In this document: one piece after another, positions 1 through 12,835 of the stretch | Numbering within the stretch: the stretch's first letter is position 1 | Layout: each line of letters begins with the position of its first letter | IMG/VR virus record: IMGVR_UViG_2737471853_000001 | Location: 1-12,835 of that record | Strand: one strand, 5' to 3' | Source: a virus | Taxonomy: Duplodnaviria > Heunggongvirae > Uroviricota > Caudoviricetes | Length of the DNA: 12,835 bases | Notes under the pieces: generated by a model | Database searches by the model: none | Seen by the model: only the letters and a program-made list of their open reading frames with translations | What the model was told of the DNA's origin: nothing | Made by a program: the position numbers and the translations under genes

Positions 1-290
1 ATATATGCGGTTAACGTGAAGCTCTGGTTATAGGGATTAACCCCCGCGACATATACATTTCCTCCGTTCCGGTAAGATATTACTGGCGTGGGCTGGGCGG
101 TATTTGTGGTCCTGATAAATACCATCACAGGGTAGTCAGCATTTAATGCAATATTCTGAGCAACCTGCTGCGAACTGCCATTAGCAGAGGAGTTGAAAGT
201 GTACTTGCCGTAAAGACAAAAAGGCGTTGACTGGGGCGTTACAAATGGGTTCCCGTTGTCCATTAATATCATCGCGCCAAATTCGGCCAT
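1..290 (-). CDS. Hypothetical protein, 5' part only (N-terminal 96 aa; runs off the window start). Second small ORF downstream of J.
   Basis: ATG at 288-290 overlaps the TAA stop of the preceding ORF (TAATG on minus strand). My hand translation of the minus strand gives MAEFGAMILMDNGNPFVTPQSTPFCLYGKYTF... with no in-frame stop down to position 1. Not in the ORF track because it is truncated. No family recognised. Confidence 0.45.
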   Translation of the reverse strand, partial: MAEFGAMILMDNGNPFVTPQSTPFCLYGKYTFNSSANGSSQQVAQNIALNADYPVMVFIRTTNTAQPTPVISYRNGGNVYVAGVNPYNQSFTLTAY

Positions 291-592
291 TATGCTTTCT
301 CCATGAAAACGACCACTTCACACTTTGAGGCCGGATAATTACCCAGACCTACAGAAGATGCAGCGCTTACGGTTATTGTGCTCCCTGACGCGACAATGCG
401 CCGCCCTACGCTGTTACCTCCTTCATCAAGTGAAAGAACAAAACCAACTTTCATTCCTGAGGGCACCGTAAAAGACCAGCTGCCGGAGGTTTGCCCGGCA
501 GCCAGCTGTATTCGCCCAACGACGGAAACGGGTTTGATGCCATAGTTGTTGGGTTTTCCTGAAGCATCCCAGGTCTGTATTCCATAAGCCAT
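290..592 (-). CDS. Hypothetical 100-aa protein immediately downstream of J (possible tail-tip accessory protein)
   Basis: ORF track 290..592. Its ATG lies 1 nt after the J stop (TGA-A-ATG). No signal peptide or transmembrane segment evident; G/S/V-rich, looks beta-rich. Function unknown. Confidence 0.55.
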   Translation of the reverse strand: MAYGIQTWDASGKPNNYGIKPVSVVGRIQLAAGQTSGSWSFTVPSGMKVGFVLSLDEGGNSVGRRIVASGSTITVSAASSVGLGNYPASKCEVVVFMEKA

Positions 593-593
593 T

Positions 594-3500
594 TCAGAAT
601 ACTCCCGTTAATCGGCCAACCTGCACCCTAAGAACATTACTGCCATCTTTGACGCTGATCGTCTGATTTGTCAGTTTCATGGCTCCCTCACCAGCAGTCG
701 AACCGTAGTTCTCAAACGTCCCCCCTTTATCAAGCTTCCAGCCAGCAGAACCAGCAACATAATTGTTCGACTGGATAAAATTACCAATCTTTGCGTTGCT
801 GATAGTGCCGTCCTGAATGAGGGTGTCACGGATGAACACCTGCCCGTTCTGGATAACAAACGGCAGAGTCACGGTCCCTCCAGCCTGGGTCATAACCGCG
901 AAGCGGTCTGCCAGGAAGAGCACCTGCGACTGCATTCCCGCTGGCGTATTCTGAACACCAATCCCCATTCCTGCCGCGTACTGGTTGCCATTGGAATCAA
1001 CAGCTACCTTGATGCTGTACATCGCATTCAGGTTATTATTGATGTCGGCTGATACCTGGCTGTTCTGGATAATAGCCGCAGACTGACCATTTACTGTGAC
1101 CTTGAGCGAGTTAATTTGCGTAGCTGATACTTGAGTGAAATCAGCAAGCGTCTTAGACAGATCGGTAACATTCGCCGTGTTTCCACCGGCGCTGGAATCC
1201 AGGGTGCGCAGAGACTCAGCGACAGCTTTACTGGCGTCGGCCATCACATTGTCTACTCGATCGATACTGGCTTTGTTATCTCCATACTGGACGCTCAGGA
1301 GGTTGCGCTGGTTAACCTGCGCGAGCGTACTGGTGATCAGCGCGATAGCATTGTTCTGAATACCGCCGCTGGCCTTATCAGTTTGTGCACCCAGCTCTTC
1401 CAGGCGTGATGCCATTGAGGAATCGAGGTCCGTGACAACCTGGCTAAGGTCAGTGATTGATGCTGTATTCTGAGCACCTACAGCAGCTGCTGAATCAGCT
1501 TTGTCAGATGCGGCCTGAGTGGCAGCCGTCAACTGGCTTACAGCAGAAGCGCGCGCTTCAGTTTCCGTTGCTAAAGCCTGGCGAACATCAGTAATTCCGG
1601 CTTCATTCTGCGCAGTTTTTGCCTCAAGGCGAGTAACATCCGTGACGCGCGCTTCCGTCTCAGTGGCGATCACCTCCCGGAGCTGTTCGAATGTCGCAGA
1701 GTTAGCGCCCTGTTGGGCTGTCTGGCGCACGATAACATCGGCAATAGCCAGGGCGTTCCCAATGATTGCTTCTGCTGTCTGCTTATTCGAACCTACTGCT
1801 GCAGCCAGACCATCGGCGTTCTCCTTAATCGCATCAGAAAGTTCGGCCAGTTTCTCGCTACTTTCTACGGCACTCTCAATCAGATCCTTGAATACCTCAG
1901 AATCTTTAATCTCCTCCAGGATCACACTGGAGACATCAGAAACATCTATACTTGCCTGCCCACGAACCCAGCCGGTATAACCTGATTCGTTGCCGCTGCG
2001 GTCCACCAGCTGCGCGCGGTACCAGAAAATCTGCCCAGCCTTAAGGCCCATCTGCTGATATTTGCGCTGCGGGTAAGGCACATCGGCCAGCAGCATCGCA
2101 TCGTCTTCGGTACCGGTCAGACTGTACTGAATTTCCGTCTTCAGCGTGTCGTCGGTATTCGCCGGGAATCCCCAATTCAGCTCGATACCGAATACCACGT
2201 TTTCAGAAGCGATAAAGCCAACCGGCTTCGGTGGATTGCCCACTTTACCCGTCAGCGTTTTCTCTTCTGAGTAGCCCCATCCAGATGAAATTTCTGCGGC
2301 ATTGATTGCGCGCACGCGCACCAGGTAGCGCCCGGCATAAATCCCCGGGACATCGAATGACGTGGTGGAGCTGCGCGGCACGTTAACCCAGTTCCCGTCG
2401 TTGCGGCGCCATTGTGCTTCATAGGCGATAGCGTTCTGCGCCTGGTCCCAGCTCACGCGCATTGTTTCGACGCTGATATTTTGCTGAACCACGGAAAACG
2501 AGCTGATCACGATATTCGCAGGCGGCGACTGGTTACCAGGCGGGATCACGCTCACCGGCCGTTGGTCAATGATGGCTCCGGTATCGATACGGGCATATTT
2601 ATCCGGGTCGTGCCATGCGCCGGTGATTGAGAAAGTGCCATCCCCGTTATCGGAAACGCTGACAACTCGATACTGCTGCGCGTAGAGCTCGTCAGATTCA
2701 ACCACCCAAACAGCTTCGGCCTGTGGCGTCTCACTGTATGCCGTGGTGACTGTGACTGATTCCCCGTTCACGGCATGAATGGTCCTGCTCTGCGACGCTC
2801 CGGAGGGAAGGTTGAGAATAAGGCGATCACCTGGTGCTGCATCAGCTACGCGGTCAAGTTTGATAACGCGACCGTTAACGGCGCTGATGCGGCCGCCCAT
2901 AACCTTTCCGGAAAGCAGCTCGTCTGCCACGGCGATGATGTAGCCAGGCTGCGGAATGTTTCCGTCCAGCCCGACATCAAACGAAACAACGCGATCCTTG
3001 TTATTAGTGAGAATACCCCAGCGCCCCTTTCGGTTCGCCTCTGACTGCCTGGTGCAGCCGATGGCTGTCATTTCCAGCTGATTGAAGCCGTATCGCGCCA
3101 CCAGCGCCTGCTCAAATACCGGTTCCATCGCGTCGGCATAAGCGTTACCCGGGTCTGACCATGAAACCAGCGCTGTGGTGTAGCGGCTTTTCGTGGTGCT
3201 GCTCGAATAGGTGAAGCGACCGCCAACAACGTTAGCGCGCGTATAGCTGTAATCAACATCGCGCGGCATGTCAGCCAGGGCCACAATCTGATCCCCGCCC
3301 CAGTAGGTCATGCCACGGAAGATAGCGGCAAAATCACGCAGGACTGTGTAGGCGTCGTTCCGGTCCTGAATGTACACGTTGCAGGTATAACGTGGTTCTG
3401 TACCGTTGCCCCCTTTGCCGTCTGGTACCATCTGATCACAATACTGAGCAACCTGATAAAGCGTCCATTTATCAATATTCTCAGCGGTCAAACGGTGCCC

Positions 3501-4391
3501 AAGGCCGAACCGGTCAGAAACAACCAGGTCGTAAAAAATCCACGCAGGGTTATCCGTCCATGCCCACTTAAACGCACCGGTCCATGTACCGCTATAAGTG
3601 CGGGTTTCAGGGTCGTAGGTATCTGGAACGCGGATAACGCGGCCGCGCGGTTCGCATGAAATTTGAGGAATAGAGCCGTTGAACTGGCTTGAGTCGAATT
3701 CGACGTAGAGCAGCGCGGTGTTCGGGTAGCGCAGTTTGGCGTCAATCACCTCGGTGAAGCTCTGCAGCATCATCGTGTCGCCGATCTTCGCGCTGTTGGC
3801 GTCAGAGGTAATCTTACGCAGACGTATTGTCCAGGTGCTGCCAGCCTGCGGTAAATCGATACGGTGGCTGCGCTCATAACCTGAGGTCGTTTTACCGGTC
3901 ACGCTGGTATTGAGTACCGTCTGCCATGTGCCGCCGTCCGTCTGTAGGTCAATCGCATAATTGACCGAGTAACCCACCAGATCGCCGTCGTCTTCCTGTT
4001 TGAAAAGCGAGGGCCATTTAAGACGCAGGCGAACTGCTGAAAGCTGCGTATTGGTAAACGTGCGCGTCCAGGCTGTGGCACTTGATACCTCAGTTCCTAC
4101 GCTGATCTCGTTTTCGGTACCGGGAATACCCTGAATATATTTTTGCGCCTGAGTTCCCGCGCGAAACTCCCACGTTACCCCGCTGAAGTTTTGGGAGCCG
4201 TCAGCATTCTCCAGCGCTGTTCCGTCCAGGTAGATATCTTTGCCGGTGAGCTGCCCTGCAAACTCACCTTCCCCAAGCGCAACGAGGATTTTTGCCTTCG
4301 CTACAGATTGCAGATCATCAGGCTGTTCGGTAGGAGTTCGGGAACTTGAGCTGCCGCCCTTGCGGCCTTTTAACACTTTATCTGTAGCCAT
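594..4391 (-). CDS. J: Host specificity protein J (tail tip / central tail fibre), 1265 aa
   Basis: Sits after I as in lambda. N-terminal two-thirds resembles lambda gpJ as I recall it (e.g. the ...ISGVT..FRAG... and ...RITCN.Y... stretches, plus fibronectin-III-like region). The C-terminal ~400 aa is a coiled-coil with TETEAR repeats followed by a distal domain, and differs from lambda J. Confidence 0.93.
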   Translation of the reverse strand: MATDKVLKGRKGGSSSSRTPTEQPDDLQSVAKAKILVALGEGEFAGQLTGKDIYLDGTALENADGSQNFSGVTWEFRAGTQAQKYIQGIPGTENEISVGTEVSSATAWTRTFTNTQLSAVRLRLKWPSLFKQEDDGDLVGYSVNYAIDLQTDGGTWQTVLNTSVTGKTTSGYERSHRIDLPQAGSTWTIRLRKITSDANSAKIGDTMMLQSFTEVIDAKLRYPNTALLYVEFDSSQFNGSIPQISCEPRGRVIRVPDTYDPETRTYSGTWTGAFKWAWTDNPAWIFYDLVVSDRFGLGHRLTAENIDKWTLYQVAQYCDQMVPDGKGGNGTEPRYTCNVYIQDRNDAYTVLRDFAAIFRGMTYWGGDQIVALADMPRDVDYSYTRANVVGGRFTYSSSTTKSRYTTALVSWSDPGNAYADAMEPVFEQALVARYGFNQLEMTAIGCTRQSEANRKGRWGILTNNKDRVVSFDVGLDGNIPQPGYIIAVADELLSGKVMGGRISAVNGRVIKLDRVADAAPGDRLILNLPSGASQSRTIHAVNGESVTVTTAYSETPQAEAVWVVESDELYAQQYRVVSVSDNGDGTFSITGAWHDPDKYARIDTGAIIDQRPVSVIPPGNQSPPANIVISSFSVVQQNISVETMRVSWDQAQNAIAYEAQWRRNDGNWVNVPRSSTTSFDVPGIYAGRYLVRVRAINAAEISSGWGYSEEKTLTGKVGNPPKPVGFIASENVVFGIELNWGFPANTDDTLKTEIQYSLTGTEDDAMLLADVPYPQRKYQQMGLKAGQIFWYRAQLVDRSGNESGYTGWVRGQASIDVSDVSSVILEEIKDSEVFKDLIESAVESSEKLAELSDAIKENADGLAAAVGSNKQTAEAIIGNALAIADVIVRQTAQQGANSATFEQLREVIATETEARVTDVTRLEAKTAQNEAGITDVRQALATETEARASAVSQLTAATQAASDKADSAAAVGAQNTASITDLSQVVTDLDSSMASRLEELGAQTDKASGGIQNNAIALITSTLAQVNQRNLLSVQYGDNKASIDRVDNVMADASKAVAESLRTLDSSAGGNTANVTDLSKTLADFTQVSATQINSLKVTVNGQSAAIIQNSQVSADINNNLNAMYSIKVAVDSNGNQYAAGMGIGVQNTPAGMQSQVLFLADRFAVMTQAGGTVTLPFVIQNGQVFIRDTLIQDGTISNAKIGNFIQSNNYVAGSAGWKLDKGGTFENYGSTAGEGAMKLTNQTISVKDGSNVLRVQVGRLTGVF

Positions 4392-4402
4392 ATTGCGCCC
4401 AT

Positions 4403-4433
4403 AAAAAAGCCACCCGAAGGTGGCCAGAAAAAA
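4403..4433 (-). terminator. Intergenic GC stem-loop with flanking U-tracts between I and J (terminator-like or mRNA-stabilising hairpin)
   Basis: Minus strand reads TTTTTT-ctg-GCCACC-ttcg-GGTGGC-TTTTTT-atgggcgcaat-ATG(J). Stem 4409-4414 / 4419-4424 with UUCG-type loop; U-run follows at 4402-4408. Confidence 0.4.
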
Positions 4434-4443
4434 GGTTAGTTAT

Positions 4444-5049
4444 CTACTGCTGATCTTCGACATAAATTCCGGCAGAAATAATCGCTCCGCCGATTCGACG
4501 CTTACCATAAAGCAGAGGCACTGGGTAGCCTTGCGCTGCAGTGTTGGTTACCCCGCCAAACGCATACGATGCACGGTTATCTGCGCTTTGTTTACTGGCT
4601 ATGCCTGATGGCTGCGGTGAAAGCAGCTGAATAACCCCACCGAGGACCAACGAGGCACCAGTGGCAGCAGCAAACCACGTCAATCCACCAGCAGCGAAAG
4701 CAGCGCCAATACCGCCAGAAACAAAGACTGCAGCAGTTATCAAAACTGCTCCTAATATCGTCTGAAAAAGACCAGCGCGTTTACTACCGATAATTACAGG
4801 CATAATCCTTACTACATCGCCTTCAGAGGGAAAACCCATCTCATCTGCGGCAATATTTCTTTTCCCTTTGAACACCGCGAAAGTTAATCCGCGACGTTTA
4901 CTGCTGATCATGAAACTTTCGAAACCGGGCAATGTTTTACTTAAAGCAATAGCAGCTTCACCAGTTCGCGCTATCAGTCGTTGATGGGTTCTACCGAATG
5001 TCTTTCCTAACACTCCGCCGAGCTGAATTGTTGTCATTACTTCTTTCAT
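4444..5049 (-). CDS. I: Tail assembly protein I
   Basis: 201 aa, located between K and J as in lambda; hydrophobic Gly/Ala-rich C-terminal half typical of gpI. The true start could be the internal Met (MTTIQ...) 12 nt downstream. Confidence 0.85.
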   Translation of the reverse strand: MKEVMTTIQLGGVLGKTFGRTHQRLIARTGEAAIALSKTLPGFESFMISSKRRGLTFAVFKGKRNIAADEMGFPSEGDVVRIMPVIIGSKRAGLFQTILGAVLITAAVFVSGGIGAAFAAGGLTWFAAATGASLVLGGVIQLLSPQPSGIASKQSADNRASYAFGGVTNTAAQGYPVPLLYGKRRIGGAIISAGIYVEDQQ

Positions 5050-5060
5050 ATTCTCACCAT

Positions 5061-5080
5061 AAAAAACCCGCCGAAGCGGG
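5061..5080 (-). terminator. Rho-independent terminator candidate downstream of the lipoprotein gene
   Basis: Minus strand reads CCCGC-ttcg-GCGGG followed by TTTTTT (stem 5067-5071 / 5076-5080, U-run 5061-5066), 12 nt after the lipoprotein stop and 11 nt before the I start codon. Confidence 0.55.
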
Positions 5081-5091
5081 TTAAGTCTTGG

Positions 5092-5433
5092 TTAGATACA
5101 GCGTTCTATTACTTTAATCCGGCTGTTTATTCGATAAGCAAATAGCCCACCTTGATGACGGAATTCAATCTTGGTAATTCCGCCGTCCGATATTAAATCA
5201 ACCATCTCAAGTTGAGATTGTGTAAATACAGTTTTACCACCGTCATAAGGCTGAATAAAAACGCTTCCATATTTTTGGCTTTCTTCTTGCCAGCCAGAGA
5301 GTATGCATTCAGCTACTGCGTCAATTTGTTTCTTCGATTGAAAAGTATTTGACGCTGGTTCCTTCCGGAGATCCTGCATACTCGAACAACCAGCCATGAT
5401 TATCAAAGAAAGTGTCAATAATGTTTTTTTCAT
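5092..5433 (-). CDS. Predicted outer-membrane lipoprotein (113 aa precursor) inserted between K and I; candidate moron
   Basis: The ORF track entry 5092..5601 overlaps the 3' end of K; the plausible start is the internal ATG at 5431-5433 (MKKTLLTLSLIIMAGC-SS...). This gives a signal peptide with lipobox IMAG-C and Ser at +2. AAAGGGG lies 9 nt upstream as a ribosome-binding site. Region is AT-rich relative to neighbours. Followed by a terminator. Confidence 0.7.
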   Translation of the reverse strand: MKKTLLTLSLIIMAGCSSMQDLRKEPASNTFQSKKQIDAVAECILSGWQEESQKYGSVFIQPYDGGKTVFTQSQLEMVDLISDGGITKIEFRHQGGLFAYRINSRIKVIERCI

Positions 5434-5462
5434 ATCCCTATCCCCTTTGGTTTTGCAAAAGG

Positions 5463-6173
5463 TTAGCACAGAGATTTGTAACGTAGAATCTTCATCGTCC
5501 TTTCCTGCCAGTAGCCACCATACGGCACGCGCTGGCTCAGATGTCCGTACAGGTGGTGCAGCAGCATATTTCCCTCCAGCAGAATTCCCGCGTGATTCCA
5601 CTTATCGGCCTGGACCTGCATGATCACCATATCACCGGGTTTCGGTGGTCCGTCGAATTCACGGAATCCGCATTCATACCAGCAATCCTGATAAAAATTG
5701 TCCGGATAGGCGTTTTCCCACCAGGGATAATCCACCCGGTAATCGTGGAGCTCGATACCATGCGTTTGCCGGAAATAGCTCATTACCAGCCCCCAGCAGT
5801 CGAAGTGTCCAAGCACAAACGGACGCTCCAGCAGTGGCAGTTCTCCGCGCGGCTGGATGGTGCGTAAATCCCCCTCCGGCCAGCTCACAATATGCCAGGG
5901 TAAAAGCGTTGCGTCGCATTGCGCTTTATCCAGTTCGCTCGGCTGCGTAGTGGCGTCAGGGTGACTGTGAACGATGGCGATCACCGTACCCCAGTCCTCA
6001 GCAGCTGCATAGTCTTCTGGCGACAGGTGAAAATGTTCTGTCGGCTCGGTAGCGAGGTTACTACATGGAAAATATTTCTCTACCCGGCTCTTTTGCGCCA
6101 CCACGCCGCAACACTCACTAGGATATTCAGCTGCAGCATGCGCCATAATCGCATCGATGGTTTTCTGACGCAT
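5463..6173 (-). CDS. K: Tail assembly protein K (JAMM/MPN metalloprotease-like domain plus NlpC/P60 domain)
   Basis: 236 aa. JAMM motif H-S-H-x7-S-x2-D visible in ...AIVHSHPDATTQPSELD...; NlpC/P60-like Cys/His in ...FDCWGLV... and ...HAGILL.... Position between L and I matches lambda. Confidence 0.9.
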   Translation of the reverse strand: MRQKTIDAIMAHAAAEYPSECCGVVAQKSRVEKYFPCSNLATEPTEHFHLSPEDYAAAEDWGTVIAIVHSHPDATTQPSELDKAQCDATLLPWHIVSWPEGDLRTIQPRGELPLLERPFVLGHFDCWGLVMSYFRQTHGIELHDYRVDYPWWENAYPDNFYQDCWYECGFREFDGPPKPGDMVIMQVQADKWNHAGILLEGNMLLHHLYGHLSQRVPYGGYWQERTMKILRYKSLC

Positions 6174-6174
6174 A

Positions 6175-6930
6175 TCAACTCCTGATCAGCGACGTACCAG
6201 GGAAGCCACCAAACGAGAGTTCGTTATTTTCGCCGAATCGGAGTTTGCAGGCCGTCAGCGTGCCATTGCATTCATCCAGCGACGGATCGCTTACCGGGTT
6301 GTTGTTTTTATCGAAATAGCGGGTGCCGGCATAGTCGCAGCCGTCGCCGGTACGATATTTATTCCGGATGCACCATGTGCACAGAGAATGAAGCTGGCGG
6401 GTAGGTATCATCAGCCCCTGCAGATCCATAGGGCTGGATAGTGTGAACTCAACAACTTCATTGGTTTCACTGCTCTTTGCATCGATGTAGAAAACCTTCA
6501 GCTTCTCCTGGGTCGGATCGGCTGTCGGATTGCCTCCGGTGAAGTTTCTCGCATCGAGATACTTACCAAGGGTGTCATGTATCGTCACCTTCGCCTGCAG
6601 CATATCGTCGTAAGCCAGGCAAAGCGCGGTGATCGAACTGTCGAGGTTAGCAACCGAAAGTTTTGGCTGGGCACTACTTCCCGAGGTTGAAGCTTCGATC
6701 CCCTCAATCTGGCATGGCCACGCTTTATACTCCTCACCCTGCCACCAGATAGATTTTGCTGGCAGTTTATTTTCATCACCGCCAGCAGCGATAATTTCGG
6801 CTTCAGAGTGCGCAAGACTGTAGCTGTGAAATCGCAGCACATCACCTGTACCAAATGCCGTGCCATCCACTTCGAAAAGCCTGACCACATCGCCAGGTTC
6901 GAGCTTCTGAAAATCTGCGTTAAGACTCAT
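6175..6930 (-). CDS. L: Minor tail protein L
   Basis: 251 aa, between M and K. C-terminal Cys cluster (C-x2-C ... C ... C ... C) as in the iron-sulfur-binding region of lambda gpL. Start overlaps the M stop (ATGA). Confidence 0.88.
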   Translation of the reverse strand: MSLNADFQKLEPGDVVRLFEVDGTAFGTGDVLRFHSYSLAHSEAEIIAAGGDENKLPAKSIWWQGEEYKAWPCQIEGIEASTSGSSAQPKLSVANLDSSITALCLAYDDMLQAKVTIHDTLGKYLDARNFTGGNPTADPTQEKLKVFYIDAKSSETNEVVEFTLSSPMDLQGLMIPTRQLHSLCTWCIRNKYRTGDGCDYAGTRYFDKNNNPVSDPSLDECNGTLTACKLRFGENNELSFGGFPGTSLIRS

Positions 6931-7268
6931 GGTTTGTAGGCCTGTTCAAAAGTTGCAGAAAGATTAAATAACCCGGCACCAAGTGGCGTTGGTGTGTAGG
7001 TGTCGCAGCGGTAAAGCCCGAGAGGCTCAAGCGGCGGGCGCCACTGAAACGCCGTCACGCCCGCATGGCGATCGAGAAAGTCTTTAATCGCCCCGATATA
7101 CGTTTCGGTACCGGTAAACTGGAGAGTCCATTTCTGCGAGCGGGGATTAATCCCGTCGCAGGAAACCTGCTGATATCCGTCACCGAACTGCGCGGTGCGC
7201 CGTCGGAATGTCACTTCCTGCTCCGCGTTCGGGCGCGGACACCAGCTGAATGTTTCTATAGCCATCAC
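6927..7268 (-). CDS. M: Minor tail protein M
   Basis: 113 aa directly after the tape measure gene; contains the FGDGY.Q motif shared with lambda gpM. Start overlaps the H stop (ATGA). Confidence 0.88.
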   Translation of the reverse strand: MMAIETFSWCPRPNAEQEVTFRRRTAQFGDGYQQVSCDGINPRSQKWTLQFTGTETYIGAIKDFLDRHAGVTAFQWRPPLEPLGLYRCDTYTPTPLGAGLFNLSATFEQAYKP

Positions 7269-9685
7269 CGCCCTCCTTTTGCCAGATTCCAGACCGCGCC
7301 ACCGGGTGAAAGGTCACGGCCTATCAACTCTCGGTATCGCCGATCAACAAAACTACCTACCTCCCGCCCGAATTGCTCATATCCACCGCTAGCCTGAGTC
7401 TGGGTATTCCCATTGCCATCAATCTGAATACTGACCTGAGGAGCACTACTACCACCCGGTGTTAAGCCTGAGATTCCCATAGCACGCACGCCCAGCGATC
7501 CGTCAGCGGCGCGGGTCAGTGGCATAATAGCCTCCGGCCCAGCCTCCCCCATCAATCCGGCCCCTTTGGCAAAGGCAAACAGTGTTGGAGAGCTGACGAC
7601 AGAGTTACTGTACTGACTGAGATCGGCAGAAGAGTAAACGCCGCCTTTGGCGTTGAATTGCAGGCTCGCCCCGTAGGACTGAATCGCAGTACCGCTGCTG
7701 GCGGAAGACGATGCGGCACCACCGAACAATGAGCCTATCGAGCTGGCTGCATTGGCGATCATCATGTTAACCATCACCTGTTCGATGATTTTCAGAACAC
7801 TGACACCCCAGTCTTTCCAGCTCGCTTTATTGCCGTTGAGCATGTCGACGATATTGCTGCTGATACCGGAAAGCGCGCTTTTCATAGCGTCCGCCGCCAG
7901 CGTCGCATAGTTAGTTGAATCATCTACCCAGTCAGCGAGACCGTCTCTGGCGCCAGTCACCCAGTCAGACTGCAGCGCATCAATTTGACTGTAATAATCC
8001 TCCTGGATGCCCAGCCTCTCAGCTTGCGCATCCTTTAATGCCTGGGTTTCGCGGTCATAAACTGTCTGGCTGATATCTCCTGACTGATACTGCTTTTGCA
8101 GATCGCGCAGCTGATCGAGATAACTGCGCTCTATACTCAGCCTTTCCCTCAGCCTTTCACGCTGCTTGTCACCGAGTCCGGCCCCCTGAATATCCACGCC
8201 CAAATCTGCACGTGCATTCTCGTTCTGCTCCTGCAGATTTGCCACGAACGCCGCTACCTTCGCGTTTTCTTCATTAGCTTTTTTGACGGCATTAAGGCGA
8301 TCAACTTCCTGAGCCAGAGACGCAAGTCGTTTCTTCTGGGTTTCGTTAAGCCCCTGCAACTTGCCGTCAGCTATATCGAACTGCAGTTTTTGCTGCTCGG
8401 TCACCACAGCAGTTTTTTTGCCGGTGGTATCGATCAGCTCAATCTGACGCATGTAACTGCGCTCAGCGCTTTTAAACGCTGAATCCAGTTTCTGACCAGA
8501 GGTATTTTTTTGCGGCTTACCGTTTGTTTCCCCGGCGCCAAGGGTATAGTTTGTTTTGACTGGCTCGGGCAGTTTTATTTCCGGTAGAGTAGATTGGGAG
8601 TTTCTCAAAAAGGCCAGTCGCCTCTGGAGCTCAGCCCTTTCGGCCTCCTTACTGGATACGTCCATACCTATTCTGTTGAAACTCGCCAGTATGCCTTTAT
8701 CATCGAGATCTGCATTCAGGTTCTTGATGCGCCGTTCAATTTCTGGAATGGAGGCATTCAGGCCGACCGAACTCCCACCTTTGTACTGGTCTATCAGCTT
8801 TCCGGCCTCGGCTCCTACCCTTACCAGCCAGGTGGCAAGGTCCACTACCCCACCAACCAGATCAGTCAGACCCTGAATAACAGCCGGGTCTTTAAATACA
8901 TCCCCCATATCTCCAATAGACTTCTGGAGCCCACTCAAATCTACGCTGGCGAGCCCTGCAGCAAGTTCAATTTTGACGCCGTTGACCTGCGTCTCCATAT
9001 CCTCAAACAGGGCGTTGACTCTGACCAGCTTTTCAATATCTGCGTCATCGGGCGCCACACCAAACTTCTTCGCGGCATCCATATACTGACGCAGCTTTTC
9101 ACTGCCATTGTCCAGGAGCGGCAGCATCTTTGACAGGTCATTACCCAGACTCTCCAGGATGGTAGTCTTCTCGGCGTTGGACTTAACTTTCTCCAGTGCG
9201 TCGCTGATAGCCAGGAGTTGCTTGTCGGGAGATTCTCCGGCCAGTTTCTTAGCCGACAAACCCAGAGCGTCCAGCGCACCGACCGCCTCACCAGATTTAT
9301 TAAGAACGGCATCACCGATTTTGTCTCCGACATCTTTAAAGATATCGGCCATCTGATCGCCGGAAACACCTGCTTTTTCTGCAGCATATTGCCAGGCTAA
9401 CAGGGACTGCGTGGACATGTTAAGTGACTTTGCCCAGCGGTCTGATTCGGTAATCTGACGTGAAGTGGTTTTGAGCAGGTTATACCCCGCCACTCCGGCT
9501 CCGATGGCTGCAGCCCCGACTGCTGTTGCGAATCCGGTCATGGCAGCTGCAGCGGCAGCGGCATCCTCCTTTACCTGCTTACGCCATTTTTGTGAAGCTC
9601 GCTCAGCCTGCGAGAGGCCTGAGACAAAACCGCCCACTTTGGCAATCAGGTCGATCGTCAGCGTGCCCAGTGATTTGGAAGCCAT
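7265..9685 (-). CDS. H: Tail tape measure protein (lambda gpH-like), 806 aa
   Basis: Large alpha-helical protein with Ala/Gly-rich hydrophobic segments, immediately downstream of the G/G-T chaperone genes. GGAGAG ribosome-binding site 7 nt upstream of the ATG. Confidence 0.9.
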   Translation of the reverse strand: MASKSLGTLTIDLIAKVGGFVSGLSQAERASQKWRKQVKEDAAAAAAAMTGFATAVGAAAIGAGVAGYNLLKTTSRQITESDRWAKSLNMSTQSLLAWQYAAEKAGVSGDQMADIFKDVGDKIGDAVLNKSGEAVGALDALGLSAKKLAGESPDKQLLAISDALEKVKSNAEKTTILESLGNDLSKMLPLLDNGSEKLRQYMDAAKKFGVAPDDADIEKLVRVNALFEDMETQVNGVKIELAAGLASVDLSGLQKSIGDMGDVFKDPAVIQGLTDLVGGVVDLATWLVRVGAEAGKLIDQYKGGSSVGLNASIPEIERRIKNLNADLDDKGILASFNRIGMDVSSKEAERAELQRRLAFLRNSQSTLPEIKLPEPVKTNYTLGAGETNGKPQKNTSGQKLDSAFKSAERSYMRQIELIDTTGKKTAVVTEQQKLQFDIADGKLQGLNETQKKRLASLAQEVDRLNAVKKANEENAKVAAFVANLQEQNENARADLGVDIQGAGLGDKQRERLRERLSIERSYLDQLRDLQKQYQSGDISQTVYDRETQALKDAQAERLGIQEDYYSQIDALQSDWVTGARDGLADWVDDSTNYATLAADAMKSALSGISSNIVDMLNGNKASWKDWGVSVLKIIEQVMVNMMIANAASSIGSLFGGAASSSASSGTAIQSYGASLQFNAKGGVYSSADLSQYSNSVVSSPTLFAFAKGAGLMGEAGPEAIMPLTRAADGSLGVRAMGISGLTPGGSSAPQVSIQIDGNGNTQTQASGGYEQFGREVGSFVDRRYRELIGRDLSPGGAVWNLAKGGR

Positions 9686-9704
9686 AAACTCTCCGTTGGC
9701 GGCA

Positions 9705-10366
9705 TTATGTCCAGCTGGCTCTGGCTTCCTCTAACGAGATTGGTCCATCAGCAGCTTTGACTTTGGTAAAGTGAAGTGTGAAATCGGTCGGGTTGAATGG
9801 TGGGCGCTTGGGGTCTCTGTTAACGTTGGCTATCATGCTGCTCACCAGCCCGGCACCCCACTCAACCCGCAACATAGGGTTCAGACTCCCGTATCGTTCC
9901 CGGTACTTTGCCCAGAGTTGGGACTCTTTGAATGAGAGGACTTCCCGCGCTTCGGCGATTGTTCTGCCTCCGATTCCGTTGAGGACGAGCTCGCACCAGA
10001 ATTCGTCTTCGGCGCTGAGCTCGAAGTCTTTCCCAGATCGTTAACTTCCTGAATGGCCAGAAGCAGTGCTACCGTCAGGCCGCCATCCAGTGCACCACGT
10101 TCAGGATCTGCCTCACCAGTAATGTCAGCCGGGGTGAAGATGGGTTTACCATGTTCATCGCAGATGGATGCGGCGATACGCCCTGCCACACCATCGACCT
10201 TACCACCAAAAGCCAGCACATCGGACGTTGCTGTGTGATAACCCATCGGGCGAACATACACGGTCGCGGTGATTTTTTTATCGCCTTGCGTCCAGGTGAT
10301 TTCTTTCTCAACCGGGCGACCGGTAAACGCGCCGGACTCCTTGAGTGCATCAAGTGTTAATTTCAT
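9705..10366 (-). CDS. G-T: Tail assembly chaperone G-T fusion produced by programmed -1 ribosomal frameshift (about 220 aa)
   Basis: After a -1 slip on G-GGA-AAG (10028-10034) the new frame is open for 107 codons (GKDFELSAEDEFWCELVLNGIGGRTIAEAREV...EEARASWT) and stops at TAA 9705-9707, 19 nt before the H start. Hand translation from the sequence. Confidence 0.72.
9881..10366 (-). CDS. G: Tail assembly chaperone G (zero-frame product, 161 aa)
   Basis: Sits between major tail protein and tape measure. AGGA ribosome-binding site 8 nt upstream. Contains the slippery heptamer at codons 112-113. The zero frame continues 48 codons past the slip site as a Ser/Thr-rich low-complexity tail. Confidence 0.8.
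   Translation of the reverse strand: MKLTLDALKESGAFTGRPVEKEITWTQGDKKITATVYVRPMGYHTATSDVLAFGGKVDGVAGRIAASICDEHGKPIFTPADITGEADPERGALDGGLTVALLLAIQEVNDLGKTSSSAPKTNSGASSSSTESEAEQSPKRGKSSHSKSPNSGQSTGNDTGV
10028..10034 (-). other. Programmed -1 frameshift slippery heptamer GGGAAAG
   Basis: Plus strand CTTTCCC at 10028-10034 is GGGAAAG on the minus strand, in register xxG-GGA-AAG with G codons 112-113. This is the same heptamer used for the lambda G/G-T shift. Confidence 0.7.
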
Positions 10367-10384
10367 TATTAATCCTGATTAATA

Positions 10385-10400
10385 AGGGCGTTGCCGCCCT
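10385..10400 (-). promoter_or_regulatory. Perfect 6-bp GC stem-loop in the major-tail / G intergenic region
   Basis: Minus strand reads AGGGCG-gcaa-CGCCCT, 4 nt after the major tail stop codon. The following U-tract is weak (TATTAAT), so this is more likely a 3' stabilising hairpin or attenuator than a strong terminator. Confidence 0.35.
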
Positions 10401-10404
10401 GATT

Positions 10405-10905
10405 TTATGGGGTCACGACTTTTGGCACCCATACAGCAGAGCCGGAGCGCTGGATAGATGCAGAAGTAGAAACAACCGTGTTTGCTGCAAAATCAAACGG
10501 GAAGTCGGACACATAGCCTTTGAATACGAACCATGTGCGGCTATCAGGTAGCACCAGGCCATCGACTGCACCGGATGCACCATTTTCAGCCGCAGTTGGC
10601 GATGCGGTTCCGTCTGACCATCCAATCGCGAAGGTCAGGTCCTGATCCTCTTCGTCGTCCGAAATGGACAGGTTGTAGAGCATGATGTGGCTGGTATTTT
10701 TAGGATCAGCGTTAAGCGTCAGTGATGCTGTGCCAGGCGTTCGAAGACCACGCTTATAGCTGCGATCAAAGCGTTCAGAAAGACAGGTGTCTTCAATCTG
10801 GTCAGCCGGATTGCTGCCGGGTGAAAATGCAGTGATACATTCAACTTCGCTCACCTCGCCTTTTACGAGCACAAAGAGCTGCGTACCTTGCGTCAATACA
10901 GACAT
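10405..10905 (-). CDS. Major tail (tube) protein, 166 aa
   Basis: Called by position: directly upstream of the G/G-T chaperone pair and downstream of the DUF3168-like gene. GGAGA ribosome-binding site 6 nt upstream; hairpins flank it on both sides. Family not recognised with certainty from sequence. Confidence 0.7.
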
Positions 10906-10931
10906 TGTTATCTCCGGTCATAAAAAAACCG

Positions 10932-10953
10932 GCTCAAGGCCGGTTGTTGAATA
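10932..10953 (-). terminator. Terminator-like hairpin plus U7 upstream of the major tail gene
   Basis: Minus strand reads CCGGC-cttga-GCCGG-TTTTTTT (stem 10939-10943 / 10949-10953, U-run 10932-10938), lying between the DUF3168 gene stop and the major tail start. Confidence 0.45.
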
Positions 10954-10959
10954 ATACGT

Positions 10960-11325
10960 TTATCGAGTGACTATCCAGTCAACATCGAATGAGTAGCGAT
11001 AGCGCTTTGTTTCGGGGTCTCTTTCCTGTCCGCCCCAGCGCGTGATATGCGCGTGCGGCTCAATGGCATCCCGCAGCGCAGTAGCCACGGCAATCACTTC
11101 ATCCACGGTGTCGGCATATGCATCCACCTGCAGCGTGAAAAAGTCTGCGTCAGGGCGCTGGGCAATGTAGTTCTCTGGAGAACCGGTGATGTTCTGCCAG
11201 ACCACATAGGGATAGACCACGTTGTCGTCCTGAATTCCGAAAGGATAAATTCTTACCGGATTGCTTCCGAGTAAGTCAGTGACTTCAGGACTCGACGCGC
11301 AAACAGAAAAAATAGGGGCAATCAT
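10960..11325 (-). CDS. DUF3168-like tail completion / tail terminator-type protein, 121 aa
   Basis: Matches the DUF3168 pattern as I recall it: ...RIYPFG..., ...PYVVWQNITG..., ...LQVDAYADT..., ...ATALRDA.... Start overlaps the preceding gene's stop (ATGA). Confidence 0.78.
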   Translation of the reverse strand: MIAPIFSVCASSPEVTDLLGSNPVRIYPFGIQDDNVVYPYVVWQNITGSPENYIAQRPDADFFTLQVDAYADTVDEVIAVATALRDAIEPHAHITRWGGQERDPETKRYRYSFDVDWIVTR

Positions 11326-11870
11326 GCAGTGGTTCCTTTCTTCGTGGCCAGCCTGATAGCGCGATCAATAGCCTTTCCCATTTCCGTAGAAAAAACATTA
11401 ATCACGTCATTATCTACGCCGTTCATTGCAGGTCGGAGGATAGGCCGCGCTGATGTGTGCTCAGTACCAAACTCAAGAAAACGCCAGTACCAGGTATCTC
11501 CTCCTGGATTGCCTTTATCTCCTGAGGTTTTGTATGTTTTACCCGCTCTGCCTTTTCTGACGTTTGCCTTTGTATTTGCATACTGCCTAGCACCGCCCAT
11601 TACCCCGACACGGAATGCCAGATCACCTGTCCTGCGGAATTGCTTGCTGCTGAAGCTGGCGACGATATTTTTGTGGATTGCTTCTTTAGTCAGAGGATCA
11701 TCAACTCGTGACGCGTTGCTTCTGGCCCGATCCCTTATAATGTTTGCCGCCTTACGCAATGCAAACCGACCGGCTTTATTACGGGTGACTTCTGATACGG
11801 CCTCCATTTTCCCAAGAAGTGATTCAAGCCCGGTAAGACTTACCTCAACACTATCAGCCATCATTAACAC
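11322..11870 (-). CDS. HK97 gp10-family head-tail joining / tail component protein
   Basis: Motifs LTGLESLLGKMEA, ALRKAANIIRDRAR and WRFLEFGTEHTSARPILRPAM fit the HK97 gp10 family. The track start (MLMMADS...) overlaps the head closure gene by 17 nt; the true start may be the Met at 11859-11861 (MADSVEV...). Confidence 0.75.
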   Translation of the reverse strand: MLMMADSVEVSLTGLESLLGKMEAVSEVTRNKAGRFALRKAANIIRDRARSNASRVDDPLTKEAIHKNIVASFSSKQFRRTGDLAFRVGVMGGARQYANTKANVRKGRAGKTYKTSGDKGNPGGDTWYWRFLEFGTEHTSARPILRPAMNGVDNDVINVFSTEMGKAIDRAIRLATKKGTTA

Positions 11871-12186
11871 CCTCAGAACAGGGAAGCGTCAGGTATTCAC
11901 GTCCGCTTTTTGGATCGGGCAGAACACCATGGATGTTATACACCGCACCACGAAACAAGATGCGATGTTTTCTGGTAACTCCGGCACGGTAGCGAATAAC
12001 AATACGGGTGGTTATTTCACCCTGAGAAGCCTGCGCAGCAATAAATTCACGCGCTGACAATGGTGAAACTTCGGCCCGGACAGTCGCAACATCTCGCCAG
12101 GTATTAATTACGGCTCCCGTTGTCGGGTTCTGCACTTTTACTGGCTCCTGCAGAGTAATCCTGTGGCGCAATTTCCCGGCCTGCAT
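11854..12186 (-). CDS. Head closure protein (head-tail adaptor, Phage_H_T_join / gpFII-like family)
   Basis: 110 aa, MQAGKLRHRITLQ...WRDVATVRAEV.PLSAREF..AQ......RIVIRYR.....HRILF.G.VYNI.GV.PDP... matches the family pattern. Start is 1 nt after the preceding ORF's stop. Confidence 0.88.
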   Translation of the reverse strand: MQAGKLRHRITLQEPVKVQNPTTGAVINTWRDVATVRAEVSPLSAREFIAAQASQGEITTRIVIRYRAGVTRKHRILFRGAVYNIHGVLPDPKSGREYLTLPCSEGVNDG

Positions 12187-12187
12187 G

Positions 12188-12385
12188 TTACCCCCTGGGT
12201 TTACCGCTCAGATAGGTTTGTTGCTCTGCAGTTTCATCTAGTTCACCAGCCAGCGACTGGATAATGACATCGCAAAGCGCCATATTTGATTCAGCCAGAC
12301 GGCTTATCGCTTCCGTCTGCTCCCTCTGCGCTGTGATTTGTTCCCGTATCACTGCTATCAGTTCGTTTACCAGTTGCTCGTTCAT
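12188..12385 (-). CDS. Small hypothetical protein (65 aa, predicted helical) between connector and head closure genes
   Basis: ORF track; its stop is 1 nt before the head closure ATG (TAA-C-ATG) and it fills an otherwise empty gap in a tightly packed operon. No clear Shine-Dalgarno sequence and no recognised family. Confidence 0.4.
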   Translation of the reverse strand: MNEQLVNELIAVIREQITAQREQTEAISRLAESNMALCDVIIQSLAGELDETAEQQTYLSGKPRG

Positions 12386-12448
12386 AAGCTATTTTTGCCC
12401 ACTTTTTTATCCACTCGCTCCGTTGCGCGCATCCTGAACAGGCCATAT

Positions 12449-12775
12449 TTACACCCCGTAAATTCGGTATGGCTGAAGCAGGGCTTCAACTGCAAACGGG
12501 ACCTCTGCAACGGTCTGACCGACGGCCACTGATTCTCTGTTGGCATACCAGTGACCTATCAGCAATAACATGGCCGCTTTAACATCATCATTCAGTAGAA
12601 TCGGGTCCGGGTCGTCTGCGTAGCCAGGGGAGCTTTGGTTTTCATAGAGCGTTCGCCTTGTCCATGTCTGGACGTAACGCGCCGCCGCACCGGTGTATAA
12701 CGTCAGCAGGGCATCGTCTCCGGAAAAATCGGTATCAATGCGGCAGTGCTGTTTCACCACATCAAGGTCGACCAT
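12449..12775 (-). CDS. gp6-like head-tail connector protein
   Basis: 108 aa; ...VKQHCRID.DFSGDDALLTLYTGAAARYV...AMLLLIGHWYANRE...LLQPYR... fits the Phage_connect_1 pattern. Its ATG overlaps the stop of the upstream gene (TAATG). Confidence 0.85.
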   Translation of the reverse strand: MVDLDVVKQHCRIDTDFSGDDALLTLYTGAAARYVQTWTRRTLYENQSSPGYADDPDPILLNDDVKAAMLLLIGHWYANRESVAVGQTVAEVPFAVEALLQPYRIYGV

Positions 12776-12835
12776 TATTTTTTCGCCTTCTTGTCAGCTT
12801 TTACTTCCGGCTGTACCTGCTGCTGTTCCTGCTGC
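12775..12835 (-). CDS. 3' end of an upstream head-region gene (C-terminus ...QQEQQQVQPEVKADKKAKK*)
   Basis: Hand translation of the minus strand gives an open frame entering from beyond the window end and stopping at TAA 12775-12777, overlapping the connector ATG. Identity (capsid, decoration or other) cannot be determined from 19 residues. Confidence 0.35.
   Translation of the reverse strand, partial: QQEQQQVQPEVKADKKAKK

What the first reader, a model, noticed from the sequence alone, without database searches (positions are those of the whole stretch)
1..592. Two translationally coupled unknown ORFs immediately downstream of J
Where lambda has lom followed by side tail fibre genes, this element has a 100-aa ORF starting 1 nt after the J stop, then a second ORF whose ATG overlaps the first ORF's stop (TAATG) and runs off the window. 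Tight coupling to J suggests they are made with, and possibly act with, the tail tip. Neither has a signal peptide. The two N-termini look loosely alike (MAYGIQTWDASGKPNNYG... versus MAEFGAMILMDNGNPFVTPQ...), so they may be diverged paralogues, but I am not confident of that. Genes at this position often govern host range.
Basis: partly seen in the sequence, partly recalled or inferred. Interest (0 to 1): 0.5.

Follow-up and report, generated by a model that had tools for sequence, protein, structure and literature searches.

The report
phi80-type FhuA receptor-binding gene pair
The two small genes after the tail-tip gene J are the already catalogued phi80 gp22/gp23 pair, most likely the accessory protein and the receptor-binding protein that let this lambda-like phage attach to the E. 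coli iron transporter FhuA.

Summary
On the minus strand, a 100-aa ORF (592-290) starts 1 nt after the J stop. A second ORF starts at 290 in a TAATG overlap and runs off the window. Both have GGAG ribosome-binding sites.

They are not orphans. ORF1 is identical in DNA and protein to phage phi80 gene 22. The 96 visible residues of ORF2 match phi80 gene 23 / HK544 gp22 at 93-95 of 96 positions. The pair follows J in about 350 phage records, including phi80, N15, HK022-like phages, T1, Dhillonvirus and Klebsiella Webervirus. In relatives whose receptor has been determined, it tracks FhuA use.

Best reading: gp23 is the FhuA-binding protein carried on the J tip, and gp22 is a small beta-sandwich adaptor or assembly partner. 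The "membrane protein" labels are not supported. The suggested paralogy rests on a short recurring N-terminal motif only. This is a known locus type, of modest interest.

The parts
594..4391 (-). Tail tip / central fibre protein J (1265 aa)
   Evidence: Pfam FNIII-A_GpJ E 1.8e-50 and Phage_Tail_Tip E 8e-49; PHROG 31 'central tail fiber J'. It is the last gene of a lambda-like Z-U-V-G-H-M-L-K-I-J tail module.
597..791 (-). C-terminal tip of J (about the last 65 aa), which travels with the gp22/gp23 module
   Evidence: This stretch is 100% identical to J of phi80, HK544 and prophage CUPF12, whereas residues 1-800 are only about 55% identical to phi80 J. It is the inferred docking site for the downstream proteins.
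602..606 (-). Shine-Dalgarno GGGAG for ORF1
   Evidence: Lies 9 nt upstream of the ATG at 592.
290..592 (-). ORF1, the phi80 gp22 family (100 aa): small beta-sandwich accessory protein of the receptor-binding locus
   Evidence: 0 of 303 nt and 0 of 100 aa differ from phi80 gene 22. PHROG 557 E 2.4e-36. AF2 model pLDDT 84, beta-sandwich at residues 23-99 with a conserved but low-confidence N-terminus 1-20.
299..302 (-). Shine-Dalgarno GGAG for ORF2, inside the end of ORF1
   Evidence: Lies 8 nt upstream of the ATG at 290.
1..290 (-). ORF2, N-terminal 96 codons of the phi80 gp23 family (212-224 aa in relatives): predicted FhuA-binding receptor-binding protein, truncated by the window edge

Best explanation
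ORF1 and ORF2 are this prophage's copies of phi80 genes 22 and 23. They form the FhuA-type allele of the receptor-specificity locus that small and lambda-like siphoviruses carry directly downstream of gpJ.

Proposed mechanism:
- Both proteins are translated from the late tail mRNA together with J (shown: 1-nt gap, TAATG overlap, own ribosome-binding sites).
- gp23 is a soluble two-domain all-beta protein. It is mounted non-covalently on the conserved C-terminal tip of the J fibre and is the protein that contacts FhuA for irreversible adsorption (inferred).
- gp22 is a single 80-residue beta-sandwich preceded by a conserved flexible N-terminal peptide. It is an accessory protein that either bridges the J tip and gp23 in the virion or helps mount gp23 (inferred, least certain).
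- The conserved, low-confidence N-terminal peptides of both proteins, and the related peptide at the start of gp23's second domain, are probably docking strands (inferred).
- In close relatives the cognate FhuA-blocking lipoprotein gene cor follows. It lies beyond this window.
For: - Identity: ORF1 is 100% identical to phi80 gp22. ORF2 residues 1-96 match phi80 gp23 (93/96) and HK544 gp22 (95/96).
- Synteny: J-22-23 lie on one strand with short or overlapping junctions in phi80, HK544, N15, T1, Sushi, Roth93 and E. coli prophages.
- Module behaviour: the last 65 or so aa of J, gp22 and gp23 are near-identical in phages whose J N-terminal 800 aa are only about 55% identical.
- Linked to J, not to cor: cor is on the opposite strand in T1, has its own promoter in phi80 and is absent in Klebsiella phages Sushi and Roth93.
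- Virion presence: vB_EcoS-95 gp84 is a remote gp23 homologue (hhalign 95%, E 3e-8). It and the adjacent 92-aa gp85 were detected by mass spectrometry in virions (PMC6340994).
- Receptor link in the literature: RBP loci downstream of gpJ match the receptor (PMC8594841). A FhuA-specific RBP family with accessory proteins has been described (bioRxiv 10.64898/2026.04.02.716166). The two proteins occur in 10 BASEL phages, all FhuA users (PMC13164509).
- Webervirus data: Roth93 gp53/gp54 are the gp22/gp23 homologues by my gene count. They are absent from the FhuA-insensitive Roth44. AlphaFold gives ipTM 0.75 for FhuA-gp54 against 0.45 for FhuA-gp53 (PMC12629751).
- Conservation pattern: gp22 is more conserved than gp23 (70-77% against 46-56% to Dhillonvirus). 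Within gp23, the N-terminus and the interdomain region are conserved while the domain bodies at 31-90 and 161-200 vary.
Against: - I found no experiment showing that any gp23-family protein binds FhuA or that deleting it changes adsorption. The FhuA link is correlative plus AlphaFold models made by others.
- gp23 has no detectable sequence similarity to the Oekolampad RBP (hhalign probability 0.09%), so the link is at fold level only.
- The T1 cryo-EM study could not resolve the distal J fibre and reports no density for these proteins (PMC11945409).
- Some authors still treat J itself as the FhuA binder (PMC10373560, PMC11447400).
- The virion mass-spectrometry support comes from a remote homologue, with 2 and 3 peptides.
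- ORF2 is incomplete in the window, so its receptor-proximal half is inferred from relatives.
- gp22's role is a guess from size, conservation and position.
Confidence: 0.66

Rival explanations
1. J's own C-terminal domain binds FhuA. gp22 and gp23 are assembly chaperones or fibre-maturation factors for the J tip, needed for folding but not part of the receptor contact and possibly not retained in the virion.
For: [quoted passage not shown]
- The J C-terminus co-varies perfectly with the module.
- The 2026 preprint also finds FhuA-predictive features in the GpJ C-terminal tip.
- The T1 cryo-EM study shows no density for these proteins.
Against: - The gp23 fold matches a protein solved in direct complex with its outer-membrane receptor.
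- A remote homologue pair was detected in virions.
- Others' AlphaFold models give a confident FhuA-gp54 interface.
- Variable surfaces on gp23 are more typical of a receptor binder than of a chaperone.
Confidence: 0.15
2. The two proteins belong to the cor superinfection-exclusion cassette. They would be membrane or outer-membrane proteins that help Cor block FhuA in the infected or lysogenic cell, as the PHROG names and the KanT1 paper suggest.
For: [quoted passage not shown]
- The KanT1 authors assume a role in superinfection exclusion because the genes sit next to cor.
- The pair co-occurs with cor in FhuA phages.
Against: - Neither protein has a signal peptide, lipobox or transmembrane segment.
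- They are translationally coupled to J in the late tail operon. cor, by contrast, has its own promoter in phi80, is on the opposite strand in T1 and is absent from Klebsiella phages that keep the pair.
- The fold is that of a virion receptor-binding protein.
- A remote homologue pair (vB_EcoS-95 gp84/gp85) is present in virions.
Confidence: 0.05
3. The roles are reversed. The highly conserved 100-aa gp22 is the FhuA-contacting adhesin, and gp23 is the adaptor that links it to J.
For: - It has weak sub-threshold similarity to tailspike C-terminal domains.
- High conservation could reflect a conserved receptor.
Against: - The published FhuA-gp53 ipTM is only 0.45, against 0.75 for gp54.
- It is gp23, not gp22, that resembles the solved LptD binder over 143 residues.
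- The LptD locus has no gp22 equivalent.
Confidence: 0.05

Closest known systems
Phage phi80 genes 22 and 23 (N15 genes 22/23, HK022 p24/p25, HK544 gp21/gp22, T1 and Dhillonvirus homologues; PHROG 557 and PHROG 425)
   Same: ORF1 is identical in DNA and protein. ORF2's visible 96 aa match at 93-95 positions. Position after J, the 1-nt gap and the overlapping stop/start are the same.
   Different: The J protein upstream is a mosaic. Its N-terminal 800 aa are HK544-like, and it carries a roughly 150-aa insertion absent from phi80 and HK544. ORF2 is cut by the window, so whether it is the 212-aa or the 224-aa variant cannot be seen.
[quoted passage not shown] 2021, PMC8594841; bioRxiv 10.64898/2026.04.02.716166; KlebPhaCol Roth93 gp53/gp54, PMC12629751)
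   Same: Same two protein families at the same locus. In relatives with a determined receptor, the pair tracks FhuA dependence.
   Different: Those studies concern virulent Drexlerviridae, Dhillonvirus and Webervirus phages. Here the locus sits in a temperate lambda-like (Hendrixvirinae-like) tail module. Direct binding has not been shown for any member.
LptD-binding RBP of phage Oekolampad (Bas18 gp25, PDB 9rpt chain C) and Rtp44
   Different: It is 321 aa in one chain, with no gp22-like partner, and is encoded on the opposite strand to J. It binds a different receptor (LptDE). It has no significant sequence similarity: 13% identity in the structural alignment and hhalign probability 0.09%.
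Phage T5 pb5 (FhuA-binding RBP) with the Llp lipoprotein
   Same: Same logic: a separate protein at the end of the central fibre binds FhuA, and a small lipoprotein blocks FhuA afterwards.
Lambda lom / stf-tfa region
   Same: Occupies the same place in the gene order, downstream of J.
   Different: Lom is a signal-peptide-bearing outer-membrane beta-barrel, and Stf/Tfa are side fibres. Neither resembles gp22 or gp23. In lambda, J itself binds the receptor LamB.

Membership tests
phi80 gp22 family (PHROG 557) | Full-length sequence match to the roughly 100-aa family | tested here: met
   PHROG 557 E 2.4e-36 over residues 1-99 of 100. 100% identical to phi80 gene 22. The family has a constant length of 100-105 aa across 73 clusters at 50% identity.
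phi80 gp22 family (PHROG 557) | Encoded immediately downstream of the gpJ homologue and immediately upstream of the gp23-family gene | tested here: met
   1-nt gap after the J stop and TAATG overlap with ORF2. The same order holds in phi80, HK544, N15, T1, Sushi and Roth93.
phi80 gp23 family (PHROG 425) | Sequence match to the 212-230-aa family | tested here: inconclusive
   Only the N-terminal 96 aa lie in the window. They match profile positions 1-93 of 224 at E 4.1e-30 and are 95/96 identical to HK544 gp22. The C-terminal half cannot be seen.
FhuA-type receptor-binding locus downstream of gpJ (BASEL 'bona fide RBP locus') | Homologous allele present in phages with experimentally determined FhuA dependence and absent from relatives using other receptors | tested here: met
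   Homologues occur in phi80, N15, T1, Teewinot, bob and BASEL Dhillonvirus phages. The literature reports the pair in 10 BASEL phages, all FhuA users, and its absence from the FhuA-insensitive Roth44. Oekolampad (LptD) carries a different gene here.
FhuA-type receptor-binding locus downstream of gpJ (BASEL 'bona fide RBP locus') | Cognate superinfection-exclusion lipoprotein gene (cor) adjacent | not testable with these tools
   The window ends inside ORF2. cor follows in phi80, HK544, N15 and the closest E. coli prophages. It is not universal: it is absent in Sushi and Roth93.
FhuA-type receptor-binding locus downstream of gpJ (BASEL 'bona fide RBP locus') | The protein physically binds FhuA and determines adsorption | not testable with these tools
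   This needs biochemistry or genetics. Only third-party AlphaFold models exist (ipTM 0.75; AF3 model).
LptD-type RBP (Oekolampad RBP / Rtp44) | Shared three-dimensional fold | tested here: met
LptD-type RBP (Oekolampad RBP / Rtp44) | Detectable sequence homology | tested here: not met
   hhalign of the gp23 profile against RBP_Oeko gives probability 0.09%. A PDB profile search does not retrieve 9rpt. So gp23 is not a member; it is a fold-level relative at most.
Cor/Llp superinfection-exclusion lipoproteins, or Lom-like outer-membrane proteins (implied by the PHROG labels) | N-terminal signal peptide with lipobox cysteine, or signal peptide plus membrane beta-barrel | tested here: not met
   The N-termini are MAYGIQTWDASGK and MAEFGAMILMDNGNPF, with no hydrophobic h-region. 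The highest 19-residue hydropathy values are 1.27 and 0.96. The models are soluble beta-sandwiches.
T5 pb5-type FhuA binder | Sequence or fold similarity to pb5 | tested here: not met

The most novel reading that the evidence does not exclude
gp22 and gp23 may together form a three-module, pseudo-threefold cap. gp22 contributes one copy and gp23 two copies of a unit made of a docking peptide (aromatic-G-x-x-I-x-x-D/N-x-x-G) followed by a beta-sandwich. Three docking peptides could then fill the three equivalent sites of the trimeric J tip and convert threefold symmetry into a single asymmetric FhuA-binding face.

On this reading, the FhuA-type, vB_EcoS-95-type and LptD-type receptor binders, described as unrelated families, would be one ancient superfamily of J-tip adhesins.
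Probability: 0.15. Interest if true: 0.55.

Novelty: already known. Interest (0 to 1): 0.3.

Why it matters
phi80, T1 and N15 are classic FhuA phages, yet the protein that touches FhuA has never been shown directly. This locus is the leading candidate.

If gp23 is confirmed as the binder and gp22 as its adaptor, the short cassette formed by the J tip, gp22 and gp23 becomes a portable unit for predicting and re-engineering receptor specificity in lambda-like and T1-like phages.

The fold match to the solved LptD binder suggests that the differently named receptor-binding families at this locus share an origin. [quoted passage not shown]

For this window itself, the finding is an ordinary, well-conserved copy of a known module.

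Tried and rejected
- **Curated families.** Pfam and NCBIfam gave no family for either ORF, only sub-threshold hits (Tailspike_C E 0.015, DUF6201 E 0.042).
- **PDB by sequence.** Single-sequence and profile searches found nothing significant. The Sf6 tailspike C-terminal domain at E 0.14 was treated as noise.
- **First homologue search.** The search with the 96-aa ORF2 fragment returned only 8 fragments. I repeated it with the full-length HK544 protein.
- **Whole-domain paralogy.** hhalign gave: gp22 against the gp23 N-half, probability 3.5%; the N-half against the C-half, 0.4%; gp22 against the C-half, 69%, driven by the N-terminal motif. I rejected this as proof of domain-level homology.
- **Oekolampad RBP as a fusion of three modules.** My motif matrix put only its N-terminus first (P 0.18), and the predicted internal sites did not score. 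Not supported.
- **Foldseek of the gp22 model against BFVD.** No hit at E <= 1e-3 and no gp23-like target.
- **gp22 profile against 1.84 billion representatives.** It returned almost only 100-105-aa stand-alone proteins. The long hits are MBG_2-repeat adhesins scored through many weak repeats, and I judged them not informative.
- **Wietzorrek et al. 2006 (PMC1367250).** Not available in the library.
- **Sfin-1 virion proteomics.** This phage has a single 957-bp gene after J rather than the small/large pair, so it did not bear on the pair.
- **Selection test.** ORF1 is nucleotide-identical to the closest phages, so no dN/dS could be taken from them.

Full report
**1. What is in the sequence**

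All genes in the window lie on the minus strand. From right to left they form a lambda-like tail module:
- tail completion protein, tail terminator, major tail protein and tail assembly chaperone;
- the tape measure (806 aa), then the M-, L- and K-like proteins;
- a small PHROG-914 ORF, the I-like protein, and finally J.

J is 4391-594 (1265 aa) and matches Pfam FNIII-A_GpJ and Phage_Tail_Tip.

ORF1 begins at 592, one base after the J TGA (596-594). It encodes 100 aa and ends with TAA at 292-290. ORF2 starts with the ATG at 290-288, sharing one base with that stop (TAATG), and stays open for 96 codons to the window edge. Each start is preceded by GGAG at 8-9 nt.

**2. Identity**

ORF1 matches PHROG 557 over its full length (E 2.4e-36). 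ORF2 matches the first 93 positions of the 224-position PHROG 425 (E 4.1e-30). Pfam and NCBIfam have no model for either.

DNA searches put window 1-1166 at 91-95% identity with phi80, HK544, HK542, ECP1, HK446 and the mEp phages. The same region is 98.6% identical to the phi80 prophage of E. coli XL10-Gold.

ORF1 is identical to phi80 gene 22 at all 303 nt. ORF2's 96 residues match HK544 gp22 (212 aa) and the XL10-Gold phi80 prophage protein (224 aa) at 95 positions, and phi80 gene 23 in record FN582354 at 93. In those genomes the order is J, gene 22 (100 aa), gene 23 (212-224 aa), cor (the FhuA-blocking lipoprotein, with its own promoter in phi80), then a side tail fibre gene.

**3. Distribution and linkage**

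tblastn finds each protein in about 350 phage records, essentially the same set. These include:
- the temperate phages phi80, N15 and the HK022-like phages;
- Dhillonvirus (Teewinot, bob, PaulFeyerabend, GeorgBuechner);
- Drexlerviridae, including T1;
- Klebsiella Webervirus.

The pair always follows J. The junctions overlap in N15, the pair lies on J's strand in T1, and it sits 45 nt after J in Sushi and Roth93.

cor behaves differently. It is on the opposite strand in T1 and absent in Sushi and Roth93. The pair is therefore tied to J rather than to cor.

The window's J is a mosaic:
- residues 1-800 are about 100% identical to HK544 J but only about 55% identical to phi80 J;
- residues 850-1000 are an insertion found in none of the comparators;
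- the last 65 or so residues are 100% identical in all of them.

Together with the nucleotide-identical ORF1, this shows that the J tip, gp22 and gp23 move as one recombination module. That is what is expected of proteins that must fit each other.

**4. Structure**

*gp23.* An alignment of 53 gp23-family proteins, headed by a homologue 99% identical to the HK544 protein, gave an AlphaFold2 model with mean pLDDT 88 and pTM 0.83. It has two all-beta halves (about 25-99 and 111-207) and a low-confidence N-terminus at 1-20.

Sequence methods do not see the relationship (hhalign 0.09%; PDB profile search). A 2026 preprint calls the FhuA, BtuB, LptD and YncD binders 'unrelated families'. The fold match suggests otherwise for at least two of them.

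*Flexible N-termini.* In both proteins the low-confidence N-terminal 20 residues are among the best conserved. This is typical of peptides that fold on a partner.

**5. Evidence from the literature**

- Maffei et al. proposed that dedicated receptor-binding proteins, attached non-covalently to the J-like protein, are encoded just downstream of gpJ with their exclusion proteins. They matched the alleles to receptors (PMC8594841).
- A 2026 preprint confirmed the correlation across 101 siphoviruses. [quoted passage not shown]
- The KanT1 paper found the two proteins in 10 BASEL phages, all FhuA users. It found no fold match and guessed a role in superinfection exclusion (PMC13164509).
- KlebPhaCol reported that weberviruses sensitive to FhuA mutations carry Roth93 gp53 and gp54, which the insensitive Roth44 lacks. 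Only gp54 gave a confident predicted complex with FhuA (ipTM 0.75 against 0.45). By counting genes in the Roth93 record, I verified that gp53 and gp54 are the gp22 and gp23 homologues.
- The T1 cryo-EM study could not resolve the distal 350 residues of J and saw nothing of these proteins.
- Other authors still take J as the FhuA binder.

**6. Virion presence**

Phage vB_EcoS-95 (Warwickvirus) has an inverted locus after J: lipoprotein gp86, a 92-aa gp85 and a 204-aa gp84.

gp84 is a remote but clear gp23 homologue, collinear over 198 columns (hhalign probability 95%, E 3e-8). gp85 resembles gp22 only weakly (9%, E 0.003), but it has the same size, position and N-terminal motif.

Both were detected by mass spectrometry in virions. 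All 16 proteins identified in that data set come from the structural module (PMC6340994). This speaks for virion components and against purely intracellular or membrane roles.

**7. The paralogy question**

- BLASTP and hhalign align gp22 residues 1-14 (MAYGIQTWDASGKP) with gp23 residues 106-119 (PKWGMAIWDSSGKL), E 8e-5.
- A position matrix built from these two motifs finds its next best site in gp23 at residue 4, FGAMILMDNGNP (P 0.056).
- In vB_EcoS-95 the same matrix picks the N-terminus of gp85 (P 0.004), the middle of gp84 (P 0.005) and the N-terminus of gp84 (P 0.06).
- The sandwich bodies are not significantly similar in sequence.

The small protein thus looks like one unit of 'peptide plus sandwich' and the large protein like two. 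Only the peptide motif is statistically supported. The Oekolampad protein starts with a similar peptide (GAGILIDYNDGRP), but the score is not significant.

**8. Conclusion**

The finding is real and its interpretation is essentially right, but the genes are already catalogued.

The best-supported mechanism is that gp23 is the FhuA-binding protein mounted on the conserved J tip, with gp22 as its adaptor or assembly partner. Both are made by coupled translation with J. In relatives, cor downstream closes the receptor afterwards.

What is shown: gene structure, identity, synteny, module behaviour, fold similarity and remote-homologue virion detection. What is inferred: FhuA contact, the docking role of the N-terminal peptides and the function of gp22.

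The 'membrane protein' annotations are contradicted by sequence and fold. Interest is modest. The most useful new point is the fold-level link between the FhuA-type protein and the solved LptD binder.

Noticed in passing
window 1394-1844 (-), J residues about 850-1000: J carries a segment of about 150 aa that is gapped in phi80, HK544, prophage CUPF12 and Oekolampad J. It is rich in Ala, Thr, Glu and Gln and contains a repeated ATETEAR motif, so it looks like an extra coiled-coil stretch that would lengthen the central fibre.
   Followed up: partly
window 5092-5601 (-): An ORF between K and I overlaps the 3' end of K. Only its residues 57-169 match PHROG 914 (unknown function, E 2.4e-36). The real gene is therefore probably about 113 aa and inserted between K and I.
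   Followed up: no
window 594-4391 (-) compared with L002, L003 and L004: J is a recombinant. Its N-terminal 800 aa are about 100% HK544/CUPF12-like but only about 55% phi80-like, while its last 65 or so aa are identical in all of them. The junction falls inside the Phage_Tail_Tip domain.
   Followed up: yes
L011 45180-46343 (phage vB_EcoS-95): This is an inverted locus on the strand opposite J: lipoprotein gp86, a 92-aa gp85 and a 204-aa gp84. gp84 is a remote gp23 homologue, and gp84 and gp85 were both found in virions by mass spectrometry. The receptor of this allele is not known to me.
   Followed up: partly
protein P0247 (139 aa, metagenomic): This predicted protein joins a J C-terminus (Phage_Tail_Tip positions 70-136) to the first 45 residues of a gp22 homologue. 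It is either a natural J-gp22 fusion or read-through, or a gene-calling artefact on a short contig.
   Followed up: no
proteins P0249, P0253, P0255, P0256, P0275 (1380-4677 aa): The gp22 profile scores giant bacterial adhesins built of MBG_2 (YGX-type) repeats through 11-24 weak stretches each. This is probably a generic beta-sandwich repeat resemblance rather than homology.
   Followed up: partly
L006 and L009 (Klebsiella phages Sushi and Roth93): Webervirus gp23 homologues keep only the first 163 or so residues in common with the E. coli proteins and have no cor gene after them. The C-terminal part differs, as expected if it reads a Klebsiella FhuA variant.
   Followed up: partly
window 9705-10366 (-): The tail assembly chaperone ORF (9881-10366) is followed by a short ORF (9705-9875) in another frame. 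This is the usual place for the programmed -1 frameshift that produces the G-T fusion. No slippery site was looked for.
   Followed up: no

Follow-up and report, generated by a model that had tools for sequence, protein, structure and literature searches.

Terminators in the Late Operons of Lambdoid Phages

In the lambdoid phages HK97 and HK022 (GenBank AF069529 and AF069308), moron terminators occupy the junctions between the tail genes K and I and between I and J, each made of a hairpin and a T-run located 9-12 nt before the next start codon. For HK97, putative terminators are annotated at 13799-13824 (before I) and at 15107-15129 (before J). Genes 22 and 23 fill the I-J slot of these phages, and the slot genes are labelled as moron products in both records. 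The moron terminators of HK97 and HK022 were reportedly described by Juhala and colleagues in 2000 (J Mol Biol 299:27). As defined in PMC3594210, which cites that study, a moron has its own promoter and terminator, a deviant GC content and expression from the prophage. HK97 gene 15, in the T-H slot, is a moron whose product, a superinfection exclusion protein, is a small envelope protein made in the prophage state (PMC3594210). The terminator of this gene, upstream of H, reads ACCCGC-TATCAA-GCGGGT-T8-ATGGGTGAAAATATG.

The tR' terminator of phage lambda, which is read through with the help of Q, likewise consists of a canonical hairpin and U-tract that late transcription has to cross, on the downstream side of the Q gene. 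This terminator closely follows the late promoter, and experiments have demonstrated that it is read through. Polymerase modified by Q reads through intrinsic terminators. In P22, the "ant moron" lies in an insert-prone variable slot directly 5' of the host-recognition (tailspike) gene, within a Q-dependent late operon; in this podovirus, the slot holds an immunity region of several genes, with repressors and an antisense RNA, and not a single resident terminator.

Position of the Window Among HK97-Like Phages

The window, i.e., the whole stretch of 12,835 nucleotides analyzed here, is the tail-gene region of coliphage mEpX2 (99.8% identity), an HK022/HK97-like lambdoid phage of the Hendrixvirinae group, with its genes on the minus strand. 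A Q antiterminator is annotated in mEpX2 upstream of the tail operon and in the same orientation. A hairpin with a U-tract precedes both I and J (hereafter the pre-I and pre-J hairpins); these elements lie 17-18 kb further downstream, inside the tail genes, and, in contrast to lambda tR', are predicted from the sequence. In the K-I slot, the window carries a predicted lipoprotein gene (113 aa, phrog_914), which differs from the gp20-type insert of HK022 in both gene and stem sequence. The pre-I hairpin is almost the same module as the terminator of HK97 gene 15, although the latter belongs to another slot and another cargo; also, prophage expression is documented for gp15, whereas the lipoprotein of the window is known from its sequence. 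In relatives, the I-J slot (4392..4443, minus strand) has repeatedly received morons. Filled in HK97 and HK022, it is empty in mEpX2, with a length of 52 nt, so that the pre-J element itself is not part of a moron here.

The comparison of the same junctions in related phages, which the earlier note had proposed, revealed that both hairpins are already known in kind, as terminators are annotated at the same positions in sister phages. Such annotations are present in the GenBank records of HK97 (as putative), HK75, mEpX1 and mEp234, and in that of HK446 for the pre-I site, and the pre-J terminators of mEpX1 ("rho-independent terminator") and HK75 ("terminator") are identical in sequence to that of the window. 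The records of mEpX2 and HK140 have no terminator annotated at these positions, and our analysis is of use in exposing this gap relative to their relatives. Its consequence for discovery is small: what it recovers is the terminator side of the moron architecture on which HK97/HK022 genomics was built. Our literature search yielded nothing usable on mEp phages, lambda late-gene expression or 3'-end data. The comparison also separated a cargo-linked pre-I hairpin from a resident pre-J hairpin, as detailed below.

Structure and Folding of the Modules

The near-identical hairpin, U-tract and ATG modules described in the earlier note are both present on the minus (coding) strand. The pre-I hairpin (5065..5082, minus strand) consists of a 5' arm AACCCGC (5082..5076), a loop TTCG (5075..5072) and a 3' arm GCGGGTT (5071..5065). 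It is followed by a U-tract at 5061..5066 (T6 here, but T7 in the mEpX2 record of GenBank), and by the translation start region of I (5047..5060), in which ATGG (5060..5057) opens the sequence ATGGTGAGAAT, with the Shine-Dalgarno GGTGAG and then the ATG at 5049..5047. The pre-J hairpin (4408..4425, minus strand) has a 5' arm GGCCACC (4425..4419), the same TTCG loop (4418..4415) and a 3' arm GGTGGCT (4414..4408). Its U-tract at 4403..4408 is a T6 (T6 to T8 in relatives), and the start region of J (4389..4402) shows ATGG at 4402..4399 within ATGGGCGCAAT, then the ATG at 4391..4389. The consensus scan gave seven pairs for each stem, five of them G-C, and a 4-nt loop, the two hairpins having in common the C(UUCG)G tetraloop. 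The stems are of 6-7 bp instead of the 5-6 bp first described, and the 17 nt to the start codon are counted from the G/C stem and not from the U-tract, whose end is 11 nt away. On the coding strand, a T6 adjoins both stems; no T-run follows the hairpin on the other strand.

The two modules are not the only ones in the window, as a third of the same build precedes the major tail gene (10922..10945, minus strand). Its hairpin (10945..10927) pairs AACCGGC with GCCGGTT around a CTTGA loop and is followed by T7, ATGACCGGAGATAACA and the ATG at 10905. The end of this module and the ATG of the major tail gene are 16 nt apart, a GGAGA Shine-Dalgarno lying between them, and the equivalent position in HK97 carries an annotated putative terminator of a different sequence. 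The distance from terminator to next start codon ranges from 17 to 20 nt. The shared sequence TTTTTTATGG reads as the U-tract followed by the first bases of the ribosome-binding site of the next gene. A mini-ORF starting at the conserved ATG after the T-run (ATG GTG AGA ATA TGA before I, its stop overlapping the I start) was also considered, and rejected as the main reading: this ATG has no Shine-Dalgarno, it is missing in other cargo types, and the pre-J version varies in length, with 10 codons here and an open end in relatives.

The isolated hairpins gave folding energies of -11.8 kcal/mol (z = -2.9) for pre-I and -12.7 kcal/mol (z = -4.5) for pre-J, within an overall range of about -10 to -13 kcal/mol. 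A strict site was defined as a perfect stem of at least 6 bp with at least 4 G/C pairs, a loop of 3-6 nt and at least 5 contiguous T. Three such sites were detected in the window, all of them intergenic and in the sense orientation (coding strand), against a mean of 0.03 and never more than one in 300 dinucleotide shuffles; the same three are the only strict sites in 37 kb of the mEpX2 genome. Approximate d-scores, which are indicative only, ranged from 18 to 29, the trpA and lambda tR2 terminators scoring about 30. Pre-I and pre-J both combine the features of Rho-independent terminators, with a G/C-rich stem in the range of about 5-14 bp, a short loop and a U run directly 3' of the stem, on the transcribed strand only. 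The description of these structures as intrinsic-terminator-like thus held for every sequence criterion tested. A search of positions 4000..5600 against Rfam at a permissive E-value returned no family at gathering score; the hits to isrK (the best, 19.6 bits for a threshold of 50) and rsmX (18.7 for 56) were attributed to chance, driven by the terminator.

A Predicted Lipoprotein Moron in the K-I Slot

The 113-codon ORF between K and I (5092..5433, minus strand; annotated as mEpX2_019) would encode a lipoprotein, with the lipobox MKKTLLTLSLIIMAG followed by C. As this ORF intervenes, the pre-I hairpin is not directly after K. The hairpin begins 9-10 nt past the ORF stop codon, a distance at which a terminating ribosome could hinder its formation. 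The GC content of the gene is 40% (39-41% over 5075..5524), compared with 51-60% in the flanks, namely K and J. The protein matches the family phrog_914, of unknown function, and gave no match in Pfam, NCBIfam or PADLOC. In the homology search, its homologues came from enterobacterial genomes only and were unnamed, apart from one fragment labelled YcfL. The 280 nt upstream of the ORF contain no match to the sigma-70 consensus, and a window-wide scan revealed no promoter at this place either; the best candidates of a relaxed scan matched 8 of 12 positions with a 19-nt spacer, and weak or non-consensus promoters are possible. Independent expression of the lipoprotein moron in the lysogen is thus unsupported by the sequence.

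Comparison with 131 related loci pointed to a link between this insert and the pre-I hairpin. K and I overlap by 13 nt in 22 of these loci, whereas the slot of the window holds a 413-nt insert. The hairpin is absent from all 22 loci with the K/I overlap, versus 44 of 52 loci with a K-I insert which possess it. At least eight cargo types were recognized in this slot, each with its own stem sequence. By this distribution, the pre-I hairpin belongs to the cargo, as the predicted terminator of the inserted lipoprotein gene. The slot thus presents several traits of a moron, with extra DNA between genes that are adjacent in relatives, a deviant base composition and its own predicted terminator. The link to moron insertion suggested in the earlier note is close to correct for pre-I, which is the 3' end of a resident moron and not the footprint of a lost one; it does not extend to pre-J.

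Conservation of the Pre-J Hairpin

Of 78 viral loci, 75 have the pre-J hairpin, with an I-J slot that is either empty (58/59) or filled (17/19), and so do most of 51 genome loci, comprising prophages of many Enterobacterales genera. The predicted terminator is kept in loci with no insert in the K-I or the I-J slot (e.g., L043-L050). Insulation from neighbouring morons is thus not the sole reason for this predicted terminator to exist. The left border of the conserved J block, which runs into J, coincides with the 5' arm of the hairpin, and the sequence beyond it differs between lineages. Distribution and position together do not fit the footprint of a moron; they indicate that the pre-J hairpin is a putative terminator of the resident kind, with which the conserved J block opens at its 5' edge and the I-J slot is closed. 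In Proteus relatives, J starts without any such element.

The stem positions were paired in 95.5% of 199 cells, with variable loops, compared with 32-65% when the stem was slid along the alignment. The middle pair was A-U in 19 of 35 sequences and G-C in 13 of 35, both sides being changed in 14 of 35, and none of 500 shuffles reached the covariation score. Covariation is essentially confined to a single base pair and the set includes many close relatives, so that the data are modest evidence that pre-J is a conserved structured RNA element with compensatory pairing. The T-run plus ATGGG before J is at least 90% conserved across genera, from Escherichia to Pantoea, and the next six bases vary. 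The distance from the stem end to the start codon is 17 nt in nearly all pre-J copies and in both main pre-I types.

Lambda has a hairpin homologous to pre-J between I and J (15466-15485), which reads AAACCGCC-TGCG-GGCGGTTT, then ...TTTATGGAGCG and the J start. Its stem variant ACCGCC/GGCGGT is also found in L017 and in several genera. The U-tract is interrupted (TTTTGTCATTT), and the hairpin scores as a poor terminator. To our knowledge, no function has been assigned to it.

Proposed Function of the Predicted Terminators

We consider, with a probability of roughly three in four, that pre-I and pre-J are unidirectional Rho-independent terminators within a Q-dependent late operon, which belong to the moron architecture first described for these phages, pre-I being linked to its cargo and pre-J resident. 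In the lysogen, a polymerase starting from a moron promoter or from a spurious one would not be modified by Q and would stop at the hairpins. The genes I, J and those downstream would thereby be silent, and moron expression would still be possible. After induction, Q-modified polymerase coming from the late promoter would pass both terminators and leave the hairpins in the long late mRNA, where they may act as 3' barriers after processing.

The split between a cargo-linked and a resident element bears on the origin of moron slots, as the places that take up inserts may be those in which the next gene is already shielded by a terminator. Also, the K-I slot is a hot spot for small lipoprotein or membrane-protein genes of unknown function, which are plausible candidates for superinfection exclusion.

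Alternative Explanations

The hairpins could serve the stability or processing of the mRNA. Blocking 3'-5' exonucleases after endonucleolytic cuts in the late transcript that passes the sites, the stable cUUCGg hairpins would give longer-lived upstream segments (the moron-K side and I) and possibly 5' protective hairpins to the downstream segments, a role which may coexist with that of terminator. The retention of pre-J with no neighbouring insert and across genera with variable loops, together with that of the lambda hairpin despite its decayed U-tract, suggests selection on the stem itself, and hairpins without U-tracts occur after the major tail gene in both HK97 and the window. Nevertheless, except in lambda, conservation of the U-tract (T6 to T8) equals that of the stem, although a pure exonuclease barrier would not need it, and the pre-I hairpin travels with the insert and not with K or I. 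As the main function of the two elements, we regard mRNA protection as unlikely.

The main idea of the earlier note was partial termination or attenuation that sets the stoichiometry of the tail-tip proteins. During lytic growth, a constant share of the late transcripts would then stop ahead of I and again ahead of J, and yield fewer tail-tip and downstream products. The sites are strong terminators by sequence, the products of the genes downstream are needed in few copies, a similar hairpin stands before the major tail gene, and in P22 the moron adjoining the tailspike gene on its upstream side is believed to influence how often late transcription gets as far as that gene (PMC2629481). However, an annotated Q antiterminator is located upstream of the operon, and the third module is found ahead of the most abundant tail protein, contrary to the expectation from down-tuning. 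The pre-I hairpin is missing whenever the insert is missing (0/22) and is thus not required for the expression of I. The relative expression of the lambda late genes is said to have been ascribed to translation initiation by Sampson and colleagues, in PNAS in 1988. As for attenuation proper, no leader peptide or competing antiterminator structure was seen in contexts of 61-71 nt, in which the minimum-energy and centroid folds both keep the hairpin and the flanks contribute weak pairs only; together with the Rfam result, this speaks against it. Partial termination thus seems to us quite improbable.

We attach similarly little credence to a cassette of dual purpose, in which the pre-J hairpin, the U7, the AUGGG, the six variable bases and the AUG would form one conserved unit. 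Such a unit would insulate the host-range gene J from lysogen transcription, and its U-tract and out-of-frame AUG/GGG, 11 nt before the true start, would set a deliberately low translation of J. It would explain the retention of the hairpin without an insert, the conservation of U7-AUGGG at 90% or more, and the persistence in lambda of hairpin and AUGG despite the decayed U-tract.

It is just as doubtful that the elements are translation-initiation modules, in which the hairpin would clear the start region and the U-tract would serve as a landing site for ribosomal protein S1, offsetting a weak Shine-Dalgarno, with termination being incidental. The 17-nt spacing and the conserved T-run with ATGGG described above are in line with this idea, and so is the Shine-Dalgarno of J (GGGCG), weak as read from the sequence. 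Also, insertion into the K-I slot destroys the K/I overlap, so that I needs an independent start site. Yet A-U-rich enhancers need no GC hairpin, the 22 insert-free phages start I without one, and the Proteus relatives do the same for J. Other cargo types have GGAGG, GGGGG or GGTGA at the Shine-Dalgarno position of I, and a strong GGAGG thus follows the same kind of terminator.

The duplication of a module put forward in the earlier note, or conserved "linker" patches of homology for module exchange between phages, is very unlikely: the modules are about 72% identical over 36 nt (counted by eye), a near-identical ACCCGC...GCGGGT-T(n)-ATGG precedes I here, H in HK97 and J in the Pantoea prophage L139, and the J block has the sharp left border noted above, but with elements of such small length and such strong functional constraint, common descent and convergence are indistinguishable, their stems differ at three base pairs, and their likeness beyond stem, loop and T-run is limited to AT, a G-rich ribosome-binding site and the start codon. 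A duplication is neither needed nor demonstrable here. The shared TTTTTTATGG recurs at unrelated junctions; it is found in HK97 before the protease gene, H, I and J, where it reads as a U-tract, AU and then a G-rich Shine-Dalgarno.

Phage Identity and Putative Terminators

The hairpin and U-tract elements located just upstream of tail genes I and J (hereafter pre-I and pre-J hairpins) appear to be Rho-independent terminators; such elements have been described and annotated before in phages of this group. This reading draws on their canonical anatomy, their sense-only orientation, a strong excess over chance, the cargo-linked distribution of one element versus the resident distribution of the other, a conserved stem and U-tract in the pre-J element, and the presence of the late antiterminator Q upstream. 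The window matched Escherichia phage mEpX2 (Hendrixvirinae, HK022 genus) with 99.8% identity, and its close relatives are HK140, HK446, HK106, mEp235, mEpX1, mEp234, HK75, HK022 and HK97. GenBank 'terminator' features are present at both junctions in HK97 (putative), HK75, mEpX1 and mEp234, and at one junction in HK446, HK106 and mEp235. The pre-J region of the window is the same at every base as those of mEpX1 and HK75. Seven putative terminators are annotated in the HK97 late operon, four of which are followed by a T-run, ATGG(G), 7-8 nt and ATG.

The window presents the usual lambdoid tail order, entirely on the minus strand, with the head-tail genes first: the major tail gene (10905..10405), the tail chaperone genes, the tape measure gene H (9685..7265), M, then L, K (6173..5463, with JAB and NlpC/P60 domains), a 113-codon ORF (5433..5092), I (5049..4444, matching a PHROG tail assembly family) and J (4391..594). 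As mEpX2 has an annotated Q ahead of its lysis, head and tail genes, all in a single orientation, the two modules lie deep within a Q-dependent late operon. Among the chaperone genes, a 56-aa ORF annotated as hypothetical (9705..9875, minus strand) matched a PHROG tail family and, at 24.7 bits (cut-off 25.9), Pfam Phage_tail_T. This ORF probably supplies the T portion of a G-T tail chaperone, reached by programmed -1 frameshifting out of the 161-aa ORF before it (9881..10366, minus strand); the mEpX2 records do not annotate it in this way.

Anatomy of the Modules

Both modules were found in the window as the earlier note described them. On the minus strand, the pre-I module reads AACCCGC-TTCG-GCGGGTT (5082..5065), T6 (5066..5061), ATGGTGAGAAT and ATG (5049), and the pre-J module reads GGCCACC-TTCG-GGTGGCT (4425..4408), T6 (4408..4403), ATGGGCGCAAT and ATG (4391). 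The folding-energy check which that note proposed gave -11.8 and -12.7 kcal/mol for the isolated pre-I and pre-J hairpins (z-scores -2.9 and -4.5). Some details had to be corrected: the stems are longer than reported, at 6-7 bp (7 pairs each, 5 of them G-C, in the terminator scan), the pre-I hairpin is preceded by the 113-codon ORF and not by K, and the spacing of 17 nt to the start codons holds from the G/C stem, the distance from the end of the U-tract being 11 nt. The T-run before I (5061..5066, minus strand) is T6 in the window versus T7 in GenBank mEpX2 (JQ182726), and since relatives span T6 to T8 at both junctions, its length is either polymorphic or prone to sequencing error.

With loose criteria, terminators were not above chance over the whole window (15 found, 12.5 expected). 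Strict criteria required a perfect stem of 6 bp or more with no fewer than 4 G/C pairs, and 5 or more contiguous T. They returned exactly three sites, each intergenic and on the coding strand, against a mean of 0.03 in 300 dinucleotide shuffles of the window, and these three sites were the only strict matches in 37 kb of phage genome. The third module, missed in the earlier reading, is AACCGGC-CTTGA-GCCGGTT, T7, ATGACCGGAGATAACA and ATG 10905 (10905..10945, minus strand); it sits directly ahead of the major tail gene, in an insert-free gap of 54 nt, with a GGAGA Shine-Dalgarno after T7. At the equivalent junction, HK97 carries an annotated putative terminator; its sequence and the HK97 major tail protein are both unrelated to those of mEpX2. 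Just past the stop of the major tail gene (~10383..10398, minus strand), we also observed a G/C hairpin, AGGGCGGCAACGCCCT, lacking a U-tract; the putative terminator annotated at 7443-7462 in HK97 likewise lacks a T-run.

The two modules share TTTTTTATGG. The bases following the T-run across cargo types (ATGGTGAGAAT, ATGGGGGCAGC, ATTATTGGAGGTTAC, ACGTGGGGGGATTAT, ATTTGGAGGTGCT, ATTGTTGGAGATAAA, ATAAGGTGAAAAA, ATTAGGAGAATAT) show a more general theme of U-tract, A(U), a G-rich Shine-Dalgarno, 5-8 nt and AUG, of which ATGG is the special case where the Shine-Dalgarno begins directly after AU. The upstream ATG was rejected as a mini-ORF start: it is out of frame, it has no Shine-Dalgarno of its own and the mini-ORF is not conserved. 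We read the near-identity of the two modules as a shared design under tight packing, to which common descent possibly contributes; the proposed duplication of a module cannot be shown, as the elements are too short and the stems differ at three pairs.

A Cargo-Linked and a Resident Element

Morons are extra genes inserted between two neighbors; they were defined on these phages, and PMC3594210 (which cites Juhala et al., 2000) describes them as inserts whose GC content deviates and which bring a promoter and a terminator of their own, allowing expression from the repressed prophage. The HK97 and HK022 records label genes in both slots as 'moron' (HK022 gp20 between K and I, genes 22/23 between I and J). 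In the window, the ORF between K and I encodes a 113-aa protein whose N-terminus, MKKTLLTLSLIIMAG/C..., is a typical lipoprotein signal with lipobox, and its GC content is ~40% versus 51-60% in K and J. Its sole family match was phrog_914, with no assigned function, and its homologues are unnamed proteins of enterobacterial genomes. Of the defining moron features, a promoter was looked for upstream of this ORF, and no sigma-70 consensus match was found there.

The K-I junction was scorable in 74 of 80 viral contigs that encode an I homologue at 67-100% amino-acid identity. K and I overlap by 13 nt in 22 of them, none with a hairpin; in the other 52, the two genes are separated by 321-1918 nt of inserted DNA, closed in 44 cases by a hairpin and T-run 17-20 nt ahead of the I start. 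The stem sequence is specific to each cargo type, and this, with the contrast between 0/22 and 44/52 loci, argues that the terminator travels with the cargo. The suggestion of a moron-insertion footprint was therefore right as to the moron and wrong as to the scar, the pre-I hairpin being the 3' end of a resident moron. The inserts, of at least 8 unrelated types (K-I slots of L010-L089 and window 5092..5433, minus strand; lipoboxes MAGC, IAGC, MVGC and FGC), are mostly small lipoprotein or membrane-protein genes, and the slot is a hot spot for small lipoprotein genes without assigned function. From its position, one may speculate that the 113-aa lipoprotein is a candidate for superinfection exclusion or receptor masking.

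The same suggestion fails for the pre-J hairpin. In the 78 loci of this set with a scorable I-J spacer, the terminator occurs in 58 of 59 'empty' spacers (47-55 nt) and closes 17 of 19 filled ones (267-1497 nt, varied cargo). Of the three loci that depart from this pattern, L052 has a point-mutated stem, L039 belongs to a lineage whose J start differs, and in L041 the hairpin is split by an IS3-family element. The pre-J hairpin is thus a standing feature of the J 5' flank, and apparently serves as the terminator of inserts that land ahead of it. The conserved block runs from the 5' arm through T6-8-ATGGGCGCAAT-ATG into J, and to the left of the hairpin the lineages diverge. In a scan of one genome per species, the element was present in prophages of Enterobacter, Klebsiella, Citrobacter, Kluyvera, Kosakonia, Buttiauxella, Atlantibacter, Ewingella, Rahnella, Erwinia, Yokenella and Pantoea, the latter with a J 56% identical, and was absent only from Proteus prophages, where the I-J spacer is 19 nt. 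Loops vary (TTCG, TTTG, TCAG, TACG, AGAT, TAA, CTCC, others), while 95.5% of stem cells are paired, compared with 32-65% in slid controls. Of 35 sequences, 19 have A-U and 13 have G-C at the middle pair; as this single pair carries the signal, the alignment points to a real but modest covariation. Lambda (L090, 15445..15504) has a homologous hairpin in its I-J spacer, AAACCGCC-TGCG-GGCGGTTT, followed by TGTCATTTATGGAGCG... and the J ATG. Its U-tract is interrupted, and the ...TTTATGG.GCG motif again precedes the start of J. To our knowledge, no function has been assigned to this hairpin.

Our additions are modest: the cargo-linked pre-I terminator versus the resident pre-J terminator, the wide phylogenetic reach of the latter with a decayed copy in lambda, and the lipoprotein hot spot.

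Proposed Mechanism and Alternatives

From what is established about late transcription in lambdoid phages and about morons, polymerase lacking Q modification, started in a lysogen from a moron or spurious promoter, would halt at these terminators. I, J and whatever follows them would then stay off, and the lipoprotein gene could still be expressed. After induction, Q-modified polymerase would pass through. As a rival or in addition to termination, the hairpins may slow 3'-5' decay of upstream segments of the late mRNA, or the U-tract may help the 30S subunit bind at J, whose start site is weak. Both roles are worth keeping open because the pre-J element is kept in phages with both slots empty (e.g., L043-L050) and a similar hairpin, of unrelated sequence, precedes the highly expressed major tail gene in mEpX2 and HK97. 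Partial termination tuning tail-tip stoichiometry in lytic growth, the idea preferred in the earlier note, is disfavored by the Q context, by the absence of the pre-I hairpin from all insert-free phages and by a like element preceding the most abundant tail protein.

Inserts in the I-J Slot

Seven I-J slots (L013, L027, L037, L042, L051, L056, L060) contain different cargo types, with ORFs of 64-210 aa on either strand, that all finish on the right in CCTGATATT(C/T)A(A/G)ACAGTA, immediately ahead of the resident hairpin. The shared end suggests that these cargo types derive from a single ancestral insert and were not inserted independently. In L041 (IMGVR_UViG_2916446609_000005, 3110..4606), the IS3-family element (~1.44 kb, reverse orientation; orfA with HTH_Tnp_1, orfB with rve) lies exactly in the pre-J hairpin loop and duplicates TTCG on either side (GCCACCTTCG/TGAAGTGAACCCC...GGGGTTCACTTCA/TTCGGGTGGC), which is reminiscent of IS elements targeting hairpin loops.

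Follow-up and report, generated by a model that had tools for sequence, protein, structure and literature searches.

Between the tail genes K and I of this phage we found what appears to be a self-contained moron cassette encoding a small predicted lipoprotein. As judged from its sequence and genomic setting, the most likely role of that protein is superinfection exclusion at the outer membrane, an assignment that we make tentatively and with slightly less than even confidence. The window, by which we mean the whole analyzed stretch of 12,835 nucleotides, holds an HK97-like (Hendrixvirinae) tail operon, and the cassette would consist of an extended -10 promoter, a Shine-Dalgarno sequence, the lipoprotein reading frame and an intrinsic terminator, placed in a K–I hot spot. 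Databases already contain the gene, as HK140_019 and as its equivalent in mEpX2, and its slot is known as the moron site of HK022 gp20. The features were as follows.

5463..6173, minus strand: K, tail-tip assembly gene and upstream neighbor (Pfam PF14464 and PF00877, JAB/MPN and NlpC/P60, E 1e-21; phrog_30)
5073..5484, minus strand: cassette of 412 bp exchanged relative to HK022, HK97 and mEp235 (blastn homology stops at 5485 and resumes at 5072)
5460..5468, minus strand: candidate extended -10 element TGCTAACCT (TG-n-TAnnnT), 26 nt upstream of the ATG, from cross-lineage comparison
5441..5445, minus strand: Shine-Dalgarno sequence GGGGA, located 7 nt ahead of the start codon (ATG at 5433), from inspection of the sequence
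5092..5433, minus strand: lipoprotein coding sequence, 113 amino acids plus TAA stop, from translation
Residues 1–15, minus strand: predicted signal peptide, followed by the lipid-attachment Cys16 (codon 5388..5386) with Ser at +2
5061..5082, minus strand: intrinsic terminator with a 7-bp G+C-rich stem, a TTCG loop and a T6 run, from folding
4444..5049, minus strand: I, tail-tip assembly gene and downstream neighbor (phrog_32, E 6e-71)

The lipoprotein gene and the exchanged cassette

Translation gave exactly the 113-residue lipoprotein between K and I that the initial annotation had described. Its N-terminus, MKKTLLTLSLIIMAG followed by CSS (in full MKKTLLTLSLIIMAG-CSSMQDL...KVIERCI), could be parsed into a charged N-region (MKK), a hydrophobic core (TLLTLSLII) and MAG/C, the lipobox being IMAG/C. 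These are the features of an SPase II substrate, taken as a lipobox of the form [LVIM][ASTVI][GAS]C within about 15–25 residues of the start, and lipidation is predicted from them; the lipobox, Cys16 and the Ser at +2 were all as had been anticipated, and the Pfam LPAM_1 model gave a weak match. By the Lol rule of Enterobacterales, under which Asp should be lacking at +2, the Ser found there predicts outer-membrane localization, and Asp occupied this position in none of 114 family members. The mature domain comprises 98 residues and includes the conserved Cys43 and Cys112. Purine-rich blocks (GGAG or GGGG) were seen in homologous loci at the place equivalent to that of the Shine-Dalgarno sequence.

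Hallmarks of morons are a promoter and a terminator of their own, a divergent base composition and expression from the repressed prophage. The term, as used by Juhala et al. 2000 and Cumby et al. 2012, denotes extra DNA that is absent at the same position in close relatives. HK97, HK022, mEp235 and others lacked the lipoprotein gene and carried gp20 instead, with K being 91–97% identical and the start of J 97–99% identical to those of the window. The gene was absent, with different cargo between K and I, from these three phages and at least 10 more HK97-like coliphages; gp20, a YebO-family single-pass membrane protein that is 43% identical to HK97 gp15, is the usual K–I occupant in 13 HK97-like coliphages and is here replaced by the 412-bp cassette. 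Besides the lipoprotein gene and the promoter motif, the exchanged DNA takes in the final seven codons of K and the terminator's 5' half. The I protein of the window was only 74% identical to those of HK97 and HK022, with K at 92–97%. The insertion proposed in the initial annotation was thereby confirmed, its junction holding different cargo in relatives, and the moron reading fits a gene that is absent in close relatives, has its own terminator and has a G+C content below that of its flanks. The junction is the documented moron slot of HK022 gp20 (Juhala et al. 2000, according to the annotation of AF069308 and AF069529).

Transcription signals and base composition

A scan for consensus -35/-10 sigma-70 elements upstream of the lipoprotein gene gave no promoter and no -35, in agreement with the earlier remark that no sigma70 promoter is visible there. 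The suggestion made together with that remark, that transcription of the gene may depend on read-through from the late operon for want of a promoter, probably does not hold. In 13 of 21 lineages (clusters of homologous loci at 70% amino acid identity) a candidate TGnTAnnnT motif lay 24–32 nt ahead of the start codon, compared with a background expectation of 0.0083 per 16-nt window, or about 0.008 per locus. The motif occurred in at least eight sequence variants, all keeping the TG, A2 and T6 positions, and was retained where other cargo parts the gene from K (L050, L053 and L055). In the window it overlaps the stop codon of K (TAA, 5465..5463). On this comparative evidence the gene likely has a promoter of its own, of the extended -10 type. 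Counting against this part of the main reading are the weak -10 hexamer of the window, TAACCT, the missing -35, the eight of 21 lineages in which the motif was not found and an overlap of the lipoprotein start codon with the K stop codon at locus L016.

Downstream of the gene, the terminator stem (5082..5065, AACCCGCTTCGGCGGGTT) is followed by a T6 run ending at 5061, 11 nt before the start codon of I. Folding gave a dG of -18.3 kcal/mol (z = -3.6), with none of 200 shuffled sequences folding as well, which bore out the stem-loop and U6 terminator noted earlier and shows that the moron has a terminator of its own (5082..5061). A hairpin with a T-run was present 3' of the homologue in 17 of 21 lineages, and the corresponding position in HK97, HK022 and mEp235 holds a terminator that is alike in structure but has another stem sequence. 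A conserved terminator immediately ahead of essential tail genes would be pointless unless the lipoprotein gene is transcribed at times when those genes have to be silent.

These signals bear on a rather unlikely alternative, by which the protein would be a lytic-cycle accessory expressed by late read-through, masking the receptor or the outer membrane and thereby sparing progeny virions from debris or infected cells. For T5 Llp, receptor masking late in infection has been described as a second role. The location of the gene inside the late operon and on the same strand would agree with such a role, as would the lack of a canonical promoter in the standard scan, the lineages without the -10 motif (8 of 21) and the strict tail-tip linkage seen in Beta- and Gammaproteobacteria. 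At locus L016, moreover, the start codon of the lipoprotein gene overlaps the stop codon of K, an overlap that at the sequence level implies translational coupling to the late operon. A terminator kept in so many lineages would, however, be counter-productive if co-transcription with I and J were the gene's only means of expression, the -10 motif is kept even where cargo parts the gene from K, and almost all loci belong to prophages or temperate phages.

The G+C content of the lipoprotein coding sequence was 38.6%, compared with 53.9% for K, 48.3% for I, 51.7% for L, 54.3% for J and 52.2% for the whole window, and that of the exchanged cassette was 39.6%; the gene thus has the divergent composition of a moron (neighbors at 48–54%). 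The initial annotation was right in giving about 41% for 5101–5400, but its 60% for K reflects a sample of 60 nt that is not representative, and the dip, although real, amounts to about 10–15 points and not about 19. As a sign of horizontal acquisition the low G+C proved to be poor evidence of recent import, since the gene lay below its flanks in all 21 lineages, while the level in a lineage still followed that of the host (0.55 against 0.64 in P. aeruginosa). Low G+C appears instead to be a family trait. Because homologues occupy the same junction, share the low G+C in all lineages and diverge in correlation with K, I, L and J, the gene seems to be long established in the tail module and to be exchanged there as a cassette.

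The lipoprotein family: fold, synteny and divergence

Profile searches matched the lipoprotein to PHROG 914 only (E 7.1e-37, residues 1–113 against positions 1–118 of 118), a family with no assigned function, in keeping with the earlier statement that its family was not recognized. Proteins with 100% identity were found in phages HK140 (HK140_019) and mEpX2, in both cases annotated as hypothetical, at the same K–I position and with flanking DNA 97% identical to the window. An exhaustive family search gave 91 representatives, and homologues were full length down to 25% identity. All three Cys, including that of the lipobox, were invariant in a 44-sequence family alignment, R23, W48 and D79 were nearly so, and a lipobox could be recognized in most of 115 listed family sequences. 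The spacing between the lipid Cys and the conserved Arg was 6–8 residues in 110 of 114 members. The AF2 model (pLDDT 86) predicted a generic alpha/beta domain with the conserved Cys pair, in which Cys43 and Cys112 probably form a disulfide, and a conserved N-terminal helix beginning two residues after the lipid Cys. That the reading frame should be a chance or decaying remnant without function might be argued from its annotation as merely hypothetical and its occurrence in only 3 of 5426 complete E. coli genomes. The present results refute this, leaving it a negligible probability, with dN/dS of 0.10–0.31 against close relatives indicating purifying selection, in addition to the distant full-length homologues, the invariant lipobox Cys and Cys pair, and the confident model.

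Searches of the lipoprotein and 44 family members with Pfam, NCBIfam and PADLOC models gave only sub-threshold matches driven by the signal peptide; the PADLOC-DB 2.0 defence models gave no family at E ≤ 10, and a PDB sequence search with the lipoprotein gave no match. The Cor profile phrog_1119 aligned at E 0.2 with residues 1–23 only, with no match beyond the signal peptide, Pfam Lambda_Bor matched neither the lipoprotein nor any of the 44 members, and no significant similarity to Cor, Llp or Bor emerged from the sequence and fold searches. In the literature on HK140, mEpX2, the mEp phages and gpK–gpI lipoproteins we found no functional study. The NCBIfam model for a putative T6SS immunity periplasmic lipoprotein, NF045617, reached 13 bits (E 0.08) with the window protein, with 6 of the 44 members matching at E < 1 (best E 0.008). 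We regard as improbable the corresponding explanation, that the protein is an immunity-like inhibitor neutralizing a K-type NlpC/P60 enzyme or a T6SS amidase in the periplasm. Besides this weak match, the order of an NlpC/P60 gene followed by one for a small periplasmic lipoprotein mimics effector–immunity pairs, and at a single locus (L010) the Edaphovirga homologue adjoins tssB, tssC and hcp. The NF045617 matches were nonetheless far under the 43-bit cutoff and owed to the signal peptide, one subgroup of the lipoproteins lies far from K in the chaperone–tape measure slot, and inserted cargo falls on the K side of the gene rather than on the I side. K itself lacks a signal peptide, and lambda K is not known to be a virion component, which likewise counts against this explanation.

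Synteny was analyzed in 96 homologous loci of 25–100% identity from phages of Enterobacterales, Pseudomonas and Bordetella, and 92 of these had the lipoprotein gene at the K–I junction. Homologues at this junction with 25–80% identity came from phages of Klebsiella, Serratia, Photorhabdus, Yersinia, Pseudomonas and Bordetella, with identities of 33% for prophages of P. aeruginosa and 25–29% for one Bordetella phage. Nearly all loci were prophages or temperate phages. In two of the 96 the gene occupied the chaperone–tape measure slot of gp15, or in four when counting two loci added later (named examples being L018, L101 and L105, with the L083 type not counted). I lay immediately 3' of the terminator in nearly all loci, an IS200-type transposase gene intervening in L064, and any added cargo separated the gene from K rather than from I. 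Because the lipoprotein family occupies the gp15 slot as well as the K–I slot of gp20, the two families appear to be positional alternates in the same two tail-operon slots, as an association only. A stricter rule, with exactly one of gp15, gp20 and the lipoprotein in each HK97-like phage, was rejected, as seven phages carry both gp15 and gp20.

This distribution also bears on the possibility, which we hold to be unlikely, that the gene is a host-fitness or virulence moron whose outer-membrane lipoprotein alters serum resistance, outer-membrane stability or adhesion. Lambda Bor provides the precedent for such a role. No match was obtained to Lambda_Bor/Iss or to another envelope family, however, the family is found only in tail operons and in hosts of very different lifestyles, a distribution that does not suggest a trait tied to one host niche, and its positional alternates are gp15-like exclusion proteins. 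The hosts ranged from soil Pseudomonas and the insect pathogen Photorhabdus to Bordetella and gut E. coli.

The lipoprotein was the fastest-diverging gene of the tail-tip module (38% identity at L005, where K had 85% and I 60%), with its divergence correlating with that of K, I, L and J. Rapid divergence under purifying selection fits, at the sequence level, a protein engaged with a changing partner. The J proteins of the window and of HK140/mEpX2 measure 1265 and 1151 amino acids and are only 71% identical at the C-terminus. A matching of the lipoprotein to the receptor-binding end of J was unsupported, since the identical lipoprotein occurs with these divergent J C-termini, an observation that counts against any tight matching to the receptor-binding domain.

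Proposed mode of action and comparison with known systems

According to the exclusion reading, a weak promoter without a recognizable -35 would in a lysogen transcribe the lipoprotein gene only, with the terminator halting RNA polymerase ahead of I and J, whereas during lytic growth the antiterminated late transcript would pass through the cassette. From its motifs, the product would be exported, lipidated at Cys16 and, by virtue of Ser at +2, carried by the Lol pathway to the inner leaflet of the outer membrane. There, the compact 98-residue alpha/beta domain of the predicted structure would act at the periplasmic face, a placement suggested because the helix starts two residues, and the near-invariant Arg lies 6–8 residues, from the lipid Cys. 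Acting from the periplasm, it might impede an outer-membrane receptor, in the manner of Cor and T5 Llp, or its target may instead be the incoming lambda-like tail tip as this crosses the outer membrane. HK140 carries Cor downstream of J, and blocking of FhuA would therefore be redundant in that phage, which counts against the main reading.

The second of these targets can be extended to the family as a whole, although we give the extension only a low probability. PHROG 914 would then be a hitherto unrecognized class of exclusion factors linked to the tail module, outer-membrane lipoproteins that engage the conserved tail tip or tape-measure machinery of the incoming phage on the periplasmic face of that membrane rather than masking a particular receptor, and may have accompanied K, I and J since before the siphophages of Beta- and Gammaproteobacteria split. 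Such a block at the tail tip would explain the fixed position among the tip genes, the co-divergence, the rapid evolution and the coexistence with Cor in HK140. If true, this would add a new stage to those at which prophages are known to prevent entry.

Functions in superinfection exclusion and lysogenic conversion have been proven to come from tail-operon morons, of which, to our knowledge, only a few have been characterized, namely gp15, Cor, Llp, Bor and Lom. The first of these, from HK97, was reportedly described by Cumby et al. in 2012 as a superinfection-exclusion moron. For a family with no assigned function PHROG 914 is unusually well defined, having a small, confidently predicted fold in which a Cys pair is conserved, a constant genomic location in phages of numerous Proteobacteria (among them widespread prophages of P. 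aeruginosa), a conserved layout of candidate promoter, gene and terminator, and the status of positional alternate to a family with a known exclusion protein. With HK140 and mEpX2 as cultured and sequenced carriers on E. coli K-12, the hypothesis is directly testable by simple genetics.

Comparing with known systems, nothing in the gene distinguishes it from HK140_019 and the mEpX2 equivalent, the window differing elsewhere, e.g. in J. Lambda Bor/Iss is likewise an outer-membrane lipoprotein of about 100 amino acids encoded by a prophage moron, but bor lies in the lysis region and neither the Pfam Lambda_Bor model nor the fold was matched. Cor (phi80, N15, HK022 and HK140) and T5 Llp are also small phage lipoproteins, predicted or known to be in the outer membrane, and their genes adjoin those for tail or receptor-binding proteins. 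T5 Llp has a disulfide, and one is predicted for the window lipoprotein as well. HK97 gp15, a superinfection-exclusion protein as shown by experiment (PMC3594210), is similarly a small envelope protein from a tail-operon moron with its own terminator, and its slot is also used by a subgroup of the lipoproteins, although gp15 is a YebO-family inner-membrane protein with no relationship in sequence or fold. HK022 gp20 and HK97 gene 20, finally, share with the window gene the slot, the orientation and a terminator of the same structure before the ribosome-binding site of I, and their product is likewise small and envelope-targeted; gp20 is unrelated to the lipoprotein, being a YebO-family protein of 74 residues that has one transmembrane segment and presumably resides in the inner membrane, whereas the window encodes a 113-residue lipoprotein predicted to reside in the outer membrane.

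The lipoprotein gene and its flanking tail genes

The lipoprotein gene was found between the tail-tip genes K and I, with the features listed here in the order of transcription.

Features of the window around the lipoprotein gene
7265..9685, minus strand: tape-measure gene, upstream of the tail-tip genes
6927..7268, minus strand: tail-tip gene M, lambda-type
6175..6930, minus strand: tail-tip gene L (PF05100, E 2e-87)
5463..6173, minus strand: tail-tip gene K (JAB and NlpC/P60)
5468..5460, minus strand: candidate extended -10 TGCTAACCT, a comparative motif that overlaps the stop codon of K
7 nt before the ATG, minus strand: Shine-Dalgarno GGGGA of the lipoprotein gene, read from the sequence
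5092..5433, minus strand: lipoprotein CDS, 113 aa, translated as MKKTLLTLSLIIMAG-CSSMQDLRKE...KVIERCI
5388..5386, minus strand: codon of Cys16, the lipid Cys of the lipobox, with Ser at +2
5082..5061, minus strand: intrinsic terminator of the lipoprotein gene (7-bp G+C-rich hairpin, TTCG loop, six T)
4444..5049, minus strand: tail-tip gene I (phrog_32)
4402..4425, minus strand: G+C-rich hairpin GGCCACCTTCGGGTGGC with T6 in the I-J gap, immediately ahead of the J start codon
594..4391, minus strand: J, lambda-type tail-tip gene

The signal peptide is of the classical lipoprotein type, having two Lys, a hydrophobic core and the lipobox MAG-C. The terminator hairpin begins nine nt past the stop codon, with the start codon of I 11 nt beyond the terminator, and its folding (dG -18.3 kcal/mol, z -3.6) was equalled in stability by none of 200 shuffles. 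The CDS has 38.6% G+C, below K (53.9%), I (48.3%), L (51.7%), J (54.3%) and the window as a whole (52.2%). The structure described in the initial annotation, i.e. the lipoprotein ORF, lipobox, Ser at +2, terminator, K-I position and low G+C, was borne out in all details; the G+C of about 60% that it gave for K came from a short sample and was too high.

The window's I allele shares only 74% identity with I of HK97, HK022 and mEp235, unlike K (92–97%) and the J N-terminus (99%), and the 5' part of I is also G+C-poor (about 44–49%); this allele may move along with the lipoprotein cassette. The hairpin between I and J is the counterpart of the HK97 'putative terminator' closing the gene 22/23 morons, the moron slot there being empty in the window with the terminator retained. 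Also empty is the slot that in HK97 holds gp15, between tail chaperone G/T and the tape measure (9685..9705, just 19 nt).

Close relatives and cassette exchange

The HK97-like phages HK140 and mEpX2 (Hendrixvirinae) are 97% identical to the window across 2.5 kb and carry an identical lipoprotein, annotated "hypothetical protein" in both, with the HK140 record noting similarity to a "putative phage-related lipoprotein" of Pseudomonas putida. Of 5426 complete E. coli genomes, only 3 contain this segment. The J protein has 1265 aa in the window and 1151 aa in HK140, and its last 268 aa (594..1400) show only about 71% identity with J of HK140, mEpX2 and phi80, and 87% with that of an Enterobacter phage. 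As the J C-terminus has diverged from that of HK140, receptor specificity, and possibly host, may differ despite the near-identical K-lipoprotein-I segment.

Comparison with related prophages, as proposed in the initial annotation, revealed different cargo at the K-I junction of other HK97-like relatives. In HK022 the junction holds gp20, annotated "moron gene product" in its record, and the slot is therefore a known moron site. The gp20 gene also occurs in mEp235 and eleven further HK97-like coliphages, making it the usual K-I cargo of this group, with the HK97 copy truncated. The HK022 gene lies at 2057..2281 of our locus L003 and the HK97 ORF, reduced to 32 aa, at 2375..2473 of L002; seven phages have both gp15 and gp20. 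Homology of the window to the gp20-bearing phages ends at 5485, 22 nt short of the K 3' end, so that the K C-termini differ (...KILRYKSLC versus ...KILRHQNFI), and resumes at 5072 inside the terminator. These breaks define a cassette of 412 bp with 39.6% G+C that is exchanged as one unit. Both cassettes end alike, with a terminator of the same shape and different stem sequence immediately before the ribosome-binding site of I.

Conserved address, gene layout and evolution

The most informative result is the conserved K-I address. When tail genes were located in 96 loci with lipoprotein homologues (25–100% identity), 92 had the homologue between K and I, in Kosakonia, Serratia, Photorhabdus, Ewingella and Yersinia genomes, in Klebsiella phages, in a P. 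protegens phage and a Bordetella phage, and, at 33% identity, in widespread P. aeruginosa prophages (listed in 279 collection blocks). A subgroup occupies the gp15 slot between tail chaperone and tape measure, namely locus L018 among the 96 together with the later added L101 and L105. Extra cargo, where present, sits between K and the lipoprotein (KilA-N-type genes, a 268-aa DUF6694 lipoprotein, reverse-strand genes), and one locus has an IS200/IS605-type transposase between the lipoprotein and I (L064 4462..4971). The K-I junction is thus a general insertion hot spot. Further cargo loci are L050 3370..3879, L055 1691..3886 and L100 2678..3484, and an Arc/Mnt-like gene is also found among these.

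Two contexts were non-phage. An Edaphovirga cremea homologue (L010 1861..6342, 45% identity) lies outside any phage, directly downstream of the T6SS genes tssC, tssB and hcp, in an AT-rich stretch alongside two small membrane proteins. The other, chromosomal and 27% identical, was seen in metagenome contigs (L102 4357..5375, L103, L104) amid the housekeeping genes pfk, adk and a Mur ligase; it shares a 4-nt overlap with the stop codon of a polytopic membrane protein (215 aa, no Pfam match), to which it is translationally coupled and which is a possible cellular partner for this family.

Clustering of the homologues at 70% amino acid identity gave 21 lineages. A hairpin with a T-run follows the stop codon in 17 of these, and in all 21 the gene is lower in G+C than its flanks (e.g. 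0.55 versus 0.64 in P. aeruginosa). The initial annotation saw no promoter, and indeed a standard -35/-10 scan of the window found none for this gene; however, 13 of the 21 lineages have a TG-n-TA-nnn-T motif 24–32 nt upstream of the start (background expectation 0.008 per locus). Its variants number at least eight (TGCTAACCT, TGCTATCAT, TGTTAATAT, TGCTAATAT, TGCTACCCT, TGGTACCCT, TGCTATGAT, TGATATTCT), all retaining the positions important to an extended -10 promoter, and it is kept even where the upstream neighbour is not K. This points to a weak promoter probably acting without a -35 element. A promoter and a terminator right before essential late genes would be expected of a gene transcribed in the repressed prophage. 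Read-through expression is also likely, since eight lineages lack the motif and in one lineage the lipoprotein start overlaps the K stop codon; that the protein is a late-expressed accessory protecting progeny we consider rather improbable.

The dN/dS against close relatives was 0.10–0.31, which shows that the gene is functional and refutes the reading of a non-functional ORF. Lipoprotein divergence was correlated with divergence in K (rho 0.81), in I (0.74), in L (0.72) and in J (0.68) and showed no such correlation for M, and the lipoprotein was always the most diverged of the tip-gene set (e.g. identities of 85% for K, 60% for I and 38% for the lipoprotein, or of 80% for K, 81% for L, 78% for J and 40% for the lipoprotein). 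The gene has thus long resided in the tip module, where it evolves fast; it is gained, lost or swapped via recombination in conserved flanks and is no recent import. Low G+C, taken in the initial annotation to suggest horizontal acquisition, is not a good sign of recent import given its presence in all 21 lineages and the correlated divergence with K, I, L and J; it is a family trait that does not date the acquisition.

Protein family, proposed role and known morons

The initial annotation recognised no family, and profile searches in Pfam, NCBIfam and PADLOC likewise gave no functional one, there being no significant match in these or in PDB sequences. The protein is a full-length match to PHROG 914 (E 7e-37), which has no assigned function. 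When 1.84 billion representative proteins were searched exhaustively with HMMER, only 91 representatives came up at E <= 1e-3, nearly all lipoproteins of about 110–125 aa. In an alignment of 44 sequences (24–93% identity to the window protein) only the lipid Cys, C43 and C112 were invariant, with R23, W48 and D79 near-invariant. Asp at +2 occurred in none of 114 members, and 110 of them have a conserved Arg 6–8 residues past the lipid Cys. An AlphaFold2 model (pLDDT 86) has beta, alpha, four beta strands and alpha, preceded by a short helix beginning two residues past Cys16; the placement of C43 (long helix) and C112 (last turn of the C-terminal helix) is, in this model, consistent with a disulfide. 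Fold searches found only generic two-layer alpha/beta relatives (KA1, TBP-like, DUF302, Francisella Flpp3, the BamC N-terminal domain), with all Foldseek E-values against the PDB above 1e-3, one uncharacterised lipoprotein in BFVD (E 6.6e-4), and nothing like Llp, Cor or Bor in either. A Bor-like host-fitness factor seems an unlikely role, if the foremost of the alternatives.

In a lysogen, transcription would start at the extended -10 promoter and end before I, and the product would be exported, lipidated and sorted by Lol to the outer membrane. Its globular domain would then sit tight against the inner leaflet, so that its target should be at the outer membrane. The likeliest role, which we propose tentatively, is superinfection exclusion, whose target would be either a receptor, reached from the periplasmic side in the manner of Cor and Llp, or the tail tip of an incoming phage. 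This reading derives from the family alternating with gp15/gp20 in both slots, the linkage to tip genes, the fast divergence and the predicted envelope location. Against it, HK140 already encodes Cor, and an identical lipoprotein is paired with J C-termini only 71% identical. An immunity-like inhibitor of NlpC/P60 or T6SS peptidases is more doubtful than any of the other roles considered here.

The gene had already been deposited, its slot is a classic place for morons, and morons encoding lipoproteins are an established kind; specialists will not be surprised by it. It is a good candidate and readily testable, since E. coli K-12 supports the growth of HK140 and mEpX2. New are the recognition that PHROG 914 forms one coherent family of lipoproteins sharing a conserved Cys pair, its fixed K-I address across Beta- and Gammaproteobacterial siphophages, and its conserved layout of candidate promoter, gene and terminator. 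New, finally, is its positional equivalence to YebO/gp15-type proteins. With one transmembrane segment in its 74 aa, gp20 is a member of the YebO family (PF13974, E 2e-12) and shares 43% identity with HK97 gp15. The latter, the founding moron, has been demonstrated to act in superinfection exclusion (PMC3594210), and the PHROG 914 lipoproteins occupy the same K-I and chaperone-tape measure slots as these two proteins.

Follow-up and report, generated by a model that had tools for sequence, protein, structure and literature searches.

The two overlapping tail assembly chaperone frames analysed here encode, beyond a programmed frameshift site, a 48-residue extension that varies in length between relatives; skewed codon usage in the overlapping frame keeps hydrophobic residues out of it, and this constraint is the one new point to emerge from our analysis. 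With a probability of roughly 80%, we take the locus to be an instance of the programmed -1 ribosomal frameshift of lambda type already known from HK022-type siphophages (gp13/gp14), with the polar-selected tail as its by-product. The frameshift is ordinary and already annotated in HK022, and it adds nothing new by itself because it represents an annotated gp13/gp14 case of a textbook mechanism.

Genomic context and gene identity

The window, i.e. the whole 12,835-nt stretch of DNA that was analysed, is a mosaic relative of mEpX2, HK140 and mEp235, to which it is 97-98% identical over ~90% of its length. Positions 9600-10450 show 100% identity to HK022, HK140, mEpX2 and mEp235. The features of interest lie on the minus strand, with the overlapping G and T ORFs placed between the tail tube and tape measure genes, and all coordinates in a preliminary description of the sequence proved to be correct:

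10405..10905, minus strand: major tail tube gene, directly upstream (HK022 gp12; Pfam Phage_TTP_11, E 8e-66)
9881..10366, minus strand: G-like tail assembly chaperone ORF (HK022 gp13), unshifted product of 161 aa (ORF list and translation)
10041..10043, minus strand: TAA in the -1 frame, two codons 5' of the heptamer, closing the T frame up to the slip site (sequence)
10028..10034, minus strand: slippery heptamer G GGA AAG (X XXY YYZ), with GGA as G codon 112 and AAG as codon 113 (sequence)
9705..10028, minus strand: T segment, 107 codons and TAA in the -1 frame entered by the slip (HK022 gp14 part of the joined CDS; translation)
9881..10027, minus strand: dual-coding overlap, the zero frame encoding the 48-aa G tail and the -1 frame the best-conserved, N-terminal part of T (translations)
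7265..9685, minus strand: tape measure gene (HK022 gp16), starting 19 nt past the T stop (Pfam Tape_meas_lam_C)

The G/T region does not differ from gp13/gp13-gp14 of HK022 (GenBank AF069308 / NC_002166), and the G ORF is 100% identical to the gp13 CDS. The HK022 record carries both gp13 (161 aa) and a joined gp13-gp14 'tail assembly chaperone' CDS, the latter with the wording 'presumed to be expressed as the downstream part of a translational frameshift product', and its annotation is silent on codon bias in the tail. The assignment as a lambda-type G/G-T -1 frameshift, originally made from the letters of the DNA, thus agrees with the annotation of an identical sequence. Residues 6-109 of the G ORF match Pfam PF16459 (Phage_TAC_13; E 2.7e-34, score 117.9 at a cut-off of 28.8 bits). 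A profile search with the -1 product, proposed earlier as a check for a T domain, returned PF06223 (Phage_tail_T; E 1.7e-8, score 35.2 at a cut-off of 25.9). A PDB sequence search with the G-T fusion gave no match at E <= 1, and a Foldseek comparison of the G model with the PDB yielded nothing at E <= 0.001, so that no structural homologue is named. Full-text literature searches on the HK022/HK97 tail or the overlap retrieved no specific statement.

Conservation and reading of the frameshift site

The heptamer occupies positions 10034..10028 at G codons 112-113, exactly where the preliminary description had placed it. The -1 frame then begins with DFELSAEDEFW and remains open, as described, for 107 codons up to a TAA at 9707..9705, 19 nt before the ATG of the tape measure gene at 9685. 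The predicted junction peptide of the G-T fusion reads EVNDLGK followed directly by DFELSAEDEFWCELVLNGIGGR. Conservation of the heptamer and of both frames in related phages had been suggested as a further check. GGGAAAG is retained in 135 of 138 related loci, with GGGAAAA in two and GGGGAAG in one, and distant clades carry CCCAAAG or AAAAAAC at the same position. Of 120 unique relatives, 119 have a -1 frame of 98-110 open codons and a single outlier has 123; codons 1-49 are the best-conserved part of T. HK97 could not serve as an independent test family, since its G is of another family and a scan of the phage found no canonical heptamer.

The number of heptamers by itself is not significant, with three copies of GGGAAAG in the window versus 1.8 expected. 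What exceeds chance is the combination of a -1 frame that opens two codons upstream, the match to Phage_tail_T and the conserved heptamer. The second in-frame copy (11379-11373), in a gp10-like gene, is a chance occurrence, as its -1 frame is shut after two codons (GY, then stop), and the third (8148-8142), in the tape measure gene, is out of the X XXY YYZ register according to frame arithmetic from the coordinates.

Separate small downstream ORFs are annotated in D3 (orf18), KpF5, PAJU2 (gp17) and Vibrio phage Her, as would be expected if T arose from its own initiation event and not from a frameshift. This reading has next to no chance of being correct, given that the first ATG/GTG/TTG of the T frame is codon 52 (at 9875), located after the 51 most conserved codons, none of which could serve as a start, that the T frame is shut by the TAA just upstream of the conserved heptamer, and that the HK022 record annotates a join.

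The lambda G/G-T -1 frameshift has reportedly been described by Levin, Hendrix and Casjens in 1993 and by Xu, Hendrix and Duda in 2004, 2013 and 2014, work that is reviewed in PMC5009743. The present locus shares with lambda the heptamer G GGA AAG, the position of the slip genes between the major tail and tape measure genes, and a T part that belongs to Phage_tail_T. The G domain is a Phage_TAC_13 protein, whereas lambda G falls into a different Pfam family and was not among the tblastn matches. In addition, lambda T comprises 144 codons, compared to 107 here, and lambda G ends five codons past the slip (CSTVS), consistent with the 'few codons' noted previously, whereas the zero frame here continues for 48.

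Mechanism and roles are presumed, by analogy, to be common to both systems (PMC5009743). In lambda, gpG and gpGT are produced at a ratio of 30:1, and the T domain binds the major tail protein (PMC5009743). In the frameshift reading that we favour, the majority of ribosomes would read through G (gp13) to yield a 161-aa chaperone, composed of a folded 113-aa Phage_TAC_13 domain and a disordered 48-aa tail rich in Ser, Thr, Gly and Lys. A small fraction, at an efficiency that we infer for HK022, would slip by -1 at G GGA AAG, with tRNA-Gly and tRNA-Lys re-pairing on GGG AAA, and read 107 further codons to generate the G-T fusion. If the parallel to lambda holds, this fusion may then use its T domain to bring the major tail protein to a tape measure coated with chaperone, and both G and G-T would be absent from the virion.

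RNA elements near the slip site

Stimulators of the dnaX -1 frameshift reportedly comprise an upstream Shine-Dalgarno-like element and a downstream hairpin, as Larsen et al. in 1994 and Tsuchihashi and Brown in 1992 are said to have found. Comparable elements flank the heptamer and may contribute to frameshifting:

10045..10050, minus strand: Shine-Dalgarno-like AGGAAG, 10 nt 5' of the heptamer, a putative dnaX-type upstream stimulator
9986..10023, minus strand: predicted stable 38-nt hairpin, beginning 4 nt past the heptamer and specific to the HK022 clade (MFE -22 to -24 kcal/mol, z -2.25)

Unlike in the dnaX type, the Shine-Dalgarno-like element is inseparable from Gln-Glu-Val coding: 108 of 120 unique relatives have a Shine-Dalgarno-like 4-mer at a distance of 10-16 nt upstream, compared to 8% of control windows, and it coincides with conserved Gln-Glu-Val codons (CAG GAA/GAG GTT). 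A further difference is the limitation of the hairpin to the HK022 clade, where it is possibly a downstream stimulator or else a by-product of two GAGCTC (Glu-Leu) palindromes. The 50 nt downstream of the heptamer have a mean z of -3.2 in the clade with tails of at least 47 codons, versus -0.9 elsewhere. Among 25 diverse relatives, 65% of the cells can pair, against 63.8% in shuffles, with no covariation, and RNAalifold returned no consensus structure across the family. A downstream RNA structure conserved at the family level is rejected on these grounds.

Length and predicted disorder of the zero-frame tail

Past the slip site, the zero frame of G continues for 48 codons (TSSSAPKTNSGASSSSTESEAEQSPKRGKSSHSKSPNSGQSTGNDTGV), giving a Ser/Thr/Gly/Lys-rich tail; the translations bear out the earlier statement that 9881-10027 is dual-coding. 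One example of a C-terminal gp13 peptide is SPNSGQSTGNDTGV. In an AlphaFold2 model of G, residues 1-114 fold with block-mean pLDDT values of 56-91, mostly >70, and tail residues 115-161 reach only 31-36, which agrees with the suspected disorder of the tail at the level of a prediction.

Among relatives, the length of the zero-frame tail is not conserved and ranges from 0 to 60 codons, with many lineages having three only. Long polar tails occur in the HK022 group (48 codons), in Salinicola (55), in a clade of Vibrio phages (52-60) and in a clade of Synechococcus phages (37-40), and among named phages the tail amounts to 6 codons in D3, 3 in KpF5, 3 in Halomonas phage QHHSV-1 and 0 in PAJU2. 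An open frame of 48 codons is in itself unremarkable (P = 0.14 upon synonymous resampling with the T protein held fixed and the codon usage of the window), as had been surmised. Given the spread of lengths and the many lineages with three codons, any positive function of the tail must be dispensable, and most of the tail appears to be so. That the tail is long would simply follow from the place at which the zero frame meets its first stop.

It is nonetheless conceivable, if doubtful, that G carries the tail as a functional module whose presence is positively selected, acting, for instance, as an 'entropic bristle' that aids solubility, as a spacer or as a weak binder of the tape measure or the T domain. 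Clades that are very divergent have retained long polar tails, even though HK022 contains, by our own reading of the codons, about five sites at which a single T-synonymous mutation would truncate the tail. In a species-level sample, moreover, the median tail measures 28 codons, versus 14 under neutral resampling (Wilcoxon p 0.002, kinship ignored), a weak signal for selection on tail length. Because the viral-contig and protein-search samples had been ordered by how closely they resemble the whole 161-aa query, they over-represent long tails; their frequencies, being biased in this direction, were not used to judge selection on length. The first 17 tail residues are highly conserved, but they overlap with the most conserved segment of T and with the hairpin, so that their conservation is not independent evidence, and the distal tail sequence is variable (amino-acid diversity 0.29). 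Many lineages, D3, KpF5, QHHSV-1 and PAJU2 among them, cope with almost no tail, lambda has only its five codons, and stepwise re-extension followed by 'polishing' could also give rise to long tails.

Codon choice in the overlap

The composition of the tail presents a different picture. Within the HK022 overlap, all 12 Phe, Leu, Ile and Val codons of the T frame are NTC, compared to 239 of 831 (29%) in the background (analytic P 1.3e-7; <1e-6 when conditioned on an open frame), and the nucleotide T is found at one of the 48 third positions of the T frame. NTC codons for Phe, Leu, Ile and Val in T cause the zero frame to read TCN (Ser), and avoidance of T-ending codons in T leaves the zero frame without NTN codons. 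The tail is Ser-rich because Ser is the sole polar reading of a T-frame NTN codon. It contains 16 Ser residues, versus 7.3 +/- 2.0 expected, and a single hydrophobic residue.

The preliminary description had allowed that the tail may be incidental. This stands for its length and fails for its composition, which is under strong codon-level selection. That the tail is neutral altogether, its Ser-rich make-up being a passive shadow of the T protein sequence, would fit with the P value for an open frame of at least 48 codons, the variation in length and the diversity of the distal residues. Given the T protein, however, a neutral tail would hold 15.4 +/- 2.7 hydrophobic residues, and the fewest seen in 27,793 open-frame resamples were five; the 12 NTC codons out of 12 would likewise be left unexplained. 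Neutral decay, finally, cannot make a bias end at the stop of each lineage at homologous positions, rendering this explanation very improbable.

Such a correspondence is indeed found among relatives. Inside the overlap, NTC accounts for 96% (698/726) of the respective codons in loci with tails of at least 47 codons, 94% (177/188) in those with 22-32 and 100% (35/35) in those with 12-18, compared to 33-43% at homologous T positions just 3' of the zero-frame stop, with the reservation that these pooled counts overstate independence because the sequences are phylogenetically related. We therefore rely on the cluster-level comparison, in which NTC is more frequent inside than outside in 28 of 28 clusters with codons on both sides (our own reading of the cluster table). 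The contrast is also seen column by column, and the tracking of the stop extends to the distant Vibrio-phage and Synechococcus-phage clades, one of which has a different heptamer. T-ending synonyms, a second independent codon class, have a share of 8-18% within the overlap and of 22-33% beyond it. Third positions of T have a synonymous diversity of 0.24 where the two frames overlap, compared to 0.43 where T is read alone and 0.44 for the G domain; in overlap codons 1-17 the value drops to 0.089, indicating extra constraint.

This low diversity in the first codons, together with the stable HK022 hairpin close to the heptamer and the unusually good folding of the downstream 50 nt in the long-tail clade, would be in line with a synonymous bias that reflects an RNA element stimulating frameshifting from the 3' side, rather than selection on the tail protein. 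Since codons 1-17 coincide with the clade-specific hairpin, part of the bias in this stretch could be exerted at the RNA level. As an explanation for the bias as a whole, an RNA element is likewise very improbable: the hairpin spans only about codons 2-14 and the NTC rule all 48, and the family has neither a conserved structure nor covariation. An RNA element is expected at a fixed distance from the slip site, whereas the bias ends at the zero-frame stop, be it after 12, 18, 28, 32, 48, 55 or 60 codons. Even the two GAGCTC palindromes in the stem are the expected output of Glu-Leu under the NTC rule.

The synonymous constraint on T inside the overlap is attributable to the zero frame. Judging from the codon signature, and given that unshifted ribosomes must read the tail, it is very likely that the latter is translated and that selection holds it polar. 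Its location on the abundant product would account for purifying selection against hydrophobic and aromatic residues and Cys, and this selection would operate via the synonymous sites of T, through the choice of NTC and the avoidance of T-ending codons. Such selection would likely serve to keep an unstructured tail on so plentiful a product from aggregating, undergoing Lon-type degradation or binding spuriously.

Implications

Some overprinted genes of viruses have one product that is intrinsically disordered (Rancurel et al., 2009; Willis and Masel, 2018; reviewed in PMC8227390). The present overlap resembles them in that two frames share 147 nt, with T structured and conserved and the other product predicted to be disordered and of disorder-promoting composition. 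It differs in that the disordered part is no de novo gene but a C-terminal extension reached by not frameshifting, whose length varies freely and for which the constraint detected concerns composition only.

We consider it a tentative notion, with the odds against it, that the tail is a maintained, functional disordered extension of G, serving, for instance, to make G soluble or non-sticky or to adjust its stability and thereby the G:GT ratio, and that the NTC rule is a general signature. If true, out-of-frame continuations past programmed frameshift sites would be policed through the synonymous sites of the shifted frame, and the rule would be usable to detect translated overlaps and locate frameshift sites computationally. 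A single family with the zero-frame stop at many positions constitutes a clean natural experiment on dual coding, in which codon choice in the T frame drops from ~100% NTC to background exactly at that stop. The 'wasted' continuation of an abundant unshifted product thus appears to be visible to selection against hydrophobic residues. Moreover, a signature readable from sequence could aid in the annotation of G/T frameshifts in this family, for most members of which the GenBank records give two separate genes.

The G/T locus and its counterpart in HK022

The locus, all of whose genes are on the minus strand of the window, is organized as follows:

9881..10366, minus strand: G-like ORF of 161 aa
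10041-10043, minus strand: TAA (inside GTTAAC) closing the -1 frame two codons 5' of the heptamer
10034..10028, minus strand: slippery heptamer G GGA AAG, at G codons 112 (GGA) and 113 (AAG)
9881-10027, minus strand: dual-frame overlap, in which the zero frame stays open for 48 more codons and is Ser/Thr/Gly-rich
9707..9705, minus strand: stop codon TAA of the T frame, which after a -1 slip reads DFELSAEDEFWCELVLNGIGG... and comprises 107 codons
9685, minus strand: tape-measure ATG, 19 nt beyond the T stop

Between positions 9600 and 10450, the window is 100% identical to the phages HK022, HK140, mEpX2 and mEp235. In the HK022 GenBank record (AF069308), gp13 is exactly the same 161-aa ORF, and gp14 is a two-piece joined CDS annotated as 'tail assembly chaperone' and 'presumed to be expressed as the downstream part of a translational frameshift product'. 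Residues 6-109 of G match Phage_TAC_13 (E 2.7e-34), the -1 product matches the T-domain family Phage_tail_T (E 1.7e-8), and the flanking genes encode a lambda-like tail tube protein on the upstream side and, downstream, a lambda-type tape measure (Pfam). The G/G-T -1 frameshift proposed in the preliminary description, whose coordinates and counts are correct throughout, is therefore a valid reading of this locus and, as HK022 gp13/gp14, already known. The locus shares the heptamer, the T family and the gene position with lambda, whereas its G domain belongs to another Pfam family and its zero-frame tail comprises 48 codons instead of 5. Taken in its entirety, the window is a mosaic of the HK022 type with 97-98% identity to mEpX2, HK140 and mEp235 over ~90% of its length; it is not HK022 itself, since complete identity to HK022 is confined to the G/T region.

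Conservation of the slip site and the T frame

The motif GGGAAAG by itself is not significant, with three copies in the window compared to 1.8 expected. One of them, at 11379-11373 on the minus strand in the gp10-like gene, is in the correct register, but the -1 frame stops after two codons (GY*), identifying it as a chance occurrence. At the G site, by contrast, the -1 frame is shut two codons 5' of the heptamer, so that a slip at any earlier point would terminate at once, and then stays open for 107 codons. The first ATG, GTG or TTG of the T frame only appears at codon 52, and codons 1-49 are its best-conserved part (amino-acid diversity 0.107, compared to 0.201 in the remainder).

This arrangement is indeed conserved. 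Among 138 related loci, 58 from bacterial contigs (one genome per species) and 80 from viral contigs, the heptamer is GGGAAAG in 135, GGGAAAA in two and GGGGAAG in one, and the -1 frame spans 98-110 codons in 119 of the 120 unique sequences. GGGAAAG is also found at the same place in the more distant phages D3, KpF5, EcoS-716R3, Halomonas QHHSV-1 and Synechococcus phage Yong-L1-251, while the homologous position is occupied by CCCAAAG in Vibrio phage Her and by AAAAAAC in PAJU2. The slip site has been exchanged several times, with the G/T architecture retained. The loci with variant heptamers are L021 (Candidatus Pantoea communis), whose GGGGAAG is non-canonical, L035 and L045 (Stenotrophomonas), L147, L152 and L153 (Vibrio phage clade) and L148 (PAJU2), the further variants being GGGAAAA, CCCAAAG and AAAAAAC.

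In the GenBank records of several named relatives (D3, L141, as well as L142, L143, L145, L146, L147 and L148), T is not shown as a joined frameshift product but as a small ORF of its own with an internal start, or as a hypothetical protein, and its conserved N-terminal half thereby goes without annotation. Several relatives contain an extra small gene between T and the tape measure (2209-2586 in L142, 2207-2578 in L143, 2245-2550 in L145 and 1704-1892 in HK97, L149), with gp15 of HK97 at this position annotated as a 'moron product'. No such gene is present in HK022 or in the window, where 19 nt separate T from the tape measure.

Candidate RNA signals around the slip site

Two nearby elements may be considered as frameshift stimulators:

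10050-10045, minus strand: SD-like AGGAAG, exactly 10 nt 5' of the heptamer
10023-9986, minus strand: stable predicted 38-nt hairpin beginning 4 nt past the heptamer (-22 to -24 kcal/mol, z -2.25)

Both are leads rather than findings. AGGAAG resembles the upstream stimulator of dnaX, and 108 of 120 relatives have an SD-like 4-mer at a distance of 10-16 nt on the 5' side of the heptamer, compared to 8% of the control windows; the motif falls on conserved Gln-Glu-Val codons, so that coding and signal are inseparable. Two GAGCTC palindromes make up the outer stem of the hairpin; with the codon preference described below, they encode Glu-Leu. Across the family, the hairpin lacks conservation (65% of cells pair, compared to 63.8% in shuffles; no RNAalifold consensus and no covariation), and only the HK022 clade has a strong predicted structure. 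The 50 nt downstream are unusually foldable only in the long-tail clade (mean z -3.2, compared to -0.9 elsewhere).

The 38 nt separating the major tail gene from G contain another hairpin, GC-rich and palindromic (AGGGCG-TTGC-CGCCCT, 10385-10400). It scans as terminator-like on the plus strand, and a 'putative terminator' is annotated at the equivalent position of HK97; it may attenuate transcription past the abundant tail tube gene.

Length, composition and predicted disorder of the zero-frame tail

The length of the zero-frame tail varies widely. It amounts to 48 codons in HK022, to 3, 4, 6, 12-15, 18, 22-23, 28-32, 47-48 or 55 codons among unique relatives and to 0 to 60 codons in distant clades. 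When the HK022 T protein was resampled synonymously with the codon usage of 11 window genes, the zero frame was open for at least 48 codons in 14% of the trials. Openness as such is therefore unremarkable, as the preliminary description had suspected. In the species-level sample, the less biased one for tail length, observed tails are somewhat longer than the neutral expectation of their respective loci (median 28 versus 14, Wilcoxon p 0.002), an excess that is only suggestive because the test ignores phylogeny.

The suggestion that the tail may be incidental does not, however, extend to its composition. Within the overlap, all 12 T-frame Phe/Leu/Ile/Val codons end in TC (hereafter NTC), compared to 239 of 831 (29%) in the other window genes, 4 of 14 in the rest of T and 8 of 28 in the G domain. 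T occupies only one of the 48 third positions, against a background of 27%. Since the second and third bases of a T-frame codon serve as the first and second of a zero-frame codon, NTC yields TCN (Ser) in the zero frame, whereas NTT gives Phe/Leu, NTA Tyr or a stop and NTG Cys, Trp or a stop; a T-ending T-frame codon produces a hydrophobic zero-frame residue every time. Ser-richness is thus the sole polar solution to dual coding. Compared to 27,793 open-frame synonymous recodings, the tail contains one hydrophobic, aromatic or Cys residue instead of 15.4 ± 2.7 (minimum 5) and 16 Ser instead of 7.3 ± 2.0, and none of the recodings attained 12 of 12 NTC (analytic P 1.3e-7).

In an AlphaFold2 model based on a 26-sequence alignment, G residues 1-114 are folded (block-mean pLDDT 56-91, mostly >70), with the last helix (95-116) reaching its end at the slip site, while residues 115-161 lack structure (pLDDT 31-36), in agreement with the disorder anticipated for the tail.

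The codon bias ends at the zero-frame stop

In the relatives, the codon bias follows the zero-frame stop of each lineage. Inside the overlap, the NTC fraction is 96% (698/726) for tails of at least 47 codons, 94% (177/188) for tails of 22-32 codons and 100% (35/35) for tails of 12-18 codons, but at homologous T positions just past the respective stop it falls to 33-43%, the local background. The same T column shows 94-100% NTC if located inside the overlap and 20-65% if outside. When the relatives were grouped at 80% amino-acid identity (36 clusters), reading of the cluster table revealed a higher fraction inside than outside in all 28 clusters with codons on both sides. Distant clades show the same pattern: Vibrio-phage relatives that carry CCCAAAG and have 52-60-codon tails (10/13 inside versus 1/13 outside; 13/15 versus 2/11) as well as Synechococcus-phage relatives with tails of 37-40 codons (9/9 or 10/10 versus ~4/11). 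A second, independent class, non-NTN codons with a T-ending synonym, is T-ending in 8-18% of cases inside and 22-33% outside. Hydrophobic content is 2-8% in the tails and 22-30% in their virtual zero-frame continuation beyond the stop. Across 40 sequences of the 48/107-codon clade, third-position diversity is 0.24 in the overlap part of T, compared to 0.43 in T-only codons and 0.44 in the G domain.

If an all-NTC ancestor had decayed neutrally, both sides of the zero-frame stop would be randomized alike, whereas the bias ends at the stop; an RNA element, in turn, would lie at a constant distance from the slip site. As neither could produce such a boundary, the comparison points to selection on the product of unshifted ribosomes as the only explanation.

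Discussion

In lambda, G and GT are made at a ratio of ~30:1 (PMC5009743). By analogy with this system, a few per cent of ribosomes would shift by joint slippage of tRNA-Gly and tRNA-Lys from GGA AAG to GGG AAA, and the G:GT ratio would be important. G, both free and as the G moiety of G-T, would form a coat around the tape measure protein; recruitment of the major tail protein would fall to the T domain, and the virion would retain neither G nor G-T (PMC5009743). The abundant product would then bear a 48-residue unstructured tail, in which hydrophobic residues could lead to aggregation, protease recognition or spurious binding. Such residues are probably purged through synonymous sites of T because of this harm. 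A T-synonymous mutation that generates an early zero-frame stop would lift the constraint downstream, allowing the bias to decay.

A disordered, compositionally biased second product is a general pattern in viral overlapping genes (PMC8227390), which the HK022-type tail fits. Our literature search retrieved no paper on the codon bias of the G/T overlap, although an earlier mention is possible, as key primary papers lay outside the search. The interest of this locus lies not in the frameshift but in the signature of compositional selection on the tail of G.
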